DNA from: a phage
Length of the DNA: 64,000 nucleotides
Reading direction: 5' to 3' (one strand)
Sequence record: NC_104726.1
Under the pieces are notes generated by a model. That model had not been told where the DNA came from and searched no databases. It saw only the letters and a list, made by a program, of their open reading frames with translations. Within the stretch, counting starts at the first letter, position 1, and each line of letters starts with the position of its first letter. Positions 1-64,000 of this stretch are shown in pieces. The position numbers and the translations under genes are program-made.

Positions 1-1
1 C

Positions 2-1984
2 TTATTTGGTGTTATTCTTTGTATCAATCAGCTCACGGTATTCAATCATAGCAGGGGTGTCCCAATATTTCAAGCCTACATGCTTCAAAAGTGGGTATTT
101 CTTTTCCAATCTTGCAATATAGGCCTTCCCGCATTTAACTCGGTTGGCGATTAAGATTTTGGCACGATGATTTAGCTCACTGTGCTTCCACGTGGTGTTA
201 CCTTCCCACTTGTGGAAATGTGGCCGATAATTTCCAAAATCTTGCATGGGAATAATTTTCCCTAATTGTCTATACAGGCTGTCATAAGAAGTCTCATTTG
301 CTGCACGGGTCAGTAAGAATTTCCAAGCATCCTCTTTCAACAGGTGCTCCACATTCTTCTCTGTAACATACTGGCAATCAGGATCAGTCCAAAGCAGACG
401 AGATTCAGATACCAGATACAGATCTTCACCTTCAGGAATCTGAAGTGCCGCACGTACACGGTCATAATCTTGCTGGTAGATGTTACTCATCTGCCCCAGC
501 CAACAACTTCCACGTTGGATATCACCCTCATAAGGGATGCAGTGTTTAATCTTCCGGAACTCTGCCTTAGTAATACGCTCACGGCGGAAGTAACCATCCT
601 TCTCAAGTTTTTTAACCCAATAGCCTGGCTCATAATGAGTTTTTGTTTCACCTTTCTTCGCAGGTCGGCGAGGGAGCTCTGATAACAATTTGATCGTATC
701 TGCAAAGAACGGGTGGTGTGCCGCCTCTTTAAACTCTTTCACCAGATCAGTGTTCCGGCAATAGAAAACGTTGCGTCCGGTGATCTCGCTTAAGTAGTTA
801 CACTTATTTCGGTTATATTTGCCGTCTCCGTCGTTAAATACTAAATAAACTCCCCGTAAGAATTCTACCTTTCCGTAACAAGCGTAACCTATGCGGCCTT
901 TATTTAAGCCTCCAGCGAAGATCTCACAGTCCCCCAAATTTCCTAGGCCTGTCTCTTCCCATCGTTCCCACATAAAATTCTTACCGAAGATGTGCCCGAA
1001 CACTCCACTGTTCTTCATCATCTCGCGTGCTTCTGAGGATGTTTTTGCTGTCTCCAATTCCGCAACAACTTCTGCCCCACGTAAACGGATACCCTCTTTG
1101 ACAAAAGCCTCCAGGCGATCCTGGAATCCACCGTCGTCATGGCCCTCTATGGTCCATTCGCGCCCAGGGTTAATATTGCAATCCCCAATAGGAATCTCTA
1201 CACAGATTGCAGGGTAGTCTGTCAATGTTTCCAGGAATTTAGATCGGTAAGGTTGGTGACCCATTACCACGCGACTCTCGTCAGAGCTGGTATAACCTTT
1301 CAGGATAGTCATTTTCCAACCATCTTTCTCGTAGCGATACTGCGCCTCAACCTTGTCACCTTCCAGCATCTTACTGGTCATAGGGTCGGTAACGGTAAAC
1401 GGAAACTTTGCATAGCGTAGGCATGACGCAATAGCAGTGCGATATTTCAGAACATGCTCTTTCTTAACATGGAACTGAACTTTTACCCCGTTGTGCTCTT
1501 CAGTCTTCCGCTCACGGATCTTGGTAACGTTTGGGATACCCTGATCCAAGAACAATAGATATGTGCTTTCAACACCGTTGTGCACACTAATCACATCGAA
1601 AGTGTCCACCATGCTGAACGGGGCCTTTGAACCTACACCTTTATTACCTACCAGAGCGTTGCTGTTGCGCTTGGTTGACTCCCCGAGGTTCATGAAAGTG
1701 TTGCGGACCATCTCTTCTGACATACCCAATCCAACGTCCTGCACAAAGAAGTATGGTTCAAGGTCTGTAGGGGAGTGAATGATGATCGGTACATCACCCC
1801 GTCCAGACTCAACATGGGAGTCCACAGCATTGAAGATTGGTTCACGGCAGCTTGCCAGCACCTTATCTTCGTAAATCCCTTTAATGATTAGCCCAAAAGT
1901 CTCTTTGTTCAGAGAAATTGAGCCCCTGGTGACCTCCATATTTCCGGTTAGTACTGCTTTAGTTTCATTACTGTTTACAATCAT
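2..1984 (-). CDS. GHKL (Bergerat-fold) ATPase domain protein, 660 aa; C-terminal ~450 aa uncharacterised
   Basis: ATG at 1982-1984 preceded by AAGGAG; N-terminal motifs QDVGLGMSEEM, GNKGVGSKAPFS and NGVKVQF resemble the ATP-lid boxes of Hsp90/MutL/GyrB-type ATPases. Confidence 0.45.
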   Translation of the reverse strand: MIVNSNETKAVLTGNMEVTRGSISLNKETFGLIIKGIYEDKVLASCREPIFNAVDSHVESGRGDVPIIIHSPTDLEPYFFVQDVGLGMSEEMVRNTFMNLGESTKRNSNALVGNKGVGSKAPFSMVDTFDVISVHNGVESTYLLFLDQGIPNVTKIRERKTEEHNGVKVQFHVKKEHVLKYRTAIASCLRYAKFPFTVTDPMTSKMLEGDKVEAQYRYEKDGWKMTILKGYTSSDESRVVMGHQPYRSKFLETLTDYPAICVEIPIGDCNINPGREWTIEGHDDGGFQDRLEAFVKEGIRLRGAEVVAELETAKTSSEAREMMKNSGVFGHIFGKNFMWERWEETGLGNLGDCEIFAGGLNKGRIGYACYGKVEFLRGVYLVFNDGDGKYNRNKCNYLSEITGRNVFYCRNTDLVKEFKEAAHHPFFADTIKLLSELPRRPAKKGETKTHYEPGYWVKKLEKDGYFRRERITKAEFRKIKHCIPYEGDIQRGSCWLGQMSNIYQQDYDRVRAALQIPEGEDLYLVSESRLLWTDPDCQYVTEKNVEHLLKEDAWKFLLTRAANETSYDSLYRQLGKIIPMQDFGNYRPHFHKWEGNTTWKHSELNHRAKILIANRVKCGKAYIARLEKKYPLLKHVGLKYWDTPAMIEYRELIDTKNNTK

Positions 1985-2481
1985 TTATTGCGCTCCTTGT
2001 AGTAGATATGACTCCCGAATTGAGCTGTCCTCTGCATCTTTTTTGCCCATTTCGGTCGTACTTTGGTTGTATGGTAGTGTGTTGCTCCACCTGTTATGTC
2101 CATAGCCATGTATGCAACATGGTTGTTATTATAGACCTTTAGAAGCATCTTTGCAAGACTTTTAGCGTGATCCCATGAATCTTTTTCTGTCACCTTAAAA
2201 GTTTTGCCGTGGTTTGTCCACGAAAACTGGTTAGGTTGGTAGACAATCTTTCTTATAGTGTCTGGGTATTTGGGGTGAGATTTCCTGTTTAGTGTGGCAA
2301 ACCCTGATGCCAGCATACCCATCGTGCCATCCCCTCTAGCCTCCCTGTAGATATTGCATGCCAGAATGTTTTCCTTAGTATCTGAGGGCTTGCAAGTATG
2401 ATATACTTTTTGTTTTGGTGCTGCAACAACAGGCAGCGATAAAAATGCGCTCAAAATAATAGCAAAGATCTTAATTTTCAC
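1981..2481 (-). CDS. secreted SleB/CwlJ-like cell-wall hydrolase (candidate endolysin)
   Basis: GTG start at 2479-2481 with GGAG upstream; N-terminal signal-like segment MKIKIFAIILSAFLSLPVVAAP; motifs NIYREARGDG, QPNQFSW, GGATHYH, FGSHIYY typical of the SleB-type hydrolase family. Confidence 0.6.
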   Translation of the reverse strand: MKIKIFAIILSAFLSLPVVAAPKQKVYHTCKPSDTKENILACNIYREARGDGTMGMLASGFATLNRKSHPKYPDTIRKIVYQPNQFSWTNHGKTFKVTEKDSWDHAKSLAKMLLKVYNNNHVAYMAMDITGGATHYHTTKVRPKWAKKMQRTAQFGSHIYYKERNK

Positions 2482-2499
2482 AATAACTCCAAATAGAAA

Positions 2500-2519
2500 A
2501 TCCCCGCCGAAGCGGGGGA
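2500..2519 (-). terminator. hairpin CCCCGC-CGAA-GCGGGG followed by T-rich tract on minus strand
   Basis: Perfect 6-bp GC stem with 4-nt loop; minus strand continues ATTTTCTATTT; sits between genes 2531-2911 and 1981-2481. Confidence 0.4.
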
Positions 2520-2530
2520 GGTCTTAGAAA

Positions 2531-2911
2531 TTAATCGTAGTGTGCCAAAATCTCTCCATCGTTGCAAGTTCCCTCTACAAAGTTATGAAGATTCATGCAC
2601 TCATCTTGATAGAAGAATTTACCGCTTTTCAGCCGTAAGCCAAACAACTCCGCATCTCCACGATGGCAAGCCTCTACAAGTTCATAGATTTCATACGGCA
2701 ACTCTCCGTCGTCATGGAAGAACCCAGCCTTATCGTTGACATAGATGAAGAAATAATCACTGCTGTCGCAAGCGTCCAATATTTTAAACCAGATTTCATC
2801 TACATCTTTTTCTCGGATATCGATCACACAAGTGGAGCTGCATTCGTACTCCTTCTCCGGCTCCTCGGTCAATACCACCAGGTAGTTTCCCCGCTTACCT
2901 ACTTTAGCCAT
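2531..2911 (-). CDS. hypothetical protein (126 aa)
   Basis: ATG 2909-2911 with AAGGGGG upstream; no recognisable motif. Confidence 0.5.
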   Translation of the reverse strand: MAKVGKRGNYLVVLTEEPEKEYECSSTCVIDIREKDVDEIWFKILDACDSSDYFFIYVNDKAGFFHDDGELPYEIYELVEACHRGDAELFGLRLKSGKFFYQDECMNLHNFVEGTCNDGEILAHYD

Positions 2912-2920
2912 ACAACCCCC

Positions 2921-4105
2921 TTAAGCTTTAGCCAAAATGGCGCTAAACTCTTCACCAAACTCTTTTACAATCTTCATCAGGTTTGGGTATGCTTTGATCA
3001 GCTGAGCAACAATCTTGTCACGCCCTTTGCCGATAAGCAAGGCATTTCCTAAGGCATTAGGTTTCATCATCGCCATAAAGACTGAGAATACAAAATCTCG
3101 GTTCTCGTCCTTGAAGTTTTCCCAAAGGAAATCGAGGAAGTTTGCCACGCAGCTGACAAGATCTTCGTCTGAGATACTTGCATTTTCCATCATATTACGA
3201 ATAGCGATACAACCTTCAGATCCAAGAATCCACAAAATGTCTGGCTGCTTAGGACCTACGTATTCTTTGCAACCACCTGCCATAATCCGACCGATTTCAG
3301 GTAAATTGCGTTTCTTGGTGTGGTATGTCCAGATCTCTACCGCTGCAGTGTGACCAATAGCACCTTGCAGAAGAACACGGGCCATAGCGTCAGAAATAAT
3401 ACCGCTGTCAAAATCGTGCAAGATATCAGATGCAGCAACCCAAGATCGCGGTGTGGCAAAAGATGGACAATTAATCTCAGCCATGGCCTCATAATTATCG
3501 ATAGCTGATGGAACTCTTTTCAGATATCCAATTACAGAGGAGTGCACCCCATTAAGGAATGCGTAGTCCTCAATAAACACCTCTGCATTGCTTGTAACCT
3601 CTACAATGATAAAACGGTTAGCCAGAGGGGCTTCGAGCGCCGAAAGAACCGCACCATCTGTAGAACGGTTACCAGCAGCCACAAAAACAGAACCCTTAGG
3701 GAATGCATAGGTACCGCACTTGTGGTCAAGCATAATTTGCATTGCAACCTTTTGCAGGTAGTTATCTGCATGAGTGAGCTCATCCAGAAAGATAATTCCG
3801 CTCCAGTCAGGATCCGCAGGCCAAAATTCTGGAATTGCAAACACTGTACGTGTAGTTCCATCCGCCTCTACAGGGATAGGTAGCCCAGATAAGTCGGCAG
3901 GATCTTTATCTGACAGTCGCACGTCAACAAGGTTGTCATCTCGCTCACCGAACATATTATCAGCGATCTGCTTCATCACCTGGCTTTTACCCACACCCAT
4001 TGGTCCCAAAATTAGGACAGATCGGCTATGACGTTGGGCAAACTGAATAATAGCTGGCAACTCACGGACAGTGATTTGACCACTTTCGAATACGTTTCTT
4101 GACAT
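2921..4105 (-). CDS. MoxR-like AAA+ ATPase
   Basis: Walker A ILGPMGVGKSQ, Walker B IIFLDEL, sensor-like LEAPLANRFIIV; ATG 4103-4105 with GAGGA upstream. Confidence 0.65.
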   Translation of the reverse strand: MSRNVFESGQITVRELPAIIQFAQRHSRSVLILGPMGVGKSQVMKQIADNMFGERDDNLVDVRLSDKDPADLSGLPIPVEADGTTRTVFAIPEFWPADPDWSGIIFLDELTHADNYLQKVAMQIMLDHKCGTYAFPKGSVFVAAGNRSTDGAVLSALEAPLANRFIIVEVTSNAEVFIEDYAFLNGVHSSVIGYLKRVPSAIDNYEAMAEINCPSFATPRSWVAASDILHDFDSGIISDAMARVLLQGAIGHTAAVEIWTYHTKKRNLPEIGRIMAGGCKEYVGPKQPDILWILGSEGCIAIRNMMENASISDEDLVSCVANFLDFLWENFKDENRDFVFSVFMAMMKPNALGNALLIGKGRDKIVAQLIKAYPNLMKIVKEFGEEFSAILAKA

Positions 4106-4374
4106 TAGTAAAAGTCCTCTACTTGTGTGTAAGTGTTTTCAAAGTTTTCCAAAACAGATATCACATCGGATCTGTCAATATCATACGTGACTCTCCAGTT
4201 GTACGCAACCCTTTCTGCTGTTGCCTCTTCTGGCGCTAGTCGTCTGCTGGCATAAAAGAGTGTTGGAGTACACTTTCTTGCTTGCCCTCTAACTTTCCCA
4301 TAATAATATCTGTGAATATCTTTGTCAAAATTTAACTCTTTTTCTGCACGAAGTTCATATTGCTGGTATAACAT
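4105..4374 (-). CDS. hypothetical protein (89 aa)
   Basis: ATG 4372-4374 with AAGGAG upstream; stop overlaps start of downstream ATPase gene. Confidence 0.45.
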   Translation of the reverse strand: MLYQQYELRAEKELNFDKDIHRYYYGKVRGQARKCTPTLFYASRRLAPEEATAERVAYNWRVTYDIDRSDVISVLENFENTYTQVEDFY

Positions 4375-4418
4375 CTCTACTACTCCTTAAGCAGCATCCT
4401 TGCCGCCATTCCTGCCCA

Positions 4419-4799
4419 CTAAAATGCAGTCCGAATCCAGACAAGGTTCTTATCTGCCCAATCATAGAGGCAAGTCATTGCACTATTGAATTGCTCACAC
4501 GGAGGATAATCTTCTTCCATCTGACGCATAGCAGAGCCTTGTGGGTAAAGCTCCCGTGCTGCAAACCACGCGTCGTAGTCATCAACGGTGTCGAAGTAGT
4601 ATACAACATCCTCCAACTCAGGATCGAACTTTGAACTATCAGGATCCAGTTGTTCAGGGAACTTGGAGCGTAACTTGCCAGCCACAATACTTGCCAACTC
4701 GCTAACATGCTTATTGTCCCACTCCACTAGCTTCCCGTCTTCAGTGATGCGTCCTAACCACTGATCATGAAGGTCAACTGTTGTCTTCCACCGGGCCAT
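4419..4799 (-). CDS. hypothetical protein (126 aa)
   Basis: ATG start, operon context, acidic protein. Confidence 0.45.
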   Translation of the reverse strand: MARWKTTVDLHDQWLGRITEDGKLVEWDNKHVSELASIVAGKLRSKFPEQLDPDSSKFDPELEDVVYYFDTVDDYDAWFAARELYPQGSAMRQMEEDYPPCEQFNSAMTCLYDWADKNLVWIRTAF

Positions 4800-4801
4800 T
4801 A

Positions 4802-5059
4802 TCAGTCCACCTCTTCTTCTCGTTGTAGTTCAAGATACCCGTAGGTCTGGACATCTTCAAGGGTGTGGAACTCCCCATCTGCCGCTAATGCACGAACAAC
4901 TTGGCACAAAACCTTATGAGGAACTTCATCCAGACCAAGATTCAGTGCAGGGAACACCTTATCTAAGTCAACAAAATAAACGAACTGGAGCTCACCAGCT
5001 TCAAAAGGTGTATCTTCAATAAACATCTTCTCGGCATTAGTCAAGATCTGCACTTTCAT
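4802..5059 (-). CDS. hypothetical protein (85 aa)
   Basis: ATG 5057-5059 with GAGGAGG upstream. Confidence 0.45.
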   Translation of the reverse strand: MKVQILTNAEKMFIEDTPFEAGELQFVYFVDLDKVFPALNLGLDEVPHKVLCQVVRALAADGEFHTLEDVQTYGYLELQREEEVD

Positions 5060-5415
5060 TATTCTACCTCCTCTTCTTTTTCTTCGGCATTAGTTTCATG
5101 GCTACCCCACTCTGGAGTTTCCACCTCGATAGTAAACTCACGCACTACACGGTAATTGCCCATGAAGCGCTCCACTTCGTCAAGGCTTATGGAGAAGCCA
5201 TTGGCAACCAGGTCTGCAGCACCCTCTTCTACCAGGTAGTCCAGATTGGCTTCCAGAGCTTCAGGTTCAAACCCTGTCAATGCAATCAGATAACCTTTCC
5301 CTTCATCAGGGAGGACAATACATCCCAACTGATTTTCTTTAAAAAGGCAGTGACCATCATTGTTAATTGGGTGTTCATTGCAGTAAATAGCTGCACGATA
5401 AGTAACTTTAGACAT
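5059..5415 (-). CDS. hypothetical protein (~118 aa)
   Basis: Track start at 5436 is a TTG; the ATG at 5413-5415 has AAGGAG 9 nt upstream and is the likelier start. Confidence 0.45.
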   Translation of the reverse strand: MSKVTYRAAIYCNEHPINNDGHCLFKENQLGCIVLPDEGKGYLIALTGFEPEALEANLDYLVEEGAADLVANGFSISLDEVERFMGNYRVVREFTIEVETPEWGSHETNAEEKEEEVE

Positions 5416-5428
5416 CGGTAAGGTCTCC

Positions 5429-5701
5429 TTAGGCAATTGTCATTTTACATTCTTGAAATTTTAACACAAGACGGTGATTGTGTCTAGTGTCTAAAAAGAT
5501 TTTTTCAACCATCAGGCACACGGTATAACCGTCCATCTTGTTGACAACAAAATCTCCAGGATGAGGGAGGATGTCTCCCGGATTGGGGAAACATAGTCCA
5601 CTCAGAAAGGCATCGTCAGTGGTGGACTTAATAGATTTCCACACACTGTCTGCCTGAACATGTTCACCAACGTAATATACATTACCACATGCCTTCATCA
5701 T
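5429..5701 (-). CDS. hypothetical protein (~90 aa)
   Basis: Track start at 5707 is TTG; ATG at 5699-5701 preceded by GAGGG. Confidence 0.4.
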   Translation of the reverse strand: MMKACGNVYYVGEHVQADSVWKSIKSTTDDAFLSGLCFPNPGDILPHPGDFVVNKMDGYTVCLMVEKIFLDTRHNHRLVLKFQECKMTIA

Positions 5702-5703
5702 AG

Positions 5704-6603
5704 TCAAACCCTCGCATAAATTAAACTTGTATCAGTATACTTCTTTAATGGGTAAATATCCTGTCCATAGATGCAATCATTAAACACCTCATCTACCCAA
5801 AGGCTACACTTATATCCCATCATTTCTAAAACACCCATCTCTTCTTCGGTAAACTTATCACCGCTCTTGCAAGATGTCAATACCTCATTCTGAACTCTTG
5901 CTACCTCGAAGCGGTTATTGGCAATATCGCTATTGGCGATCAAATACTCACCTAGAGGGTGTGCGGCATTAAAGATGCACAGTGGACGGCTGACGTAATA
6001 GTCTCCGGGTGTATAAAAATTGTTGAGGTCTTTCACTAGAACATTCTTATCAGTCACTTCATTTATAACATCATGCATATCGCACATCTTTATATGTTTG
6101 AGGATTCCATCCCCCATCACAAAATAAAAACTTGCTGAGACACTTTCGGCATAGATCTTACTAGATCCGTTGTAGTTGTATTTTACTCGGATGCTAACGG
6201 GGGTTTTTCCTGTCGCGTTAGCCATCATCCAAAGAAATGGCAGCTCATACTTCTCCTCTGAGGAAACAAAAGGTGAGGTAGCCAGAGATCGAAAACCTCC
6301 AGAGAAGTTGAAAGTTACAGAACCGCTCCGGCGGTATGATACCGCGTATTCTACTTTTATATCGACGTACCCATTGGAATAGGTGTGTCCTTCATTATCT
6401 AAATATGTCCACTTATCAGACCCAGATACCAATCTACGCTCAATAACCTTCATCACTACAGGAATTAGTGGGTTGGTACAAACCGCTTTTGAAGTAGCTT
6501 TATCATCTAAAGCCTCGTAAATTGCAGAAAGGATGTCCCCAGCTGAAAGATTGGTTGTTATGTCCTGTTTCCACCGCGTACTAAAACTGTTAAGATTTGC
6601 CAT
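5704..6603 (-). CDS. hypothetical protein (299 aa)
   Basis: ATG 6601-6603 with GGAG upstream; first gene of the leftward unit reading out of the divergent promoter region. Confidence 0.5.
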   Translation of the reverse strand: MANLNSFSTRWKQDITTNLSAGDILSAIYEALDDKATSKAVCTNPLIPVVMKVIERRLVSGSDKWTYLDNEGHTYSNGYVDIKVEYAVSYRRSGSVTFNFSGGFRSLATSPFVSSEEKYELPFLWMMANATGKTPVSIRVKYNYNGSSKIYAESVSASFYFVMGDGILKHIKMCDMHDVINEVTDKNVLVKDLNNFYTPGDYYVSRPLCIFNAAHPLGEYLIANSDIANNRFEVARVQNEVLTSCKSGDKFTEEEMGVLEMMGYKCSLWVDEVFNDCIYGQDIYPLKKYTDTSLIYARV

Positions 6604-6643
6604 AAGTAAGTGCTCCTATGTTAGTTTTCTTTCGAATGGGTGC

Positions 6644-6672
6644 ACTATATCGGAGATTTATAGTAAAGTCAA
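6644..6672 (-). promoter_or_regulatory. sigma70-like promoter (TTGACT-N17-TATAGT) for leftward genes
   Basis: Minus-strand -35 at 6667-6672 and -10 at 6644-6649 with 17-nt spacer, upstream of gene 5704-6603. Confidence 0.4.
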
Positions 6673-6688
6673 CACGTTTTTGATGTTG

Positions 6689-6717
6689 ACATCTATTGAA
6701 ACAATTGATACGATTTC
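6689..6717 (+). promoter_or_regulatory. sigma70-like promoter (TTGACA-N17-TACGAT) for rightward genes
   Basis: -35 TTGACA at 6689-6694, -10-like TACGAT at 6712-6717, upstream of gene 6746-7723; back-to-back with the leftward promoter. Confidence 0.35.
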
Positions 6718-6745
6718 TTCACTTACAGAGCACGAGAGACAACTC

Positions 6746-7723
6746 ATGAATCTTGAAAAATATTATACACCAGAAGAGTTAGAGCGCCTGCTCAAAAAAT
6801 ATAGACGCAAACAGAATAATGCACGGAAACGAGATATAGAGTTCAACCTGTCATGGGAAGAATACCTCCTATTTGGTAAAAAACTTTTAGGAGATGGAGT
6901 ATGCGACTATACCCTTATACCTTTTGACATGCACACAGATGAAAACGGGCTGGGAAATCCTTTCTACCCATCTTTGGAGCGTATAGATGATGAAGGTCCT
7001 TACGCAATTGACAATTGTTGTGTGGTAGGGTTGAGGTGCAATGCTCTGAAAGACTGTCTGGTAGATAAAAAGACTGCAATCCTGATTAAAGACAAAACTG
7101 ATCGAAAAATTGTCCAGCAGATGATGCTCCACCTGAGCGAAGAGCGTATGGAGAAATTGAAAGGTGATTATACTTTTGAAGATTTCATCTTGCAATACGG
7201 GACAGAAGAAGATAAACTAGCACTATTTGACGAAGAGGAAGAAGATATGTCACCAATGCAGGACTTTAAAAATTTCATGGCTGATCGTGCAGCCAACAAA
7301 CACATTTCAGACATCGTGAACGAGACTGTGACAGAAGAAGTTGAAGAACAGAACTCTGAAGAGGAAAAAGAGCCTCAGGAGGTCGAAGAGGGGATTGCAG
7401 AAGAGGTTCCTGCACTGCCTGATGATGTTGAGATTGCTAAGGCTTACACTTTCTATTGTCAAACGTTCTACGATGCAGGTATGAAAGTTGATCTGTCGTT
7501 CAGCCAATTTAAGAGTTCGTATATTCGCAAATGCTGTGCTTTAACTGGTGAACGTCTCGGAGCTGGACTTAAACCACTGTTGGTGACCGACTGGAATAAA
7601 GGTTTCACTAAAGGAAACTTTATGGTAGTATCTCCAATTATGGAGAAAGCTATGACAGATCTTATGAAGACCACCCGCATGACAATGACCGAGTTGGCAG
7701 GTATTTTCAAACACGTTAAATAA
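6746..7723 (+). CDS. hypothetical protein with two Cys-containing repeat modules and an acidic linker
   Basis: ATG at 6746; track start at 6533 overlaps the opposite gene and promoter region; repeats around CDYTLIPFD...DNCCVVGLRCNALKDC and CCALTGERL...WNKGFTKGNFMVV; poly-acidic stretches EEEEDMSP and EEVEEQNSEEEKEPQEVEE. Confidence 0.5.
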   Translation: MNLEKYYTPEELERLLKKYRRKQNNARKRDIEFNLSWEEYLLFGKKLLGDGVCDYTLIPFDMHTDENGLGNPFYPSLERIDDEGPYAIDNCCVVGLRCNALKDCLVDKKTAILIKDKTDRKIVQQMMLHLSEERMEKLKGDYTFEDFILQYGTEEDKLALFDEEEEDMSPMQDFKNFMADRAANKHISDIVNETVTEEVEEQNSEEEKEPQEVEEGIAEEVPALPDDVEIAKAYTFYCQTFYDAGMKVDLSFSQFKSSYIRKCCALTGERLGAGLKPLLVTDWNKGFTKGNFMVVSPIMEKAMTDLMKTTRMTMTELAGIFKHVK

Positions 7724-7727
7724 TGAC

Positions 7728-7744
7728 AGGGGCCAATGGCCCCT
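7728..7744 (+). terminator. hairpin AGGGGCC-AAT-GGCCCCT after gene 6746-7723
   Basis: 7-bp perfect stem 5 nt after the stop at 7721-7723, followed by TCTGGAGTTTT. Confidence 0.3.
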
Positions 7745-7756
7745 TCTGGAGTTTTA

Positions 7757-9217
7757 ATGGATAGCAGAAGTTCAGAAATCATTACCTCACAGAAAGATGA
7801 TGCCCTGAGAATGTTGCAGGCTGCACGTATGTATCTCCTTGAAAAGCTGCCGTTTTATGGCACACTACTGTCAGGGTTGCAGTTCGTAGAAAACCACACA
7901 TGGTGCTCCACCATGGCAACCGACCATAAACGCATCTATTACAGTCCTGAGTTCATTATGGGATTGGCTGATGAACGCAAGGCTATTCTTAAGGCTTCTC
8001 TAACTGACGAGCAGTTTGAGATGGCTGAAGTTTTCTATTCCCCAAAATCTGTGAAAGAGGTGGCCTTCCTTCTGTCACATGAGGTGGGGCATATTATCTG
8101 TGATCACCTAGTCCGTGGTAAAAGCTTTGAGCCGGAACTGTTCAATATTGCTTGTGATCACGTTATCAACACAGGCCTTGTGGTTGACTTTAGCAAACCT
8201 CCTTGTGTTTTCTTCCCGAAGGGGAAAAGCACTACGTTCCTGAAAGGTAAGCCTTTTGGCTTCTTAGCCAGCTGCTACTGCGACATGAAGTTTCATGGAT
8301 GGATTGCTGAGAACGTTTATGCAGTTCTTGATAAGCAAAGAGATCAGAATAACGGTAAAAGTAAGAACGGTAAAGGTGAGAACTCTCAAAGTGATAAGCG
8401 ACAAACCGATGATCACATGAGTGGGAACGGTGGCACCAGTGATAATCTTGGAAAGGCTATGGGGTATGATCAGCCACAACCTGTAATCAGCCAATCTGAT
8501 AAAGATCAGGCCATGCAGGACTCTGGTGATATGCTGGAGGCAGCAATGCAAGCGTCCGGAGGCCGTTGCCCTGAGGCGGTGCGTGAGTTTGTCAAGAACA
8601 GAGGTAAACCTGTAATCAACTATATAGACATCATTAAGCAACGCATGTTGTCTAAAAGAAAGGCCGAACTGACCTACAGAAAACCTGGTCGCCGATCTGG
8701 GTCTTTGACCAGCACAATGCGAAAAGTTGGGGCTATAAACAAGAACCAGCACGTTATTGTTCCTGGTCGTAATCCGGAAAACACTATAGATATTGTGGTG
8801 GCTTTAGACGTTTCTGGCTCGATCTCTCAAAGAACTTTAAAGAAAATGTTCAATGAAATCACCGGATTGTGCAATCTGTATAAAGAGTTTAAGGTTACAA
8901 TGTTCTGTTGGTCAACTGAGGTTGGAGAGGTTAAAGTATACACTCGCGGCAACATAGACGAGATGATCAACTATGAGGTACACTCAACATGGGGCACAAC
9001 AGCTGCTTGCGTGTTCGAGTATCTGGATGCCAACATACCTAATGCAAAAGATGTCATCGTCCTGACCGACCTATACTTTGAGCATAACTTTGAACAAAAG
9101 GCTGTTGACAACAAGTGGAAAAAGTACGATACTTTATGGGTTCTCACCGAAGGGTATAATAAAAATTATATCCCTAGCTTTGGGAAAACTGTGGAATTAA
9201 TCGAGTACGCTAAGTAA
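7757..9217 (+). CDS. VWA-domain protein with N-terminal HExxH metallopeptidase-like domain
   Basis: HEVGHIICDH...NIACDHVIN zinc-binding-like motif; MIDAS-type VVALDVSGSIS; ATG 7757 preferred over track start 7736, which lies in the hairpin loop. Confidence 0.6.
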   Translation: MDSRSSEIITSQKDDALRMLQAARMYLLEKLPFYGTLLSGLQFVENHTWCSTMATDHKRIYYSPEFIMGLADERKAILKASLTDEQFEMAEVFYSPKSVKEVAFLLSHEVGHIICDHLVRGKSFEPELFNIACDHVINTGLVVDFSKPPCVFFPKGKSTTFLKGKPFGFLASCYCDMKFHGWIAENVYAVLDKQRDQNNGKSKNGKGENSQSDKRQTDDHMSGNGGTSDNLGKAMGYDQPQPVISQSDKDQAMQDSGDMLEAAMQASGGRCPEAVREFVKNRGKPVINYIDIIKQRMLSKRKAELTYRKPGRRSGSLTSTMRKVGAINKNQHVIVPGRNPENTIDIVVALDVSGSISQRTLKKMFNEITGLCNLYKEFKVTMFCWSTEVGEVKVYTRGNIDEMINYEVHSTWGTTAACVFEYLDANIPNAKDVIVLTDLYFEHNFEQKAVDNKWKKYDTLWVLTEGYNKNYIPSFGKTVELIEYAK

Positions 9218-9232
9218 GAGAGGATGTTATTT

Positions 9233-9490
9233 ATGGCAACAGAGGTAGTAATTAAAGCTGAACGCCCAGTTAAAAAAGCTATCAACACGTTCCCTGTGGG
9301 AACCATTGTGAGCATGATCACAGAGTCAGGTCGTGTATCTACGCTGCTGATTGTGAAATCTGCATGTTCTTCTTGTGTGTGGGCTTACGATCTGGACAAG
9401 AAAGAACTAAAATATTTTGTTGGGGAGCTGAAAGCAACCGAGCTCGATGCTCGTATCGAAGTATTTGGTGAAACTATGGAGGAAGAGTAA
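9233..9490 (+). CDS. hypothetical protein (~85 aa)
   Basis: AGAGAGG abuts the track ATG at 9224; ATG 9233 has proper spacing. Confidence 0.45.
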   Translation: MATEVVIKAERPVKKAINTFPVGTIVSMITESGRVSTLLIVKSACSSCVWAYDLDKKELKYFVGELKATELDARIEVFGETMEEE

Positions 9491-9753
9491 TGACCACGAA
9501 AATCACTATTGCAGAACCGAAAGCTAACACGCAACCTATCGAAAAATTTAAATGTGGTGAGGTGGTAACATTCACACCAGATAATGAAGATGCTAAGATT
9601 TTCGCAATGGTCACAGCTGAGTGGATGTGTGACAACACCACACAGGTTCTGCGTTTTGACACCTATCTTACCGATGAAATCAGGAACGACAAGATTGTGA
9701 CTGGTGTGGATACTGAGATTGTTTTCTACAAGAGCTTTTTAGAGGGTTTCTGA
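9490..9753 (+). CDS. hypothetical protein (87 aa)
   Basis: ATG with GGAGGAAGAG upstream; start overlaps upstream stop. Confidence 0.45.
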   Translation: MTTKITIAEPKANTQPIEKFKCGEVVTFTPDNEDAKIFAMVTAEWMCDNTTQVLRFDTYLTDEIRNDKIVTGVDTEIVFYKSFLEGF

Positions 9754-9754
9754 T

Positions 9755-9988
9755 ATGGCAAAAATTCGTAAATTATCTAGCAATCAGGTTGTGAAAGACT
9801 TTGAATCTGGAGAGATTCTTTATGTTCGTGATGCAGATGACGAAGGTGAAGATCTCGTTATGTTGGTGGGGCACGCTGAGGACGGATGCATCCAAGCTGT
9901 TTTTCTTGAAACAGCTATGGTGCACTGGATAGAGCTGGACCTGAAAGCACGAAAACCTAAAGCAGAAATCCTGATTTACGAAGATTAA
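9755..9988 (+). CDS. hypothetical protein (77 aa)
   Basis: ATG 9755 with AGAGGG upstream. Confidence 0.45.
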   Translation: MAKIRKLSSNQVVKDFESGEILYVRDADDEGEDLVMLVGHAEDGCIQAVFLETAMVHWIELDLKARKPKAEILIYED

Positions 9989-10003
9989 TAAAAGGAGAGA
10001 GCC

Positions 10004-10453
10004 GTGTTGAGCAAACGTGAATGCGACAGCATTAGCCTGAATTCTTATAAGAAACAATGGTTTGGGGTAGAAGTTTGCCGACTGCGGCTAGGCTCCTACC
10101 TGAACTTCGTTTATTATGAGAGCGACAGCCGTATCGTTTCTTATGAAGTGTTCTACACTAAGAACACCTTCGAACTACGCCGTAAAGTGGATGGCGGGAG
10201 AACTACCACCCAGAATAATTGGGAAACTATCCTCCCTACAGATGTTATAGGAAGTCCCCTGAATGTATCTGAAGATGAAAATCTTATGGTTCATGCTATG
10301 ATGGGACTTGACAGCTTAGAGCTGGCGATCTATGATATGTCCATCGAAGCAGTTAAGCTGGACTACATCGAAAACACTTTAGAGGAAGGTATCAAGAGGT
10401 TTCTCAGTGAGAAATTAAAAGACTACTTTCATAAGGAGCTATACCTATTATGA
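10004..10453 (+). CDS. hypothetical protein (149 aa)
   Basis: GTG start at 10004 with AAAGGAGAGAG upstream. Confidence 0.45.
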   Translation: MLSKRECDSISLNSYKKQWFGVEVCRLRLGSYLNFVYYESDSRIVSYEVFYTKNTFELRRKVDGGRTTTQNNWETILPTDVIGSPLNVSEDENLMVHAMMGLDSLELAIYDMSIEAVKLDYIENTLEEGIKRFLSEKLKDYFHKELYLL

Positions 10454-10695
10454 AGACCCGTAAAGAACGTAACAAAATTTTACCTGGAGCTCTCGAACAC
10501 CTGATGAAGTGCAGATCTATTTGGCACTCTGCCAAGGAAGGGCAGAAGGTGGTTGTGGTTAGTGACAATACCAACCCGTTTGGAGATTATACCACCATGA
10601 TGGCCCCATATGTCCGTGATGGCGTTGTAGAAGTGGTCCCTTACAACGGTCTGCATGAACGGCACTTTGAAAGCACTTTGTTAGTGGAGCTATAG
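10450..10695 (+). CDS. hypothetical protein (81 aa)
   Basis: ATG 10450 with AAGGAG upstream; overlaps upstream stop. Confidence 0.45.
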   Translation: MKTRKERNKILPGALEHLMKCRSIWHSAKEGQKVVVVSDNTNPFGDYTTMMAPYVRDGVVEVVPYNGLHERHFESTLLVEL

Positions 10696-10697
10696 TC

Positions 10698-11264
10698 ATG
10701 GCGGTCAATGTGGCTTACAACACAGGAAAGCTTGACAGAGACATTGGGTGTCTTGTCCTTTCAGATACAGAAGAGTATTGGGGTTATGGGTTGCTGTCAG
10801 ACCCACACCCGAGCAACCTTGTATCAACAGTGCTATACCGCTACGACCCTGTGCCAACGGTACACGACAAAGACATTCACGACCTTCGGATCAAGTGTCT
10901 GGAAGATCTGCTGAACAATGGTTGCAACAATCTGCGGGTAGCCAAGGAGAAGCTTACAAACATTCACAAAGAGGAAGTGATGAGCACTCTCAGTAAGAGA
11001 TCAGTGCACAAAAAGATGATGCTGAACTTTGCAATGGGTATCTACATGGACGGGTATAAGGGCGGGGACCCGATTCTCAAGCTTCGCTGCCCAACACTGT
11101 GGGAAAGGGTGGTTGACAGTAAGGACGGCACTGCCCTGCTTGAGCTTCACACTGCAGGTTGGATATGGCGGTATGTTGATGGATACCCTCTATGGGCATG
11201 TGGGCCTGGGGAATTTGTTGACAGGCCTAGTGCGGTGGTGGACTTGCTATTGCAGTTTGAATAA
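10698..11264 (+). CDS. hypothetical protein (188 aa)
   Basis: ATG 10698 with GGAG upstream. Confidence 0.45.
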   Translation: MAVNVAYNTGKLDRDIGCLVLSDTEEYWGYGLLSDPHPSNLVSTVLYRYDPVPTVHDKDIHDLRIKCLEDLLNNGCNNLRVAKEKLTNIHKEEVMSTLSKRSVHKKMMLNFAMGIYMDGYKGGDPILKLRCPTLWERVVDSKDGTALLELHTAGWIWRYVDGYPLWACGPGEFVDRPSAVVDLLLQFE

Positions 11265-11319
11265 AAGTGAGATATAAGGTGTTCATGCACCTACCAACAA
11301 TACAACAAGAGAGACTGAG

Positions 11320-11595
11320 ATGACGAAAGAAGAAGCTGACGTATTAGACTTTGCACTGGAGGCTACGCAAGAGGCTCTGGTGTTAGCTTGGAAAATGAAC
11401 CAGCGTGCTGCAGAATGCAACCGCCGAATCAATGAGATTCTTGGCATGTCTATGTATGATTTCACTATGCATGCCGGAGAGATTCCTGAATTAGCTGCTG
11501 AGATGAATGATCTTGACGATAAAATTAATATTATTCTGAAGACAGCAGAAACAACTCACCAAACCGCCCGTAAATTTATCAACGAGAAGGTGTGA
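11320..11595 (+). CDS. hypothetical protein (91 aa)
   Basis: ATG 11320 with AGAGAG upstream. Confidence 0.45.
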   Translation: MTKEEADVLDFALEATQEALVLAWKMNQRAAECNRRINEILGMSMYDFTMHAGEIPELAAEMNDLDDKINIILKTAETTHQTARKFINEKV

Positions 11596-11597
11596 AT

Positions 11598-12062
11598 ATG
11601 GACTACAGCTACTGCGGGGAAGAGGTCCCTTTTAACTACAGCAATCTTACCACAAGCAATCCATATGAGACTCGCCACGGTACGCACATCATTGCCATTG
11701 ACTTTGATGGAACGTTTAATGCGAGCCCTTTCATCTTCTCCCGCCTGATCAGGGATCTGAAGAAGGAGGGGTGGACAGTCTACCTTGTGACTTTCCGATT
11801 CATTACTCAAGACAATGTAGACATTGAGTATTGGCGCAAGGAGCTTGATGTTGGCGTGTTTTATACTGGAGGTGTTCAGAAGGCAGCCTATCTGGCGCAG
11901 TTTGATATCTACCCAGATATCTGGATTGATGATTCTCCGGCATGTATTCCGGCTAAAAATCAGTTAGAGTTTGCAATGAAGGAGATCGAGTATAAGTCTG
12001 AAGCTAAGCGGAACGGATGGCCATTTATTATTGAAGATTACCCAGATCCTGAACCGGAGTAA
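11598..12062 (+). CDS. HAD-superfamily hydrolase-like protein
   Basis: HAD motif I IIAIDFDGTF and distal acidic motif IWIDDSP; ATG 11598 with GAGAAGG upstream. Confidence 0.45.
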   Translation: MDYSYCGEEVPFNYSNLTTSNPYETRHGTHIIAIDFDGTFNASPFIFSRLIRDLKKEGWTVYLVTFRFITQDNVDIEYWRKELDVGVFYTGGVQKAAYLAQFDIYPDIWIDDSPACIPAKNQLEFAMKEIEYKSEAKRNGWPFIIEDYPDPEPE

Positions 12063-12067
12063 GAGCC

Positions 12068-12238
12068 ATGAGGCGAAGATATCATCACCTGATGTGGAAG
12101 TTATATCATGGTGCTGCTAAAGCTTACCGCACCGTGTTTGGTAATGACAATCACTGCATTATGTTACACCTTACCGCCATTGAACATCACAATGAGTGGA
12201 TTCGTGCAATCGTAATAGGTGACAAAGATTTTAAGTAA
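12068..12238 (+). CDS. possible small ORF (56 aa), not in supplied track
   Basis: ATG 12068 to TAA 12236-12238 in a 206-bp gap; weak ribosome-binding site. Confidence 0.2.
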   Translation: MRRRYHHLMWKLYHGAAKAYRTVFGNDNHCIMLHLTAIEHHNEWIRAIVIGDKDFK

Positions 12239-12268
12239 AGTATTGCTTTCTAGATGGAGACTGATTAA

Positions 12269-12649
12269 ATGTGCAAGTGTAAATCCTATAATTGGAAAGT
12301 GAAAGGTGCCAAGCATCAAAATGTTATCGTTGATGTGCCTAAAAAGCTCCGTGACGGCAAAAAACGTGTGTGCCTTGATAAGTGCATGGCTAAGCCTATC
12401 ATGAGTCTATGGGCGGCAGGATTGAAAACTCTAAACTGCTGCTGTGGTCATAACAAAGATGTTCCAAGTATCATTATCCCAGAAGATGCAGACCCTAAAG
12501 CTTATGCCAAAATACTGACCCGCTACCCCAGCACCTTCCTGATCGGAAAATGGTGTCACGATGAACTTCAATGGTGGGTAGCATACGGTAGTATAGGTAC
12601 TGCTTTTGGCTTTCCAGCTCTGTCAGAGCGCTACGTCAAAGTGTCATAA
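12269..12649 (+). CDS. hypothetical Cys-rich protein (126 aa)
   Basis: ATG 12269 with GGAGA upstream; multiple Cys clusters (CKCK, CLDKC, NCCCGH). Confidence 0.45.
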   Translation: MCKCKSYNWKVKGAKHQNVIVDVPKKLRDGKKRVCLDKCMAKPIMSLWAAGLKTLNCCCGHNKDVPSIIIPEDADPKAYAKILTRYPSTFLIGKWCHDELQWWVAYGSIGTAFGFPALSERYVKVS

Positions 12650-12754
12650 TCGATTTTAAGGCCTCAAAAGAGGCCTGTGCCTTCAATAACTCCACCCTCT
12701 CTTGTGATTACACCCACCTTTCAAAAAACTTCCCCAAAACGCTTAAAAATGTTG

Positions 12755-12784
12755 TTGACAGCACACACCTCAGTTTGCTATTCT
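12755..12784 (+). promoter_or_regulatory. sigma70-like promoter (TTGACA-N18-TATTCT)
   Basis: -35 TTGACA at 12755-12760 and -10-like hexamer at 12779-12784, in the 168-bp gap upstream of gene 12818. Confidence 0.3.
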
Positions 12785-12817
12785 CATTATCACAGATACA
12801 GAACGGAGTAACAAAAA

Positions 12818-13147
12818 ATGGCACATGTGAATATTAAACTACATTATCATGGTAGAAAACCAAAATATCCAATGCATAAAGTATTTTGGGGATTGCATAT
12901 CCAAGAAAAAGAAGGTATTGGTTACTGGTTTTGTGACCACGATAGACAATGGCATACCCATGAAGAAGTGTGCACTATGATGGAGCAGGGTATTAAATTT
13001 AATTTCTCAAACTATGATCATGGTGTTAATTGCATTCGAAAATTGAAACGATTTCTTAGAAAGAATCCTGAACTTAAAGGGCTTACATTCTTTATGTCTC
13101 ATAACTACATGGGGTATAGCGCTACTGTAACTGCAAGGATTAAGTAA
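12818..13147 (+). CDS. hypothetical protein (109 aa)
   Basis: ATG 12818 with GGAG upstream. Confidence 0.45.
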   Translation: MAHVNIKLHYHGRKPKYPMHKVFWGLHIQEKEGIGYWFCDHDRQWHTHEEVCTMMEQGIKFNFSNYDHGVNCIRKLKRFLRKNPELKGLTFFMSHNYMGYSATVTARIK

Positions 13148-13148
13148 T

Positions 13149-13367
13149 ATGAGCAAAGTAAAATTTGTTAAATTTAAAAATCCTAATGGAATAACAGCCC
13201 TTATGATGGGTGTACACTTTACACCGGGCAAAGAGTATGAGGCAGATGTATACAATGGGATAGATGGTAAAGGTGGGATAGGTGTGTGGACAAACCGTGG
13301 AGAAAGATACTTTATCAAGGATATAGATGCTCACTGGGGTATTTGGGAAGTTGTTGGAGATCTGTGA
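13149..13367 (+). CDS. hypothetical protein (72 aa)
   Basis: ATG 13149 with AAGGA upstream. Confidence 0.45.
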   Translation: MSKVKFVKFKNPNGITALMMGVHFTPGKEYEADVYNGIDGKGGIGVWTNRGERYFIKDIDAHWGIWEVVGDL

Positions 13368-13436
13368 TGATGAAATGAAATACTGTTTCTTCGGCAATAT
13401 GTAATATAGATTGGTTAAATATGGAGACTGATAGAG

Positions 13437-13637
13437 ATGGCTGATTTTTGTAAAGACTGTTCTGAAGAGTTGTTTGGTCGTGACTGCGGAGATCTGAAAG
13501 GATTGATCACTGAGGATCAGTGGAAGGAAGGCTATGCAGCACCTGTTATTTGTGAAGGCTGTGGTTACACCTATGTCGATCATGAAGGTAAGCGTGTCCA
13601 GCCGTCTGAAGATGGGTCGTGTTGGGAATATTACTAA
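13437..13637 (+). CDS. small zinc-ribbon-like protein (66 aa)
   Basis: CKDC...CEGC paired Cys motifs; ATG 13437 with GGAGA upstream. Confidence 0.45.
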   Translation: MADFCKDCSEELFGRDCGDLKGLITEDQWKEGYAAPVICEGCGYTYVDHEGKRVQPSEDGSCWEYY

Positions 13638-13641
13638 TTAT

Positions 13642-13675
13642 AAAAAGAAAGGGGCCGTCTGGCCCCTTTTTATTT
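13642..13675. terminator. bidirectional intrinsic terminator between convergent units
   Basis: GGGGCC-GTCT-GGCCCC hairpin flanked by an A-run upstream and a T-run downstream; convergent genes end at 13637 and 13684. Confidence 0.6.
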
Positions 13676-13683
13676 GCCTCCTG

Positions 13684-16600
13684 TTAACTAGGGAAGTTTG
13701 TATAAGCTTCGAGATGGTATTGCTGGTCACCAGGTAGCATAACACCTATGCTTGCAACACCTAATGTTCTACCACCAGGATTCCACTGAAACTTAAATCC
13801 AATCCAACCCGAGCTTCTGGCTGCATCAATGTTGTCACTGTACCCAAAAGTTGCTAGGCCATCAACACCTGCTCCGAAAAGCAGTTGTATCTGGTTCCTT
13901 GGTAGGCCAATAATTTCAGGTATGTAAGCACCGAAAAATGTAGGGTTGGTGGTTGTGGTCGGATTGTCCATGACCGGACCGGTAAAGACCCTCATATTGG
14001 ACGTTCCTGCAGGTCTAGGGTAAGCCCCGTCAAGAGGATTTCCTTCCCAAATAAACCACTGAGGTGCCATCTGTCTGACAGTAAACGATGTTGAAGACGT
14101 TTTGCGGCCTGCATCATCTCTAACTACAAACTTTATGGTGACATTCCCAGTAGCTTTAAATGTTACCAGCCCTGTGGTGGCATCCACTGTTGCAATGTTG
14201 GTATTACTACTTTCCCAAGTCTTTCTAATCCCGGATACGTTGGAAGGGGTGATAGAAGGTTCCTGCATCTGCAGTTTACCGCCCACAATCCCTATGCCGT
14301 TGCCCGGATTATACAGCACACCGACCTCGTCTATAATGTTCCCTGCTTTGAGACTATACTTCCTTGAGAAGTTGTAAGTTCCGTTATAAGTGTGTGTCCC
14401 TGAGAATGTGACATCTGCCTTCCCGTAAGAGATGCAAACCAACGCATACTTCCTGTCAGGCAACGTTTCTCCAGTCTCTGGGTGAGTTTTACCAATCTGG
14501 AACACGCTGGGGTCAGTAGAATCGTGGCTATCGCTGACAGAGCTTGGACCACCCATCAACTGAGGTAAGCAATTCCTTACCCACGTCCAGTTATTATCGC
14601 TAGAGAAGTCAACAGTCAAATCAAACACAACCCACTCATTTGGCTTCCACACAGGTGTTGCGATGGACTTGCCTACACCACCTCCTTGGAGTGTTGCCGA
14701 CTGCTCGGTGATCAGGGCCGCATAGGCCAGAGTTCCTAAACTCAGAGTCTGGCTTGCTGTCCTCACTACCTTAGAATCAGCATCTGTGAAGTTGTTGATG
14801 ATTTGGAATGTGCCATAAGTGTTTTTACAGGTAATTCTGGCGTTCAGCGTGTCAATCTTCCTCACATCTGCCATAGCAGTGTTAGACACAGAGAAGTCAG
14901 AAGCTTTAGCTGAGTTTGCCGCAACAGCAGGATCAACGTTAAGAGTTGCGTTGAACTGACAGGCAGGGGTAACCAGCAGCTTGTTATCACCTATTTGCTT
15001 CCATGAAATACTTTGGACAGGTAGATTCCATTTAATACCTGAGAAAACTTTAGCAACCCTTGGCCCCAAAGCTCCAGTCCTGTTGTCTTTACAGCACATA
15101 GACATGGTGATCGTTGACGGAGTTGCCTGACCGAACAATTCCTGTGCTTTTGCAGAGGACATAGTGTAGAAATTGTCCTTAACAAACTCATCAGCGGCTA
15201 AAGATCCGTCAGCCCTCCACCACTGGACCTGATACCCTGTTTTATCCCAGCCTCCAACCTGCTTCAAGTCCTCCCAAGAGATTTCCAGATCCCCCGTGGT
15301 AGGGTTGATTGCAGCAGTTCCTGGTGTACCGGATGACCACAATGGGATATCAAACCACGCAGGTTTAACAGATTGCACTGCATTAGGACCTATTGCAGCA
15401 GCAAGTTGTTGACCCATCAGCACGCGAGCATCTTTCACCAGGCCCCATTCTATCATAGACCCAGAGTAACCTTCTTTCTTGTAGGCAGAGGATCCGTTCA
15501 AATGGATGAGCCTGCTGCAGTCGAAGCCATACGCTCCACCACCGTTAGGATCTGCAAAGTTGGTTATGATTCTATCCCTAATATTTTTCCATGCCCTGCC
15601 CCCAATCTCATAGTCATGGTCATAACATCTTTGCAGTGTTGTCCAGCAAATGATCGCCATCCTTCTACCATCGCTGAATCCAAAGGCCTGATCGTTAAGC
15701 TCTCTCCACAAGTAGCAGTTAGTGGTCCACATGGCCCTATGAATGTTAAACCAGTTTATAGATTTGGCTGAGTTGTCCCACTGAGTCCCAGGTAATTCAG
15801 GCCATACTGCATTAACCAGCATGTCTTCTGTTCCTGCATCAACCAAGAACCCTCTCACCTTCTTACCCATGCCTACCCTATCTTTTGCAATCCAGCTGCC
15901 AAACAATCTCAGTTTTGGACCGTAGACAACATCTTCCGGATGCTCAAAAGAAACATATTTTAGGTATATTGTAGGGTCACCATAGGTGCCATCACAAACA
16001 GCTTTGTGCATGTTCTCGCCAAGGTCTAGACGAAGTCCTGTTACAACTTTAGACGTGTCGGTGAATTTGTCTGTTAAATCAAACTCATACCACCACCAAC
16101 CTGCACCCAACAATACTTTCTTACAACGCTGTGCGTCTGTATCAGATATTCTCTTATCCTCTGCAAAAGGTGAGTCAGCAAACTGATAGTGCAGAGCGAT
16201 CTCAAAAGGATGTGTGGATGTCCCGTTTTCTGCAAGAACTTGTTTACCTATCAGGTCGCACTTAATGATCATCACAACACGTTTGTATCCGTTTGTTACC
16301 GGAATTTGCATGGACATGGATGTCCCATCCATGTTTGATCTCAGTGCAGTCATGATGATATAAGGGTCAACGGCATTGCCCAGAGTCTCAGGACCGGGGA
16401 TTATCTTATACTTCTTGACCTGCCCCATGATGTAGTCACTGGCGTAAGTTGCCTCATTCAAGCAAGATCCTCCACCAGGTAACTCACCAGGTCCCCAGAA
16501 AAATGCGCCGTAACAGTTGTAGAACCACTTGTTAGGATCGTATTTATTCTTGAAGGTCTGAACCTCGTTGGCCTGTTTTGTCAAGAAAACCTGCGTATCT

Positions 16601-19311
16601 GTGAAGATTGCAGGGTTTACTCTCGCCTGACGTGGAGGGTACCCTGTTGATTGGTTAAACCACTGATTACAAGAGTAATCCCTCATATAGTCATAATCAG
16701 AGTATTTGTTTGCATCCTCGTTCCAACACATGTTCAGGTTGGTACCACCCATGCATACAATATATTCTGCGACATACTTATCACTTCTGGTAGGAATACC
16801 TATGAACCATCTGTTAACAGGTTCATCCCAAGCTGTGCGCTCATCTTTAACGCAGATAGCAATCCAGTCATGTGTTCCTGTTTTCTTGCACACATCTCGC
16901 TTCATACCATAGTAGAACTCTTTAGTATTCGGCTCAGGTGCATTTATCAGGTAACTCCATGCCTGATTTGCATAAGTTCCATTGGTGCGTGGATCATGAT
17001 CAAAGGCATACATGATGATCCTTTCCCCACCAAGATGTTCGCCAAGAGTAACTTTGACATTCACATCTCCGTAACCATTGCGAACAACATCCATATTATC
17101 AATAGAGATACCTCTGGGCGTGTAGGCAATTTTCAGCGAATTATCTTCACTAGTGCCGCCAAGTGTAATCCCTATGTTGTTTGTTGTCCCGTCGACATAT
17201 CTTACTGTAGCTTCCCAGCGTATTCCGAAATATCCTGCATCATGGCTGACAATTTTCAGTGTACGAGCTCCCGGGTGAGGTTTTCCAGGATCAGGCCAAG
17301 GGTCTGGGTGTTCGTGAACAGTCAACGACGTTCCGTTCTGCTCATTAACCTGCAACATTTTACCACCCTTGCCATTAGGATTGAACTCCCACAAGGCTTG
17401 TGTTTTCACAATATTGTCATACGTGGCGCGTCTTTGATCGTAGATCTCTTGGGTCACATCATAAGTGACTGATCCAGCATCCATTCTGTGGAGTCTGACC
17501 ATATACGATGTATCCCCTTCTACTGCAGGCTGGGTCCCATTCAGCCCAAAGTATACAGTATCGTTAACATGGAACTGCTTGTTTCTACCAACGGTATGCC
17601 ACTTGCCGTTGGACGGATACGCAGGAACTATAGTGTTCCAGTTCAAAGTCCTTGTCGTATAGGTTCTTCCAGTGCCATGCTTGTCATGGTAGGTGATCTT
17701 GATAGAATACAAACCACGTCTGTTGATGTTACGGTTATACTGGGTGACCACAACTTCGTTAGCACCACCATGGTTCCAGTTAGTGGAGAACTGATAGTTT
17801 GCATCTGTAACAACAGTGCCTGCAGCATTTACCAACTCAATCTTGTCAATAATGAACGTAGCACCCTCCGGCTGAGGTTTCAATTTCATCTTGACAGTAT
17901 CTCCGATGTAAATGTTGCTAACATTGCTCACACCATTGACATCAAAGATGTCTTCGATACCCCAGCTATCTACCGGGACATTTTTATACCAATTCTCCGG
18001 AATCTCTGTGAACCCTTGGCTGTTAAGTCTGCCGCCAAAGAGGTTATTAGATCCTGAAAAACTACCACGTGGTATTCCTGACCACCAAAGCTTTCCATTT
18101 ACCACACAGAATGTGCCTAAGAAACCTTCCCTGTGGATCCCTTGAAAATAAACGCTTTCTGTCCAGCTTACTGGCTCTGTCTGTTCAACAAACTTAGCTG
18201 TTGCCAGCGCTCTGTAATGAATAAAATTGGCCCTAGGACTATTATTAGCAGATTGAGCACCAATATCGTTACACAGGTTTCTGGAGAAACCACGGTACTG
18301 TTTTGTACCATTATTGAAGAAAATTCCACTAGTCCCGTACCCGCGAGCCATAATTACTTCATGGGTATAGGTGATGTTAAGGCTTCTCCACGTGTCGTCA
18401 CCCCAAACATCCTGACCATAAAACACATTAACAAGCTGTTGGTCATCAGGTTTGTGCATCCTTTCTGTGGCTATAATTGCACCATTAGGTCCACACATGA
18501 ACCCTTTCCATGTCTCGCCCACCGGGATGCCTTTAAACTGGTCAAGAGTCACATGCTCGGCTGGATAAACTAGTGTGTTTTTGCTGTTATTTCTTAAGAA
18601 ATCGTAACCTGCAATCCAGAATCCGTTAGGACCACCAAAAATAACCGAGTTGTCATGAACTTCACAATTAATTCTTGGATTTTTCCAAGGACCTGTCTCT
18701 GGACTTTCAGATGTTTCACCGATCTTAACTGGAGTAGCGTGTTGACTTTTGTCAACATGAAGAGAGCCGTAAGTATTATTGCCAGAGCCGTACAGGTGAA
18801 GCATACCATCAGCCTCTGGTGCAGCAATTACCCACACGGTATTGTTTACGCCACCCATTACTTCAACAAGTCTCTCAGGATGGGTGTCCAAATGCAACCC
18901 TGTTACGATCTGTTCCGGCAAAGGTGTCCACTCTCTGACACAAACATCGTTTCCACCTGCTGCCTCCGATCCGATAAGACCAGCTGTGCAACCAATATAG
19001 AAAAATTTATTATCGAATGTGCGGATTACAAATGCACGGTCAGCTCTCCAAACATGGTCTACGTTCCAAGCTGCCTCATTAGGATAGTTTATTGTATCAA
19101 GATCTCCAGTCCGACACTCTCCGAACCTATTATAGCCAGTAATATTAAGCTGACCATCATCAAAAAGTATAGCTAAGCTATTTACATAGGATACTGTGTT
19201 GCTTGTACCATCACTGTTGTCTATTGGGTATGACAGAACAGCAAGTTCCTTAATTCCACCCCTCTTATCGAGGAAATGACGACCAAGTTTTAGCAAAGGG
19301 ATTGGAAGCAT
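13684..19311 (-). CDS. giant virion/tail-associated protein (1875 aa) with Ig-like (Big_2-type) domain
   Basis: Single 5.6-kb ORF at the distal end of the late region; Big_2-like segment IATVDATTGLVTFKATGNVTIKFVV; FN3-like segments. Confidence 0.5.
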   Translation of the reverse strand: MLPIPLLKLGRHFLDKRGGIKELAVLSYPIDNSDGTSNTVSYVNSLAILFDDGQLNITGYNRFGECRTGDLDTINYPNEAAWNVDHVWRADRAFVIRTFDNKFFYIGCTAGLIGSEAAGGNDVCVREWTPLPEQIVTGLHLDTHPERLVEVMGGVNNTVWVIAAPEADGMLHLYGSGNNTYGSLHVDKSQHATPVKIGETSESPETGPWKNPRINCEVHDNSVIFGGPNGFWIAGYDFLRNNSKNTLVYPAEHVTLDQFKGIPVGETWKGFMCGPNGAIIATERMHKPDDQQLVNVFYGQDVWGDDTWRSLNITYTHEVIMARGYGTSGIFFNNGTKQYRGFSRNLCNDIGAQSANNSPRANFIHYRALATAKFVEQTEPVSWTESVYFQGIHREGFLGTFCVVNGKLWWSGIPRGSFSGSNNLFGGRLNSQGFTEIPENWYKNVPVDSWGIEDIFDVNGVSNVSNIYIGDTVKMKLKPQPEGATFIIDKIELVNAAGTVVTDANYQFSTNWNHGGANEVVVTQYNRNINRRGLYSIKITYHDKHGTGRTYTTRTLNWNTIVPAYPSNGKWHTVGRNKQFHVNDTVYFGLNGTQPAVEGDTSYMVRLHRMDAGSVTYDVTQEIYDQRRATYDNIVKTQALWEFNPNGKGGKMLQVNEQNGTSLTVHEHPDPWPDPGKPHPGARTLKIVSHDAGYFGIRWEATVRYVDGTTNNIGITLGGTSEDNSLKIAYTPRGISIDNMDVVRNGYGDVNVKVTLGEHLGGERIIMYAFDHDPRTNGTYANQAWSYLINAPEPNTKEFYYGMKRDVCKKTGTHDWIAICVKDERTAWDEPVNRWFIGIPTRSDKYVAEYIVCMGGTNLNMCWNEDANKYSDYDYMRDYSCNQWFNQSTGYPPRQARVNPAIFTDTQVFLTKQANEVQTFKNKYDPNKWFYNCYGAFFWGPGELPGGGSCLNEATYASDYIMGQVKKYKIIPGPETLGNAVDPYIIMTALRSNMDGTSMSMQIPVTNGYKRVVMIIKCDLIGKQVLAENGTSTHPFEIALHYQFADSPFAEDKRISDTDAQRCKKVLLGAGWWWYEFDLTDKFTDTSKVVTGLRLDLGENMHKAVCDGTYGDPTIYLKYVSFEHPEDVVYGPKLRLFGSWIAKDRVGMGKKVRGFLVDAGTEDMLVNAVWPELPGTQWDNSAKSINWFNIHRAMWTTNCYLWRELNDQAFGFSDGRRMAIICWTTLQRCYDHDYEIGGRAWKNIRDRIITNFADPNGGGAYGFDCSRLIHLNGSSAYKKEGYSGSMIEWGLVKDARVLMGQQLAAAIGPNAVQSVKPAWFDIPLWSSGTPGTAAINPTTGDLEISWEDLKQVGGWDKTGYQVQWWRADGSLAADEFVKDNFYTMSSAKAQELFGQATPSTITMSMCCKDNRTGALGPRVAKVFSGIKWNLPVQSISWKQIGDNKLLVTPACQFNATLNVDPAVAANSAKASDFSVSNTAMADVRKIDTLNARITCKNTYGTFQIINNFTDADSKVVRTASQTLSLGTLAYAALITEQSATLQGGGVGKSIATPVWKPNEWVVFDLTVDFSSDNNWTWVRNCLPQLMGGPSSVSDSHDSTDPSVFQIGKTHPETGETLPDRKYALVCISYGKADVTFSGTHTYNGTYNFSRKYSLKAGNIIDEVGVLYNPGNGIGIVGGKLQMQEPSITPSNVSGIRKTWESSNTNIATVDATTGLVTFKATGNVTIKFVVRDDAGRKTSSTSFTVRQMAPQWFIWEGNPLDGAYPRPAGTSNMRVFTGPVMDNPTTTTNPTFFGAYIPEIIGLPRNQIQLLFGAGVDGLATFGYSDNIDAARSSGWIGFKFQWNPGGRTLGVASIGVMLPGDQQYHLEAYTNFPS

Positions 19312-19330
19312 TGTGTTCTCCAGATAAGAA

Positions 19331-19352
19331 AACCGCCCCGTCAGGAGCGGTT
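19331..19352 (-). terminator. hairpin AACCGC...GCGGTT with T-rich tail on minus strand
   Basis: Located between genes 19360-21105 and 13684-19311. Confidence 0.3.
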
Positions 19353-19359
19353 AGATATA

Positions 19360-21105
19360 TTAACGTTGTGCAATTACTACGTCTACAATATCACCAACAC
19401 CACAATACGTTAATTGCAGCAAGGTAACACTGTTAGCCTTGTTGTTAATAACAGGTGTTGCCGACAGGATAGCATACTTATCGTGCAAAGTCACGTTGTG
19501 ACCTACAGCATCCTGAATGACATAGATAACTGCAGTGAATGGATAAGGTTTATCTTCCGCTGATGTCCCAGGCCACTGTCCTATTGTAAAATCCCCTTTC
19601 GCGTGGACAACATACATGCTGGCCTGCCCGTTAGGTGTCCATGTCCCACTGGACGCGTCAACCTCCTCTAAGTCAAAATCTACCTTTCCTGCGTGGAAAG
19701 TAGGGGCAGTAATGGTTTTACCCGCCTCAATTTCTTGAGAGGTGGTTATCTTACCACTGGAGTTAATGCCATTACAGACAAAGTTGACATTAGAGAAGTC
19801 TGGCAGCCACCCGGTCACTGTGCCGGATATTTCAAGGTTGTGAAGGTGGGTGGTGCCAGTCCCTGCGGCGTTTAAACTAACATCTCCATTTACCTGCAAG
19901 TTTCTGGTAATGTTGCAGTTTTCAGAGTTTGCAGTTGTTGCAGTTAAAGTGGTGGTGGTTAGCTCGGTAATTGTACCTTTATTGGCTGTAAGCCCTTCTC
20001 CTTCAAAAGTTGCACGCTCATTGACTCTTAGAGTATTCAGAGCTATATTTTGGATAGAGGCTGTACCTCGAATAACTACAGACCCGCCAACCTCCAAATC
20101 GCCATTTATCAATGCATCACCCGTGCTTTCAATATAGCTAGGGTAGATCATGGTGCCATCGACAGAGTATGTTATCCCTGTAACGGTACCTGTCACCTCA
20201 AGGTTCTTAACCCTGGTGGTCCCATCGACCTGCAATGTCGGTTCGGTTGCTGCCTTCATGGCATTACCACGAATGTACACGTAGTCAAAAAAGTTATTAC
20301 CCAGACCATCAAAATGCACATCGTTATTATTAGCCACTGGTTTCCCAGAAGTTATAGTGTCAGCTATAACCCTGTGGGTGGACACTTCATGAGGTTGCAG
20401 CTCTGTACTTCTCCAGTCTGCATGCTTAGGATCGCTCCACGCAAAAGTAAGTGTAGAAGTATTTGCCGTGAGGATTAGATTCCTAAAGCGTGCAGTAGAA
20501 TCTGCCCCATTAACAGGTCCATGTAAGGTAAGGGTGCCACCAACTATAGTGTTAGCGAGTTCTGTAAGACCTTTTACCACCAAAGACCCTACAGTAACTT
20601 TCATCCCCTCCATGGCTTTAAATATGCTATCAACATAGTCAACAACAAACTCTGTGTTTGCTATGGACTCTGACTTATCGTCCATTGGAGGTGTAGGTAC
20701 TCGTGGGTCACCTTCGAACCTCGGGCTGTTAAGTTTTGCGTAGTATTTTGCCATTACTGCAGAGTCGGTATATAATCTCCAGTTTGGAGATTGTGAAGGA
20801 TCTGCTGGCATTCTAACCGGGTTAGATTTTGATGCTGCGGGAGCGTACCACCACTGAGGGCCTGTGTCCCCTTTAAACTCGTACAGCTGGTTAAAAACTG
20901 TTGTGGATGCACCATACGCCCAAGGGATCGGTGGCGTTTTAAAATAAAGGTTGTCAAGCATGGCTTTTCGTACCGTAGGGATGGTGGTCCCATCCTCTAC
21001 GACAACTTCATCCACAGCGTTACCGTTGACAACCAAGTGCAAACGTTCAGAATCAACAATTACTTGATCTACCGCCTGCTCAAAGCTTGTCATGTCTTGC
21101 GCCAT
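19360..21105 (-). CDS. tail fibre / tailspike-like protein (581 aa)
   Basis: Position in the fibre cluster; Gly/Thr/Asn-rich beta-type sequence; assignment by context. Confidence 0.4.
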   Translation of the reverse strand: MAQDMTSFEQAVDQVIVDSERLHLVVNGNAVDEVVVEDGTTIPTVRKAMLDNLYFKTPPIPWAYGASTTVFNQLYEFKGDTGPQWWYAPAASKSNPVRMPADPSQSPNWRLYTDSAVMAKYYAKLNSPRFEGDPRVPTPPMDDKSESIANTEFVVDYVDSIFKAMEGMKVTVGSLVVKGLTELANTIVGGTLTLHGPVNGADSTARFRNLILTANTSTLTFAWSDPKHADWRSTELQPHEVSTHRVIADTITSGKPVANNNDVHFDGLGNNFFDYVYIRGNAMKAATEPTLQVDGTTRVKNLEVTGTVTGITYSVDGTMIYPSYIESTGDALINGDLEVGGSVVIRGTASIQNIALNTLRVNERATFEGEGLTANKGTITELTTTTLTATTANSENCNITRNLQVNGDVSLNAAGTGTTHLHNLEISGTVTGWLPDFSNVNFVCNGINSSGKITTSQEIEAGKTITAPTFHAGKVDFDLEEVDASSGTWTPNGQASMYVVHAKGDFTIGQWPGTSAEDKPYPFTAVIYVIQDAVGHNVTLHDKYAILSATPVINNKANSVTLLQLTYCGVGDIVDVVIAQR

Positions 21106-21114
21106 GATTTCTCC

Positions 21115-21381
21115 TTAAGCTTTTTGCTCTTCGTTTTTAACGTGGTCAGGGTGCTGGCAACCCCACCGGAGCGAGATGAATTTGCTAATAAGCTGGGGGC
21201 AAGCTACTGAAGGCGCGTATATCCACGCATACCATTCAGGAAGCGTATCATTATACCCCATATGAATAAACACCCCAGTCATCACCGCCATGCCTATGTT
21301 CGACCATAGCTTAGTTTGGGACACTTTCGTAGGGTCATCAGATGCCGCAACCAGTCCCCATAAAAACTGAGTTAGTTTCAT
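21115..21381 (-). CDS. small membrane protein, candidate holin (88 aa)
   Basis: Two predicted hydrophobic helices and a charged C-terminus (HPDHVKNEEQKA); ATG 21379-21381 with AGAGGG upstream. Confidence 0.3.
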   Translation of the reverse strand: MKLTQFLWGLVAASDDPTKVSQTKLWSNIGMAVMTGVFIHMGYNDTLPEWYAWIYAPSVACPQLISKFISLRWGCQHPDHVKNEEQKA

Positions 21382-21392
21382 TTACCCTCTTT

Positions 21393-22436
21393 TTAAGCAT
21401 AAGATATAGTGATCCATTGACCATTTACAAGTTTTTGGATAGCACCTGTCCAGTAATCACCTTGATAAGGGTGTTTATAAGCGTAGTTACCAGAGCACAT
21501 CACATGTCCAGGGTAGACTCTTGACTCTCTGTAGGTGGTTTTGAAACGGTTTGCTATCCTTACATCATCAACCCCTCTGCTGGGCATAGGGATAGTAAGG
21601 TTACCACTACTGTCTGCGCCGTTACCATTTACCCTGCGGACCACGTTTCTTCCACCAACTGTTGCATATTGACCCCTGACTGTTTCATCGTTACAATCAA
21701 CTCTTCCACCTATTTGAGCGCTTCCGCAGGATTGTTGTCCGTTAACAGTGGCTCTTGGTATCGTGACCGCATTGGCATTTGCAGAGGAACTTTTTGCATC
21801 GTTGCATTCAAGATTTCCTTGGATGGCCAGTCTTGCACGGTTGGCAGTTATAGCATTGAGCTTCATAGCCGAAAACACAGGCTGCCCACCAGAAGGTTGA
21901 AATCTCCAACGGAACCCGTCTATTTGGTGAGAAGGATCATCAAGGTCTGTGCCGTCAGCACCACCGATGTTGTCCATAATCCAGAAATCCATCGTCGTCT
22001 TGTCTGGAGTTATGGTGGTATATATTGCCGCATTGTCTGTTGACGCAGATGCAAACTCGATTCTTTGAAGACCTAAAGTTTGAGTCTGAGTCATTATGTC
22101 TCCAGACTTGTCAACATACAGATCGTCCATTTCTTCAGGCGAGTATACATTGAGAACTTGACGTGCAGCAGCTTTGTCTGGAACGTCTGCTAGATTATTA
22201 GTGACCCTTAAGAATCTATTATCCCATCCTGGGACAACATCTTCTGTTAGATGCTTTAACCACGCAGAAAGCATGTGAAGTTCAAAGTTAACAACTTCAC
22301 ATGCCACTCTTTGTGTCATATCCCAACCTTTCAATCTCTCTTCTTTTTTTGGTTGAGACTTATTCAACTCTCCCGTATTTTCAAGCACAACATCCTGATT
22401 GGCCCAAATATCAAGAGGGATAACTGGTTTAGTCAT
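21393..22436 (-). CDS. tail fibre protein, paralog A (347 aa)
   Basis: Homologous N- and C-termini with gene 23451-24491; C-terminal IQKLVNGQWIT resembles the C-terminus of P2 H-type fibres. Confidence 0.6.
   Translation of the reverse strand: MTKPVIPLDIWANQDVVLENTGELNKSQPKKEERLKGWDMTQRVACEVVNFELHMLSAWLKHLTEDVVPGWDNRFLRVTNNLADVPDKAAARQVLNVYSPEEMDDLYVDKSGDIMTQTQTLGLQRIEFASASTDNAAIYTTITPDKTTMDFWIMDNIGGADGTDLDDPSHQIDGFRWRFQPSGGQPVFSAMKLNAITANRARLAIQGNLECNDAKSSSANANAVTIPRATVNGQQSCGSAQIGGRVDCNDETVRGQYATVGGRNVVRRVNGNGADSSGNLTIPMPSRGVDDVRIANRFKTTYRESRVYPGHVMCSGNYAYKHPYQGDYWTGAIQKLVNGQWITISYA
21408..21437. repeat. 30-nt exact repeat copy 1 (3' end of fibre gene A)
   Basis: AGTGATCCATTGACCATTTACAAGTTTTTG, identical to 23466-23495. 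Confidence 0.8.
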
Positions 22437-22525
22437 CGCGTTCTCCTGAGAAAATTCCTTAGGACTATTTTAACACTTTAGAGAACAAAATGCAAGAACG
22501 GAGTCCTTTCCGTTCTGACCTTTGT

Positions 22526-22840
22526 TTACCTTTTACTATGCTCTACGAGCATGTGCAAAATCTTTTGTACATCAGCTCGGATACCGGAGACATCTGTCCT
22601 GACATCCTGCTTAAGGTCGTTAATATCGGCCTCTAGCTTGCTTAACCGGGTCTCGATAACGGAATCAAGTTTATCTTTTGTAACCATACTGTTTTTCACT
22701 AAGATGAGGTCTTTCTCCAGTTCATCCAACCTCTTGGAAATGCCTTTCCATTTGGTGTGCCACTGGTTGAAAGCCCATACACAGATCGGGACAACGGTAC
22801 CCATGCAGATACCGTACAATGCCGCCAAATCCAACTCCAC
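22526..22840 (-). CDS. membrane-anchored coiled-coil protein (104 aa)
   Basis: GTG start with AGGAGG upstream; N-terminal hydrophobic helix then charged heptad-like region. Confidence 0.35.
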   Translation of the reverse strand: MELDLAALYGICMGTVVPICVWAFNQWHTKWKGISKRLDELEKDLILVKNSMVTKDKLDSVIETRLSKLEADINDLKQDVRTDVSGIRADVQKILHMLVEHSKR

Positions 22841-22851
22841 AACACCTCCTC

Positions 22852-23436
22852 TTAGAGGGTAGGTCGCTCCGGGAAGAAAATGTCAGGGGCTTTAGATGTA
22901 TCTATTTCAAGAAGTTTTACCCTGTACATTTTCAAATCTCTGATGTTACGTTTCTGGTCATCAGTAAGATCATATTCAAGGTCAATCATGTCTTGATAGG
23001 CACCAATTCTAGCAGTAGCCCAAGCAAGTTCTGTCTCTATGACACCCTCTGCCTGTTGAACAAAGAATTCATTATCTGTGACAAATTCATCACCAACTAA
23101 ACGCAAAGCGTCGTGGTGAAGCATAATGTTTTCTGGTACCTCTTCTTTTTTGGCGATAACCACACGAAGACCTGGAGCAGGCCATAAGGCATCAGGTTCT
23201 TCTGTAGATGTCTTAAGAATTCCCTTCTCGTCAACAAGTAGGAAGATACAACCCGGATTTTCTTGTCGTAATGTTCGTGACTGCACATACCAATCGCCAT
23301 CATCATTACGTAAAAAATACCCAGTGTATGCGGTGTAATCCTCAACCTCTTGAGGGGTCAGCTCCTTGGTTTCCTTGTTGGAGTGGTATTCGCCAGATCC
23401 CGGTTGGTAAAGTTTAAACTCTTGAAGTATTTTCAT
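22852..23436 (-). CDS. tfa: tail fibre assembly chaperone (lambda Tfa / P2 G-like)
   Basis: C-terminus KMYRVKLLEIDTSKAPDIFFPERP closely matches the lambda Tfa C-terminal motif; sits immediately downstream of a fibre gene. Confidence 0.7.
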   Translation of the reverse strand: MKILQEFKLYQPGSGEYHSNKETKELTPQEVEDYTAYTGYFLRNDDGDWYVQSRTLRQENPGCIFLLVDEKGILKTSTEEPDALWPAPGLRVVIAKKEEVPENIMLHHDALRLVGDEFVTDNEFFVQQAEGVIETELAWATARIGAYQDMIDLEYDLTDDQKRNIRDLKMYRVKLLEIDTSKAPDIFFPERPTL

Positions 23437-23450
23437 GCTAGTCCTCCGAT

Positions 23451-24491
23451 CTATGCATAATTAACAGTGATCCATTGACCATTTACAAGTTTTTGTAAAG
23501 GTCCTGCCCAGTAGGTTGAACCACGCATCTCTTTTTTGTCACCGAAATGCCAGCCTGTGACAACGTAGCCGTTGCGGATTGGAGATTCAGAAACTCCGTC
23601 AACAAGTCTTGCACCGATTCTGATGTCTTGCACACCTGTCTGCGGGATAGTGATTGTTACATCACCGTTACCGTTAGCCGTCACTCCATTCACAGAGCGC
23701 ACCACATTTCTGTTACCGACAACACAGTGCTGACTTCTTACAACCATACTGTCACAACTTGCACCGCCATTAACATACACTGACCCAGTCGTCAACTGAC
23801 TAGCCACATTACAGTTGGTGAATGTTGCTGTATTGCTGATAGTAAGGTTATTGCACCTCATGTTATCGACAACTTCAACATTGCCTACCACTTTCAACAG
23901 CGCACGGTTAGCCGTGATCGCGTTAAGGTACATCAAAGTGAACTCTGGATTAATATCCGGCTGAGTTGGCTGGAATCTCCAACGAAACGCATCTACCGTA
24001 GATGTACCACCATCATCAAACGACCCAGTATTATCACTTAACCCAAAGTCGAGAGTTGTCTTATCTGGGCCAATAGTTGTCTCTATCCAAGCCTTATCTG
24101 TCTCGGCAGCTTTAAAGTTGATACGCTGCAAACCCAATGGGCCTGTCATTGTATCACCTGTAACTTTTACATACCTGGCGTCTGCCTCTTCCTTAGTAAT
24201 AATCCCAAGGTTTCTACGGGCAACAGGAATGTTCAAAAGATCACTCAAGTTATTATCACGTACCAGATAACGGCCTTCTTGAGCGGGGATCTGCTCGTCA
24301 GCGATGTATTTTGCCCAAGTCCCGAGCATATTGAAAATATAGTTAAGTTCTTCACATGAGGGCTTTTGACCAAGATCCCAACCTTTTCTCCACAAATCAT
24401 CAATCGGGCGTAGCCTGTTCTGTCTGTGGGTGTTAGGCAGAACCTGATCCTCCTCTGCCCAAATCTCTAATGGAAAACTAGGTTTTGACAT
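23451..24491 (-). CDS. tail fibre protein, paralog B (346 aa)
   Basis: N-terminus PLEIWAEEDQVLPNT and C-terminus QKLVNGQWITVNYA parallel paralog A; central region divergent. Confidence 0.6.
   Translation of the reverse strand: MSKPSFPLEIWAEEDQVLPNTHRQNRLRPIDDLWRKGWDLGQKPSCEELNYIFNMLGTWAKYIADEQIPAQEGRYLVRDNNLSDLLNIPVARRNLGIITKEEADARYVKVTGDTMTGPLGLQRINFKAAETDKAWIETTIGPDKTTLDFGLSDNTGSFDDGGTSTVDAFRWRFQPTQPDINPEFTLMYLNAITANRALLKVVGNVEVVDNMRCNNLTISNTATFTNCNVASQLTTGSVYVNGGASCDSMVVRSQHCVVGNRNVVRSVNGVTANGNGDVTITIPQTGVQDIRIGARLVDGVSESPIRNGYVVTGWHFGDKKEMRGSTYWAGPLQKLVNGQWITVNYA
23466..23495. repeat. 30-nt exact repeat copy 2 (3' end of fibre gene B)
   Basis: Identical to 21408-21437. Confidence 0.8.
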
Positions 24492-24503
24492 TTTATCTCC
24501 TGA

Positions 24504-26576
24504 TTATGAGAAGTCTGGCGGGACAACATCTTCTACATACCCTTTCAGAGCAACCTGCCCCATATGAAGCACGGTAGAATCTCTAGCGGTAACAGTGATG
24601 CTGTCAGACATTACTTGCGGGTATGCCCACACATACTGTTTTACCTCAGGGTATCTATACTCTATAGTTGCCATGTTTCCGCAAATACATCTCCATAAAA
24701 ATTCTTGGTAATTCCTGGTTGGGTCGTAACCATATACCGGAGCAAGCTCTTTACTAGGAACGAACCCTGCAAGGTATTGTATTTCAGACGGTTGCCAACC
24801 TAACTTAACGATAGGTATGTTTACAGACTCTTTTGCCTTTTCAATACCTCCCTGCATCACCCAATCGTAGCACTCAGTGCAGAAGAAATCAAGAGCACCT
24901 GCTTCTTTTTTATATTGGTCAGCAAGGTTCAGCTTTTGCGTAAGCTCGGTTTCCATAATGGTTGGGAAAAACAGCAGAGCTGTCATCTGAGCTGATGCAG
25001 CGTGTGCCTTTATTGCCTTTGAAATAGCCGCAATACGAGCGCCAAGCTTACCACGACAAAATGCTACATACTTGTCGTAAACACCGCCAGTTTTAGGATC
25101 GTCAATAGTCCCAATATCTAATGCATACTCACCTGTCTCATCATAAAACGCCTGTTTTGTAGGGTAATCATAAATACAAGGTCTACGAGTATCGGTATTG
25201 AACCACCACCACGGTTCACCAACCTGCATAATCACTGGCAGGTTGTTTCTCATAGCGGCTGATGCAAAATTCTTAAATACTGCAGTAAGGAAATTCATGC
25301 CCTCTTCAATGGTTGGAGACAGGAGGTAGCTACAAGGTGTATACCCTGTTTTAGCGTAGTTATCGTTCCAGTCTCTTTGGGTCCATTCCAACGGGCAGGC
25401 ATCGCTGTAAAGCTCAAAACTTACAGACTGCATAACGTCGAAGTTATGTCGTTTGGCATTGTACATAAAATCATCATGCCATTTATAAGCTGCAGCGTTT
25501 AGCGCCCCTGTTCTGTTTATAGACCATTGGGTTCCTGACCATGTGTAGTCATAATAATGACTCATACCAACATAGTGGTTTATGGTTCCGGTATAGCCCA
25601 GACGCTTGATATTGTTCAACACTCTTAAAGGAGATACGTTCCACATATCGTCATATGCGGTGCAGATCCCGACGTCGTGCTCTTTAACCTGAATATTGTT
25701 AAGTTGCATCATTTTCCAGCCCGTGTCTGGCTGAAGCAGATCTAGGCGCAACTCACACTCTACATTTTCCGTTCTCGGGTCTGTGCTATTACTTACCCAG
25801 TCTTTAGGCATAAGCGGTATTAAAATCCTTCTCACCTGCCGAGGATCAACACCCATCATGTTGTTGTTCTGATCCATCCCGACGCAGTCCTCGAAATCAA
25901 TATGAATCTCTGCAACATTCTTATCCTCTGAGATGCTGACAGCATATTGAGCTAAAGGAACATAGATGATTGTGCCATCAACAAGGTCTACAGTCATAAT
26001 CATCTTTTCAGGAGTGGAGAAGTTGCTGGCATTGGTTATTGACATTCTGAACCAAAGCTTGGTGTTTCTCATCTCATAGTGATCATCAAACCCAATACCG
26101 AAATGGTCATACTTGTCAACTGTTTCCCAAATGCACCCAGCCATACCTCCATATGTTCTTGACACTAAACGGTTAATACAACAGTTGTCGTCTGCAACAA
26201 TACAGGTACTTTCAGTCTGCTGAGTGGTTGTAACCCAATACCTTGGGTGAAACATTCTCTCCTCAACAGTATCCCAAGATATCCTGTCAAGATTCTCATC
26301 TGAAACTATTGTACATTTCGCCCTTTGTGTTCCAATCATCACCCCTTGAGATTTTGATGAAAACTCCATAAAGAAGCTTCTTGGCAACCTGTTGGGTAAT
26401 TTGTCAACAATTTCTACGGGGATCTCAATACTGGTTGCCCCAATTGGGATAGTTACATCGCCCTCAACATGATTATAATCCCTACCAGGAACGGCAGTAT
26501 CCTGAACTGTTCGGTAGTGAAACTGTGCAGCCATTGTAGAGTAATCACGGTAAGGTTTAAAAACAGCTGTTGCCAT
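24504..26576 (-). CDS. tail fibre / baseplate-attached protein (690 aa)
   Basis: Follows the J-like and I-like baseplate genes in P2-like order; N-terminal Calx-beta-like segment. Confidence 0.4.
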   Translation of the reverse strand: MATAVFKPYRDYSTMAAQFHYRTVQDTAVPGRDYNHVEGDVTIPIGATSIEIPVEIVDKLPNRLPRSFFMEFSSKSQGVMIGTQRAKCTIVSDENLDRISWDTVEERMFHPRYWVTTTQQTESTCIVADDNCCINRLVSRTYGGMAGCIWETVDKYDHFGIGFDDHYEMRNTKLWFRMSITNASNFSTPEKMIMTVDLVDGTIIYVPLAQYAVSISEDKNVAEIHIDFEDCVGMDQNNNMMGVDPRQVRRILIPLMPKDWVSNSTDPRTENVECELRLDLLQPDTGWKMMQLNNIQVKEHDVGICTAYDDMWNVSPLRVLNNIKRLGYTGTINHYVGMSHYYDYTWSGTQWSINRTGALNAAAYKWHDDFMYNAKRHNFDVMQSVSFELYSDACPLEWTQRDWNDNYAKTGYTPCSYLLSPTIEEGMNFLTAVFKNFASAAMRNNLPVIMQVGEPWWWFNTDTRRPCIYDYPTKQAFYDETGEYALDIGTIDDPKTGGVYDKYVAFCRGKLGARIAAISKAIKAHAASAQMTALLFFPTIMETELTQKLNLADQYKKEAGALDFFCTECYDWVMQGGIEKAKESVNIPIVKLGWQPSEIQYLAGFVPSKELAPVYGYDPTRNYQEFLWRCICGNMATIEYRYPEVKQYVWAYPQVMSDSITVTARDSTVLHMGQVALKGYVEDVVPPDFS

Positions 26577-27262
26577 TAACCCTCCTGTCTAGTTGCGTTT
26601 ACTGTAATACTTTCACAATAAATGGTTGTGGTGTCCCAATCAGGTCTTACGTCAGGAACATATAGCAAAGTAGCCAGCCCACCAACTCCGAATTGGTTTT
26701 CTTCCCACACTGATCCGAAGCCAAGAGCTGTAGAGTCCCCTTCAAAACCAAAAGCTTGCCCTTGCGATTCTGTAAGACGCAAATGACAAGGCAATGGTAG
26801 CATATCTAAGATCTGATCGATAGACTGCAATATGTCAAAGCAAGTTTTTCTAATATTTATGTCAAACCTGAAGTTGTCTCCTTTCCACGTATCGAAATTG
26901 TCTCTTCCGAACAATTGTCGCAAGGTGGAGATGACATCTTCGCGAGTCCCGCCCCTTGATGCTGCGGCCTGCTGAATAATTAGTGTGGCACGAAAATCAG
27001 CATCTGAAAGTCCATTCCTAAGAATACCAAGTTGATTACCAACTTCGTCAAGGTATCTTCCGCTGGCATTGTTAAGCAATCTTCCTTCAGCCAAACCTAC
27101 CAGCATCTTATCAACATCCTCCAACCTTTTAAGGTATACGGTTAAGAATGTGACTAAATTAACCTTCTCAGCCAGAAAATCTCCAGGCAGGTAGTCAAGA
27201 CCTCCCTGAACAAAATCTGGCAGAGTGTGGATGTGGTTAACATCCGACTTAATCTCTGCCAT
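26576..27262 (-). CDS. baseplate/tail protein I-like (XkdU/DUF2313-like)
   Basis: Motif RYLDEVGNQLGILRNGLSDADFR and position immediately after the baseplate J-like gene. Confidence 0.5.
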   Translation of the reverse strand: MAEIKSDVNHIHTLPDFVQGGLDYLPGDFLAEKVNLVTFLTVYLKRLEDVDKMLVGLAEGRLLNNASGRYLDEVGNQLGILRNGLSDADFRATLIIQQAAASRGGTREDVISTLRQLFGRDNFDTWKGDNFRFDINIRKTCFDILQSIDQILDMLPLPCHLRLTESQGQAFGFEGDSTALGFGSVWEENQFGVGGLATLLYVPDVRPDWDTTTIYCESITVNATRQEG

Positions 27263-27273
27263 ATCTCGCCGCC

Positions 27274-28764
27274 TTAAATAGTTTGTTGGAAAGTTATATT
27301 ACTTTCGTCGAGGTCAAACACCTCGGTCATGTTCGCAACAATATCGTTTGTAGTGTAAGCTTCATCAGAAGCTCCTACGGATTTAACTTGAATTACCAGT
27401 CTATTAAATCTGCCTATTGACACAGCAGCGGATGCAGCACCGACCAATTGGATATTGTATAACGTATCTGCAACATCCAGTCCGTTAACAACCTGCAAAA
27501 GAGCCTCTATAATGGCATCTTTTTCGGTTGTAGAAAGCGCAGCACCGGAGTAGGTAATTCTTACATCTAGGCGGTAGGTGTTTGCCTTGGAGTAATAAAT
27601 TCTTTCAGTTTGACCGTCAGATGTAGTGACATCGTAGAAAATATTACCATAAGTCCTGTTCGTACAGGCTATAGTTTGGTAAAGTGCTTGGCAAATGTCC
27701 TCCGTTGCACCACCAAACACAACCACTTGGAACTTGTAAGGAGGTATACCTTTAGCATCAGTTTTATCGGTGTTGTTGGAGAACACCCTCACTTTCTCAA
27801 CACCTTTCACCTCGCTTACAGCGCTAAGGATTGCAGGACGGGTAGCCTTAGATGTTAACTGTTTTGTGCTGGAAGCTCTTAAGCGATACTCTGAGTCTTT
27901 CTCAACATCCCTGCCCTCATTGAATCTTTCTCGGTTGGTAAGCTTGATAAATCCACTGGGAGTAGGTGACATTGTTGTCACGGTTTCTGCCTCTCTTGAC
28001 AGCTCACCAGCCTCGTTAGCGATAACATCCAGGGTGATAGTTCTTTCCCCTACAATCGGGGATACTCTGAAATCTACTCTACTATTAAGTCCAACTTGAT
28101 CAAGATTCGAATTGTACCCTATCCACAACGTTCCTGTCAACATATCGACCTGAATCAAATCGTCGTTCAACAGGGTTGTATTATCGACAATGAATTGCTT
28201 AATCTCTCCGTAAAAGCTTGGCAAATCAGAAGAGTCCAGAGACTTATCTGTTAAAACCAGACTTTTTGTTTTGATACTTCCATCTGTCTGGTTGGTAATT
28301 TGAAAGTTGTATTTACCAATCCTTAGGTCTGGAGCATTTATTCTGTGAGCAATAAGATTCCCTGCTACTTGCACATCGTTGCTAAGAACAAAGTTGCCAC
28401 TGTCCAGCGTATAAGTTTTGGAATCATAAATCATATTGTACGGCACAGTTGTGTTGATTGTCAACTGGCAGGTACCTGATGATTTAGAACGGCCTCTTCG
28501 GTAAATACCCTGTCTTCCAAGAAGCTCATCCAGGTAAATACCTTCTGCCCCATACAGCGTCTGTGATGCGTATACAGATGCTGCCATAAGAATAAGTTGA
28601 TACTCTCGCTCGTTGAAGATAGTGGTCAGCTTATCTGCAACGGAGTTACTCTGTACGTTGAAGTTTTCGCCAAAAGCACGGATCAGGCTTTGCTTAGTTT
28701 CAACGATTAGGTCATTTAGGGTTGGTATAACGAAACCAGCCTCTGTCAATCCATACTTAGCCAC
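27274..28764 (-). CDS. baseplate J-like protein (P2 J / Mu gp47 / T4 gp6 family)
   Basis: N-terminal signature incl. AEGIYLDELLGRQGIYRRG; GTG start with GGAGGAG upstream. Confidence 0.65.
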   Translation of the reverse strand: MAKYGLTEAGFVIPTLNDLIVETKQSLIRAFGENFNVQSNSVADKLTTIFNEREYQLILMAASVYASQTLYGAEGIYLDELLGRQGIYRRGRSKSSGTCQLTINTTVPYNMIYDSKTYTLDSGNFVLSNDVQVAGNLIAHRINAPDLRIGKYNFQITNQTDGSIKTKSLVLTDKSLDSSDLPSFYGEIKQFIVDNTTLLNDDLIQVDMLTGTLWIGYNSNLDQVGLNSRVDFRVSPIVGERTITLDVIANEAGELSREAETVTTMSPTPSGFIKLTNRERFNEGRDVEKDSEYRLRASSTKQLTSKATRPAILSAVSEVKGVEKVRVFSNNTDKTDAKGIPPYKFQVVVFGGATEDICQALYQTIACTNRTYGNIFYDVTTSDGQTERIYYSKANTYRLDVRITYSGAALSTTEKDAIIEALLQVVNGLDVADTLYNIQLVGAASAAVSIGRFNRLVIQVKSVGASDEAYTTNDIVANMTEVFDLDESNITFQQTI

Positions 28765-28844
28765 GTCACTCCTCCGGTATGAAAATCTCTACAAGGTATT
28801 TTACCAAATTTTGTAACAATAGTCAATCTGAGCATAAAAATAAA

Positions 28845-28860
28845 CCCCGCCGAAGCGGGG
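28845..28860 (-). terminator. hairpin CCCCGC-CGAA-GCGGGG with T-run on minus strand
   Basis: Just downstream of the stop of gene 28870-32469; minus strand continues TTTATTTTTAT. Confidence 0.5.
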
Positions 28861-28869
28861 CTTTAAAGG

Positions 28870-31800
28870 TTAGTCGTGAGACTCGTTCCAAGGTCCTTGG
28901 AAACTAGAGTTAGAACGGCTTACCACAACAGTAGGACAGGATATTGCGACCCCTGTTACAGAAGACGTTGACCATGGTGTGTAGATTTCAACAACAATAT
29001 CTATGGTTTGTTCACCAAGACCCGTTATCCCTACCGCACACATGCCGTTGTTGTCGTTTCCGTACTTCTTACCTGCAAGGATTTGATGTCCGGCTATCCA
29101 AACGTTAAGCTGGGAGCTGGCAAGAGTACCATTCAGTTTAAAGAAGAATGTTACGTTCTTACCCTGACCTGAAACGTTATCTACGTATCTCCACCTCCAA
29201 CGGCAAACCCTTTGCCGGGAGTTATATACTGGAGCACAATCTCCGTAAGTCCTGTGTGCAACAATTGCACCTTCGAACTGGTTAGCGCGGATAACAGAAG
29301 CTTCTACACGACCACGGAAGGTACCTCCGGTTGCATCTATGGTGCCTCTAAAGCTACCATTATTGGCATAAACATCCCCACGGAAGGTACCACTAGTGGC
29401 GTTAACTGCCCCTGTGAAGTTACCAGAACTGGCGTTGATGTTGCCTTTCACCCACACATCCATAAATTGGGCGTGCCCGTTCTTGTTAATATACCAACCG
29501 TATTTATGGTACCCGTTGCCATCGTAGTTGTTTGACGAAATTTCTTGTGCGATCTTGGCAGAGGAGATCGTGCCATTCTCTATAAAAGCGTCTTTCAAGA
29601 ACGCTTGGTTGTTCTTGATTGCGAAAGCAAGGGTTGCTGTTCCATTTCCGGGGTTGTATACCGCAAAATTGTTTGCACTAACCATGAAGTAGGATTGAAC
29701 TTGGCCCCCAGACCCTTCCATCCCCAGCTGGATACCTGCAACATATTTATTCCCTGCGGAGTCTACCTGAATCTTAGCTCCCCACTGAGCATCTATTTTA
29801 CCCTCAAGTGTTGTTACAGCTTTAGAGGTATTAGATACTGTAGCCCTGAGCTCATCAATATTACCCATTTCGTCAACAATTTCTTGTTTTGCAGAGGTAA
29901 GTTCTTGACGGATCGCTGTGGCTGTATTATTAACAAGATCAACTGTTGTACTATTAGTTTCTTGAATAGATGCTTGCAGATTGGCAACCTCTTTCTGCAC
30001 ATCATCTTCCAGCTTGGTGATCTTCCCTGTAGCTGCCACCAGATCCTGCTTAATAGCTTCCGTTGTCTTATTTAGCAGATCGGTTGTTGCCTTGTTGGTT
30101 TCTTGAATAGAGGAGTTAAGTTTGCTCTCAGTGTTCTTCAACTCTTCCCGCAGAGTACCTTGAGTTGCAGTTATTTGCTCACTCAATGCTTGAGTTTTAC
30201 GATTAACAAGATCAACGGTTGATCTATTTGTTGTCTCGATTAGTGACCCAAGCCTACCAGACTCTGCTGCAAGTTTATCGTCAAAGGATTGCTGAGCTGC
30301 TACCAGCTTACTGTTAAGGGCAGAAATTTCTCCATTAACCCCTGTAAATTTTTCTGTCGTCTCTCTGACAACACCCTCTATTGTATCCCCAAGCTCTTCA
30401 AAAATGCTAGTAACACGGTCATTGACTGCACCAACATTTTTATCCATTTCCTTGACTGCATTATCAAGATTGGCGGTAAGCTCTTTATAAGTCTCTGTCT
30501 TTTTGAACTCCGCATCAATCTGTGGCATAAGATCTTCTATGGATGTGTAACAGTGGGCTGCACACTCCACAAAAGCAGATGAACCAAAAGCATTTGTTGT
30601 CCTGATATACCAATAATAAACCTTATCGTTCTGCAGACCTTCAGATGTCCAAGTTGAACCAACACCCATACGGGTGGCGTTTGAAGTAACGGTTGCATCA
30701 CTGGTGTCGGGCAACCTTGTCATACCGGATGTCCAAAAGTCATACTGGGTGCTAACACTTGCTAAATCCCTACTATGCGGAATCAAGGTGATAGCAAAGT
30801 ATCCTTGCTTAACCTCTACAGAAACCGGAGCTTCAGGTGCCTGAATGTTAAACTCACAGTACGCTTCTGGAGATACACCACCTTTATAAGATGTTGCAAC
30901 CACGGTTGCTGTGTATGACCCTTTGGTCAAACCTTCTACTCTGACAAACTGCTCAACTGTCTGTGCTGTCCAAACAATCTCTCCGTTCTTTCTTACCTGC
31001 ACAATATTTTGAGCGTAAGTCCCAACGTTGTCCCAGGCCAAAACACCGTGAGTTACTTCCCCAGCTTGGAGAACGGAGTATCTGAAGTTTTGCGGCTGAG
31101 CTACACCGGACGGGGATATCGGAATATCTACATCGCCGGAATCCGGAAGTTGCCCTGTGGCATCATTCCACTCTTTAGCATCTTGACGAAGTTTTACCTT
31201 GACACCACCCTTTTTGGTAAACTCCCATTCAAGAACTCTCATTTCTTGGCCCACTATACCAATACTTGGGAGGTCCATTGTAACATAACGGCCAGGCTTA
31301 AATTTAAAACCTCGCATATTGCAGGTGACTTCAATAATCCTGCCAGCTCTAGCACGTCTTAGGAAGATTGCAGAAACACGCTGAGCTTGATAAGGACTGG
31401 TAACAAAGCGATAGTCTATATCGATTATCTTTCTTTCTCCATCCTTCTCTATCCACTCTGGGACAAACACTGATGGAAAATCTGTTTCAGAATACCCTTT
31501 GGTAGGACTGGTGAATCTGCCAGTTATTGTGTTGGATCTTTTGTCAAATGAGGCTTCCGGATAGATCTTGACCTCACCACAGACACAATCCTCACTTAGT
31601 GTCATTGTTGCCGGGCCATAGTATGCACCAACCAGCAAACCATACTTACCAGCTACATAGCTGAGATCTGCACCACAAGCTTTCAGCATTTCTGCCATAA
31701 TGCTTGCTGGGGCCTCATCCATGTCAAACTCACCGTTAATGGTGTAACGTCGCTCACTGGTTCCGTCAGCGTTTTTTACCGCCTCGTCGCATATGTTGGC

Positions 31801-32469
31801 AGCCTCCTTGAAGGACTCCCAGTTAATGGTTTCGTCAGGACATTTAAGGTACGTTCTTAAATAGTCTAGGATCACCAAGGCCGCGTTATTGGTATACACC
31901 TCTTTACTGATACGAGGATCATAGCATTTTTTACCAACCTTGACAAGTGTAACGTTTGGCAACCCAAAAGGAAACTTGTTAGGGTCAAACCTGAAGCTGG
32001 CACGTAGCCAACTGATCCCTCTACCTATCATGTCAGGTGACCATGATGGGCAGTGTGTACCCATGAAAGGATCAGATGTTTTTCTGTCGTTATGTAGCTC
32101 CCACGATACCAGATCTCCATACGAGGAAATAGGATTACCGTCGATAAGTATATCTTCTATACCTTCCAGAGGGTGATTGGCAAGAACAATAGCACAATGG
32201 AGGGTTCTGTCGCTATCCTGCTCCAAAAACGCAAGCAATCCAGATGTGCGTGTCTTTCCATACACTACAGAGCAAGGTGCAGCAGAAGATCTGAGAAGCT
32301 TTTGTCTATCTTGCTGACTTCTGTAAGATTTGTTGCCCTCAAAAATCTTATCCAGAGTTCTGGTGGTAACAGTGTTCAGGCTGTCAGCCAGAGCTGCCTT
32401 GGATGCGTTCCAGTCATAACTTGAAGATCTTGCAGAAGCAACGATGTTATCAATCATTGCAATTGGCAT
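28870..32469 (-). CDS. host-specificity / central tail fibre protein, lambda J-like (1199 aa)
   Basis: Segments NKYVAGIQLGMEGSGGQVQSYFMVSANNFAVYNPGNG and FN3-like APEAPVSVEVKQGYFAITLIPH parallel lambda J; long coiled-coil and C-terminal Gly-rich repeats. Confidence 0.7.
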   Translation of the reverse strand: MPIAMIDNIVASARSSSYDWNASKAALADSLNTVTTRTLDKIFEGNKSYRSQQDRQKLLRSSAAPCSVVYGKTRTSGLLAFLEQDSDRTLHCAIVLANHPLEGIEDILIDGNPISSYGDLVSWELHNDRKTSDPFMGTHCPSWSPDMIGRGISWLRASFRFDPNKFPFGLPNVTLVKVGKKCYDPRISKEVYTNNAALVILDYLRTYLKCPDETINWESFKEAANICDEAVKNADGTSERRYTINGEFDMDEAPASIMAEMLKACGADLSYVAGKYGLLVGAYYGPATMTLSEDCVCGEVKIYPEASFDKRSNTITGRFTSPTKGYSETDFPSVFVPEWIEKDGERKIIDIDYRFVTSPYQAQRVSAIFLRRARAGRIIEVTCNMRGFKFKPGRYVTMDLPSIGIVGQEMRVLEWEFTKKGGVKVKLRQDAKEWNDATGQLPDSGDVDIPISPSGVAQPQNFRYSVLQAGEVTHGVLAWDNVGTYAQNIVQVRKNGEIVWTAQTVEQFVRVEGLTKGSYTATVVATSYKGGVSPEAYCEFNIQAPEAPVSVEVKQGYFAITLIPHSRDLASVSTQYDFWTSGMTRLPDTSDATVTSNATRMGVGSTWTSEGLQNDKVYYWYIRTTNAFGSSAFVECAAHCYTSIEDLMPQIDAEFKKTETYKELTANLDNAVKEMDKNVGAVNDRVTSIFEELGDTIEGVVRETTEKFTGVNGEISALNSKLVAAQQSFDDKLAAESGRLGSLIETTNRSTVDLVNRKTQALSEQITATQGTLREELKNTESKLNSSIQETNKATTDLLNKTTEAIKQDLVAATGKITKLEDDVQKEVANLQASIQETNSTTVDLVNNTATAIRQELTSAKQEIVDEMGNIDELRATVSNTSKAVTTLEGKIDAQWGAKIQVDSAGNKYVAGIQLGMEGSGGQVQSYFMVSANNFAVYNPGNGTATLAFAIKNNQAFLKDAFIENGTISSAKIAQEISSNNYDGNGYHKYGWYINKNGHAQFMDVWVKGNINASSGNFTGAVNATSGTFRGDVYANNGSFRGTIDATGGTFRGRVEASVIRANQFEGAIVAHRTYGDCAPVYNSRQRVCRWRWRYVDNVSGQGKNVTFFFKLNGTLASSQLNVWIAGHQILAGKKYGNDNNGMCAVGITGLGEQTIDIVVEIYTPWSTSSVTGVAISCPTVVVSRSNSSFQGPWNESHD

Positions 32470-32894
32470 TAATACCTCCAGACATCAACAACGATAGAAT
32501 CTTTCATATCGAACATAAAGACCCCTTTATCACCTTTCGCCCAAATCTGGTTGTTCCAGAACACACCAGCGGTGAGCCCGTTCAGACCATCGAAGATAAC
32601 AATATCGCCACGCTGAACCTGTTTAGGAGTATCTAGTCGAGTCATAAAGAGATCAAAAATAGTAGGCAGGTGTGTGGTTTTGAAACGGAGCATGCACCAT
32701 CTTTTGCTTTCCAACTCTGTTTTATACGTTCCTTCGAAGTTAGAAAGAAAATCTGTTCCGTATTGGGCATCAACACACTTAGCTGCAAAGGTGCAGCAAT
32801 CGTGGAATCCCCATTCAAAAGGTATGGTGGCCTCTTCGTCAAACACTTTCCACAATCTTTCTTGCCAATCCACTAAACGAGGGTGTGTGCTCAT
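32469..32894 (-). CDS. NlpC/P60-like tail assembly protein (lambda K-like), ~141 aa
   Basis: WGFHDCCTF Cys motif and GDIVIF; ATG at 32892-32894 with GGGAGG upstream (track start is a TTG). Confidence 0.4.
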   Translation of the reverse strand: MSTHPRLVDWQERLWKVFDEEATIPFEWGFHDCCTFAAKCVDAQYGTDFLSNFEGTYKTELESKRWCMLRFKTTHLPTIFDLFMTRLDTPKQVQRGDIVIFDGLNGLTAGVFWNNQIWAKGDKGVFMFDMKDSIVVDVWRY

Positions 32895-33445
32895 TAAACC
32901 TCCCAAATGATCGGGCGGCTCGCCACCTGATCCACATATTTAAAAAATCTGTCATTATCGTTTCTTGAGCTGTGGCTTTCCTCCGTGTACCGATAAGGAA
33001 AACCTCTTAACCAACTGTTGAAGATGGAAGAGATGGATATGGACAAAGCACTGTTCTCACCTGTCTGAATAGCCATATCTGTTATAAGGCCGTCAAACAA
33101 GCCATTAGTTGTAACAGGCAGACCATTCTCCATAGCGGTAATATACAACGTGGCACGACAACCAGAATACTCCGTCTTCAGTAGATCACCAACATACTTA
33201 GGATCAAACCCGTTCAATGTTGCTACCACAGATCCGAAGTTGGTGGCATCTTTCTCAGACACAGCAGTTAATGTTGCTGATCCACCTATCCCTATAAAAT
33301 GTTGCCCCTCAATTACTACAACACCAGTGCCTGAGCACACCCTGACAGTTCCTGTCGGTAGCTCCAGCTTTGCAGCAATTAAGATCTCAACACCATCAAG
33401 CTCCAGCTTTTCAAGAAATAAATTATCTAATGGCGCTCTGATCAT
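32894..33445 (-). CDS. tail tip protein (lambda L-like / GTA g13-like), ~183 aa
   Basis: Position in an M-L-K-J-like order; ATG at 33443-33445 with GAGGA upstream (track start is a TTG). Confidence 0.35.
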   Translation of the reverse strand: MIRAPLDNLFLEKLELDGVEILIAAKLELPTGTVRVCSGTGVVVIEGQHFIGIGGSATLTAVSEKDATNFGSVVATLNGFDPKYVGDLLKTEYSGCRATLYITAMENGLPVTTNGLFDGLITDMAIQTGENSALSISISSIFNSWLRGFPYRYTEESHSSRNDNDRFFKYVDQVASRPIIWEV

Positions 33446-33446
33446 C

Positions 33447-34037
33447 TTAGAAATCCTCAAAGAAGGTGATAACTATATTATCACCTTTTTGCATAGCATC
33501 GACTTTTTGCTTAATTTTATAAATATCTCTGATATGAAACCTACCCTTTGGGGATTGAGTTATTATCTTCATAGTATCCCCTGCGGCAATAGGTTTTCTA
33601 AGTCTTGGAGATATGCTTATAACAGCAGACCCAACACCATCGCTGCGCACTGGAGCTGTTACCACTTTCAACTCATCATTGACAGATATTTTATCCCCAG
33701 CTCTGGCTATGTCTCTGTTTGGCTCCCACCCAACCGTCTTCAAAAAATCGTCGTTACCAGTAGGCCCAAGGGCGATTGGCTCATTAGCTGTAACTGAGTG
33801 ACCGTAAGTTTTAATAAGAAAGATGTTTCCATCTTTATACACCTGATCAACAAAGCTCTTAAGCTCTAGCAACTGTGACTCGCTGATATTGGAAACCGTC
33901 AAAGTGCCTTTCCAGTTAGGTGTGGCATAGGTTACTTTTTGCGTTTTACCTGTAAACGGACTTTTAAACGTAACAATATCTGCCAGCAGCTCCAATCTAA
34001 TATCTGGAAGGTATCTAGGCCTTTCCCATAAAAACAT
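33447..34037 (-). CDS. distal tail protein (lambda M-like / GTA g12-like), 196 aa
   Basis: Position upstream of L/K/J-like genes; ATG 34035-34037. Confidence 0.35.
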   Translation of the reverse strand: MFLWERPRYLPDIRLELLADIVTFKSPFTGKTQKVTYATPNWKGTLTVSNISESQLLELKSFVDQVYKDGNIFLIKTYGHSVTANEPIALGPTGNDDFLKTVGWEPNRDIARAGDKISVNDELKVVTAPVRSDGVGSAVISISPRLRKPIAAGDTMKIITQSPKGRFHIRDIYKIKQKVDAMQKGDNIVITFFEDF

Positions 34038-34109
34038 TGTGCCTCCAGGTTAAACAATCATGATAGTTATTTTACCAGATTTTAAGTTAATACGCAATAC
34101 AAACAAAAA

Positions 34110-34129
34110 GCCCCCGCCGAAGCGAGGGC
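34110..34129 (-). terminator. imperfect hairpin GCCCCCGC-CGAA-GCGAGGGC with T-run on minus strand
   Basis: Downstream of tailspike gene 34137-37955; minus strand continues TTTTTGTTTG. Confidence 0.4.
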
Positions 34130-34136
34130 AAAACAG

Positions 34137-37100
34137 TTACTTCAGTTTCTCTTGCAACCCAGTAACAACCTCTGTCAATTTTTTAACCTGCTCCTCAAGG
34201 GCGGTTATTTTATCGTCCTGTTCCCTGCAAACCTGGACAAGCAAGCCTGTTACGGCTGCGTAATCCACGCTATAGAATCTTTCCTCTGTTATCAAAGGAG
34301 TTCCATCTTGATCAGAGTTTGGGATTTCCTTTCTTTGCACGAAAGAGCTAACTGCTTCCGGCAGCGCTTCAAGCACTTCTTGTGCTATAACACCTGCATA
34401 AGGCATACCGTTCTCTTTAAGAGTGTAAGTATAACCCTTCATCTTCCGGATAGCTTCTAACGCATCAGGAATAACAGCTATGTTGTCTTTCAGGTCTCTG
34501 TCAGAGCTCTGATTGACAGATGTGCAATTCACTGCACCGTTTACAGAAAGATATCTTGATTTATCCGGCAAGGTACCGCAATGCCATACCCAATTTGCTT
34601 GAGACTCGTCAAGAACCTTAAACTCTAACACGTTTGGACGAGCCCCTGTGCTGCCGTTACCCCAATAATGCATATGGGCGGCATTAGCAGGCATGTTGCC
34701 ACCGTTATTAGTAACATGGCTTCCAGAAATATACACCTTTAACTCTGGGGTAGGTATTTCCCCTTCTGGGGTTGTTCCTCCATACCTGAAGCTAACACCA
34801 TTACCACCTGTTTGGGTCCACGGTCCCCAAGTGAAGACCTGTTTCACCATATTCCCATAACGTGTAAATCTATCGCCATGATAGGTAATATACTCTTGAA
34901 CACACCCATTACCATTATTGGCGTTATTTTGCAACACAATAAGTGTTCCGGCCTCATTTACGGGATAATGACGATCATATGTTGCATCATTATTTGCAGG
35001 CTGATGGTAAATACCTTCCCACAATCCGTGATAGGTGTTAAGGTCTGAAGTACCAAGACCCTGACCCCTGTGTTGCATAGCCTTATTCCAGGGATGGTGA
35101 TTACCACCTTCTATAGACCTGGTATACAAGTTACTTTGTCTGCCAGCAATCTGGAAAGCGTAGTTTCCAGAGAATCCTACAGATAAACCGCCTACAACCA
35201 TGGTATCTTGTGGGCCGTTAACATTACCAGCTATTATTTTTGACGGGTTGTTAGGCCCAAACTGGTTGTTCCAGTCTGCACCCGTGTGGCATACAAAACC
35301 ACCAGGAGCTGAGAAAGTGCCATCTTTGTTGAAATTGTAGAACTTATGAGCTGTACCTACAACATCGCGAACGATAACTTGACCAGCTTCCGGAGTAGAT
35401 CTGAACTCTGCCTGGCCTTGCAGTCTTGCACCATTACCACATTTAGAGGTAAAGGTGTTGTTGATCAGATCCTCTGTTCCTTCCGATGCAGCTTGGAACC
35501 CTGCGTTAGAGAACAGTGCTTTTCTAGTGGTCTGACTGCCAGGACAAATGTAGTCAATACCGTCTGCCCATAGCTCGACTTTTGGCATATTCATTTTGCT
35601 CATCACAGCATAGCGTTCAGCAGTGCCTATATAGTGCCACTGTGTGCCGCCACCAGTGTAGAACCCTGAAGTCCCTTTGAAGTCAACAATAGGTCTGGTG
35701 TTGGTATTATTATCTCCAAGAACAGCAAGATTCAAATCTGCTGACTGGAGAGGTGCAACGAACTTAACACCGTCCTGATTGTCTGTTACAGAGCCAACCT
35801 GGTAATCTTGCTCCCTGGTAAACACCTCGACAACATTTCTACTTGCGTATATGCTGACAGGGAAAGCACGCGCCTCTGCATAGAAAGCAACATATTCTTG
35901 TTTACCCCTTGTTGGAGCAACCATCCCAAGAAGTGCTTTTTCATTCTGGTAGAAATTTACTACCCCGTAGAAAGAGTCTCCTCTGTTTGTCCAACCACCA
36001 GTTCTATAGTGACACTGTAAGGTCGCACAGTTCATAGGGTCATTTCCAGATGAAGACCTGGTGACTATAGTAATATCTGTACCTGTCGAAGGGGCGTAAT
36101 ACGGATCTGTTCTAACGATGATTGGGTAGTATTTCCCATCTTCCATCCCTGCGGTTCTTGGCAGTGTTAAGAAGTCTTTTACACCTGCTGCTATAGGAAC
36201 TTTGAACAGATTCTGAGCGTCTGCTAAAGTTGTAGCCCCAGTGCCACCTGCGGCTTGAGGTAGAGGTTCCCACTTGGCCTTCCGGTTGTTATAAACACCC
36301 CATTCAAGCGTTCCTTCACCTTGCTCGTCCATACCGCCATCCCAGACAACCATCTTGGCGGCTTTCTTGGACCCCCAGAAACCTCTTTCTGCCCCTGAAC
36401 TACGGATCCACTCTCCAAGTCCCCAGTTTGCCAGCTGACCGTTCAGATCACCAACCTGCATATATTTAGGACAATCTAAGACCCCATCCTCACGGAAGCC
36501 TAAATAGCTATGAGTTTCAGATCCTTTTGCGCCTTTGTGCAGGTGGATTGTCAACCAAGCCTTATTGTCGTTTCTTACCTCAGAGTAGATCCTATACCCA
36601 TGCTCAAGGACACCGTCAGCGCCGTATTTATCCCCATGGAGAATACCTGATGGAGACTTAACCTCAGAAGTGCTTTGAGATAGGTAAAGGTTCCCGAAGG
36701 TAGGGGTATTTCTAGACCCGAGACCGATGTGCGATCTAAAGGTATCATCGTTACGAGGTCTGACCATCGGCTGCCATGCAGTCCACTGATTTGTGTTGGC
36801 CTGATAGGTTCTCAAATACCAAACATCTACGTTAGAGAATGGATAGTATTCCTGACGACAACCTGTACCGCCGTTAGCATTGTTCTGCCAGACAATCAAG
36901 TGACCAGCACCAGAACCTGCAGGGTAACCATTTGCCTCAGTTGCATAAGCAGTCATCGGCTGGTAGTATACACCATCCTGATTACCAGTCAAGTTATTGA
37001 TATTGAAATTTGGCTCAAGGGCTGCACGTTGCTTATAGAAAGCACCGATATTGATACGGACCCCAGCGGCATCTCTAGCCCCTGTGCCGCCTTGCTCTAT

Positions 37101-37955
37101 AGCAAGAGGTTGCCACGAAGCTGTTTGTTGGTTCCACATACCCCAACGGCCTGTTGCATCAAGCTGCAAGTACCCTGCCGTATTTAAATCATCTCCAGCA
37201 CGGATAACTGTTCTTGTTGGGTTGTTTGCCTCTAGGCGTTTAAATTCATCACGAAGTGCTATTCTTTTCGTTGTTGCTACACCGTTGGTTACTGCAATGG
37301 TGTACATGGCTCCGGTGGTAGCGCCACGGAAAATACCATCAACAGTTGTAGTATCACGACGAGATACCACACCGTTCAGAAATTTTTCACCAGCTGCTAC
37401 AGAAGGGTAGTTGGTAGTTCTTCCCTCTTCAATAACTGCAGGGCCAACAAAGTTATCAAGGTGAATAACATCGCCTACAGTGTGCACTGTACCAAAATCT
37501 ACACGCTGTGCAAGTGCTTTGGCATCGTTAGCTGTCTGAACAGTAACATCCATTACATCCTGGACAGACTGCCCTTCGGCTGTCATGATCATAGATGCGC
37601 CAATGGTAGATTCCAGCTCCTCCCTTAAGGACGGGTCAGTATATACCATCCATGCAGCATCAGTGATCCCACCATCGGAGTACGGTGAAGACAGTGCAGG
37701 AACAGTGTGCGGAAATTCGCCTTTCCAACGTAGGTAGAGGTCTTCCTCTTCGAAGTAGGCAAAATCCATTGGGCCGTTTAACTTACCACCTTCCTTAAAG
37801 GAGATTACATGAGAAACAGTCCCATCCACATGGACAACATCGCCAATTTTTACACGACGGGTCAGGTCTGGTTGTTGAACAACCAGGTAATCATCCTCTG
37901 TCACTGCGGTAGTGGCAGGAAGAGATTCAATTCTGACAACTTTAATATCAGCCAT
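34137..37955 (-). CDS. tailspike / tail fibre with C-terminal intramolecular chaperone (peptidase S74-like) domain, 1272 aa
   Basis: C-terminal SDRDLKDNIAVIPDALEAIRKMKGYTYTL...GVIAQEV matches the auto-cleaving chaperone domain of endosialidase/T5 L-shaped-fibre type proteins; N-terminal domain shared with gene 40590-41258. Confidence 0.6.
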   Translation of the reverse strand: MADIKVVRIESLPATTAVTEDDYLVVQQPDLTRRVKIGDVVHVDGTVSHVISFKEGGKLNGPMDFAYFEEEDLYLRWKGEFPHTVPALSSPYSDGGITDAAWMVYTDPSLREELESTIGASMIMTAEGQSVQDVMDVTVQTANDAKALAQRVDFGTVHTVGDVIHLDNFVGPAVIEEGRTTNYPSVAAGEKFLNGVVSRRDTTTVDGIFRGATTGAMYTIAVTNGVATTKRIALRDEFKRLEANNPTRTVIRAGDDLNTAGYLQLDATGRWGMWNQQTASWQPLAIEQGGTGARDAAGVRINIGAFYKQRAALEPNFNINNLTGNQDGVYYQPMTAYATEANGYPAGSGAGHLIVWQNNANGGTGCRQEYYPFSNVDVWYLRTYQANTNQWTAWQPMVRPRNDDTFRSHIGLGSRNTPTFGNLYLSQSTSEVKSPSGILHGDKYGADGVLEHGYRIYSEVRNDNKAWLTIHLHKGAKGSETHSYLGFREDGVLDCPKYMQVGDLNGQLANWGLGEWIRSSGAERGFWGSKKAAKMVVWDGGMDEQGEGTLEWGVYNNRKAKWEPLPQAAGGTGATTLADAQNLFKVPIAAGVKDFLTLPRTAGMEDGKYYPIIVRTDPYYAPSTGTDITIVTRSSSGNDPMNCATLQCHYRTGGWTNRGDSFYGVVNFYQNEKALLGMVAPTRGKQEYVAFYAEARAFPVSIYASRNVVEVFTREQDYQVGSVTDNQDGVKFVAPLQSADLNLAVLGDNNTNTRPIVDFKGTSGFYTGGGTQWHYIGTAERYAVMSKMNMPKVELWADGIDYICPGSQTTRKALFSNAGFQAASEGTEDLINNTFTSKCGNGARLQGQAEFRSTPEAGQVIVRDVVGTAHKFYNFNKDGTFSAPGGFVCHTGADWNNQFGPNNPSKIIAGNVNGPQDTMVVGGLSVGFSGNYAFQIAGRQSNLYTRSIEGGNHHPWNKAMQHRGQGLGTSDLNTYHGLWEGIYHQPANNDATYDRHYPVNEAGTLIVLQNNANNGNGCVQEYITYHGDRFTRYGNMVKQVFTWGPWTQTGGNGVSFRYGGTTPEGEIPTPELKVYISGSHVTNNGGNMPANAAHMHYWGNGSTGARPNVLEFKVLDESQANWVWHCGTLPDKSRYLSVNGAVNCTSVNQSSDRDLKDNIAVIPDALEAIRKMKGYTYTLKENGMPYAGVIAQEVLEALPEAVSSFVQRKEIPNSDQDGTPLITEERFYSVDYAAVTGLLVQVCREQDDKITALEEQVKKLTEVVTGLQEKLK

Positions 37956-37990
37956 TCTTTCTCCTGAAAGGGGGCAAACAGCCCCCTATG

Positions 37991-40588
37991 TTAAAGGTAC
38001 AATCCACGGTATTGAGCATAAAGGCCCAGACCGCGAAGGATTTCGCCAGAGTGATAGCCAACCGGATCAGAAACTGCCCAGCAGCCGTTTAAAACATTAT
38101 CCCCATTAATGAAGTGGTGCTTTTGCAGTAGCTTCACACAGGCTTCTACAACAATATCTATTTGAGGTATTGTCTCTGAATACCCGCACAGACCTAGCCA
38201 GCAGCAACCTGCAAGCCATTCACCTACCACCCACATCCTGTCTCCTCTGTCCTGATAAGAATATCCCCCAGAGGTGTTAAAGTCTGTAGGTAGATTTCCT
38301 GAATGAGATGACTGGAATCTGTTGAGGAACCATGCCCATTTCTGGCAGAACAGGAACAGTCTTTCATCAACAGGTTCTTTATGTTTCTTGAGCTCATATA
38401 TTGTGCGGCACGCAGCAACAAAAGATCTTGACTGGAGCTTAGAGTTATCTACCATCTCCCACCAACCAGTCAACCCTTCATTACCTCTCTGCCATACATA
38501 ACGTGAGGCAACTGGACCCTCTGTCTTAAATGTATTATTATACCAGACTTGAGCGTCATACAGAAAGCCTATTGTATTTGACAATCTATGGCGATCTATG
38601 TTTTCTGCACCCATGCAGTAGACTGCTGGGTATTGCATGCCTGGGTAGGGCCAATTTGGCCTTTCCTCTAAGAGATAGTTTTCCTTATCTATCACCTTTC
38701 CGGCAGGGAACACACCTGGTGTGTGCCTGTATGCACCTTGCTTGTAGTTTCTGACATAGCAATCACCAACCTTAGCGGTTGATTCTGTCTTGCTTGCCAT
38801 CCATACGCTAAACCAGATTAGATAAGCATCCCTATCTGCAATATAGAATTGCGGCAGTGTGTTGACGCAATATAGATCAAACAAGCCATTACCTATCTGC
38901 CTGTCGCTTAGGCTGAAATCTACAGAGGTGAGTCCCTTAGGATTAGCAAAGAAAGGTTTAATCTCTTCTTCAGTGTGATGAGGTTGTGTCGGATCTAGTT
39001 TGAAATCTCCTAGAGTAAGAGTTTCTGTTATCCATTGTCCATTAGTGGCATATAGATCAGCATACCATAACCACCTGTCTTTGTCAAGAAATTTGACCCT
39101 TACCATCTCATCATCTGATCGATAAGTTACTGAGTTTAAAGAAATCTCTCTTCCAAAATTGAAAGTTACTTTGCCTCTTGCTATATTACAACGGGTGAAG
39201 TTGTCAGAGTGGTTGTAAATGTCAGTATCGTACTGCATACTAACACTGGCACCACCGCTCACGGCAATGTTTTCCTCTTTAGGTAAGAGGTACGGATTAC
39301 CGTCTTTACCAACTACCTCTACGAAATCAGTAACCTTGGCAACTATTTCTGTTACCTCTGCCCCTCCAAAAGGAACCCCTATCCTGTACTGTTTTTTGTT
39401 ATTGTTGCCATCATTAAGGATGAAATGTGGCTGGAACAGAACCCCTTCTCCTCCGAAATTCATAACAATTTCAGCATCTCTGCCTATTTTGTATGTAGTC
39501 CCTTTTTGAATTATTTCGCAAGGCTGGCGTGCGTTCATTCTAAAATTGATATACCCGTCACTGTCCCTACTCATGACAGGAACTGTTCCTGCAACAAGAC
39601 AAGTACCATCTGTGAACGGTGCCTTAATCAACGTGGTCTTTCTAAACAGTTTGTCGTAGGCGTTTATGTCACTGAAATTAAGCAACTTGTTGTAAGACTG
39701 TTTAAACGCGGTGTAATACTTTTCTTCACCTGTCAAGGTGTAGAGTTGATAACAAGCGTCACACCACATTTCTTCCCCGTCCAACTCTGGGGCCTGATTA
39801 TCTGCAACCACGTTTATAGGATTTACAATTACAGGGGATCCAGCAGGTATCACCGATCCACCCTGCTCTTGAGGTAATCTTACACAATAGGTCACCTTGT
39901 GGCTTCCTGTAACACCCTTATCTTGTAATTGGATTGTGCCGAACTCTATAGACGTATGCCCACTGTCGGCTATGCTCCCGTTATCCCAATAGCGGTTACC
40001 ATCCCATGCTATGTACCACTCAACCCACCAACTTAATCCGGATGTTGTCCAATCTGGGTTAGCATCTGTGCCACCGTAAACATCAGAGTCTACAGTGTTT
40101 CTTCCTAACACACCGTTATACGCTTGGAATGCCTTGTCCAGGTATTCCCCCCATGTCGGAGATCCAGCTGGGATTTTTCCTCTACCGTTGGTAAAAGACA
40201 CTACCACATCTTTAAACCCACCGTGTGATGGAACCCCATCTGTGGATAGAGGGTAGTGGGACAATCTTTGCATTTTACTTTCTACGGCATATGCACCCAG
40301 AAGATGACTATTGTAAGCTTCCCAAGCATCTTTTGCCCTATCCAGATAGAAATCGCTTTTCGATGCCCTGTATGCTTCAATGTATCCCAGAATCAACACA
40401 GCTTGGGACTCATGCATTGCCCAATCGTTATTTATCTTATTACCTGCCCACCCTGCAGCTATAAGACCATCAGGGTTTACTAGCTTATTTTGTGTAGGTG
40501 TGTTGGTAATACCTGTGTTGTTATCGAGGCACTTCCTGTGCCCCTCAATCATCTGAAATACGTTATCAATGTTGTGTTGAATACGCAT
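37991..40588 (-). CDS. tail-associated protein, possible alpha/alpha-toroid glycoside hydrolase-like enzyme (865 aa)
   Basis: ATG 40586-40588 with AGGAG upstream, 2 nt after the stop of the adaptor-like gene; Trp/aromatic-rich motifs; fold assignment by impression only. Confidence 0.35.
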   Translation of the reverse strand: MRIQHNIDNVFQMIEGHRKCLDNNTGITNTPTQNKLVNPDGLIAAGWAGNKINNDWAMHESQAVLILGYIEAYRASKSDFYLDRAKDAWEAYNSHLLGAYAVESKMQRLSHYPLSTDGVPSHGGFKDVVVSFTNGRGKIPAGSPTWGEYLDKAFQAYNGVLGRNTVDSDVYGGTDANPDWTTSGLSWWVEWYIAWDGNRYWDNGSIADSGHTSIEFGTIQLQDKGVTGSHKVTYCVRLPQEQGGSVIPAGSPVIVNPINVVADNQAPELDGEEMWCDACYQLYTLTGEEKYYTAFKQSYNKLLNFSDINAYDKLFRKTTLIKAPFTDGTCLVAGTVPVMSRDSDGYINFRMNARQPCEIIQKGTTYKIGRDAEIVMNFGGEGVLFQPHFILNDGNNNKKQYRIGVPFGGAEVTEIVAKVTDFVEVVGKDGNPYLLPKEENIAVSGGASVSMQYDTDIYNHSDNFTRCNIARGKVTFNFGREISLNSVTYRSDDEMVRVKFLDKDRWLWYADLYATNGQWITETLTLGDFKLDPTQPHHTEEEIKPFFANPKGLTSVDFSLSDRQIGNGLFDLYCVNTLPQFYIADRDAYLIWFSVWMASKTESTAKVGDCYVRNYKQGAYRHTPGVFPAGKVIDKENYLLEERPNWPYPGMQYPAVYCMGAENIDRHRLSNTIGFLYDAQVWYNNTFKTEGPVASRYVWQRGNEGLTGWWEMVDNSKLQSRSFVAACRTIYELKKHKEPVDERLFLFCQKWAWFLNRFQSSHSGNLPTDFNTSGGYSYQDRGDRMWVVGEWLAGCCWLGLCGYSETIPQIDIVVEACVKLLQKHHFINGDNVLNGCWAVSDPVGYHSGEILRGLGLYAQYRGLYL

Positions 40589-40589
40589 C

Positions 40590-41258
40590 TTAGATAGCTC
40601 CTGCGATAATCAGTGCCCCGTACCAAGTTAACCCGTTGTCGTAGGTTTCCAACTTGAAAATGTCTGTTGCACCAGCTGTAAATGTTAGGATAGGATCTCT
40701 TCCGTAGGACCATTTAACATTACCAGGCCAATAGACTTTGTTGCCGCCAGAGGTCTGAGTAATGCATACGGTTATAGTTCTCGCCACCCCTTCAAGACCT
40801 TCTGTTTGATTTTCAAAAGAGATTGTGGTATTTGAAGTTAGTCGAACCTTAAAGGTATCCGCAACTTCAAGATCCATATCAAGCTGACCACCGATAGATC
40901 CGTAATCAACTATTCTGCCAGAAGAAGTTGCAGCAAGCTCACCAAAAACAGACCAGGCGTTTGCAGACACACCCCCAGCACCCTCTACAGTGGAGTCTGG
41001 GAGGATTATTTTAGGATAATCCCCGTTCCACGTGTAGTAGCGCTTAGTTTCTGGATCATAAGCAAAGTCCTTCTTGCTCTTAAGATAACCACCCTCTGTG
41101 AAATAGACTATTTTAGTAATGCTGAGATCGTTGACAACATCATCAATCTTAGCCTTTCTTGTCCCATCAGTCTGGTTGACAACCAAGAAGTCATCACTCA
41201 GGACTGTTTCTGCATCTTCAAGATCTGGAATTGGTATTGTAGGATAAGCTACAGCCAT
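40590..41258 (-). CDS. tailspike N-terminal (particle-attachment-like) domain protein, 222 aa
   Basis: N-terminus IPDLEDAETVLSDDFLVVNQTDGTRKAKIDDVV parallels the N-terminus of tailspike 34137-37955. Confidence 0.45.
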   Translation of the reverse strand: MAVAYPTIPIPDLEDAETVLSDDFLVVNQTDGTRKAKIDDVVNDLSITKIVYFTEGGYLKSKKDFAYDPETKRYYTWNGDYPKIILPDSTVEGAGGVSANAWSVFGELAATSSGRIVDYGSIGGQLDMDLEVADTFKVRLTSNTTISFENQTEGLEGVARTITVCITQTSGGNKVYWPGNVKWSYGRDPILTFTAGATDIFKLETYDNGLTWYGALIIAGAI

Positions 41259-41267
41259 GATTTCTCC

Positions 41268-41984
41268 TTAGTTAACATCAATAGCACGACCAGACTGGTT
41301 GGCAATAGCCTCATCATTGGAGGTAGCAATAACACCAGAGTATTCGCGCTCATCTGGAGCAAGCGTCCAGGTATTGCGGTTAATGGTTTGTTCTGCCTCA
41401 GTCATCAGCAGATCTTTATCCTGAGTCAACAGAGAGCCTACAGGGATCGGGTTTTCCATCTCAGGACCAGCATACTGGTTCCACCATGTGGCATCTCCGG
41501 TTCTAGGCAATCTGAAGTTGATCAGGTAGTACAGTTTATTAGCCCACTTAATCCAACCCTCATCATCACAGAGAGAGGTTGTCCCAGAATCAGGTTGTGG
41601 GTAGGTAAACTGATCAAGACCTACGAAAGCCAGCCTTACAATCTCGTTCTCTTTGGTAACAACCTCAAAGAACGCTTGGTATGTTCTCGATCTTCGATCC
41701 ATGGTAGACTGGAAGTTTACGATGTTTAGCACATCCGGCTCTTGTCTTGCCACTTCCATAATCTTGTTATCAAGAACAGTCTTCATGACCTTCTTACTGA
41801 GAAAGTCCATATAAGGGAAGCCAAACAACTCGTCAAAGTACCAGCTCCCCTTCCACGTATTAAACCTCATCCACAAGCGCTGGCGCAGACTTACCTGGTT
41901 TGAATCTATCAACTCAAGACCTTTGTCTATCGCCAAATCGCCTGTCTGTGGGTCCATCAATATATCACTATAAAGCGTAGCCAT
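41268..41984 (-). CDS. baseplate wedge protein (gp25/W-like)
   Basis: Motif SLRQRLWMRFNTWKGSWYFDELFGFPY; lies between the spike-like and J-like genes. Confidence 0.4.
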   Translation of the reverse strand: MATLYSDILMDPQTGDLAIDKGLELIDSNQVSLRQRLWMRFNTWKGSWYFDELFGFPYMDFLSKKVMKTVLDNKIMEVARQEPDVLNIVNFQSTMDRRSRTYQAFFEVVTKENEIVRLAFVGLDQFTYPQPDSGTTSLCDDEGWIKWANKLYYLINFRLPRTGDATWWNQYAGPEMENPIPVGSLLTQDKDLLMTEAEQTINRNTWTLAPDEREYSGVIATSNDEAIANQSGRAIDVN

Positions 41985-41996
41985 GAAAGCCCTCTA

Positions 41997-42674
41997 TTAG
42001 TGCGGTCCACTTGTCTCGCCATCAGGGCAAGAGTGGGTATGACCTTTATATTCTGCATAGAATGAATCCAAATCCACACCAGCAGCAGTTATAATTCTAC
42101 CAGATGGGTCTATTGTGGCACCATTCATTCTGATATTTCCATCCACAGCAGCTCGCAAATTGGCAGCCCCGTTAGTAAAAGAGAACTCCCCGCTGCTGTC
42201 GCACCGTAGTGTTCCACCCGGTGTCTGAAGCTCAAAATCGCCAGAAGGTGTCAGTTTAAAATAAACCCTATCATTCCATAACTCTACGTTATCAGGATCG
42301 ATCTGTAAAGCGTTTGAGTCTGAATGAACGGAGGTGATTGCCCACCCTGGAAACAGGCCGTGAGTTTGTTGATCGTCGTTATTGTTTTCATTCCTCTCTG
42401 AAAACTGCAATCCTACAACATCTCCGGCCTTAATAGGAAGTGTTAACCTTGCCTTTCCGCTGTTTGCAGACATTACCTGAATTGGAACGTCATAGATAAG
42501 AGGGTATCTCTCCACATCTCCGTCATCAAACGTGGTTTCAGCTATTGGCTGCACGGCTGCAGAAGGGATACTGTAGTCTACACTGACAACTCTGGCCCTG
42601 ATACTGGTGTGGTAGTCCCTCATTATTTTTTCTATAAAGGATCTTACAGCAGCATCTTTCCTATTTATTGCCAT
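41997..42674 (-). CDS. baseplate central spike protein (P2 V-like)
   Basis: C-terminus YKGHTHSCPDGETSGPH resembles the P2 V C-terminal tip motif. Confidence 0.5.
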   Translation of the reverse strand: MAINRKDAAVRSFIEKIMRDYHTSIRARVVSVDYSIPSAAVQPIAETTFDDGDVERYPLIYDVPIQVMSANSGKARLTLPIKAGDVVGLQFSERNENNNDDQQTHGLFPGWAITSVHSDSNALQIDPDNVELWNDRVYFKLTPSGDFELQTPGGTLRCDSSGEFSFTNGAANLRAAVDGNIRMNGATIDPSGRIITAAGVDLDSFYAEYKGHTHSCPDGETSGPH

Positions 42675-43678
42675 TATACCTCCTCAGTTTTGTCAACAAC
42701 TCCACCCACTGTTTCCCCAAGGCCAAGCTCTGTAGTGTAATCACCACCTTCTATGGTGCCCTTATGATGTACCGTGATCACCTTATAGAAGCCTGTATAT
42801 TGCTTGCTTTTAAGATAAATAGTGGACTCTGGGAGGATAGCTCCGTTAAGGCATGTGGTTACAGTAAGGCCAACATCCTCTCTCGGGTTTTTCTTTTTCT
42901 TTTTAGATGTCGAACCACCTTTGGCAGCAGCTTTAGCTTTTCGTTTTTTAGCAGGTTCTGGGTTTTTAGGGGTAGGAGATCCGTGCATCCCAGACTCTGC
43001 ACTTATTTCAAACACAGAGTCTTTGAACCTTTTCCCAACCTTGGTCCAATACAAAGCCCCATCCTGAACGCTAAATGTTGAGTTGGTCAGCCTTGCAAAC
43101 CTGCGGAGGTTCTCTGCAGTGTTTCCAGAGAAAGCCATAGAGTATTGTAGAGTCTGGTTTCCAAAACCCACAACCCTACCTTTTGGCAAGTTCATATCCT
43201 TCAGTAGGTCATTAAGCACAGAGTTCAGAGGTGTGCCTTTCTGATAAGATCTTGTGCTTTGGCACTTAATGATGTTCTCAGTGCCATCCCCAAAGATGAA
43301 CTTAGTTTTTCTGGTCGGACCTTCCCACCTGTCTTCAACAAACTCCACAGTTCCGGAGAATATCAACTGGTTCTCATTATCATAGCCAGCTTCAAACATA
43401 ACTGCAAGGGCATCAGCCTGATGCATATCCAGATAGTTAACTGTATCGTCAGACAGGTTGTAAACTGTCACATAACCTTTGTTTGGCTCTTTGGTATTGT
43501 CCTTTTGTATGTCAAACTCTATATTGGCAGCACCAGTGTCTGAGCTAACTTCATAAACTCCGGAATCACTCTCCCCTTTCTTTTCAACAGATTTTGGGAT
43601 ATTGGTTTTTGATTTACCGCCATGTTCTACAGGACGACCAAACAATAATCGCCATGTTCTACGTCTGTACTCTGCCAT
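42674..43678 (-). CDS. baseplate hub-like structural protein (334 aa)
   Basis: Position between tape measure and spike genes; Lys-rich segment KKRKAKAAAKGGSTSKKKKK. Confidence 0.35.
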   Translation of the reverse strand: MAEYRRRTWRLLFGRPVEHGGKSKTNIPKSVEKKGESDSGVYEVSSDTGAANIEFDIQKDNTKEPNKGYVTVYNLSDDTVNYLDMHQADALAVMFEAGYDNENQLIFSGTVEFVEDRWEGPTRKTKFIFGDGTENIIKCQSTRSYQKGTPLNSVLNDLLKDMNLPKGRVVGFGNQTLQYSMAFSGNTAENLRRFARLTNSTFSVQDGALYWTKVGKRFKDSVFEISAESGMHGSPTPKNPEPAKKRKAKAAAKGGSTSKKKKKNPREDVGLTVTTCLNGAILPESTIYLKSKQYTGFYKVITVHHKGTIEGGDYTTELGLGETVGGVVDKTEEV

Positions 43679-44058
43679 TATTCTAACCCTTGCTGTTCCT
43701 TGTAAAGATCAACCGGGGTGCCGTATACAAGTTGTAGCTCAGATCTCGCCCCAAGGTTATATCTTCCAACCCTACCCCAATATTGATCGTCTTTAAACGA
43801 CAGCGCCATCAGTCTACCTTTCGGTAAATCATCTCTGTAATGCAGTCCGTCTAAAATATCTTGACAAGCTGTTACTTTTCTGGTTACTAAAGGGCTGTCA
43901 CCTACTGGACCAAGAGATAACCACCAGGACTCATCCCTCTCATTCCATTGCATACGCATTTCATACGTTTCATTGTCTAAAACAACACGCATGGTTTGAT
44001 CAGGAAAGCCGTCAATGTCCCACACAAAGGTGATTATGCACCAATCTTTAAGCTCCAT
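43678..44058 (-). CDS. tail/baseplate structural protein (126 aa)
   Basis: Operon context only. Confidence 0.35.
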   Translation of the reverse strand: MELKDWCIITFVWDIDGFPDQTMRVVLDNETYEMRMQWNERDESWWLSLGPVGDSPLVTRKVTACQDILDGLHYRDDLPKGRLMALSFKDDQYWGRVGRYNLGARSELQLVYGTPVDLYKEQQGLE

Positions 44059-44070
44059 TATACGCTCCCC

Positions 44071-44982
44071 TTATTTCCCGTTAACTTTGTTGTAGTTCCC
44101 CTGCTCAGATGGGACTATGGTAGAAGGTCTTCCATATTCCTGATAATACCAATCCGCAGCCGATTGGGTAACACCGTTTTCATCTGTCCACATCATGGAT
44201 TTGTATGGCTGCCACTCCTCTGCAGCATTTGTGGATGCAGTGTCTGCGAATGCTCCTGTGTCCCTCTTGTTACCTACGTTACTACCATTCTTACAGTCGT
44301 TGACAGCACCTTTTTGCTGGGTTTTGCCTACTTTCTTAGGATTGCTGTATACAGTTGCATTAACAACCTTATTCAAGTAGAATGTGCGGAACTCTGTAAG
44401 TTCTACATCAAACACCATTGCAGCGCCTTCACCAACAGACTTGTTGGCAGAAAGACTGGTTATGATGTAGTTCTCAAGAAGTCTCTCCTCGGTAACCAAA
44501 GAAACCAACTGTCGTTTATTGATAATCTCAGTCAAAGCCTCCAATGCAGCGCCTGGTCGCATAGATGCTGCAGGGTTTTTAGAGTCAGTATTCCTGTCGA
44601 TGTAGTTTTGCTCATAGATTATGTGTGGGGACGTATTTACCCTACCAGTAAAAGAAAACACACCATCTTTAATTACAGCGTGGTCTGACAGGGTAGATTT
44701 ATCTTCCACCGCAAACCCAGTCTTATCAACAGAATGTTTGAAAGAGTAATTCTCAACCTGATCGAAGATAATGGCAAGATCGTTAGTAAAGTTTTTACCC
44801 TTCATCTCCGTATTGCGACCACCATAGTTAAGACCGCTGACAAACATAGTGTACTTTACATCGCTTTCAGTTTGCTGCTCTGCCTTTTCAGCCTTTGGAG
44901 ATTTAACCTCTTGAGGCTTGTACAGGTCTTTTTCATCAACTATATTGCTTGGCATAACCTCTCCAGGACACTCCGATACCAT
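44071..44982 (-). CDS. tail structural protein following the tape measure gene (303 aa; alternative start at 44955)
   Basis: ATG at 44982 lacks a ribosome-binding site; ATG at 44953-44955 has GGAGAGG upstream. Confidence 0.4.
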   Translation of the reverse strand: MVSECPGEVMPSNIVDEKDLYKPQEVKSPKAEKAEQQTESDVKYTMFVSGLNYGGRNTEMKGKNFTNDLAIIFDQVENYSFKHSVDKTGFAVEDKSTLSDHAVIKDGVFSFTGRVNTSPHIIYEQNYIDRNTDSKNPAASMRPGAALEALTEIINKRQLVSLVTEERLLENYIITSLSANKSVGEGAAMVFDVELTEFRTFYLNKVVNATVYSNPKKVGKTQQKGAVNDCKNGSNVGNKRDTGAFADTASTNAAEEWQPYKSMMWTDENGVTQSAADWYYQEYGRPSTIVPSEQGNYNKVNGK

Positions 44983-45032
44983 CTAGATATTGTATCATAA
45001 AATAGCCGTTTTTACAACACCGATAAAATAAA

Positions 45033-45048
45033 GGGGGCCGGAGCCCCC
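45033..45048 (-). terminator. hairpin GGGGGC-CGGA-GCCCCC downstream of the tape measure gene
   Basis: Minus strand continues TTTATTTTATC; possible attenuator between tape measure and baseplate genes. Confidence 0.4.
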
Positions 45049-45059
45049 TGCACAGTTTA

Positions 45060-47399
45060 TTACCAAAGGTCGGTAGACATGAAGTTGATATCTTTATTGT
45101 TCTCCCACTCAAGTTTTGCATCAAATATTTTGTTAAACTCACCCTCATCTATTGAAATCGTGATTTTCCCATCACTGATCTCTAAAGGTAGCATTTCCAT
45201 AGTTCTTAATTGAGAAGCAAAACCAGGACCACCTGGCAACGGAAGAGTCCCGCCCGGTAAGGTGTCCAAAGGATTGACAAACCCGTTACCACCCGATATG
45301 ATATCTTTGCGAATCATATCGCTGATAGTATCCAACTGCTGATTTCTTTCACTTAGTGGGTTGAAACGGTCATTAAATAATTCCCCGGCACTCAGTATTG
45401 TACCGATAATGCCCAGCTTACCGAGAAGACCAACTTTGCCACCAGGTGTCTTGAGGCCACCTCCCCCTTTTCCTGCCGGAGCGCCACCACCACCAGATCC
45501 TTCTGTAGTAGCTGCACCTGCTACTCCAGCCGCCCCCCTTAGAGAGCTAAGGAATTTAAAGGTTTTTACAAGCATGGATGCCATGACAAAACCTTTTGTT
45601 AGGGCGTTCACTACCAGCATGATGGCAGCAGCAAACCCTGCCCATTTAGCATAGCTAAAGGTGTCATGAAGCTCTTCAGAATATTCCTTCGTCTTAGCTG
45701 TTATGAATCCCCATTTGATTCCCCATTCAAGGAAAAACATACGGATCTTGACTATAGTGTTGTTTAGTTCACCAACTACCCAGTTAAGACCTCTCACAAA
45801 CCCGCTAACAAAATCACCAGATGCATCCCACACAAATTGCAGAGTCTCACCAGTGCGGATCAGTGTATAATAGAACTCTGTTAGTTCGTCAGACCAACGG
45901 GTGAACAGTTTCTGACGAGTCAGTTCGATGAAGGTTTTCAGTCTGTTTTCTGCCAGCACGTTAGACTTCTGCATTCTTTCATAACCAGCTGCAGATGCCT
46001 CGTTCATGTACTTAGCCACATACTTCATGATCTTGGCTGTTTTAACCTCACCTTTCTTCATCATGTCCATGAACTGATCCATGGAGAGTTCAGAAAGACC
46101 AAAAGCCTCTTTGGTAGCCTTGATAAAAGGTTCGTATGCACCAGGTAATGCTTCAGCAAGTTGTTGCTTCAGTTCTTCGGACATTACTTGCCCTTTACCG
46201 AGCATCTGTTGGATTGCCATAATACCGCGCTGGTATTTTACCTCATCAGCACCATAAGCAGCAGCATACTGGGAGTATGCAGAAAACAGCTCATGCACTT
46301 CCTGATTTGTCATCTGGTTTTTGGCGTTTACCGACATCTGGGCGTAACCTTGAAGACCAGATTTGAGATCAAAACCAAGACGCATAGCCTCTTGCTGGAC
46401 AAACGCAACCTCACTGTTGGCTTTGTTTGGATCTCCAGTAACAGCAGTAAGAGCAGCACTTGCCCCCTCCATCATGTGACCGGATCTGTTAACCGCAGCA
46501 AATCCAGAAAAAGCTGTATACGCAGCTGTTGCATTAATAACAGATCTACGTAAGTCTCTCATGGCATCGCCTAGTGTAAGCGTTTGGCTGGTGGCACTTT
46601 TAAATCCAGACTGCAGCGCTGACAGGTGGGCGTTAAAGGTTGACTTTTTCATCTCCCCGCGAGCAAACCTAGACTCTAACTCTGAGTATCCTGGCAAGCT
46701 TCCACGGAATCCGGCCCCATACTTGGCAGAAAGTCTTATCGCGGAGTTGTAGAGGTGGGTTCTTCTTGCCTCACGATCCGACATAAGCCTATTATCCATA
46801 CCAGCTTTACTGTCTCTTCTTAGCTGTCTATGATAACGATTCATAGCGGCTGTCTGAGCTTTCACAAGGTTAGGGTCGGAAGCCACACCACCCATATTAG
46901 GGTTACCGGGGATATATTTGAAAGATTTGGCATTAGCCAAAACTCTTGCCTTAGGTGCCTTATAACCACCGTAAGACACTGGTGCAGATTTGGCAGCCTT
47001 TTTGGCCTCTTTAGCTTGCTGCTGGTAGAACTTACGCATCCTAGCCATTTCTGGATTTTTAGCGGTAAGATTACCTACAGCTTGTTTACGTCTCGCATTC
47101 TCCCTACGTTCTATTGCAGCCCTTACTGCAGCCTCTTTCTTGGCCTGCGCTACGCTCTCCCTATGCAGCTTAGCATTTGCCTGAGATTGCTGTCTGGCAA
47201 CCCGCTGCATTGTCTGCTGGGTTTTAACAGCTACCGCCTGCCATCTACTCATGGGGTTGGCTGAGTTAAAATCTTCGCCCAGTTTCCTGAACTCTCTCCC
47301 AATACTGCGAATTTTCTCTACAGCTTTTTTGTAGGAGGAGTTCTCTATCTCAAAGCCAATCTTGTTGACTGTTGTGGCAACTATTTTGTTTGTAGCCAT
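45060..47399 (-). CDS. tail tape measure protein (779 aa)
   Basis: Long Ala/Lys/Gln-rich helical protein with C-terminal Gly-rich region; follows the chaperone genes; ATG with GAGGAAA upstream. Confidence 0.75.
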   Translation of the reverse strand: MATNKIVATTVNKIGFEIENSSYKKAVEKIRSIGREFRKLGEDFNSANPMSRWQAVAVKTQQTMQRVARQQSQANAKLHRESVAQAKKEAAVRAAIERRENARRKQAVGNLTAKNPEMARMRKFYQQQAKEAKKAAKSAPVSYGGYKAPKARVLANAKSFKYIPGNPNMGGVASDPNLVKAQTAAMNRYHRQLRRDSKAGMDNRLMSDREARRTHLYNSAIRLSAKYGAGFRGSLPGYSELESRFARGEMKKSTFNAHLSALQSGFKSATSQTLTLGDAMRDLRRSVINATAAYTAFSGFAAVNRSGHMMEGASAALTAVTGDPNKANSEVAFVQQEAMRLGFDLKSGLQGYAQMSVNAKNQMTNQEVHELFSAYSQYAAAYGADEVKYQRGIMAIQQMLGKGQVMSEELKQQLAEALPGAYEPFIKATKEAFGLSELSMDQFMDMMKKGEVKTAKIMKYVAKYMNEASAAGYERMQKSNVLAENRLKTFIELTRQKLFTRWSDELTEFYYTLIRTGETLQFVWDASGDFVSGFVRGLNWVVGELNNTIVKIRMFFLEWGIKWGFITAKTKEYSEELHDTFSYAKWAGFAAAIMLVVNALTKGFVMASMLVKTFKFLSSLRGAAGVAGAATTEGSGGGGAPAGKGGGGLKTPGGKVGLLGKLGIIGTILSAGELFNDRFNPLSERNQQLDTISDMIRKDIISGGNGFVNPLDTLPGGTLPLPGGPGFASQLRTMEMLPLEISDGKITISIDEGEFNKIFDAKLEWENNKDINFMSTDLW

Positions 47400-47453
47400 G
47401 GTTTCCTCATAATAAAAAGGGCCAGATCCCAGAAAAGGAATCCGGCCCTTAGA

Positions 47454-48187
47454 TTATCCTCTCCTGCGCTTAGCTTTCGCAGCAGCTGCGGCAGCCTTCT
47501 GCTCCCGCTCCATTTCCCTGTTTTGGACGGTATCTAGGAATTCTTCGATATCAAGATACTCACAGAGCTTCAAGAAATACGCCATATCTGCAAGATTTAG
47601 CGATTCAAAATTTTCCCCTTTGAAATTCTTGAGCACCCTGCACCAAAGAAAGTCGAACCAGTTAAGTGAACTGTTCTTAGCTGCCCACTCACTGGCCCTC
47701 ACAACAACCTTGCTTATTCCTGCTCTTCCGGAGTCTGATCCAGGTTGTTCACCTGCTGAATCATACCCATCTGCTGTAACATCTCCAGAAGGCTTCCTAA
47801 ACCGTCTTGTGTGAAAAAACAGCCGTAGTTAACCTCCAGAACCTTACCTGCCAGCTTAATCATCTCCAGCAGATGCCCTGCAAACACAACATCCGGGTTA
47901 AGCTTATCCACACCATCTACGGTAATATCTTCGAACAAGATTTTAAATAGCTCTTCAATAGAGTTATCATCAAGTTCTTGGAACAGGTAAGCCAGAGCAG
48001 TAGGAAGGACCTCTGCCATGTTCTGACCGCCTGAGATAATAGATCCACCGATAGCACCTAGCGGGACAGCCACAATCTTACCGATTTTAGGCATGTTTTT
48101 CATTGCTTTCATCGGTCCCCAGTGGGTGATCACAAAGTTGTGCCCTGCTAAATCAATCTCTGTTGTAGGTCTAAAGTTTATAGCCAT
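47454..48187 (-). CDS. tail assembly chaperone frameshift fusion product (GT-like), via -1 frameshift near 47813-47819
   Basis: -1 frame is open from the heptamer T-TTT-TTC to the stop at 47454-47456. Confidence 0.45.
47714..48187 (-). CDS. tail assembly chaperone (G-like)
   Basis: Immediately upstream of the tape measure gene; contains the slippery site; overlapping -1 frame ORF downstream. Confidence 0.6.
   Translation of the reverse strand: MAINFRPTTEIDLAGHNFVITHWGPMKAMKNMPKIGKIVAVPLGAIGGSIISGGQNMAEVLPTALAYLFQELDDNSIEELFKILFEDITVDGVDKLNPDVVFAGHLLEMIKLAGKVLEVNYGCFFTQDGLGSLLEMLQQMGMIQQVNNLDQTPEEQE
47813..47819 (-). other. putative -1 programmed ribosomal frameshift slippery heptamer (U UUU UUC)
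   Basis: In-frame as tgT TTT TTC within the chaperone ORF; classic X XXY YYZ pattern. Confidence 0.45.
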
Positions 48188-48230
48188 TTTATAGCATCCT
48201 TATTAGTCATGTTGTGCACCATATTTGTGT

Positions 48231-48259
48231 ATTTTACCATGATTATGGTGCATTGTCAA
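48231..48259 (-). promoter_or_regulatory. near-consensus sigma70-like promoter (TTGACA-N17-TAAAAT) upstream of chaperone/tape measure genes
   Basis: Minus-strand -35 at 48254-48259, -10 at 48231-48236; flanked by inverted repeat TGCACCATA (48215-48223) / TATGGTGCA (48245-48253). Confidence 0.45.
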
Positions 48260-48311
48260 TTTAACCTTTCAAGCAATTCAAGAACGTGTGTCAAAACCAT
48301 AAAAGCAAAAA

Positions 48312-48331
48312 GCCCCACCCGAAGGTGAGGC
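48312..48331 (-). terminator. hairpin GCCTCACC-TTCG-GGTGGGGC with T-run, downstream of tube gene
   Basis: Minus strand reads the hairpin followed by TTTTTGCTTTTAT. Confidence 0.5.
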
Positions 48332-48349
48332 TTATGCTAAAGTGTGCCC

Positions 48350-48823
48350 TTAGATAATACCTGCAAGACCTGCGAGGCCAGTAAGAGCACCAGTGATGTT
48401 ATCACGGTTGAGCCATGCATCCAGAATACCGATATCCCAGTCCAGTTGACCTACTTCGGTTCCGTAAGTCAGGTCAGGCTGTTTCTGGATCCAACCGATT
48501 GTAGAAATACCAGGGCCCTGGCTACCTTCCAGCAGAACCGGGAAGAATACCAGGCCAGTAATCGATGCCTGTTTCTGCCAGTCAGAAAGGTAAGCGTTCC
48601 ATACAGAAGTGTTCTGCAAAGATACAGTCATAACACCAGATTGGTTACGAGACAGGGCCGCAGACATTTCTCCATCCACACCAAAGTGAGGGTAGATGTT
48701 GTCTTCGTTTCTTGAAACAACGATCTTGGTGTCAGCAGCGAAGCCAGTGACACGCTGCTGCATCAGGTACAGTTTGACCTTTTTAGGGTCATAAGCATAA
48801 GGAGTTAAAATTTGAGTTTCCAT
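48350..48823 (-). CDS. tail tube protein (157 aa)
   Basis: Small protein immediately downstream of the sheath-like gene and upstream of the chaperone/tape measure genes. Confidence 0.5.
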   Translation of the reverse strand: METQILTPYAYDPKKVKLYLMQQRVTGFAADTKIVVSRNEDNIYPHFGVDGEMSAALSRNQSGVMTVSLQNTSVWNAYLSDWQKQASITGLVFFPVLLEGSQGPGISTIGWIQKQPDLTYGTEVGQLDWDIGILDAWLNRDNITGALTGLAGLAGII

Positions 48824-48833
48824 CTAGTCTTCC

Positions 48834-50210
48834 TTATTCAGTCATTGCAACAGCATTGGTGGATTTAGAACCAACTTTGTCAAGAAGGACGTTGATCCGG
48901 ATACGAACGAAGTGCAGGGCGTTGTTATACACCAGTTCTACTTTCACACCTTCCAGAACACGAGCAGCTAACTGATTGGTTGGGATTTCTGCACGTTTAG
49001 GAACTGTGATGATCGGGTCGTAGAATACATTATTGTCTTCGTCGAAACCTGTCAGGATCGCACCATTCTTAATGCCAGTGTTGATCGGGTTGTTCATCAG
49101 AACAGACTTGATAACCGGAAGATCATCATCAGACATCTTCATGCTTAAACCCATGTTAGAGCGGCGATGCATGTACCCAAACATAGATTCTTCAGATCTG
49201 AACTTGATCCAGTGTGCAAAACGAATAGCGTCTGCATACTGACCTGAAGCACACTTACCTTCCCAGAAAGCGCCAACACCGTTAATCATTCTGTAGAAGT
49301 TAACGTGGTTTTCCCAAATAGCCATACGCTGAGTTAAAGTCAGAGATGGTGCAATCACACCAGGCATCTGTTTTAAATGCAAGCTGTCGCCATAGGACGG
49401 ATCGTTAGATGCCATAGCGCCTATGATACCACCCTCTGGAAAATCTTTATCAGCACGAGGGTCGTACATGCCAACACTGTCATATTGTGCAGCCATCAGT
49501 TTGGTGGCGATGTTATTATCTTTACCAGTCACATCTTCTGCAGTAGAGTAGACATGCAGTTTGTAGTTAGCCTGAGCCCACTTAGCACATGCTTCAATAT
49601 CTGTGTGGTCTTCATGGCACAGGAAGTACCAATTATCCCGCTCAGCATTGATCTTGTCGATCACGGTAGAAGGTTTTTCAGCATTGGCGATATTTTTGAT
49701 TGTATAGTTACCAGTGTGATAACCAACAGTACAGTCACCAGTGATGGTGATAACACCATCGGCAGCCTCTACAGTGATATCGTCCAAGTTATCATCTGCT
49801 TCGATCTTAGTCTTCATTGACTCTGCAATCTGAGTTGCACCTGTTCCACCAGAGATAGGTACTATCAAAGAAGTATTGTAGCTACCTTTTGCAATAGTCA
49901 TTACGACATCGGTATCGGCTGCGGCAGCAATACCTTTAAAATCTACAGTGGTTTTTTCTTTAGCCTGTCTGCCGATCATAACATATTGTGGAGGGAATAC
50001 ACCACCAAAAGCTTTTGCTGCAAACTCATACGCTGCAGAGCCTTGTGCGAAACCATCTTCCACCATCTGATCCAGCTCAGCATATACGCGAGCTCTCTCA
50101 GTAAAGTTGTTGTGGATAGCGATGAACAGGGGAGTTTCGAAACCTACAGTGTCAATAGGCTGGGTTCCGAGGTTAACTGTAACATCTACCACTTTATCTA
50201 AATATGGCAT
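48834..50210 (-). CDS. tail sheath-like protein (458 aa)
   Basis: Size and position (sheath-tube-chaperone-tape measure order); assignment by context. Confidence 0.5.
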   Translation of the reverse strand: MPYLDKVVDVTVNLGTQPIDTVGFETPLFIAIHNNFTERARVYAELDQMVEDGFAQGSAAYEFAAKAFGGVFPPQYVMIGRQAKEKTTVDFKGIAAAADTDVVMTIAKGSYNTSLIVPISGGTGATQIAESMKTKIEADDNLDDITVEAADGVITITGDCTVGYHTGNYTIKNIANAEKPSTVIDKINAERDNWYFLCHEDHTDIEACAKWAQANYKLHVYSTAEDVTGKDNNIATKLMAAQYDSVGMYDPRADKDFPEGGIIGAMASNDPSYGDSLHLKQMPGVIAPSLTLTQRMAIWENHVNFYRMINGVGAFWEGKCASGQYADAIRFAHWIKFRSEESMFGYMHRRSNMGLSMKMSDDDLPVIKSVLMNNPINTGIKNGAILTGFDEDNNVFYDPIITVPKRAEIPTNQLAARVLEGVKVELVYNNALHFVRIRINVLLDKVGSKSTNAVAMTE

Positions 50211-50282
50211 TTGTTTCCTCTTAATATCTGTGCACGGATATCAAACACGCAGTGTAATCATTACACTACACAATTATAACGA

Positions 50283-50834
50283 TTACTGACCACTGTCTGT
50301 AACCGCTTTACCAGAATTGGGTGAAGGGAAGTGTGTGGTTATTTCAGCCTTAATTCCCTGAAGATCCTCAAAAGCCCCAATGTCTGTTTCAACAAACCTT
50401 ACGTTAAATGTCAGCATTACAGTGGCTCTATTTTCATACGTCTGCTTATTCAACGGCACTCTTTGAGGTGAGATTGTTGAATTGTTAGAGTAGGCAAAGC
50501 ACGATCCTAGAGGGAAATACTTGTCATAAAACATTGGAAGGTTTATTGCTTGCAATACTCTGCTAAGTGCAACATATGCCCTGCCACGATAAGCTGTTAA
50601 CAGATAAGTAACAGTGTAGCTGTGGGTGACGTAAGCATTACCCTCCGCATCTTGAAACTCATTATCTTCCCAAGTGGTGGGATTGATCGCCAAGGTTTGT
50701 AAAAGTACAAACTCACCTTCCGGCTTCGGTATGGTGGAGCTTTCTGCCAGAACTACAGTTCTTCCTGTGGCAACCTTGACGAGCTTAGCAATGGTTGTTT
50801 CAAGATCAGAAAAAACTTTTTCGAAAGCTTCCAT
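50283..50834 (-). CDS. tail completion / neck protein (183 aa)
   Basis: Position between head and sheath genes. Confidence 0.35.
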   Translation of the reverse strand: MEAFEKVFSDLETTIAKLVKVATGRTVVLAESSTIPKPEGEFVLLQTLAINPTTWEDNEFQDAEGNAYVTHSYTVTYLLTAYRGRAYVALSRVLQAINLPMFYDKYFPLGSCFAYSNNSTISPQRVPLNKQTYENRATVMLTFNVRFVETDIGAFEDLQGIKAEITTHFPSPNSGKAVTDSGQ

Positions 50835-51259
50835 CAGTTCTCTCCTTCAGGCTCTTCTACCACAAAAAATCTATATCTCCCACCACCAGAGGTAACATAT
50901 GCATCGCATTTTAAAACGGTAAACCATTTCAAGTCACCACGGATGTCAGGTAGCTGAATTTGGTCAGCCATTGCATATGTTCCTTCGTCCGGACTATACA
51001 ACTTGGTTGAGGAGTAAACTGTAAAAGCCTCGTACTGTCTGTCACCTTCAGGGTTTATTTGAGAGGAGTAATCTTTAGCTGCCCTTCCTGTCAACGGCTG
51101 CACAACACACTCTAAGACATCAAACTCTTCATACTCAAGCTCTAACCCCTCGTTGACAAAAGGACCACCAACTGTTTTGTTATACACTCTGTGGCGACCT
51201 TTGAATGTTTTACGAGGTATCAGTCTGTTCTTTCCTATCAGCTTATAACCTGCTGCCAC
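50834..51259 (-). CDS. neck / head-tail joining protein (141 aa)
   Basis: GTG start with AAGGGGGG upstream; context. Confidence 0.35.
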   Translation of the reverse strand: MAAGYKLIGKNRLIPRKTFKGRHRVYNKTVGGPFVNEGLELEYEEFDVLECVVQPLTGRAAKDYSSQINPEGDRQYEAFTVYSSTKLYSPDEGTYAMADQIQLPDIRGDLKWFTVLKCDAYVTSGGGRYRFFVVEEPEGEN

Positions 51260-51276
51260 TCAACCCCCCTTATTTT

Positions 51277-51735
51277 TTACTGTCCGATTTTAAAGGTTGC
51301 AGATTCAAGCAGCACATCGTAATGCCGCATAGCCTCGTTGAAGCCCTTTTCTTGTGCCCACTGCTCACTAACAGTAGGATTACTAAACTGACCAGCCTCA
51401 ATAACAAACTGGATAGCTTTGGCCCCTGTGTCCCCCATCTGCTTAAGAATAGCCTCTGCACTTGACCCTCTAGCCATAGCTCTCAACAATTTTTCTGTCA
51501 AGGTCTGTAGTTGAGTGCTGTGAAATGCAAAGGCTGTCTCCATGAAATTGCGAACAGGCAGCCCGTTCCAACCGAAGTTGTGAATAGCTGCCAATGTTGC
51601 CATATTTAAGCCTGACGGGTGAGGTTCGTCATAAAAGCCGTAGGTTATTGTTTTACTTTCAAGTCTCACAAGTTCTTTGTAGAAGCGATCTAAACGCTTT
51701 AGGTTGAACCTTGTTTGACATTTAACCTTTAGCAT
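51277..51735 (-). CDS. neck / head-tail connector protein (~152 aa)
   Basis: ATG 51733-51735 with GAGGGA upstream (track start 51747 is a GTG without a ribosome-binding site). Confidence 0.35.
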   Translation of the reverse strand: MLKVKCQTRFNLKRLDRFYKELVRLESKTITYGFYDEPHPSGLNMATLAAIHNFGWNGLPVRNFMETAFAFHSTQLQTLTEKLLRAMARGSSAEAILKQMGDTGAKAIQFVIEAGQFSNPTVSEQWAQEKGFNEAMRHYDVLLESATFKIGQ

Positions 51736-51788
51736 TATATCCCTCACTAATGTATTTTACCACAAAGATACATCAAAAGCAACAATTT

Positions 51789-52409
51789 TTAAAAACTGCG
51801 TTTGCGCCTTGGGTGGCGAGGAGGTTGGTTATTTAGACCACTGATAGGTGTAATACCCTGGACATCGAACGGTCCGTTGCTGTTTTCATTAAATTTAACC
51901 CGAATTCCTTCGTCTACACGAACACCACCAATGATAATCATTCTGCTGTAAGCATCTAGCTCAGAATCTACATAGTCGGGGTGTGCCAGCAGCCAATCAA
52001 GGAAATCTTTCCATTGAGCGTAGGAAGATCCACCACGAATCTCTATAGTCTCATCACCTATTTTTTCCAGACGGGAAGTTATACTTGCATTACCGCTGGA
52101 CACTTCCTGCATCATCAGCCACCGCACAAGTTGCACAAGCACATTGTACTTAAGCAGAGGTAGCTTATCAGGATCTGCCGGATAATTTAGTTTCAACTTC
52201 TCCATGTCAAGGAATGTTTTAATTACCTCATCAGGGAGAGTTTCCTCATCAACATTGCCGAGCAACAACCTCATAATATTAATAAGAGATTGGTCTGGAT
52301 CAGGTTCCGGAAGTACAGGATCTTCTTTTGGTGGTTCTTCTGGGGTATCGACTACACCATCATGGTTAGGCGGTGACGGGATAATCTCTTCATCTTCATA
52401 CCATGCCAT
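51789..52409 (-). CDS. head completion / adaptor protein (~206 aa)
   Basis: ATG 52407-52409; track start at 52466 is a TTG; acidic Pro-rich N-terminus. Confidence 0.35.
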   Translation of the reverse strand: MAWYEDEEIIPSPPNHDGVVDTPEEPPKEDPVLPEPDPDQSLINIMRLLLGNVDEETLPDEVIKTFLDMEKLKLNYPADPDKLPLLKYNVLVQLVRWLMMQEVSSGNASITSRLEKIGDETIEIRGGSSYAQWKDFLDWLLAHPDYVDSELDAYSRMIIIGGVRVDEGIRVKFNENSNGPFDVQGITPISGLNNQPPRHPRRKRSF

Positions 52410-52468
52410 TTGAAAATACCTCGTAAAAATAAAGCCCCATTCCTGATTTGGAAGGGGCCTTAACAAAA

Positions 52469-53296
52469 TTATGCCAGTGCAGCCTCAAAATCTTTCATCA
52501 TATTTTGGAAAGTTTTTGCCTTACTTAAGGTAACACCGTACTCTTTAGCGAAGGTTTGGAGTGCATCTTTTGAACCACTTTTGTCATCTTCGTTGTTAAG
52601 AGCTGCGGCCTGTTTAAGGATTTCATCCTTATTCTCAATGGCTAAAAATGAGGAAGAGGATACAGTCACATCTTGCGGATCTGCTACAGTAACTTCACCG
52701 TCACCACCAGGTTCAGTAGGACCTACAGGCGGCTCCGGCTCTGGTTCAGGCGGTGGAGCTATCGTAGAAACCAGTCCAAGATTTACAACCTGAGAACGTT
52801 TCTTAGGCCACTCAATGGTGAAAGTTTGGGTATCTTCTTCATAAACAATGTTGCATTGCTCATCGTTTATGGTCACTTTTTTAGGCATCCCTACAGGGTC
52901 CCATAGATGCCCCTCTGCCACGGAAACTTGGAAAGCAGCATCTACCTCTTTAAACACTGACGGGGTGAGGGTGATATTGACATCCCCGCTTTGCAGTGTT
53001 AAAGTGCTTTCATCAAGGTTCTCTGTGAAGAACAGAAGAATAACACCCATACGGATAGTTGAAATACCAGTATCAATTGGCAGGCCTGTATGTTTTGCAA
53101 TCTTCTCAAAGAAGTCTACAATCGTTCTACATGGATAGTGAACACTGCCAATAACGAATTCTGTTGGTGGCAGCAGGGCTGATAAACCAACATTGATTTC
53201 TGGGTTATATTGTGCTAAAAATTGATAAAAACTTAACTGATTGTTGAAAACTCTTAATAGCGGATCATACTCAACTGGATATACGGCTCTCTTCAC
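52469..53296 (-). CDS. virion structural protein (275 aa)
   Basis: GTG start with AGGAG upstream; first gene after the capsid terminator; Pro-rich linker PPPEPEPEPP. Confidence 0.4.
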   Translation of the reverse strand: MKRAVYPVEYDPLLRVFNNQLSFYQFLAQYNPEINVGLSALLPPTEFVIGSVHYPCRTIVDFFEKIAKHTGLPIDTGISTIRMGVILLFFTENLDESTLTLQSGDVNITLTPSVFKEVDAAFQVSVAEGHLWDPVGMPKKVTINDEQCNIVYEEDTQTFTIEWPKKRSQVVNLGLVSTIAPPPEPEPEPPVGPTEPGGDGEVTVADPQDVTVSSSSFLAIENKDEILKQAAALNNEDDKSGSKDALQTFAKEYGVTLSKAKTFQNMMKDFEAALA

Positions 53297-53329
53297 GGGA
53301 CACTCCTGTTAAACCCTAATAAATAAAAA

Positions 53330-53353
53330 GGGGAGGGGGAGAACCCCCTCCCC
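53330..53353 (-). terminator. strong intrinsic terminator after the major capsid gene
   Basis: GGGGAGGGGG-AGAA-CCCCCTCCCC hairpin; minus strand continues TTTTTATTTATT. Confidence 0.6.
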
Positions 53354-53377
53354 ATATGGGATGAATCACATCAGTGA

Positions 53378-54388
53378 TTAGTCACCAGCTTTCAGAGTTA
53401 CTTTAACAACCAGCTCTGGGCGGGTGTTAACTGCCAGCATAGAAGTTTCAGATTCAATCTTCTCTTCACGCAGGTATGCAGAGTGTTTATACCACATATA
53501 CAGTTCCTGTGCTGGAGTGTTTGCTTCGTTAACATCGTCTGCCGGAGCAAAGTGCAGTTGGAACATCTGATCAATACCCATCGGCAGAATGCGAGCTTCT
53601 TTCTTAGGAATATTGCCAGAGATATCTTCGATAAAGGTGATACCTTTATGTTCGAACACACGATAAACGCTGTCCTGACCGCCAGCACCCAGACGACGAC
53701 GCAGAGGTTCCTGAGCAGAACCGTAGTAGGTGTATGCCAGTTCTACCAGCGGGTGATGGGTAATAGCACTGAAGAACTCTGGTGAGCACAGGGCTACAAT
53801 ACGATAGCCAGCTGCATTATCGCCAGCTTGCAGCGCGATGTGCAGACGAGCTTCTTCCAGAACCTCCATAGGATCCTGATCTGCTTTTGCAGGGTCGATC
53901 TCAACAGATTTCTGAGACACACCCCATAGAGTGTAGTAATCATACTGGCAGGTAGCGTCACCAGGTGCATAGGATTTACCCAGAATAGCCTGGAACAGAG
54001 CTTTCTCACGCAGTGCTTCATGAGAAACACGGATACGACGAACAACGCGGGTTACTACGTCCTGAACAGTTTTCGGAGCATCAGGAGTGAAGTAACGACG
54101 GAAGTTCTGAACATCTGCGGCAGTGATGCCTTTGTCCAGAGGGAAGAACGGGATGTTCAGGTTTTTAACCTGAGCACGTTCACTACCAACGTAGTTACGC
54201 TCACCACCACGACGGCGTGCCGGAATGTCGGTTACAACTTCATCAACACGCTCGATCTGAGCAATTGTTGAGGTGCCGAGACGAGTTTCGAACAGATCCA
54301 TACCGGTAATCAGGCGAAATTGACGCGGAACAAGGTCCAGGGTAGCACCTAAATCGACAATGCCAAATTCATCTTTACGAGTAATCAT
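53378..54388 (-). CDS. major capsid protein (336 aa)
   Basis: Position after portal/protease/scaffold/decoration genes, followed by a strong terminator. Confidence 0.6.
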   Translation of the reverse strand: MITRKDEFGIVDLGATLDLVPRQFRLITGMDLFETRLGTSTIAQIERVDEVVTDIPARRRGGERNYVGSERAQVKNLNIPFFPLDKGITAADVQNFRRYFTPDAPKTVQDVVTRVVRRIRVSHEALREKALFQAILGKSYAPGDATCQYDYYTLWGVSQKSVEIDPAKADQDPMEVLEEARLHIALQAGDNAAGYRIVALCSPEFFSAITHHPLVELAYTYYGSAQEPLRRRLGAGGQDSVYRVFEHKGITFIEDISGNIPKKEARILPMGIDQMFQLHFAPADDVNEANTPAQELYMWYKHSAYLREEKIESETSMLAVNTRPELVVKVTLKAGD

Positions 54389-54439
54389 TTATTTCTCCAA
54401 AGTAAAACTTAAATATTTTCCCGAACAATTTAGGGCTTA

Positions 54440-54826
54440 TTATTCAACAAGAGTCTGGACGTGAACTTTGTTACCTAAAGCTTCCAACTTATCCAGAATT
54501 CTTTGGTCTGCTTTAGCTCCATCTGCACCTAACAGCATGTCTTTTGCAAAGGTAACACCATGGACGGCAACAACCAGGTTATAGGATTGACCTACTTCTA
54601 AAGGTTTTGCAAGATGAACCGTACCAGCATCTTTGACAAGAGCACGGTCAACAAGAACGCCGTACACATCAGAACCGTCTGCGTTAGCGATGGTACCTGT
54701 TTTTGTTACAACAGTGCCAGCGTGGTGATGCTCTGTCAGTGTTACCTTAATCTCTTTAAAATTGTAGCCAGCATCGCTAGAATCAACTTTGCCGAGCACG
54801 ATATCAGAATATTGAGCGGTAATCAT
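54440..54826 (-). CDS. head decoration protein (128 aa)
   Basis: Small Gly/Val/Ala-rich protein directly upstream of the capsid gene. Confidence 0.4.
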   Translation of the reverse strand: MITAQYSDIVLGKVDSSDAGYNFKEIKVTLTEHHHAGTVVTKTGTIANADGSDVYGVLVDRALVKDAGTVHLAKPLEVGQSYNLVVAVHGVTFAKDMLLGADGAKADQRILDKLEALGNKVHVQTLVE

Positions 54827-54846
54827 TTATTTCCCCCGTTAATGTC

Positions 54847-55824
54847 TTATTTGTTAGATTCTGCACGTGCACGAGCAAGTGCTTTTGCAACGTTTTCAGC
54901 AAGAATTTCTTCTGCGGATTTTGCAATATCATCCACAACAGGTTCGCCATCATTACCATGTTCAGTGGTGGCAAACTCTTCTTTAGTTTTATGCACCTCT
55001 GCTTCCAGCTCTTCAATTTTTGCTTGAGCTTTCTCCAGCATAGCTACGATAGGTTCGTTAGCTTTTTCCAGCATGAAGTCAACTAGGGTTGCGTGATCTT
55101 CTTCACCAACAAAGCTTAAAGCTTGAGCCTTAGTCAGCATTTTAGCTTTTTCAACTTCAACCTGGGCCTTGATGATTTCTTCAGCTTTACTCTGGGTTGC
55201 TTTCAGCTCTTCTACTTGCTTCAGCAGATCCAGATACTCTTTAGTTTTGGTTACGTCCACCGGATTCTCCTCGGTATTTGCGGATTTTGCAACATCATCC
55301 ACCTCGGTAGTTTTATCCACCTCAGCAGGTTCCTGTACCGCCTTGATCAGGTTCCCTTCTTTATCGAAGAGATCAGCGGTTACTTGTTCAAAAATCTGTT
55401 GTGTTTTTAACAGGCTGTACTGATCTACCACACTAAGCTGCTTGCCTTCTTTTGCAGCCTTATGAATGGTCACGTTATCACAACGCTCTTCCAGCCATGC
55501 AATACAAGACTCTGCGTCAGCTTGCGCCCATTCCCAATCAGGATGCTCTTTAGCCCAAGCCTCCTCTTCAATCTCAAAACCAAGCATGTGTGCAAGTGCT
55601 TTAGCATCATCATACCACATATCGAAGAAACGACGCAGGTATTCTTCAAAACTAAGCTCCACAGTAACTTGGCGAAGTGCCTTAACAATATCGTCTGTTA
55701 ACTGCTCAGGCTTAAGATCACTCTTCATCAAAAGAGATACAGGTCTATTGTTAGCGCTATAGCCTTGCGCCTTGTGGCACAGGGCAATCCCCTTCTCTTT
55801 AATAGTAATCGTTTTTTCAGACAT
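54847..55824 (-). CDS. capsid scaffolding protein (325 aa)
   Basis: Highly charged, coiled-coil-rich protein between the protease and decoration/capsid genes. Confidence 0.45.
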   Translation of the reverse strand: MSEKTITIKEKGIALCHKAQGYSANNRPVSLLMKSDLKPEQLTDDIVKALRQVTVELSFEEYLRRFFDMWYDDAKALAHMLGFEIEEEAWAKEHPDWEWAQADAESCIAWLEERCDNVTIHKAAKEGKQLSVVDQYSLLKTQQIFEQVTADLFDKEGNLIKAVQEPAEVDKTTEVDDVAKSANTEENPVDVTKTKEYLDLLKQVEELKATQSKAEEIIKAQVEVEKAKMLTKAQALSFVGEEDHATLVDFMLEKANEPIVAMLEKAQAKIEELEAEVHKTKEEFATTEHGNDGEPVVDDIAKSAEEILAENVAKALARARAESNK

Positions 55825-56243
55825 TATTCATTGCCCTCTTCTACAACACTGATCCCGAAGTTTACGTTGGTAATTTCACCAGTTTCTTCATCAACATTAC
55901 CTGTTGCCTGAATGCTTAGGCCACCAACAATGCCAGCCTTCTTAGCTTCCCATAGTTCAGGATTATTGTATTTAACTTTAGCAACCCAAGAGCCAGCCTT
56001 GATGACCTGCTCAGTGCCAATTACTACAACATCAAACTCTTCTTGAATCCACGTTTTTTCAATGGTGAAAGCATCTGTAGAGGTCAAGTGGAAAAGGTTC
56101 TCAGAAACTAGGCCTGCGGCGTATGCTGCGTCCCAGTTATCTTTAGCCTTTTTGATGGTGTCTTTACTCATCCACTCACCGTGAGCATCTTTAGTGTCAG
56201 GCTCGTAGATGATTTCGTAGGAAATCATTTCTTCCTGTGGCAT
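55824..56243 (-). CDS. putative prohead protease (XkdF-like), ~139 aa
   Basis: Motifs DAHGEWMSKD and GIVGGLSIQATG; track start at 56399 overlaps the portal gene; ATG 56241-56243 has GGGGAA upstream. Confidence 0.4.
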   Translation of the reverse strand: MPQEEMISYEIIYEPDTKDAHGEWMSKDTIKKAKDNWDAAYAAGLVSENLFHLTSTDAFTIEKTWIQEEFDVVVIGTEQVIKAGSWVAKVKYNNPELWEAKKAGIVGGLSIQATGNVDEETGEITNVNFGISVVEEGNE

Positions 56244-56310
56244 ATTATTCCCCATGTGGATTATTTTATCACGCCAAAGGAGGTTTTGCAACCCCCTGTG
56301 TTGATAATTT

Positions 56311-57867
56311 TTAATTTTCCATGTTGGATATGGAATTATCTCTGGTTGATGACATCTTAGAAGTGCCGTTACCAGTGGATCCTGCAGCCATTCCATCACC
56401 AGCCCTGCTGATGTCCTGGCCCAAGAGCTTCATCAGCTCTTCCTGATCCATGTCCTCGTCAAATCTTTCATCAAACCCGCCTACTTCAAGAATCTTATTA
56501 ATTACTGCAGGAGTTTTTGGCAAGTAACCTACAGCACCGATCCTCTGGACAAACTTGGAGAAGCTCTCCATATCCACTTCTTCAATCAGACCAGGTTTCA
56601 GTTTAGGCATATCATCATCTTCAAGGATGATACCATTCAATGCCAGAAGCTGTGGAATAAGATCTTTATTGAAGGCCTCAGTGATAATATCTATATCACG
56701 CTGAACAAAATGACCATGGATAGACTGTTTTGACTCAGACAGAGAGAAAGATCCAACGTTATCGTTACCGAGGTTAATAAAGCCAGCACCGAAACGGTCA
56801 AGAATCGCCTTCTTACGGGCATCGATCAAATCTTTAGTGGAATATTGCTTACCCATACCGTCAACCCCCTTCAGGGTCATGGAGTAAAGCTCTTTACCAG
56901 ACTTATCTCTATCAGACGGAAGTATAAAGAAACTTTGCTCACCACTATGGGCGTTTGCTGCGTCAAGCATAAGGTCTGCAACCATTCTCCCTTCCATTGA
57001 ATTCGGGTCAATGCTGGCCTTGTTCAAAATATTGGAAGGAATTTTCAGCTCAAGCACACCACCAAGGTCTTTGGAACAGCCAACAACCTCAAGGTTTTCA
57101 ATCAGAACTTTCTCACGGAAAGATCTGTAGCAACCTATCATCGGTGACACACCTGCAGGGTTAGATTCTGTTCCTGACAGGGTCATGAGCATAAGCTTTT
57201 TAGCAGGGATGAAAATTTCAGGCTCATTAAAGCCTTTTGAAGGCATTGCAGCAAGAGGTCCAGCCCAGCGTGCATTCTGAGTGTTTAGAAATGCATTAGG
57301 TGACTGATAAATACCTGTCAGTGTTCTACTATTCTTGTCAAAGACAAACGGCTCTGATCTGGACAAACTGGCCTGAGGTCGGAATGCAATTTTATCAATA
57401 AGAAGCATCCCGGCATATTTACCTTCTTTCTCTCTGCGGTATACTTTCTCAAACAGTGAAAAACCATACTCGTTAAAGGTAGCTGCGCTTCTTGCAATAT
57501 CTCGAAGAGTTTGTTGGTTTGCCAAATTACGCAAAGAATACTCTATAAGCTCGGCAGCTTTCTTAGAGTCTTCACTTTTAACATTATAAAGGATCTTAAA
57601 ATCATTAAATGCTTTCGTGATGAAAACATATTTTGTATCTAAGGCAGTAGCAACTGTGGAATCACATTTCATAGTCTCCACTGTAGCAATCAGCTGAGGC
57701 CAACGCAATTCCTCAACCATCATAGATTGCGATTCTGCCATAATTTGGGAAAGTGCGCCAGAACCGATCTCACTCATACGAACATTATGAGTTGGTGCGC
57801 CTGCGTTCCCAGATTTATTCACAGTTTTGGCTGTGGCGTTGTGTTTCCTGCGGTTCTTTTTGGACAC
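56311..57867 (-). CDS. portal protein (518 aa)
   Basis: Size and position directly downstream of the terminase large subunit; GTG start with GAGGGG upstream. Confidence 0.6.
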   Translation of the reverse strand: MSKKNRRKHNATAKTVNKSGNAGAPTHNVRMSEIGSGALSQIMAESQSMMVEELRWPQLIATVETMKCDSTVATALDTKYVFITKAFNDFKILYNVKSEDSKKAAELIEYSLRNLANQQTLRDIARSAATFNEYGFSLFEKVYRREKEGKYAGMLLIDKIAFRPQASLSRSEPFVFDKNSRTLTGIYQSPNAFLNTQNARWAGPLAAMPSKGFNEPEIFIPAKKLMLMTLSGTESNPAGVSPMIGCYRSFREKVLIENLEVVGCSKDLGGVLELKIPSNILNKASIDPNSMEGRMVADLMLDAANAHSGEQSFFILPSDRDKSGKELYSMTLKGVDGMGKQYSTKDLIDARKKAILDRFGAGFINLGNDNVGSFSLSESKQSIHGHFVQRDIDIITEAFNKDLIPQLLALNGIILEDDDMPKLKPGLIEEVDMESFSKFVQRIGAVGYLPKTPAVINKILEVGGFDERFDEDMDQEELMKLLGQDISRAGDGMAAGSTGNGTSKMSSTRDNSISNMEN

Positions 57868-57900
57868 AAGCTTTACCCCTCAAAACAGTATAACAAAATA

Positions 57901-57918
57901 GCCCTCGTGTTAGAGGGC
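57901..57918 (-). terminator. hairpin GCCCTC-GTGTTA-GAGGGC between terminase and portal genes
   Basis: Minus strand reads the hairpin followed by TATTTTGTTATACTGTTTTG. Confidence 0.35.
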
Positions 57919-57969
57919 TAGTATCTCCGATTACTCTATTCTACCACATCTAATTAAGATTGGCAACAC

Positions 57970-58774
57970 TTAGATAAAACGCTTGAACATAGAAGGTGAT
58001 GAGATTGATGGAATCACACAAGGAAGTGCTACCTCCTCTTTCTCCAGGAAATTAATCGCAGAAGCTACACAGTCTGCCCAGTCGTCTTTTCTGTTAAATG
58101 TTGATCTTTCCCCGTTGAATTTTTCAAGTTCAGTCAGAAATGCTTCCAGAGTATCAGGATGGAAACTGGATTTTACAATTCTCACCATTCCTTGTTGGGC
58201 AAGATTGGCAAAAGGTGAGAACCTTGTCAGTTTAGATTTGTTGGAAGGCATTGGGTCTTCTTCAACCCTAAACCCTTCGGCGAGCAGGGATCTGGAGGAG
58301 GTTAAGAACTCACTCTTACCTGCCTGCCCTGGGTCCACAGAGAAGACGATTATGCAATCATCACCATCGAACTGCGCCTGTTTCCTGATGATCACATCTC
58401 GTTCACCAGCCTTTTTACAGAACTTGCCTTCCAATCCTGTGGAATACCTCCCGTCATCCACGTTCTCAGGACAATAATCACCTGACAGGTAATAAAAGCC
58501 GTCGCTATCTTTACTTACCTTAATACTGGCAGTAAAGTCAGGAAATTTATTACCGGAAGTTCTCTCGGTTCCTGCCTTATCCCATGCCCTGCAAGATACT
58601 GATCCAAGGGGTACTCTATCGGCATCACGAAGGAAAGATCTTTGAAAATAGTTTGCACCCTCAGGCTTTGCAAACCAGTTACCATGGAGAAGCTGAGCTT
58701 TTTCCAGCTCTGGTAGACCTTCGAGGAAAGCAAGGTATTCTGGGTTGTCTCTCAAACAGACAGGATTATCGAAT
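57970..58774 (-). CDS. terL: terminase large subunit, exon 3 (nuclease domain)
   Basis: AQLLHGNWFAKPEGANYF and KDDWADCVASAINF are terminase nuclease-domain motifs; in-frame TAA at 58777-58779 bounds the 5' side; no ATG at the ORF start. Confidence 0.7.
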
Positions 58775-59753
58775 CCTTATATTCAAAGGTGGTCGCAACA
58801 CCACCCTCCGCACCATTACGTGCCGCTGCATGTTACCATGCAGAGTAGACTATATCACCACCCATCTCAGGGTGCTTCGCTTTTCGAGCGCCATAGGCTT
58901 GCGCCCTACTCCCTCTCGGGATAGTCGTTGAACTACATTACCAATCGTAATTGTTTGAAATATAGGTGTAAGTCTTACGGTCTTTTATTCCTTTAACAAC
59001 ACTAAAACTTACGCCCCACTTCTTAGCTATTTTATTTACACACAAAACCCTATCACTAAGATCCTCGCAGATACCTATTATCTTGTGCTCACTTATCCTA
59101 TTAGAGGTTGGCACTTTTCTAAAGTTAAACTCTTTAGAAATATCTGGGTATACTGAGCCATTCTTTATACCACTTACAAGTGGTTGATTGACACCAAACA
59201 TTTCACAAATGTCTTTTACCCTTGCACCTTGCTCTAACAGTCTACATATTTCAAGAGCAGTGGCATCATCTAGGGACCTGTATTTATTGACATAGTCCTT
59301 TTTAAGTCCCATTTCATGAGCATGATGTGTGTTTTCCTCAGGTGTTGTCCACTCAAGGTTCCATGCGGCGTTATTCAACTTATTGCCATCAAGGTGATTT
59401 ACTTGAGTTTTCACGCTGGGATTATCATTATCAACAAAAGTCATAGCAATCACTCTGTGAACGAGCACTTGGAACTTTTTACCGTCCTCGCACAAAGTTA
59501 CCATAGCATAGCCAGTCTTTTTCTGCACATTAGGATGGAGGAATTTATTAGAATACAGACTGTAAATTCTGCCATCGTATGTAGCACAATAATGATTGTA
59601 GCCTAAAAAGCCTAAATTTTTCATTTCAAACATCTCCCTACTACAGGTTCGGAAGGGTAATTATAGCTGCTGATTGTCCGTTTAGCAATCGGATTTTCCA
59701 GCAATTAACGAAGTTATTCGACGTGCATTTCTGCACGAAGCCACTATCATTTA
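58775..59753 (-). mobile_element. group I-like intron 2 in terL (979 nt), carrying an HNH endonuclease ORF
   Basis: Begins UAAAUGAUAGUGG after exon-terminal U, ends ...UAUAAGG; core-like blocks GTTCAACGACTA (58920-58933) and AGATATAGTCTACTCTG (58841-58856) on the minus strand; boundaries inferred from frame restoration. Confidence 0.55.
58938..59633 (-). CDS. HNH homing endonuclease (intron-encoded), 231 aa
   Basis: Motif VNHLDGNKLNNAAWNLEWTTPEENTHHA; C-terminal helix-turn-helix-like repeats; ATG 59631-59633. Confidence 0.75.
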   Translation of the reverse strand: MFEMKNLGFLGYNHYCATYDGRIYSLYSNKFLHPNVQKKTGYAMVTLCEDGKKFQVLVHRVIAMTFVDNDNPSVKTQVNHLDGNKLNNAAWNLEWTTPEENTHHAHEMGLKKDYVNKYRSLDDATALEICRLLEQGARVKDICEMFGVNQPLVSGIKNGSVYPDISKEFNFRKVPTSNRISEHKIIGICEDLSDRVLCVNKIAKKWGVSFSVVKGIKDRKTYTYISNNYDW

Positions 59754-60073
59754 ATGGTTGCGCCTATGAACGAGAATGACAACGGTCTTGGCTTGATCTC
59801 TACGCCAAGTCCGTTAACCGTGGTGTATTTCTCTATCAACTCTTCTTTAGAATCTCCCCATATAAATTCACCGTCGCGTCGGATAAAATATCTTTTCTTA
59901 CCGCATTTCTCCGGATCTGGATACCCTTCATCGTCCAACCACCATCTAACCAGTTTGGCAAGCATGTGTTCTGAATCTGGGTTACAGCTGATAACCATTC
60001 TTGATGGATACTTTGACTGAGATCGCAGACGAGACATCAGATAGTCTATCTGCTCCCATTCGAATTGTGTCGT
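59754..60073 (-). CDS. terL: terminase large subunit, exon 2
   Basis: Encodes ...EWEQIDYLMSRLRSQSKYPSRMVISCNPDSEH...FIGAT; bounded by in-frame TAG (60074-60076) upstream and TGA (59747-59749) downstream. Confidence 0.6.
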
Positions 60074-60390
60074 CTATGTTCGGGCAAGGTCGCTAGTCTT
60101 GCCCCGCCATTTTTCAGGCAGCTGCATGTCTCCATGCAGACCAGACTATATCTTATAAGCGACAACAACCGCTTACCCTCCCGTTTCGAATCGCTTGATT
60201 CTACGTCTTTCGACTAGTCGTTGAACGTTCATCCTCTCGGATGCTTCGCTGCGGATTATCTAAATTAACACACTGTTACCATACCTTCGATCTCTCTTCG
60301 AAGCCTCTATCATGTTACCATGACAGGTTGGTGGTGTCAATAATAAAGATTTCCCCGCAATTAGGGAGGTTTTACGAGAGCTACAAATTA
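60074..60390 (-). mobile_element. group I-like intron 1 in terL (317 nt), no ORF
   Basis: Starts UAAUUUGUAGCUCUC right after the Walker B codons, ends ...ACAUAG; contains AATTGCGGGGAAA, AATCCGCAGC, GTTCAACGACTAGTC and AAGATATAGTCTGG blocks on the minus strand. Confidence 0.6.
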
Positions 60391-60816
60391 ACCCTCATCG
60401 AAGCAAACCATGGTGTACTCAAGCCCTTGATGGTTAAGCTTATCTTGTACATACTCCATGTGGCAGTATTTTACAACAGCTCCCTTTTTGCTTCTATCCC
60501 ACTTACCAGTGTTAGGATCAAACCGTGGAAAAATGAACTTATGATCCTTCTCTCTGAACTTTGGCTTAATGTTTTCAGGCAGATCACTATAAATAGCTAC
60601 TGCTTTAGGCCATAGTCCACCCTCACCCTCCAACTGTGGAGTTGTTCTTCGGAACATAACCACAGAGCTGTGGGGGTCATCAATAATTTTAAGCGGCATC
60701 AACTGCAAAAGGAACGACTTGCCAGACCCTGCGGCACCGCCGATTACCAAAATATCTGCATCGTTTTCGAGGATCATCTTCTGCTTTTCAGAACACGGTC
60801 CGTAAATCTTAGACAT
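60391..60816 (-). CDS. terL: terminase large subunit, exon 1 (ATPase Walker A/B)
   Basis: Walker A GGAAGSGKS, Walker B MVCFDEG; ATG 60814-60816 with AAAGGAGAGAGG upstream. Confidence 0.75.
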
Positions 60817-61103
60817 TAACCTCTCTCCTTTGGAAACAGTGTTCTAATATAGTCTTGCAAAATGATCAATTTAGCTCTATCATTGCTACAAGACAGATTA
60901 TTATCCCTCATAATGCCAGAATTCACCGCATCTGGCGCACCTTTCTTTAAAGGTATAGCTTTAGCAGGTGGTTTCATGGCACCTTCCGGGGGTTTAACAA
61001 TCAACCTTCCTACATCTGGAGGGTCAATCTTGTATTCTTTCTCAACACTGGTTGCACACCCACATAATAACAAGCACGCAATAAACAGTGTAGCAACTCT
61101 CAT
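60816..61103 (-). CDS. o-spanin (outer-membrane lipoprotein, Rz1-like)
   Basis: Signal/lipobox-like FIACLLLCGC, Pro-rich DPPDV...KPPEG...KPPAKAIP, C-terminal PKERG resembling the lambda Rz1 C-terminus; start overlaps the i-spanin stop. Confidence 0.6.
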   Translation of the reverse strand: MRVATLFIACLLLCGCATSVEKEYKIDPPDVGRLIVKPPEGAMKPPAKAIPLKKGAPDAVNSGIMRDNNLSCSNDRAKLIILQDYIRTLFPKERG

Positions 61104-61498
61104 CGATCCTCCTGATTGATACTCTCATTATAAATATCTATAAGCTGATCAGGGAGTGTTGACTTCTTACCTTCAGGTGATTGGAGGTAGATAATCTGCT
61201 TTTCTTTACCTGCCTTCTCAGCCATGTTTAATTTATCCTGTAGGTCAGAAAGAGATTTTTCAAGGTTTTTAACCTCCTCTGCGTGGCCCATTTTAATTTT
61301 GTCGGCCTGCTTTTGTTGCTGATCAAGGATCCGTTCCCACTTTAACTCTGTTGCTGACACACCCTCTTGGTAGGCATCATTAAGCTTAGAGTTAAACCAA
61401 TACACGGCCCCAAGATAAGCTGTACCTATAGCCGCTGCAAAAACTAAACCTTTTATGATCCCTCTATACCTACTCAGCCATGTTAAACCTGAAATCAT
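61100..61498 (-). CDS. i-spanin (inner-membrane spanin, Rz-like)
   Basis: N-terminal hydrophobic helix then charged coiled-coil periplasmic domain; paired with the downstream lipoprotein gene. Confidence 0.6.
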   Translation of the reverse strand: MISGLTWLSRYRGIIKGLVFAAAIGTAYLGAVYWFNSKLNDAYQEGVSATELKWERILDQQQKQADKIKMGHAEEVKNLEKSLSDLQDKLNMAEKAGKEKQIIYLQSPEGKKSTLPDQLIDIYNESINQEDR

Positions 61499-61522
61499 TT
61501 TAAGGCTCCAGAAACGAAAAAA

Positions 61523-61551
61523 CCCCGCAGCTATACAGCTAACGGGGCGGG
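61523..61551 (-). terminator. GC-rich hairpin with T-run on minus strand
   Basis: CCCGC...GCGGG stem enclosing an AGCT-palindromic loop; minus strand continues TTTTCGTTTCTGG. Confidence 0.4.
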
Positions 61552-61603
61552 TTAAAATTGAGTAACCTAAATAGATCGAAACTAACTAAAAGGAGACTAA
61601 TAC

Positions 61604-61873
61604 TTATCGAGGCACTCGGTGGATGATTCTAACAGTAACTGCATTTTCATTCATCAAGTATGCATCTACATCTCTGTAAATATAAAACTTCTGCTCACTA
61701 TCAACAACACAAGCTACTGCCCCTTCAGAGTTGTCTTCAAAAAAGACCACCACTGCATCGCAGCTGAGTTCATGATATGACTCTCGAAGATTTACAGCCA
61801 GAGGATTGAAATCGTCACGAAAATCTACGGTATGGGTTGGATTTACACGCTCTACAATTTTAAGTGTATACAT
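61604..61873 (-). CDS. hypothetical protein (~89 aa)
   Basis: ATG 61871-61873 with AGGAA upstream; the longer track ORF (to 61963) would overlap tRNA-Pro. Confidence 0.4.
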   Translation of the reverse strand: MYTLKIVERVNPTHTVDFRDDFNPLAVNLRESYHELSCDAVVVFFEDNSEGAVACVVDSEQKFYIYRDVDAYLMNENAVTVRIIHRVPR

Positions 61874-61919
61874 TTTAAAGGTTCCTTTTGTTTGTATATG
61901 TTTAAAGTATAACTGAAAG

Positions 61920-61996
61920 TGGTCTCCACGGAGTGATTCGAACACTCGACCTCCTGATCCCAAATCAGGCGCTCTACCAAGCTGAGCTACGCGGAG
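61920..61996 (-). tRNA. tRNA-Pro (anticodon TGG)
   Basis: Manual cloverleaf: acceptor CTCCGCG/CGTGGAG, anticodon loop TTTGGGA, T-loop TTCGAAT, encoded CCA. Confidence 0.75.
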
Positions 61997-62007
61997 TATT
62001 TACTATT

Positions 62008-62082
62008 TGGTGGCCCTGGGTGGAATTGAACCACCGTCTGGCGATTATGAGTCGCTTGCTTGAACCTTCCAGCTACAGGGCC
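62008..62082 (-). tRNA. tRNA-Met or Ile2 (anticodon CAT)
   Basis: Acceptor GGCCCTG/CAGGGCC, anticodon loop CTCATAA, T-arm GGTGG-TTCAATT-CCACC, CCA. Confidence 0.7.
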
Positions 62083-62083
62083 T

Positions 62084-62159
62084 TGGTGCTGATGGCAGGA
62101 CTTTAACCTACAACCTATTGATTACAAATCAATTGCACTACCGATTTTGCTACATCAGC
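62084..62159 (-). tRNA. tRNA-Thr (anticodon TGT), non-canonical T-loop
   Basis: Acceptor GCTGATG/CATCAGC, anticodon loop TTTGTAA, T-loop TTAAAGT (A where C56 is expected), CCA. Confidence 0.6.
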
Positions 62160-62164
62160 AAAAA

Positions 62165-62263
62165 GGTGCTAGGTGATGGAATCGAACCACCTATGTATTC
62201 AACGACTACCTCGTCTATTTTCAGGATTAAAAATCCTCGCCCTTGCCAAAGGGCTTACCTAGC
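62165..62263 (-). tRNA. atypical 99-nt tRNA-like gene (anticodon ambiguous)
   Basis: Perfect 7-bp acceptor GCTAGGT/ACCTAGC, D-stem GCCC/GGGC, T-arm GGTGG-TTCGATT-CCATC, but 47 nt between D and T arms and no encoded CCA. Confidence 0.4.
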
Positions 62264-62361
62264 TCAGTATGTTGACCATGTTGCTAGTCGGCGATGACGA
62301 CTGTAACATTTGATAATCCGGTTCTGCTTCCGACTTTCGCTTAATTACAAGGTCAACAATG

Positions 62362-62452
62362 TGGCGGAGAGTAATGGAATCGAACCATCATCGAGTCATC
62401 CTCAACGGGACGGTTTTCAAGACCGCTTGAGCACCATTGCTCCCTACCCTCC
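62362..62452 (-). tRNA. tRNA-Ser (anticodon TGA), long variable arm
   Basis: Acceptor GGAGGGT/ACTCTCC, anticodon loop CTTGAAA, T-loop TTCGATT, CCA. Confidence 0.7.
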
Positions 62453-62566
62453 TTTATAAATAATACTGATAATGACACTGATTTTCGAGCAGTTAGTGAC
62501 TAGTATAAACGACGATAAATATCAATGCCATTATCTGTATTATTTATGCATCTAAAAATATAAATT

Positions 62567-62653
62567 TGGTGGGGAGTGGTGGAGTCGAACCACCCGAGTC
62601 GCAATGACAATAGATTTACAGTCTACACCGCTACCTCTACGGGATAACTCCCC
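62567..62653 (-). tRNA. tRNA-Tyr (anticodon GTA), long variable arm
   Basis: Acceptor GGGGAGT/ACTCCCC, anticodon loop CTGTAAA, T-loop TTCGACT, CCA. Confidence 0.75.
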
Positions 62654-62657
62654 AATT

Positions 62658-62732
62658 TGGCACCCCGTACTGGACTCGAACCAGTGTCAACGGCTTAGAA
62701 GGCCGCTGCTTTATCCACTAAGCTAACAGGGC
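62658..62732 (-). tRNA. tRNA-Arg (anticodon TCT)
   Basis: Acceptor GCCCTGT/ACGGGGT (two G-U pairs), anticodon loop CTTCTAA, T-loop TTCGAGT, CCA. Confidence 0.7.
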
Positions 62733-62790
62733 ACTGGGTGGCTTTCTTTTACACCTTAGCCGCCAGAAAAGGTGGGAGACCATGTTTACA

Positions 62791-62819
62791 ATATTACACT
62801 GTTAAGCAAAGTTTGTCAA
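62791..62819 (-). promoter_or_regulatory. near-consensus sigma70-like promoter (TTGACA-N17-TAATAT) upstream of the tRNA cluster
   Basis: Minus-strand -35 at 62814-62819, -10 at 62791-62796, AT-rich upstream tract; about 60 nt upstream of tRNA-Arg. Confidence 0.55.
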
Positions 62820-62828
62820 GAAAATATT

Positions 62829-63167
62829 TTAACTATTGCCAACAGGCTGTATTTCTGTGGTGAATGGCATAAAAGGTGCTGGTTTTTCAGCCTCTTCTAC
62901 TACCACCTCTTCCTCTTCACCAAACATCTCATCATATTCTTCCTGCATTCGGTCTGCCTTATCAAGAACATACTCTGCAATGCTTTGACGAATATTTTGT
63001 TTGGTTTTCGGGTCCAACATCAGCTCTCTTAAAACTTTGTGAGCTTCTGGAACCATCGCTATAAAAGATTCCTTCATATCAAGGATGTTCTTCTCTAGCT
63101 GAATGGCGTTGGACTCCTCTTTCAGAGGTCTGCCTCTACGGCGACGCTTTTTAGTTGTATCCGCCAT
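62829..63167 (-). CDS. small basic-N/acidic-C protein, possibly DNA-binding (~112 aa)
   Basis: ATG 63165-63167 with GGAGGAAA upstream; N-terminus MADTTKKRRRRGRP; track start at 63287 lacks a ribosome-binding site. Confidence 0.45.
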   Translation of the reverse strand: MADTTKKRRRRGRPLKEESNAIQLEKNILDMKESFIAMVPEAHKVLRELMLDPKTKQNIRQSIAEYVLDKADRMQEEYDEMFGEEEEVVVEEAEKPAPFMPFTTEIQPVGNS

Positions 63168-63195
63168 GTTTCCTCCATTATCACGTGATAGGTGG

Positions 63196-63224
63196 ATTTT
63201 ATCATAGCAAATACTGATTGTCAA
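63196..63224 (-). promoter_or_regulatory. near-consensus sigma70-like promoter (TTGACA-N17-TAAAAT)
   Basis: Minus-strand -35 at 63219-63224, -10 at 63196-63201, about 30 nt upstream of ATG 63167. Confidence 0.5.
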
Positions 63225-63511
63225 GTTCGCCGCAGGGTGGTATTCCCTGCGACTTGTCCAGCGTCCTGGACCAGCAAGACCCAACAAGTGGGTTACCAGA
63301 GCCCATTACCGCACTTTGGCTCGACCTTATTACAGGTTGGCTGGGGTCACATCGTCATGTGCTGGCTGCCCCTACCATTTTAAGTGTGGTACACTATCAA
63401 GCCCTCTAAGGGGAACTCAGCCTTCTCCGAACCCTGTTTCAAAGCATCCGGAGATAAAGCCATCAAATTCATCTTTAAATTGGATATTCATCATGATACA
63501 CGAAAACAACC

Positions 63512-63754
63512 TCATTGTAAAGCACAAATAAATAAAACATACTTAATTTGTTTGTTATCAGGCTCAGGGTAGAAGTAGAAGATCTTGCTATCACCGATCT
63601 GAACACCACCATCCCAACAGCATAGCCCATAACCCGTATTCATACAAGCTAAGTCGTTGGCAAAATCTATTGCATCATCCAGTGCACGAAATTCACCTTC
63701 ATCTTCTAAATAATCCTCATTCATGGAACGAAAAACGAGCTTAACCTTAAACAT
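63512..63754 (-). CDS. hypothetical protein (80 aa)
   Basis: ATG 63752-63754; acidic, Cys-containing. Confidence 0.4.
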   Translation of the reverse strand: MFKVKLVFRSMNEDYLEDEGEFRALDDAIDFANDLACMNTGYGLCCWDGGVQIGDSKIFYFYPEPDNKQIKYVLFICALQ

Positions 63755-63830
63755 AGCATTACCTGTAGACCTCGTAAGTTAAAATTGCATCACATCATAT
63801 TGCAGATCTTATCAGGTAACACTATTTTTG

Positions 63831-64000
63831 TCAACAGATTCCGGCCTTATACTTCCTGTCTGCGTATTCTTTAATCGCAACCTCATCTGCATTAGTGACC
63901 AGGTCTTCAAAGTAACCCTCAAGCTCCTCGTCAATGTCAGGAGACCAGCTCTTTTTCCTGTCAGTGTGAATTGCAGACTTGTTGAACTTATTACAGTTCT
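63831..64000 (-). CDS. partial CDS, 3' end only (continues beyond window)
   Basis: Open frame from the window edge to TGA at 63831-63833 encoding ...KSWSPDIDEELEGYFEDLVTNADEVAIKEYADRKYKAGIC. Confidence 0.3.
   Translation of the reverse strand, partial: NCNKFNKSAIHTDRKKSWSPDIDEELEGYFEDLVTNADEVAIKEYADRKYKAGIC

Follow-up and report, generated by a model that had tools for sequence, protein, structure and literature searches.

A putative I-HmuI-type HNH homing endonuclease gene in the P6 loop of a predicted self-splicing group I intron in the terL gene of an rV5-like coliphage

The open reading frame (ORF) at 58938..59633 of the window analysed here (64,000 nucleotides of phage DNA, record NC_104726.1; terL and the parts of it described below lie on the minus strand) very probably encodes an HNH homing endonuclease of the I-HmuI type, and is looped out of P6 in a group I intron, predicted to be self-splicing, of the large terminase gene terL. 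Judged by its sequence, the source phage is an rV5-like (Vequintavirus) coliphage, the window being ~97.4% identical to coliphage rV5 by DNA comparison. The element itself is already known, as it has been both annotated and published for rV5: on the basis of BLASTX, Kropinski et al. 2013 (PMC3606486) described a terL divided among three segments and, within an intervening sequence, a homing endonuclease of the HNH class, and in the rV5 record (DQ832317 / NC_011041) terL is entered as a three-part join, with ORF65 / gp066 labelled ‘HNH homing endonuclease’. The window and rV5 have the element, its insertion site (the second intervening sequence) and the three-exon terL layout in common, and the differences are allelic only (ORF DNA 98% identical with a single amino-acid difference, R193K; intron 2 97.9% identical). 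The rV5 paper did not describe a ribozyme structure, the position of the ORF in P6 or a survey of alleles, and these are the subject of the present analysis.

The three terL exons were delimited from the ORF list, profile matches and, for the junctions, mapping against the intron-less terL alleles of relatives (for example, PDX for intron 1). Exon 1 (60391..60816; 426 nt, codons 1-142) matches Terminase_6N and PHROG_979/9526, carries the Walker A motif (GAAGSGKS) and ends in ...MVCFDEG, while exon 2 (59754..60070; 317 nt, with Pfam and PHROG matches) ends in ...FIGAT-AU| and exon 3 (57970..58774; 805 nt including the stop codon) encodes the nuclease (RNaseH-like) domain and matches Terminase_6C and PHROG_979. 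Read from the sequence only, the intron 1 site falls directly after the D-E of Walker B (CFDEG|) and the intron 2 site just past the codons for the ...FIGAT / ...IGAT motif. Splicing in silico gives a coding sequence (CDS) of 1548 nt and 515 aa. Because removal of 58775..59753 brings back an intact TerL frame, with 514 of 515 residues identical to the uninterrupted TerL of MaxTheCat, the ORF is not an exon of another gene, an outcome that the sequence-only reading had named as fatal to its proposal. The 231-aa ORF lies wholly within intron 2 as that reading stated, both in the ORF list and by the mapped intron ends. A sequence search of the spliced TerL against solved structures returned nothing at E <= 0.01. 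The 448-aa N-terminal terL piece of phage TH18 is without any Pfam match.

Intron 2 (58775..59753) is a 979-nt group I intron, predicted to be self-splicing, whose ends were set by its precise absence from the terL alleles of naswa, ev146, MaxTheCat and other relatives, the intron-less alleles that the earlier reading had suggested looking for. Its 5' splice site follows the U of exon CCAU|, and this U is wobble-paired (U-G) to the guide sequence GUGG. The P1 pairing CCAU|/GUGG is invariant in 10 sequences; the 3' end reads ..UAUAAGG|, with G as the final base. The 5' part of the ribozyme (59666..59753) comprises P1, P2, the 5' strand of P3, P4, P5 and the base of P6, and is 100% identical to the ORF-less intron of RudolfGeigy. 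The 3' part (58775..58933) comprises the base of P6, P7, P7.1, P7.2, the 3' strand of P3, P8, the 3' strand of P7, P9, P9.1 and P9.2, and is 97.5% identical to the ORF-less allele. Together these make up a canonical core, with a P3/P7 pseudoknot, P4-P6, extra P7.1/P7.2 helices, P8, P9-P9.2 and a terminal G. The window intron stays under the Rfam RF00028 gathering score of 50 because the ORF splits the match into two halves (31.2 and 24.4 bits), while the natural ORF-less allele scores 95.6 bits (E = 4.6e-24) and the C7 intron 87.5 bits. Across 70 pairs and 10 sequences, 98.9% of cells pair, compared with 33-45% when the partners are slid; double (compensatory) changes occur in 29 of the 70 pairs, and the observed values were reached by none of 500 shuffles. 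Covariation was present in every variable helix, P7 being invariant and thus uninformative. The Rfam score of the ORF-less allele and the covariation bear out the placement of the ORF in a bona fide group I intron of terL.

These structural data bear on a quite different account of the split gene, in which a free-standing endonuclease interrupts terL without RNA splicing and the TerL polypeptides assemble after translation. The gene mobE in nrdA of Aeromonas phage Aeh1 is the model for such an unspliced split gene, and the databases could be read in the same way, as in many related GenBank records terL appears as two or three separate CDSs, called ‘terminase’ or ‘hypothetical’, and the endonuclease carries no name. 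However, the sequences on either side of the ORF fold to a group I core that is complete and covaries extensively, the 5' splice site has its U-G pair and the intron its terminal G, excision restores the frame exactly, and exon 2 lacks a separate start signal at its true 5' end. Moreover, the presumably homologous terL group I intron of Pectobacterium phage CB7 (Certrevirus, Vequintavirinae), which also bears an HNH gene, splices in vivo as found by RT-PCR (PMC7344957). The comparison of CB7 with the window covers the host gene, the HNH class and the subfamily, all of which are shared. An unspliced terL is therefore very improbable, and a spliced group I intron is the reading followed here.

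In its architecture, intron 2 can also be likened to the td, nrdB and sunY introns of phage T4, which belong to subgroup IA2 and have endonuclease ORFs looped out of a peripheral stem, P7.1/P7.2 helices, ORF-less and ORF-bearing variants and conserved coding insertion sites. For the intron described here, the Rfam alignment shows the P7.1/P7.2 insertion. The T4 enzymes I-TevI and I-TevII are of the GIY-YIG class, and the T4 ORFs are under T4 late or middle promoters.

The protein itself is best described as an intact HNH_3 (PF13392) / I-HmuI-type HNH homing endonuclease, with activity predicted from its sequence and modelled fold. The HNH_3 profile search proposed earlier returned a match above the cut-off (28.0 bits versus a gathering score of 24.8, E = 1.7e-6, residues 57-102), and no Pfam NUMOD family matched the window protein at E <= 0.1, so that this second expectation failed. 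Some remote homologues have precomputed NUMOD4 (PF07463) matches over the N-terminal domain. In addition, the protein matched PHROG_59 ‘HNH endonuclease’ (E = 6e-51) and had full-length homologues (best E = 1e-152), and with these matches it is not a chance ORF. The nuclease core of the beta-beta-alpha metal type was placed at 59322..59465 (residues 57-104 in 231-aa numbering) from Pfam HNH_3 and the alignment to I-HmuI, and includes H80, N92, N101 and H104. It contains the HNH motif as first quoted, N79-H80-LDGNKLNN...N92-LEW...EE-N101. The columns H59, H80, N92-L-E-W and H104 are invariant in the family, and those of the catalytic His and the metal-binding Asn/His are either invariant or conserved to at least 90% in family members down to 28% identity. 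An AlphaFold2 model (mean pLDDT 86.8) consists of an N-terminal beta domain, a beta-beta-alpha HNH domain with the strand-strand-helix at residues 74-104, and two duplicated helix-turn-helix (HTH) modules. The latter, in tandem at 58983..59267 (residues ~123-158 and 182-217), each have three helices and align with one another as an internal repeat (E = 8e-6), in agreement with the C-terminal HTH-like repeats seen in the letters; Pfam HTH_23 fell just short of its cut-off (24.2 versus 24.6 bits), and HTH_5 and HTH_7 were also near threshold.

I-HmuI (PDB 1U3E) was both the best sequence match (E = 3e-11, 27% identity) and the sole significant fold match (Foldseek E = 3.1e-9, probability 1.0, 171 of 174 residues aligned), which, with the HNH_3 score, upholds the endonuclease identity. 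The Foldseek TM-scores were low (0.42/0.54), because the model, lacking DNA, does not recover the extended arrangement of the several domains. Both proteins share the order of parts, namely an N-terminal beta-sheet DNA-binding domain, the HNH core and a C-terminal HTH, and both are encoded in phage group I introns, although the window protein is 54 residues longer with its second, duplicated HTH module and its host gene is terL rather than the DNA polymerase gene of Bacillus phage SPO1. The window phage also has a Gram-negative host, unlike that of I-HmuI, and nicking and target are predicted for the window enzyme by analogy. H80 aligns with the catalytic H75 of I-HmuI and N101 with N96. However, the position of the acidic metal ligand Asp74 is occupied by Asn79, as it is by Asn in at least 90% of the family, and the activity of the window protein therefore cannot be assumed, though Asn79 might still bind metal.

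Comparisons among homologues indicate that the ORF is under strong purifying selection. Its dN/dS is 0.01-0.05, and the variable codons include 32 with synonymous changes only and 4 that change the amino acid. The HNH protein of TH18 is 82% identical to that of the window, with synonymous sites saturated. In YP-6, by comparison, dS is 0.36 in the terL exons versus 0.085 in the HNH ORF.

Intron 2 occurs in several states among relatives. In a survey of ~118 related phage records at both terL sites, each site was found in three states (no intron, an intron lacking an ORF, and an intron that bears one); at the intron 2 site, 14 records carried the HNH ORF, 9 an ORF-less intron and ~91-94 were empty. 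These states are scattered over the exon tree and the HNH-bearing alleles are polyphyletic. For example, HNH-bearing PDX is separated from ev146, whose site is empty, by 8 differences in 1388 exon nt. The intron with its ORF also occurs at the identical site in distant phages whose exons have diverged greatly. The suggestion that intron 2 is a likely mobile element thus gains from the presence/absence polymorphism, the polyphyly and an intron more conserved than its host exons. At both sites, a single silent base distinguishes intron-bearing from empty alleles. At site 2 this is position -3 (CDS nt 741), where intron-bearing alleles always have C, which pairs with the guide, and empty alleles have A. 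Past this base, the intron-bearing alleles share no long exon haplotype around site 2, and the flanks are mosaic. A direct footprint of conversion by the endonuclease is thus missing, and the pattern amounts to short tracts or later recombination.

The scattered states fit ongoing homing, which would proceed as follows. In a mixed infection, the enzyme would bind a long stretch of an intron-less terL through its N-terminal beta domain and two HTH modules and cut close to the insertion site, probably by a nick in a single strand like that made by I-HmuI. The intron would then be copied into the empty site during recombinational repair off the intron-bearing genome, together with a few flanking exon bases, in particular the silent C of CDS nt 741, a pairing partner of the guide sequence. 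Part of the scattered presence could instead come from ordinary recombination in co-infected cells, with no homing by the endonuclease.

In a rival reading, the ORF is intact and conserved but no longer drives mobility, encoding a nuclease-dead DNA-binding protein, a maturase-like splicing helper or a regulator, with presence and absence produced by general recombination and occasional precise loss. The asparagine in place of Asp74 is in keeping with this, purifying selection shows that a function is kept but not which one, and the 9 records that retain intron 2 without the ORF imply that the ORF is dispensable for maintenance of the intron. Against these points, the catalytic His and the metal-binding columns are (near-)invariant over the whole range of the family, the small divergence of the YP-6 intron relative to its exons and the recurrence of one element at one site in distant phages point to lateral spread, and the ORF-less alleles evidently work in viable phages, so that no protein helper is needed. 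To our knowledge, no HNH maturase has been described. Loss of mobility is accordingly an unlikely explanation, and a homing endonuclease is preferred.

The survey also weighs on whether the HNH protein could be a packaging cofactor of the terminase, of the HK97 gp74 type, rather than a selfish element. Its location within the terminase gene would suit such a role, and the idea has been raised for terminase-associated HNH genes (PMC7344957). However, the ORF is lacking in ~100 of the 118 close relatives and is thus dispensable for packaging; RudolfGeigy and MaxTheCat are viable without it, and the nine natural ORF-less records speak against a packaging defect from its loss. Furthermore, the protein has the HNH_3 / I-HmuI architecture with sequence-reading DNA-binding modules, and its gene is embedded in a ribozyme loop instead of standing beside terS and terL as an operon member. 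A packaging role has hardly any likelihood, the lowest of the alternatives considered, and the selfish homing endonuclease is again favoured.

Within intron 2, the ORF forms part of a 732-nt cassette (58934..59665) that includes its own P6 extension stem, a -10 element, a Shine-Dalgarno sequence and the HNH ORF, with bounds taken from BLAST and direct alignment with RudolfGeigy. ORF-less alleles have a 21-nt hairpin (CAAGCCUGAAUAUUCAGGAAG) in place of the cassette. Simple deletion of the ORF was considered as the origin of these alleles and rejected, as the sequence of this P6 hairpin is unrelated to the ORF-type P6 stem. The ORF probably starts at its second ATG (59624), giving an endonuclease gene at 58938..59624 and a protein of 228 aa instead of the 231 aa of the maximal ORF to 59633. 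This start is likely because a Shine-Dalgarno sequence, GGGAG (59634..59638), lies 9 nt ahead of the second ATG, whereas it adjoins the first, and because distant homologues begin at MKNL with the same GGAG spacing (L023, L028, L029 and L030); the ORF of relatives is likewise annotated as 228 aa. A consensus scan also found a putative sigma-70-like promoter (TTGCTA-17-TATAAT, 59660..59688, 10 of 12 matches), with the -35 in the P5 loop and the -10 formed by the 5' strand of the ORF-type P6 stem. Equivalent elements occur in the distant ORF-bearing homologues (TTGACA-17-TATAAT in L023 and L029, TTGATA-17-TATAAT in L030 and TTTACA-17-TATATT in L028), and the -10 element is missing from the ORF-less alleles. 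The ORF thus probably has its own promoter and Shine-Dalgarno sequence within the intron. At the other end, its last codon and stop (UGG UAA) are part of the 3' strand of P6, and it is therefore proposed that translation and ribozyme folding are mutually exclusive on one RNA molecule.

A more speculative view, which we consider possible but doubtful, is that the endonuclease gene is more than a passenger of intron 2 and forms a self-contained cassette (ORF, P6 stem and the -10 half of the promoter) that can enter or leave a ribozyme already in place, separately from the homing of the intron, with the P5 loop of the ribozyme supplying the -35 half. If this were true, every stage of the homing cycle (empty site, ORF-less intron and ORF-bearing intron) could be seen in natural Vequintaviruses, at two sites of a single essential gene and among phages with terL exons less than 1% different. 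The element has little discovery value in itself, being an ordinary member of the class of phage selfish DNA that is understood best. Nearly identical culturable coliphages, including phages of the BASEL collection, have the empty, ORF-less and ORF-bearing forms at both sites, and such an allele series would be a convenient system in which to measure homing, co-conversion and the gain and loss of endonucleases. In addition, the exact splice junctions permit a correct joined annotation of terL.

Intron 1 (60071..60390) is a 320-nt ORF-less group I intron, recognised by its Rfam RF00028 match (84 bits versus a gathering score of 50, E = 4e-21) and its precise absence from PDX, MaxTheCat, FFH2 and other relatives. 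Its 5' splice site follows a U (GGU|), its final base is G and nearly the whole of its length is ribozyme. Its P6 resembles the 21-nt P6 hairpin of the ORF-less intron 2 in form but not in sequence. The description of intron 1 as ORF-less holds for the window genome but does not extend to its relatives, where about half of the copies bear an Endonuclease VII-type ORF in P8, so that intron 1 also belongs to a mobile-intron lineage. For example, in HdK5, ev146, phiWec193 and A142 the P8 hairpin (~60157-60174 in the window) is exchanged for a 582-nt block encoding an Endonuclease_7 protein.

At the other end of the gene, an Rfam Phe_leader match at 57892-58010 was dismissed as chance (24 bits versus a gathering score of 55, E = 0.77); it overlies the terL terminator, an intrinsic-terminator-like hairpin 3' of terL at 57899..57920, and the rV5 record has a Rho-independent terminator annotated at the equivalent place.

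Over positions 57900-60900 the window shares 97.4% identity with coliphage rV5, a member of the genus Vequintavirus, and 96-99% with over 100 records of related phages. Three minus-strand ORF fragments within it match PHROG_979 ('terminase large subunit'), two with Terminase_6N (60388-60816 and 59747-60037) and one with Terminase_6C (57970-58755), and the 231-aa HNH ORF (58938-59633, minus) lies between the second and third. In rV5 records DQ832317 and NC_011041, terL is annotated as a three-part join ('ORF64ABC') and the equivalent of the HNH ORF as ORF65, 'HNH homing endonuclease', and terL is likewise annotated as interrupted in LL12 and the BASEL phages. Kropinski et al. 2013 on rV5 contains a section 'Introns in terminase' and credits Shub with help in locating the intron (PMC3606486), and in the related phage CB7 splicing of the terL HNH intron has been shown by RT-PCR (PMC7344957). 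The HNH ORF and its intron are an already known, ordinary member of the phage group I intron/HNH homing endonuclease class, to which we add exact junctions, a corrected start codon, the location of the ORF in P6, covariation support, a candidate internal promoter and an allele survey.

Exon-intron boundaries were set by comparing the window with relatives lacking one or both insertions, among which precise empty alleles exist. On the minus strand, terL comprises exon 1 (60816-60391, 426 nt), intron 1 (60390-60071, 320 nt), exon 2 (60070-59754, 317 nt), intron 2 (59753-58775, 979 nt) and exon 3 (58774-57970, 805 nt). An exon U precedes both introns (GGU| and CAU|) and both end in G. Joined in silico, the exons give a 1548-nt CDS whose 515-aa product matches the uninterrupted TerL of the relative MaxTheCat at 514 of 515 residues. 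The mapped boundaries and the restored TerL therefore place the HNH ORF wholly within intron 2, as the sequence-only reading had proposed, and show that it is not an exon of another gene. As read from sequence, intron 1 directly follows the Walker B-like ...MVCFDEG and intron 2 follows ...FIGAT-I; comparison of the spliced TerL with solved structures found no terminase similar enough to check these placements.

Both insertions are group I introns. The Rfam Intron_gpI model (gathering score 50) gives 84 bits for intron 1; with its ribozyme split by the ORF, intron 2 of the window yields only two half-matches below threshold (31.2 and 24.4 bits). Nine related records carry at the same site a 268-nt, ORF-less intron 2 that scores 95.6 bits (E = 4.6e-24) and is identical to the window ribozyme in its 5' part and 97.5% identical in its 3' part. 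Ten intron-2 cores, with ORF interiors removed, were aligned (the window, rV5, the more distant TH18, four metagenomic/Logan homologues and three ORF-less alleles), and pairs were counted on a hand-drawn P1-P9.2 structure including the P3/P7 pseudoknot. Paired cells reached 98.9%, versus 33-45% with partners slid, a measure favoured by the structure having been drawn from the window sequence; the double-change counts, which are not so biased, show changes on both sides in 29 of 70 pairs. None of 500 shuffles reached the observed values. Compensatory changes occur in P2, P3, P5, P7.1, P7.2, P8, P9, P9.1 and P9.2, while P1, P4 and P7 are invariant and thus uninformative. In silico, intron 2 thus has the structure of a ribozyme and its removal restores the TerL reading frame exactly; these results contradict the alternative that terL is a split gene that remains unspliced, which fits the data poorly.

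A clean block distinguishes intron 2 with the ORF from intron 2 without it: in the latter, a 21-nt hairpin stands in place of window 59665-58934 (732 nt). Two basal P6 pairs (G-C...G-U) are common to both forms. Beyond them, UAUA(A)UUACC pairs with GGUAAUGUA to extend the ORF-type P6 stem, whose 3' strand includes the last codon and stop of the HNH ORF (UGG UAA). This stem covaries in homologues, for example as UCAC/GUGA in L023 and L030. The block boundaries and this pairing place the HNH ORF in the loop of P6. The hairpin of the ORF-less form, CAAGCCUGAAUAUUCAGGAAG (RudolfGeigy and relatives L018-L022), has no sequence relation to the ORF-type stem, although the remaining ribozyme is 97-100% identical; had the ORF simply been deleted, such an unrelated hairpin would not be expected.

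The maximal 231-aa ORF exists as first read, but the protein itself most likely starts at the second ATG (59624) and is 228 aa long, because the Shine-Dalgarno GGGAG abuts the first ATG and lies 9 nt before the second, the MKNL start of distant homologues has the same spacing, and in L023 a stop codon in the same frame lies just upstream. The proposed HNH identity was borne out by an above-threshold match to Pfam HNH_3, while Pfam NUMOD profiles, also suggested at that stage, gave no match. The best PDB sequence match is I-HmuI (1U3E; E = 3e-11), whose catalytic H75 and metal-binding N96 align with H80 and N101 of the 231-aa ORF; the position of I-HmuI Asp74 is Asn in the window protein. In an AlphaFold2 model (pLDDT 86.8), a beta domain at the N-terminus is accompanied by a beta-beta-alpha core and two modules of three helices each, and I-HmuI was the model's sole significant Foldseek match (E = 3e-9; 171 of 174 residues aligned). 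The two helix-turn-helix modules, foreseen as C-terminal repeats, are internal duplicates (E = 8e-6). The ORF is intact in all nine copies examined, with dN/dS against the window of 0.01-0.05; eight close alleles have 32 variable codons with synonymous changes only and four that change the amino acid, and the TH18 protein retains 82% identity though synonymous sites are saturated. In silico, the enzyme is I-HmuI-like, intact and under selection.

A candidate sigma-70-like promoter (TTGCTA-17-TATAAT, 59660-59688, minus) lies upstream of the HNH ORF, its -35 element coinciding with the ribozyme P5 loop and its -10 with the 5' strand of the P6 stem in its ORF-type form. In distant homologues that bear the ORF, this promoter is perfect or nearly so (TTGACA-17-TATAAT in L023 and L029); ORF-less intron 2 alleles lack the -10, and in some the -35 has decayed. 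We infer that the HNH ORF would be expressed from this internal promoter. A promoter-like TTGACA-17-TAACAT with an extended -10 TG also occurs inside intron 1 (60312-60340, minus), upstream of the P8 position that holds an Endonuclease VII ORF in relatives, and may be either a remnant of that ORF or a signal already in place for it.

The distribution of intron states supports mobility. Among about 118 related records, the HNH ORF is present in 14, site 2 is empty in about 91-94 and the ORF-less intron 2 occurs in 9; this absence from most relatives contradicts a role for the HNH protein as a packaging cofactor, a reading that fits the data poorly. Intron 1 is present in 57 records. It was described as ORF-less, which holds in the window, but about 30 of the 57 carry an Endonuclease_7-type ORF in P8, the rest being ORF-less like the window copy. 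In those with the ORF, among them HdK5, ev146, phiWec193 and A142, a 582-nt block takes the place of the P8 hairpin (window about 60157-60174) and codes for an Endonuclease VII-type protein (PF02945, E = 2e-21), as at L003 2546-3136 and L007 1565-2155; an entire hairpin is exchanged here, as it is in intron 2, and not merely a loop insertion.

Across 20 sampled genomes, eight of nine combinations of site 1 and site 2 states were found. HNH-bearing alleles are scattered on the terL exon tree; HNH-bearing PDX and ev146, with site 2 empty, differ at 8 of 1388 exon positions, and between YP-6 and the window dS is far higher for the exons (0.36) than for the endonuclease ORF (0.085). The identical site (..GG/CA-ACC-AU|) holds the same intron and ORF in TH18 and, within very different exons, in L023 (nepoznato-like), L028, L029 and L030. 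In two further relatives, L026 (2501-3169) and L027, HNH genes of 41-42% identity lie inside related group I introns elsewhere in terL, next to the Walker B codons, so this endonuclease/intron family has come to use several target sites in the gene. The observation of an HNH ORF in intron 2 is confirmed, and its interpretation as a homing endonuclease within a mobile intron is supported; conservation of the catalytic columns, together with the signs of lateral spread, argues against an immobile, domesticated protein, which accounts poorly for the data.

Exon bases flanking the insertions also track intron state. At site 2, CDS nt 741 (window 59756) is C in 13/13 intron-bearing and A in 7/7 empty alleles; in P1, the guide sequence pairs with the C. 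The corresponding site 1 bases are nt 426 (60391), T in intron-bearing versus C/A in empty alleles, and nt 429 (60068), A versus G. All three positions are silent, lie within 3 nt of an insertion site and separate the two states perfectly in the 20 genomes, and the intron-bearing bases are those required for the U-G splice-site pair and P1 pairing. No long co-conversion tract is visible around the sites, because the flanks are mosaic beyond these bases. By analogy with I-HmuI and other phage introns, the terL introns would be spliced, the HNH enzyme would nick the empty terL allele site-specifically, and repair during mixed infection would copy the intron.

Several further observations concern the relatives and neighbouring genes. 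The metagenomic L027 terL (ENA ERZ650158 contig, 1958-5039) contains three separate HNH_3 ORFs in tandem. TH18 (L013), whose HNH intron 2 is 78% identical in DNA to the window, has a first 'terminase large subunit' piece (4566-5912, minus) of 448 aa versus 142 aa; it gave no match in Pfam and may reflect a further insertion, a fusion or a mis-called ORF. About 18 'UNVERIFIED: Campylobacter phage' records (GenBank MG0656xx, e.g. A142, A147, C7 and C11) are Vequintavirus genomes, 96-98% identical to the window's coliphage region and spanning the full range of terL intron states, and their host label looks doubtful. Upstream of terL, the genes at 60816-61103 and 61100-61498 (minus) correspond to o-spanin and i-spanin as annotated in relatives, the o-spanin stop overlapping the terL start. 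Just upstream of this spanin-terL block lies a cluster of six tRNA matches (61923-62732, minus), whose rV5 counterpart has annotated tRNA-Pro, Met, Thr and Ser genes.

Follow-up and report, generated by a model that had tools for sequence, protein, structure and literature searches.

We observed that the end of the analysed stretch of DNA (the window: the first 64 kb of an rV5-like coliphage of the genus Vequintavirus, with ~97-98% identity to Escherichia phage V5 and 96-98% to its best relatives) very probably holds the genes of a two-component spanin with 'separated' architecture, with murein degradation supplied elsewhere in the genome. The pair combines the features by which such systems are recognized: a putative inner-membrane subunit (i-spanin) with a transmembrane domain (TMD) and a helical domain, a putative outer-membrane lipoprotein (o-spanin) with a lipobox and a residue other than Asp at position +2, and two genes adjacent on one strand. 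Both genes are located immediately 5' of terL, the gene of the large terminase subunit. This arrangement is real but ordinary: publications on rV5 and its relatives already cover the spanin genes and their assignment, the location next to terL and the scattering of lysis genes; as a discovery the finding counts for little. Its practical value is that of a correction, as annotation made from the 64-kb window alone misses a lambda-R-type endolysin and gives too much credit to a SleB-like enzyme.

The i-spanin was matched to PHROG 4297 'Rz-like spanin' (E = 6.6e-49) and the o-spanin to PHROG 1267 'Rz-like spanin' (E = 2.3e-22); the Pfam search of both proteins gave nothing useful, so PHROGs were needed. 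Hydropathy analysis of the i-spanin indicated a single N-terminal TMD (residues ~17-35) with the basic residues R10, R12 and K16 on its N-terminal side; it falls within a predicted helix of residues 5-99, as is expected of a protein with one TMD and N-in/C-out topology. This helix comes from an AF2 model built from single sequence (mean pLDDT 72), in which it is followed by a disordered linker (100-114) and a second helix (115-127). Together with the coiled coil predicted at residues 53-104 of the rv5 i-spanin (Kongari 2018 supplement), the model describes a mainly helical or coiled-coil periplasmic domain with a linker, the helical domain having ~96 residues; a count of heptads was crude and uninformative.

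The o-spanin carries the lipobox LLCG|C16, with the segment LFIACLLLCGC fitting a pattern of the PROSITE PS51257 type and R2 in the n-region; the lipobox LLCG was also reported for the near-identical protein of JES-2013 (Kongari 2018 supplement), and Cys16 is invariant across five genera of Vequintavirinae. The +2 position of the mature lipoprotein is Ala (Q, A, S or E in other genera), and the lack of Asp there is the feature expected for sorting to the outer membrane. The predicted mature protein has 80 aa, with 11% proline and one periplasmic cysteine, C72. PVP-SE1, Henunavirus and Mydovirus have Ala in place of this cysteine, and the i-spanin has no cysteine at all. A disulfide-linked spanin dimer has been described as near-universal (PMC6139136); given the i-spanin without Cys and the non-conserved C72, such a dimer may be absent or different here. 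The i-spanin is present in 195 phage records, with 96-99% identity among close relatives, and conserved C-terminal motifs of both proteins are kept across five genera. In the literature on the rV5-type spanin family we found no experimental report of outer-membrane disruption.

Coordinates of the features are collected in Table 1. A sequence-only reading of the window had placed an i-spanin and a separate o-spanin immediately upstream of terL, with overlap of the o-spanin stop and the terL start; open reading frames, the letters of the junctions and the PHROG matches all agree with it, and its coordinates were exact, though it left the minus strand unmentioned. The two spanin genes share a 4-nt ATGA overlap on the same strand, read as ...AGGAGGATCGATGA, and the TAA stop of the o-spanin gene shares one nucleotide with the terL ATG (TAATG), read as ...AGGAGAGAGGTTAATG. 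Each of the two spanin genes has a Shine-Dalgarno sequence of its own.

Table 1. Features of the window discussed in the text, with coordinates in the window
Feature	Coordinates	Strand	Properties
SleB-like cell-wall hydrolase	1981..2481	-	166 aa, predicted Sec signal; Pfam Hydrolase_2, PHROG 938 'endolysin'
88-aa membrane protein, fibre cluster	21115..21381	-	weakly hydrophobic; PHROG 1322 'membrane protein'
104-aa protein, fibre cluster	22526..22840	-	one N-terminal TMD, charged, probably helical tail (hydropathy); PHROG 5345, unknown function
terL exon 3	57970..58773	-	aa 249-515, nuclease domain; 99.6% identity over 267 aa; Pfam Terminase_6C
terL intron 2	58774..59752	-	HNH homing endonuclease ORF 58938-59633 inside; Pfam HNH_3, PHROG 59
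terL exon 2	59753..60070	-	aa 143-248; 100% identity over 106 aa; PHROG 979
terL group I intron 1	60071..60390	-	Rfam RF00028, 84 bits, E=6e-21, at 60122-60400
terL N-terminal ORF	60388..60816	-	Walker A
terL exon 1	60391..60816	-	aa 1-142, Walker A; Pfam Terminase_6N, PHROG 9526
o-spanin gene	60816..61103	-	95-aa lipoprotein precursor; PHROG 1267; rV5 gp067
i-spanin gene	61100..61498	-	132 aa; ORF, PHROG 4297, RefSeq, Kongari 2018 supplement; rV5 gp068
Terminator-like hairpin with U6 tract	61517..61548	-	ends 9 nt ahead of i-spanin Shine-Dalgarno (GGAG)
89-aa protein upstream of i-spanin	61604-61873		PHROG 8729 of unknown function; no Pfam match, no TMD

The same pair had been recorded before. 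In RefSeq both proteins, rV5 gp067 and gp068, carry the label 'Rz-like spanin'; in the supplement of Kongari 2018 the rv5 pair appears as 'sep' on strand -1 (61155-61554 / 60871-61159, distance -4), and Buttimer 2020 noted that the spanins of rV5, PVP-SE1 and CB7 adjoin terL and are not within a lysis cassette. The rV5 (V5) proteins gp068/gp067, the 'rv5' families of Kongari 2018, are orthologues, with the same lengths (132 and 95 aa), the same -4 overlap and the same position beside terL; only a few substitutions separate them from the proteins of the window.

The claim that no endolysin or holin gene is adjacent to the spanins proved correct: the neighbours are the gene of the 89-aa protein, tRNA genes and terL, and between the portal gene and the tRNA cluster we saw no muralytic or holin signature among ORFs, Pfam and PHROG matches and the rV5 annotation. 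The lysis genes are dispersed, as had been proposed, with the rV5 'endolysin' genes at 1980-2480 and 71575-72045 and its spanin genes at 60872-61554. Discovery of a canonical lysis cassette elsewhere in the genome had been named as an outcome that would contradict this picture; what lies elsewhere, in rV5, is the R-type endolysin gene, alone among genes of DNA metabolism. A contiguous set of holin, endolysin and spanin genes of the lambda type is thus not formed, and rV5 has no annotated holin.

Conservation of the gene order extends beyond the closest phages. The end coordinate of the o-spanin gene equals the start coordinate of terL in 8/8 relatives (retrieved by exact-protein look-up; 94-98% identity over the last 10.5 kb, none identical), and the spanin-terL order is preserved in PVP-SE1, Henunavirus and Mydovirus, with gaps of 89-135 nt; a Certrevirus record has, at its end, the same terminator followed by the pair, with terL beyond. 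In phAPEC8 (Stephanstirmvirinae) the order of tRNA cluster, spanin pair (gp121/gp120), terL and portal is the same, and in the o-spanin both a lipobox (MTGC) and a related C-terminal motif (LQxYIxTL) are found; the phAPEC8 genes, however, have the overlapped architecture (110-nt overlap) with a 9-nt gap to terL, and the second gene is annotated as hypothetical protein only.

Among the classical systems, the spanins of T7 (gp18.5/gp18.7, equivalents of Rz/Rz1) are, like the pair described here, encoded directly 5' of terL (gene 19) in the late region, but 18.7 is embedded inside 18.5, whereas here the genes are separate. Furthermore, in T7 terS and holin genes are directly upstream of the spanin, whereas here an 89-aa protein occupies this place with no holin nearby; of the T7-type block (holin-terS-spanin-terL) we thus found the spanin before terL, but not the upstream terS and holin. 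The wall-degrading enzyme of T7, gp3.5, is encoded far from the spanins. The spanins PseT.3/PseT.2 of T4 are likewise separated, the i-spanin likewise has no cysteine, and T4 likewise encodes rIIA and rIIB; phages of the T-even type, among them RB14 and S16, are listed as 'sep, -4', as rv5 is (PMC6139136 supplement), and the T4 pair is not near holin t or endolysin e (PMC6139136, Fig. 8 legend). Still, the T4 and rV5-type pairs have no detectable sequence similarity and belong to separate families in Kongari's tables; PseT.2 requires two periplasmic cysteines, whereas the rV5-type o-spanin has one, and the T4 pair is not beside terL. With lambda Rz/Rz1 the pair shares its general plan, a type II inner-membrane protein with helical periplasmic domain and a proline-rich outer-membrane lipoprotein; the lambda genes, though, are embedded and belong to a contiguous cassette (S-R-Rz/Rz1), and here there is no cassette.

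By analogy with lambda Rz/Rz1 and T4 PseT.3/PseT.2, the i-spanin would be inserted N-in/C-out in the inner membrane, and the o-spanin would be lipidated at Cys16 and then sorted by the Lol system to the inner leaflet of the outer membrane. The C-terminal regions of both proteins would bind each other across the periplasm, through the murein; on removal of the murein by endolysin the spanin complexes would collapse, the inner and outer membranes would fuse and virions would be released. As one block with terL, the spanin genes may be expressed in the late packaging/morphogenesis transcript; early synthesis would be harmless, since spanins have no activity as long as the wall is intact. The murein could be degraded by a cytoplasmic lambda-R-type transglycosylase encoded just past the window, which would need a holin, and possibly also by the Sec-exported SleB-like hydrolase.

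The lambda-R-type endolysin of rV5 (156 aa, rV5 71575-72045) matches PDB 1am7 with E = 9e-57 and is encoded ~10.7 kb from the spanins, ~7.5 kb beyond the end of the window. It was found in rV5 and in 8/8 further relatives (seven at 97-99% identity, one divergent allele at 52%), and the phage of the window, judged by these relatives, presumably encodes it too. The rV5-like endolysin is 62% identical to lambda R; its homologue LysECP26 (98% identity) has been obtained in purified form and shown to lyse permeabilised Gram-negative cells (PMC9728275), and the gene was named as the lysin by Kropinski 2013 and in the LL12 announcement. The sequence-only reading had proposed the SleB-like protein as the best endolysin candidate. 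This holds inside the 64-kb window; beyond it, with the R-type endolysin present in rV5 and relatives, the proposal as worded is not supported, and we characterized the SleB-like hydrolase as a genuine second candidate lysis enzyme that is not clearly the best one.

The SleB-like protein matches Pfam Hydrolase_2 (PF07486) with E = 2.1e-19, above the cut-off. The catalytic Glu of SleB lies in the motif YGESRG. The protein of the window has YREARG aligned with this motif (PDB 4f55/4fet), and thus both the domain and the conserved Glu motif are present. The protein itself has a signal peptide of the Sec type; in other genera the orthologues begin with hydrophobic leaders that end in ...PVLA|K or ...PVVA|Q, which we read as Sec signal peptides. 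Homologues occur in every genus of Vequintavirinae, and the SleB-like protein was reported to be toxic in E. coli (PMC7344957).

These properties are also the ground for an alternative, which we consider unlikely, that the SleB-like hydrolase is the main lysis enzyme, in concert with the spanins and a small fibre-cluster membrane protein, and that the lambda-R-like enzyme is accessory. It agrees with the variation of the second enzyme from genus to genus: lambda-R here, a T5-type peptidase in CB7, M15C in Septuagintavirus and GH19 in KPP-1. A protein of 51-57 aa with two TMDs is encoded directly 3' of the SleB-like gene in 4MG, and likewise by an unannotated ORF in Ro1, in agreement with the class II holin candidate reported for Certrevirus. 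In this genus, however, such a partner is absent: the stop of the SleB-like gene directly overlaps the rIIA start (ATGA), and tblastn with the two-TMD protein gave no significant match in the window and the rV5 stretches compared (all outside rV5 50001-54558). The SleB-like gene belongs to the rIIA/rIIB unit and is preceded by a sigma-70-type promoter, which suggests expression before the late phase, awkward for an unregulated secreted lysin. Moreover, it is the rV5-like R-type enzyme that is experimentally muralytic and is called lysin in published annotations.

Small membrane proteins of the fibre cluster had been proposed as holin candidates, but no holin family in PHROGs or Pfam was matched by any of ten small membrane proteins scanned from the window and rV5. 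The 88-aa protein, one of these candidates, is found in 373 phage records, including those of phAPEC8-like and Aeromonas phages; the 104-aa protein, the other possible candidate, has sub-threshold Pfam matches only, e.g. to XhlA (E = 0.016). The published guess of a holin is rV5 ORF129, outside the window.

One could speculate that the ancestral wall-degrading step of lysis in Vequintavirinae is performed by the Sec-exported SleB-like hydrolase, which is found throughout the subfamily, with the genus-varying cytoplasmic endolysins, such as the lambda-R type, being later additions; we regard this scenario as doubtful. If true, it would account for the lack of a canonical holin found in Vequintavirinae, and the spanin-terL block would be the sole invariant late lysis element. 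In this scenario the hydrolase is paired, in most genera, with a tiny two-TMD protein whose gene directly follows that of the hydrolase.

With regard to expression of the pair, translational coupling at the two junctions may be suspected from the overlaps. It is improbable, in our estimate, that the terL overlap is functional in the sense that TerL translation is coupled to that of the o-spanin, giving a fixed spanin to terminase ratio or tying packaging to readiness for lysis. The window, rV5 and all eight retrieved relatives do share the TAATG overlap, and in the minimum-energy fold a part of the terL Shine-Dalgarno is paired with an upstream UUUCC. On the other hand, terL is preceded by its own strong Shine-Dalgarno sequence (AGGAGAGAGG), and folding at the o-spanin/terL junction was not better than that of shuffled sequences (z = -1.56), nor was it at the i-spanin/o-spanin junction (z = 0.0). 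The gaps that replace the overlap in the other genera and in phAPEC8 point to a genus-specific compaction and not to a conserved requirement.

That the pair is not a spanin at all, but serves in superinfection exclusion, includes a Cor-like lipoprotein or has the small terminase subunit as its 132-aa member, is hardly credible: no terS is annotated beside terL in this phage group and in T7 terS occupies the slot upstream of the spanin, but the 132-aa protein has a clear N-terminal TMD and matches three spanin PHROGs and no terminase family, its 95-aa partner has an invariant lipobox, a TMD protein and a lipoprotein with a 4-nt overlap are the defining signature of spanins, and the C-terminal motifs of both proteins persist jointly across subfamilies. 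The small terminase was sought in the 132-aa protein and the upstream 89-aa protein, and rejected given the TMD, the spanin PHROG matches and the lack of a terminase match.

The region upstream of the spanins counts against the explanation proposed here. A terminator-like hairpin stands between the gene of the 89-aa protein and the spanin, and from the hairpin to the i-spanin start we found neither a sigma-70-like promoter nor a TGGTAAAATA late-type motif. The hairpin has an 11-bp stem followed by UUUUUU, and the whole 71-nt region folds at -18 kcal/mol; a simple terminator scan did not flag it, and a terminator is annotated at the corresponding place in Certrevirus P7_Pc. The 105-nt intergenic region upstream of the i-spanin gene is identical in 10 genomes. 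We rejected the idea that this invariance is exceptional, since three more invariant runs, of 106-133 bases, are present within the same 3.4 kb.

The terL gene itself is interrupted by two introns, in agreement with the rV5 annotation, where terL is joined from three pieces. Exon 1 has 100% identity to aa 1-142 of the intron-less 515-aa TerL of a relative, the identities given for exons 2 and 3 in Table 1 refer to the same protein, and alignment to the intron-less relative was used to set the boundaries of the first intron. In the second intron, two weak Rfam group I matches were observed, one on either side of the HNH ORF.

The spanin pair that the sequence-only reading placed directly upstream of the large terminase gene, terL, and overlapping it, is real and correctly located, but it is already known. 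The location is borne out by the open reading frames and by the junction sequences: ATGA is common to the i-spanin stop and the o-spanin start, and in TAATG the last A of the o-spanin TAA is the first base of the terL ATG. Shine-Dalgarno sequences are present for i-spanin, o-spanin and terL (GGAG, AGGAGG and AGGAGAGAGG, respectively).

Both the pair and its position are published observations. RefSeq annotates gp067 and gp068 of Escherichia phage V5 (rV5) as Rz-like spanins. In their main text, Kongari et al. 2018 (PMC6139136) have rv5 families of both i-spanins and o-spanins; the supplement has the entry 'rv5, sep, strand -1, 61155-61554 / 60871-61159, -4', an rv5 i-spanin of 132 aa with one coiled coil (residues 53-104), and the lipobox LLCG for the near-identical JES-2013 phage. 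Buttimer et al. put the spanins of rV5, PVP-SE1 and CB7 beside terL and not as part of a lysis cassette. In the LL12 genome announcement the spanins are gp66 (i-spanin) and gp65 (o-spanin), terL (gp64) is split by an intron and the endolysin is gp90; no holin is identified there.

Coordinates of features in the window
Feature	Position	Strand	Remark
rIIA	2-1984	-	
SleB-like protein	1981-2481	-	
Small membrane protein, fibre cluster	21115-21381	-	88 aa
Small membrane protein, fibre cluster	22526-22840		
terL with two group I introns	57970-60816	-	
terL exons	60816-60391, 60070-59753, 58773-57970	-	alignment to intron-less TerL
HNH homing endonuclease	58938-59633	-	in terL intron 2
terL N-terminus ORF	60388..60816	-	includes Walker A motif
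o-spanin ORF	60816..61103	-	95 aa
i-spanin ORF	61100..61498	-	132 aa
Invariant intergenic region	61499-61630	-	includes the terminator-like hairpin
Terminator-like hairpin + U6	61517-61548	-	end 9 nt ahead of i-spanin Shine-Dalgarno
tRNA-like gene	62165-62263	-	99 nt

Between 57.5 and 62 kb the window is 97.8-98.2% identical to rV5 and other Vequintavirus genomes, with 96-97% identity to the best relatives in the tail-fibre region, and the rV5 record runs approximately in register with it (the offset goes from about -1 at the start to about -56 by 60.8 kb). From this identity and register, the window is the opening 64 kb of an rV5-like myovirus genome. Some 18-24 records (MG0656xx) titled 'Campylobacter phage', with C. 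jejuni as host, are 97-98% identical to rV5-like coliphages; their host labels look doubtful.

No Pfam family was found for either spanin, while in PHROGs both fell into 'Rz-like spanin' families, 4297 for i-spanin (E=6.6e-49) and 1267 for o-spanin (E=2.3e-22). In the i-spanin, basic residues precede a hydrophobic stretch (roughly residues 17-35); the remaining ∼96 residues are 35% charged and lack cysteine. A single-sequence AlphaFold model (mean pLDDT 72) consists of a long helix (5-99) joined through a disordered linker to a short one at the C-terminus (115-127). The lipoprotein-signal check was positive for o-spanin, which matches the PROSITE-type pattern (LFIACLLLCGC, lipobox Cys16, Ala at +2) and has a mature part of 80 aa with 11% proline and one further cysteine, C72. 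Identity to orthologues in PVP-SE1 (Seunavirus), Henunavirus, Certrevirus and Mydovirus is just 23-40%. Across these genera o-spanin keeps the cysteine of the lipobox and, at the C-terminus, NNL...LQxYIRxxF, and i-spanin keeps juxtamembrane AY..GV..T..KW and C-terminal KQ..Y....GKK.GLD..VDIYNESLG; C72 is not kept beyond the rV5 genus. The pair belongs to a catalogued spanin family, of which it is an ordinary example, and its genomic position is a published one.

The i-spanin occurs in 195 phage records. Exact-protein look-up gave eight relatives, and in every one of them terL starts at the coordinate where o-spanin ends. PVP-SE1, Henunavirus and Mydovirus have the order tRNA cluster, one or two genes, i-spanin, o-spanin, terL, portal, with gaps before terL of 100, 135 and 89 nt, respectively; in Certrevirus the pair follows an annotated terminator, and the record ends just after the pair. 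In phAPEC8 (Stephanstirmvirinae) a gap of 9 nt separates terL from an overlapped spanin pair upstream, the second gene of which encodes an MTGC lipobox and is annotated just as hypothetical. The T7 order is holin, terS, Rz (Rz1 embedded), terL, and SP6 and VP4 share the placing of spanins next to terL (Buttimer et al.). In the more distant TerL relatives Pakpunavirus and Felixounavirus the tRNA cluster and terL adjoin, with no spanins between. The adjacency is thus common to at least Vequintavirinae and phAPEC8; the 1-nt overlap is a genus-level compaction. For the tRNA-like gene of the window, missing from the rV5 RefSeq annotation, ARAGORN gave a 4-base anticodon 'atcc' and Rfam tRNA scored 35.5 bits; phage DrSchubert has a 97-nt tRNA-Lys annotated at an apparently matching place in the tRNA cluster.

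The terminator-like hairpin ahead of i-spanin was not flagged by a simple terminator scan, and the fold of the 71 nt around it was no better than shuffles (z=-1.5). Between it and the i-spanin Shine-Dalgarno and start we found no sigma-70-like promoter and no TGGTAAAATA late-type motif; RNA folds at the i-spanin/o-spanin and o-spanin/terL junctions were likewise no better than shuffles. Given these results, we infer co-transcription of the spanins with terL, and translational coupling, only from how the genes are laid out. The 105-nt intergenic region upstream of i-spanin is 100% identical in 10 genomes whose surrounding sequences differ by 2-6%; the 3.4-kb stretch that contains it holds three more comparable invariant runs. 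Variation in this stretch peaks in the spanin genes, where several bins reach 15-17 variable columns per 100 nt against mostly 1-10 elsewhere.

Alignment of a relative's intron-less 515-aa TerL begins at residue 1 and falls into three pieces (100%, 100% and 99.6% identity), which define the exon boundaries; that of a Seunavirus TerL also begins at residue 1. On these alignments the terL start is correctly placed. The splitting of terL by introns is already known for rV5. Intron 1 scored 84 bits against Rfam RF00028; the number of introns is 0, 1 or 2 among the eight relatives, and an Endonuclease_7-type gene takes the place of HNH in one close relative.

Dispersal of the lysis genes, also proposed from sequence, is real: the R-type endolysin of rV5 lies ∼10.7 kb from the spanins, and the SleB-like gene lies near the start of the window. 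The broader lysis model of the sequence-only reading could reach no further than the window's edge; in rV5 this endolysin lies ∼7.5 kb past it. The choice of the SleB-like protein as best endolysin is not secure, given an R-type endolysin beyond the window in rV5 and in 8/8 relatives. The SleB-like protein is a good Hydrolase_2 member with an EARG motif and a predicted Sec-type signal, and has relatives in 1265 phage records. In other genera, the N-terminal hydrophobic leaders of its orthologues end ...PVLA|K or ...PVVA|Q and are read as putative Sec signal peptides. According to Buttimer et al., homologues occur in all Vequintavirinae genera, and that of CB7 is toxic in E. coli. Directly downstream of the SleB-like gene, phage 4MG encodes a 57-aa two-TMD protein with a basic tail (L023:2036-2209, a comparison sequence) and Raoultella phage Ro1 an unannotated 51-aa equivalent, also with a basic tail (L022:2029-2197); no homologue was found in the window or the rV5 stretches compared. 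Since the SleB-like stop overlaps the rIIA start by ATGA, and rIIB follows rIIA on the circular map, the secreted hydrolase and the rII genes form a single unit.

Small membrane proteins of the fibre cluster had been suggested as holins; neither of the two, nor the published ORF129 candidate, nor six other small TMD proteins, matched a holin family. The 88-aa protein is ∼50% identical across Vequintavirinae genera and occurs in 373 records, including phAPEC8-like and Aeromonas phages; the matching region is labelled 'structural protein' in two records.

The R-type protein of rV5 (71575-72045, 156 aa) and lambda R lysozyme (PDB 1am7, E=9e-57) align over their full lengths; the alignment takes in the SEGTD motif, which we take to contain the catalytic Glu. 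Among the eight relatives seven copies are 97-99% identical and one 52%. Kropinski et al. 2013 termed ORF89 'an obvious lysin'. Purified LysECP26, which shares 98% identity with the rV5 enzyme and 62% with lambda R, lyses permeabilised Gram-negative cells (PMC9728275). The gene is surrounded by DNA-metabolism genes and followed by one whose 68-aa product has a single hydrophobic segment at its N-terminus and is hypothetical in the curated BASEL annotation. Some rV5-like genomes carry a divergent allele (165 aa, 52% identical; L009:887-2200 and L018:4888-6201, from relatives) beside an extra 253-aa gene, whose DrSchubert counterpart is annotated as a putative homing endonuclease, while the neighbouring 68-aa gene is still 100% identical. 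The divergent allele and inserted gene beside an unchanged neighbour suggest allele replacement at the endolysin locus.

Follow-up and report, generated by a model that had tools for sequence, protein, structure and literature searches.

A tRNA-like element in the tRNA operon of rV5-like coliphages is probably a non-decoding structured RNA conserved in the Vequintavirinae

Does the tRNA-like stretch that lies among the tRNA genes of rV5-like coliphages (genus Vequintavirus) encode a working tRNA, the remnant of one, or some other RNA? We addressed this question for the copy on the minus strand at positions 62165-62263 of the window, the 64,000-nucleotide stretch of phage DNA (NC_104726.1) that was analyzed here. 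This copy lies within a tRNA operon (61920..62732, minus strand) that, by ARAGORN and Rfam, consists of Arg(UCU), Tyr, Ser(UGA), the element, Thr(UGU), Met and Pro(UGG), and the cluster is 99.2-99.8% identical to that of rV5-like coliphages. A consensus scan identified a sigma-70-like promoter (TTGACA-17-TAATAT; 62791..62819, minus strand) upstream of the operon. Its counterpart in the rV5 RefSeq record is annotated as P(tRNA), and the promoter presumably drives transcription of the element.

About 190 GenBank phage genomes carry the element, either with no label or with one of at least five that contradict one another. It has been called tRNA-Lys, tRNA-OTHER, tRNA-Stop(tta), tRNA-???(atcc) and hypothetical protein, and in the rV5 RefSeq record it is left unlabelled. 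Six tRNAs are listed in the rV5 genome paper, which makes no mention of the element (PMC3606486), and the BASEL paper says of its tRNAs only that tRNAscan-SE was used for calling them (PMC8594841). A literature search that included the rV5, BASEL, Septuagintavirus and retron Eco2 papers found no paper in which the element is discussed. Its annotation is inconsistent and, within the reach of our literature search, the element is undescribed.

The RNA of the element, the reverse complement of 62165-62263, forms a five-arm cloverleaf. The acceptor stem is perfect over 7 bp, as the original prediction from the sequence had it, with GCUAGGU (62257..62263; RNA positions 1-7) pairing with ACCUAGC (62168-62174); this 3' strand, the discriminator A, and CC followed by U together occupy 62165..62174. 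After AA comes the D arm, GCCC UUUGGCAA GGGC (62239..62254; positions 10-25). This arm had been described as canonical, and the arm is present, but it has A8 and U14 in place of U8 and A14 and can be redrawn with a 6-bp stem (GCCCUU/AAGGGC) and a 4-nt loop (UGGC). A single G then leads into the equivalent of the anticodon arm (62223..62237; positions 27-41), which has a 5-bp stem, AGGAU/AUCCU, and a 5-nt loop, UUUUA. Between this arm and the T arm are the 5' linker GAAAAUA (62216..62222; positions 42-48), the extra arm, a hairpin of GACGA GGUAG UCGUU (62201..62215; positions 49-63), and the 3' linker GAAUACAUA (62192..62200; positions 64-72). The predicted spacing of 47 nt between the D and T arms is exact (positions 26-72). 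The T arm, GGUGG UUCGAUU CCAUC (62175..62191; positions 73-89), has the canonical loop that was expected of it.

The fold of the element is beyond chance, as judged from its Rfam score, its stability relative to shuffled sequences and the covariation in its relatives. The element scores 35.5 bits (E=3e-5) on the Rfam tRNA model, for which the gathering score is 29, and the neighboring tRNAs score 60-71 bits on the same model. The element matches the model only if 26 nt are inserted in its variable region and the first pair of its anticodon stem is broken. Folding of the 99 nt, which had been proposed as a check, returned the five-arm cloverleaf at an MFE of -34.2 kcal/mol (z=-3.7), with none of 200 shuffles as stable and with U31-A39 closed. 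ARAGORN reported the element as 'tRNA-???' with a 4-base anticodon, 'atcc'.

Relatives of the element were found in phages of a single subfamily. A sensitive BLAST search with the element returned about 128 Vequintavirus and Avunavirus records, and a search from a divergent copy returned 181-187 records, adding Seunavirus (PVP-SE1, SSE121 and 4MG), Mydovirus (KB57, Mydo and KPP-1) and Henunavirus (the Erwinia phages). BLAST with the most divergent member again found nothing outside the Vequintavirinae. Searches with the invariant 3' motif AATACATAGGNGGTTNGATTCC matched 12 contigs in IMG/VR and 18 from metagenomes, and those of full length are 135-150 kb; the motif is absent from the genomes that represent 185,579 species of bacteria and archaea, with no host or prophage copy found. 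A relaxed pattern for the 5' half, GGTANGNNNTTTGNCAANNNCG, matched 120 loci in IMG/VR and gave no new relatives; other than one known Vequintavirinae contig, these loci are chance matches without a T arm. At permissive thresholds, Rfam matched the element family only to tRNA or tRNA-Sec. A covariance model (R1) built on 17 family members detects a single copy in the window, which scores 103 bits, and gives tRNA-Ser 25 bits and tRNA-Tyr 23 bits. The family appears to be confined to the Vequintavirinae. Within it, the element is accessory and not essential, because phage V18 has lost it by a deletion that joined the 5' portion of tRNA-Tyr to the element's final 47 nt and removed tRNA-Ser. A large stem-closed RNA directly adjoins the element in four genera, and other odd tRNA-like genes adjoin it in relatives.

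If the cloverleaf matters to the phage, its helices should be preserved as the sequence diverges. A first covariation test used a MAFFT alignment of 17 sequences. Standard pairs fill 99.5% of the proposed-pair cells in this alignment, and 10 pairs have double-sided changes. None of 500 column shuffles matched the observed covariation score, pairing fell to 34-48% when the 3' partners were slid by 1-3 columns, and the MFE fold was the same five-arm cloverleaf in all 17 sequences. We then assembled 24 distinct homologues from the five genera Vequinta-, Avuna-, Seuna-, Mydo- and Henunavirus. Pairs in this set were counted on explicitly parsed segments; a MAFFT alignment (A2) had misaligned the anticodon arm. 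By this count 549 of 552 stem cells are paired, and 11 stem pairs have double-sided changes: pairs 1, 3, 4 and 6 of the acceptor stem (four of seven, with none ever unpaired), pairs 2, 3 and 4 of the four inner pairs of the D stem (C:G to A:U or G:C), pairs 1, 4 and 5 of the anticodon-arm equivalent, and pair 3 of the T stem, with pair 51:63 going from U:A to C:G. The D-arm pairs U14-A21 and U15-A20 are invariant, and G18 and G19 are present.

The tertiary contacts that bend a tRNA are preserved as well. The pair between D-loop position 19 and T-loop position 56 is G:C in 16 of the 24 sequences, U:A in 8 and mismatched in none, and the elbow pair 18:55 is G/U in all 24. Because 19:56 switches from G:C to U:A, the L-shaped tRNA fold is under selection, and we regard these contacts as strong evidence that the element has a tRNA-like L shape. 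Between genera, the element is 66-91% identical over its whole length and 77-92% identical in its core, compared to 60-74% for the neighboring tRNA-Thr(UGU) and 62.5% for tRNA-Arg(UCU). By this measure, it is conserved at least as well as these two neighbors.

In the place of the anticodon arm, all 24 homologues have a 5-bp stem after G26, with a loop of 5 nt or 6 nt and never 7. The loop sequence varies by genus and includes UUUUA, UUAUA and AUCAA among the 5-nt loops and CAUCCA, CUUCCA, CCUCCA, CAGCCA and CCUCAA among the 6-nt loops. The loop-closing pair is U:A in 9 homologues, C:G in 12 and C.A in 3, which is the pattern to be expected of compensatory evolution via an intermediate. Reading UUU as an anticodon in the window requires opening this pair, leaving a 4-bp stem. 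The original prediction had proposed just such a stem with the loop UUUUUAA. This arm can be drawn, but the 5-bp stem with U31-A39 and a 5-nt loop is equally possible and is favored by the relatives. The UUU anticodon itself did not hold up, given that orthologues have loops of UUAUA, AUCAA, CAUCCA, CAGCCA and CCUCAA and that the pair to be opened covaries between U-A and C-G. The same opening in Seunavirus and Mydovirus members gives 8-nt loops.

Some features of this arm nonetheless recall a tRNA. Once opened, the loops of the window (UUUUUAA), of Avunavirus (UUUAUAA) and of Henunavirus (C/UAUCAAA) are like anticodon loops in having U33 or A33, A37 and A38, and the 32/38 combinations that they contain (U.A and C.A) are common in real tRNAs. 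Members with UCC, GCC or UCA in the loop have U as discriminator, and those with UUUUA have A. In discriminator identity rules, U73 goes with UCC or GCC as in Gly, and A73 with UUU as in Lys. Because the discriminator tracks the loop triplet much as these rules would have it, some recognition by a synthetase, tRNA-like charging, or even aberrant decoding is possible. Annotations made with tRNAscan-SE likewise treat the element as Lys or as a suppressor.

Could the element then be a working elongator tRNA? In the window it would be a tRNA-Lys(UUU) whose anticodon stem has 4 bp and closes the loop UUUUUAA and whose extra arm is unusually long, and it might replace host tRNA-Lys that has been cleaved by anticodon nucleases. 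We consider this unlikely, although it is the alternative that fares best. The window element has U33, A37, A38 and discriminator A73, its opened loop is one position off that of E. coli tRNA-Lys, which we take to be CUUUUAA, and its Rfam tRNA score is above the gathering threshold. In addition, records annotated with tRNAscan-SE label it tRNA-Lys, and ARAGORN finds no other tRNA-Lys in the phage. On the other side, the anticodon stem of such a tRNA would be one base pair short, at the expense of a pair (U31-A39) that covaries with C-G in relatives and is closed in the MFE fold. No decoding identity is conserved, as the triplets differ among orthologues and their loops have 5 or 6 nt, or 8 if opened. 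The 3' end is without A76, and close relatives have ACAU, UACA or CACA there. ARAGORN was unable to assign an anticodon to the element and left its orthologues uncalled, and in Rfam searches with six orthologues, five had no match to a tRNA family at E<=0.01 and the sixth (the Erwinia-phage copy) matched only tRNA-Sec, below threshold. Compared to the features that define an elongator tRNA (RF00005), the window element has the cloverleaf, a score above the Rfam threshold and the elbow pairs 18:55 and 19:56, but it lacks a 5-bp stem with a 7-nt loop carrying U33 and a purine at 37, and it lacks a conserved anticodon. Judged from the homologues, it is in the geometry of the anticodon arm and in the conserved anticodon, the properties that define a decoder, that the element falls short.

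What lies between the anticodon-arm equivalent and the T arm has a common layout of 5' linker, hairpin and 3' linker. The 5' linker is GAAAAUA or begins with GAAAAAUA, and its G and AAAA are invariant in all 24 homologues. The 3' linker is (G/U)AAAUACAUA or GAAUACAUA, within which AAUACAUA is invariant in 24/24 and is the longest invariant single-stranded block of the family. The extra arm between the linkers is a hairpin in every member, and these hairpins have stems of 3-8 bp, loops of 5-18 nt and unrelated sequences. Examples of the stems are GACGA/UCGUU, UCCCCC/GGGGGA, GCUCUC/GAGAGU and GUAUGGUC/GGACAUAC. Within the clade of the window element there are compensatory changes, from GACGA/UCGUU to GACGG/CCGUU. 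The type of hairpin does not follow the core. For example, KB57 and KPP-1 have identical cores and unrelated extra-arm hairpins. Similarly, FENT2 has the core common to LNA4 and 4MG, and its hairpin loop (AGAACUAACAGUAC) nearly matches that of the Erwinia phages (CGAACUAACAGUAC). This lack of agreement suggests that the hairpin is exchanged as a module, or that any hairpin is freely tolerated. In one type of extra arm only, the loop is complementary to the pseudo-anticodon loop (UCCA/UGGA, or GCCA/UGGC in phage 4MG). Calling the element a tRNA with an insertion describes its shape, but no part of the molecule is more conserved than the linkers on either side of the supposed insertion.

The 3' end also differs between members. 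The element had been said to lack an encoded CCA where its neighbors have one. All six neighboring tRNAs (Arg, Tyr, Ser, Thr, Met and Pro) do encode CCA, but the element has part of it, CC after the discriminator A and then U. The tail is UCCA (U73-CCA) in 17 of the 24 homologues, despite differing downstream sequence. In the Vequinta/Avunavirus clade it is ACCU (as in the window), ACAU, UACA or CACA, and maturation there would depend on host enzymes for trimming and for adding CCA. Some T4 tRNAs without an encoded CCA provide an analogy.

A somewhat less likely alternative than the elongator tRNA is that the element does not function as a mature RNA in its own right, being either a tRNA pseudogene in decay or a sequence that spaces the operon or guides its processing. 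Decay would be in keeping with the degenerate anticodon loop, the partial loss of CCA in the Vequinta/Avunavirus clade, the loss of the element along with tRNA-Ser and tRNA-Tyr in phage V18, and the odd tRNA-like genes next to it in relatives. In the four genera in which it adjoins the large stem-closed RNA, it could also just direct cuts by RNase P and RNase Z, as mascRNA does for MALAT1. However, a pseudogene would not be expected to keep 549 of 552 stem cells paired through double changes, to keep the 19:56 pair, and to be conserved at the level of tRNAs over five genera; because its conservation between genera matches or exceeds that of tRNA-Thr and tRNA-Arg, the element does not appear to be decaying. 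A processing signal would leave the invariant 7- and 9-nt linkers and the retained extra hairpin unexplained, and every flanking tRNA already supplies an RNase P site.

It is very improbable that the element is a frameshift- or stop-suppressor tRNA, whether reading AUCC (as called by ARAGORN), ochre as UUA (one GenBank record) or opal as UCA (Henunavirus records). The annotations that suggest this are the ARAGORN 'atcc', tRNA-Stop(tta) in JLBYU08 and tRNA-TERM in pEp_SNUABM_01, and the best Rfam match of the Henunavirus homologue, with the loop CAUCAAA, is tRNA-Sec. That match scores 37.6 against a gathering score of 47, the acceptor and T stems are 7/5 and not 8/5, and position 33 is A. We know of no evidence of recoding in these phages. 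The 4-base anticodon of a +1 frameshift suppressor, with its 8-nt loop, depends on a stem (AUUUU/AAAAU) that exists only in the clade of the window; relatives have UCCAU or GCCAU there, which do not pair with AAAAU, and the stem cannot form in the Seuna-, Mydo- or Henunavirus homologues. For the 'tta' stop suppressor, the required anticodon stem does not pair in the sequence.

Equally remote is the idea that the locus is conserved as DNA or protein (a small ORF, a promoter or a recombination site) and not as RNA: short hypothetical proteins are annotated over it in some records and the linker AAAAUA is similar to a portion of the late-promoter motif of rV5, TggTAaAAtA (PMC3606486), but the homologues are 100, 107, 108, 109 and 110 nt long, so that no reading frame is conserved through their indels, the substitutions in the helices are compensatory, and the late-promoter motif is matched at only 6 of 10 positions.

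Based on these comparisons, we think that the element is probably a functional, tRNA-derived, non-decoding structured RNA that is conserved throughout the Vequintavirinae. Of the three identities first proposed for it, that of a tRNA-derived RNA fits best, as the element does not look like an ordinary decoder. It would be co-transcribed with the phage tRNAs and excised by the enzymes that process its neighbors, with RNase P acting at the 5' end, followed by 3' trimming and CCA repair. Its fold is a tRNA-like L, built from D and T arms, an acceptor stem of 7 bp and the elbow contacts 18:55 and 19:56. In the place of the anticodon arm is a 5-bp helix capped by a loop of 5-6 nt, and the RNA most likely decodes no codon. 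Between this helix and the T arm, the invariant junction (GAAAA with its following nucleotides, and AAUACAUA) bears a hairpin that can be freely exchanged.

The most likely action of such an RNA would be mimicry of tRNA, in which the conserved top half, elbow and junction engage a tRNA-binding protein of the host or the phage. Candidate partners include a processing or repair enzyme, an aminoacyl-tRNA synthetase and a tRNA-targeting defense nuclease. The pseudo-anticodon loop and the extra arm might tune specificity or might merely be tolerated. More tentatively, we suggest that the element could be a dedicated non-decoding mimic, either a decoy or inhibitor of a host tRNA-binding factor or a natural "tRNA scaffold" for a small effector hairpin, a possibility that we hold to be well short of even. 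We speculate that the targets of a decoy could include an anticodon nuclease or another tRNA-targeting defense, with the loop of the window element imitating that of tRNA-Lys, the classic target of PrrC and PARIS.

The element is strongly constrained and tRNA-shaped and yet has no usable anticodon arm, and it holds an exchangeable hairpin on an invariant junction. Treating it as one family with a defined consensus structure would allow the annotations to be corrected and would keep it from being miscounted as tRNA-Lys or as a suppressor in studies of codon usage. Links are now being drawn between the tRNA clusters of phages and the evasion of defense systems that cleave tRNA. A non-decoding mimic, if that is what the element is, would be a new kind of player in this evasion. 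The question is directly testable, because rV5-like phages can easily be manipulated on E. coli K-12.

Canonical and class II tRNAs (RF00005) share much with the element, including a 7-bp acceptor stem, a 5-bp T stem with the loop UUCGAUU, G18 and G19, the 19:56 contact, a setting in a tRNA operon and, in most members, an encoded CCA. The element differs from them in its helix of 5 bp with a 5-6-nt loop, in the lack of a conserved anticodon, in A8/U14, and in that most members are missed by predictors. The linkers that connect its extra arm are invariant and measure 7 and 9 nt, where class II tRNAs have 0-2 nt. An unusual class II tRNA had been one of the proposed identities. It is contradicted by these conserved linkers in place of the short junctions of Leu, Ser and Tyr tRNAs, by the absence of a Leu, Ser or Tyr anticodon, by the impossible 4-base anticodon from ARAGORN, and by R1 scores of 25 and 23 bits for tRNA-Ser and tRNA-Tyr versus 103 for the element. 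Predictors did not resolve the element as a standard class II tRNA; ARAGORN gave 'tRNA-???', and neither ARAGORN nor Rfam called most of the orthologues.

The selenocysteine tRNA, tRNA-Sec (RF01852), resembles the element in its long extra arm and in the possible 6-bp D stem with a 4-nt loop (UGGC/UGUC). The 6-bp D stem is predicted by MFE in all members, but its two extra pairs (U:A and U:A) never vary and are uninformative by covariation. Henunavirus members also have a UCA-containing loop, and tRNA-Sec is the best Rfam match for pEa_SNUABM_56. In contrast to tRNA-Sec, the element has 7/5 acceptor and T stems and not 8/5, U or A and not G as discriminator, and A and not U at position 33, and UCA is absent from most members, including that of the window (UUUUA). 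We rejected tRNA-Sec because of the 7/5 helix and because the best member, an Erwinia-phage copy, reaches 37.6 bits, below the gathering threshold of 47. A tmRNA was also rejected: ARAGORN made no tmRNA call, and the sole Rfam match to tmRNA_permuted (17 bits) lies elsewhere.

The nearest analogues in setting are the species 1 and species 2 RNAs of phage T4 (rnaC and rnaD), which, like the element, are non-tRNA RNAs within the tRNA cluster of a virulent coliphage. T4 rnaC shares a tRNA-type T arm, CCGGGUUCGAAUCCCGG, with the element. However, rnaC is 139 nt and does not form a complete cloverleaf, the folds of rnaC and rnaD differ from that of the element, and the stability of the T4 RNAs has been shown experimentally whereas the element is known from sequence alone. 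BLAST with the element found matches only in the Vequintavirinae and no similarity to rnaC or rnaD; we rejected homology on this ground and on that of the differing folds, and the likeness is one of genomic setting and T arm. To our knowledge, the function of the T4 species 1 and 2 RNAs has never been explained.

Lastly, the element can be compared to tRNA-like RNAs from farther afield. The mascRNA-type RNAs, at the 3' ends of MALAT1 and MEN-beta, form a cloverleaf, recognized by RNase P and the CCA-adding enzyme, in which the anticodon arm is reduced and does not decode, and the element is, in four genera, likewise juxtaposed to a larger structured RNA. The tRNA scaffolds used for recombinant RNA consist of a tRNA body that bears an arbitrary hairpin, as the element does. 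These RNAs are eukaryotic or artificial and are not homologous to the element, and its functional resemblance to the mascRNA type is one of analogy. Based on its conservation and covariation, we conclude that the element is a real, conserved tRNA-like non-coding RNA.

In Seuna-, Mydo-, Henuna- and Avunavirus, a region of 165-190 nt begins 0-3 nt after the tRNA-like element, and its ends are closed by a terminal inverted repeat of 12-19 bp. The sequence of the repeat differs from phage to phage, and its complementarity is kept. We located the region, with its terminal inverted repeat, in PVP-SE1 (L007:714-902), phage 4MG (L013:715-903), a Henunavirus (L011:713-894), a Mydovirus (L015:715-879) and a further relative (L005:1100-1300). 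The predicted fold is stable in PVP-SE1 (MFE -65.6, z=-4.1) and, at z=-2.9, in 4MG. By sequence, the region falls into at least two types, and a search of Rfam returned no match to it. Alongside the element, this inverted-repeat-closed region may represent another RNA family of these tRNA operons that is so far undescribed.

The window has a 98-nt gap 5' of the element (62264-62361, minus strand). This gap and the region of the PVP-SE1 type have in common the motif GAACCG(G)AUUAU..A..AAUG.UACAG, and a closing stem, GUUGACC/GGUCAAC, is also present in the gap. The stability of the gap's fold is not significant (z=-1.55).

Within the element itself, the loops of two hairpins are complementary in one type of extra arm, the hypervariable hairpin that precedes the T arm. 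UCCA in the pseudo-anticodon loop could pair with UGGA in the extra-arm loop, and complementary loops are found in the homologues of PVP-SE1, CspD17, SSE121, LNA4 and 4MG (about positions 630-690 of loci L007, L008, L009, L012 and L013, respectively). In 4MG both loops have changed jointly, giving GCCA with UGGC. The complementarity is absent from the remaining extra-arm types, including that of the window. Where it occurs, it hints at a contact between the two loops.

The whole 114-nt spacer between tRNA-Ser and tRNA-Tyr (window 62453-62566, minus strand) is one long AT-rich hairpin with nearly perfect pairing (MFE -30.3 kcal/mol, z=-5.5), and a 'repeat_region' is annotated at this site in the record of phage isim. 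The hairpin may serve as a site for RNase III, as a terminator or attenuator, or as an element that acts at the DNA level. In Escherichia phage V18 (L006:960-1047), a natural deletion running from tRNA-Tyr into the element has removed tRNA-Ser and both intervening spacers. What is left is a chimeric gene to which tRNA-Tyr contributes its 5' two-thirds and the element its last 47 nt, and whose acceptor stem is unable to form.

In Mydovirus and PVP-SE1, the element's direct 5' neighbour, a tRNA gene, likewise departs from the canonical form. ARAGORN calls it 'tRNA-??? anticodon (ga)', with the 6-nt loop ACGAUA, in two Mydovirus loci (528-602 in both L015 and L017), and in PVP-SE1 (L007:527-602) it is a 'tRNA-Ile(GAU)' with the loop AAGAUUC, carrying A33 and U37. 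The same Mydovirus loci contain a weak Rfam tRNA match (34.9 bits; L015:964-1042 and L017:991-1069) for which ARAGORN makes no tRNA call. Separately, in a 151-kb metagenomic Vequintavirinae-like contig (L159; ERZ808232 NODE-18), ARAGORN calls a tRNA with a CUA anticodon ('tRNA-Pyl', amber-suppressor-like; 7862-7934) about 1.5 kb downstream of the contig's copy of the element.

The terminase large subunit gene adjoins the tRNA cluster and is annotated in the rV5 RefSeq record as a three-piece join (ORF64ABC; L003:1-417), which implies that the rV5 gene holds intervening sequences. The matching part of the window lies immediately downstream of the spanin genes, from about 60.9 kb downwards. Lastly, 18 GenBank MG0656xx 'Campylobacter phage' records, with C. 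jejuni or Campylobacter as the stated host, are matched by window 61900-62760. Because their tRNA clusters are at least 99% identical to those of rV5-like coliphages, the comparison suggests that these genomes are mislabelled or contaminant.
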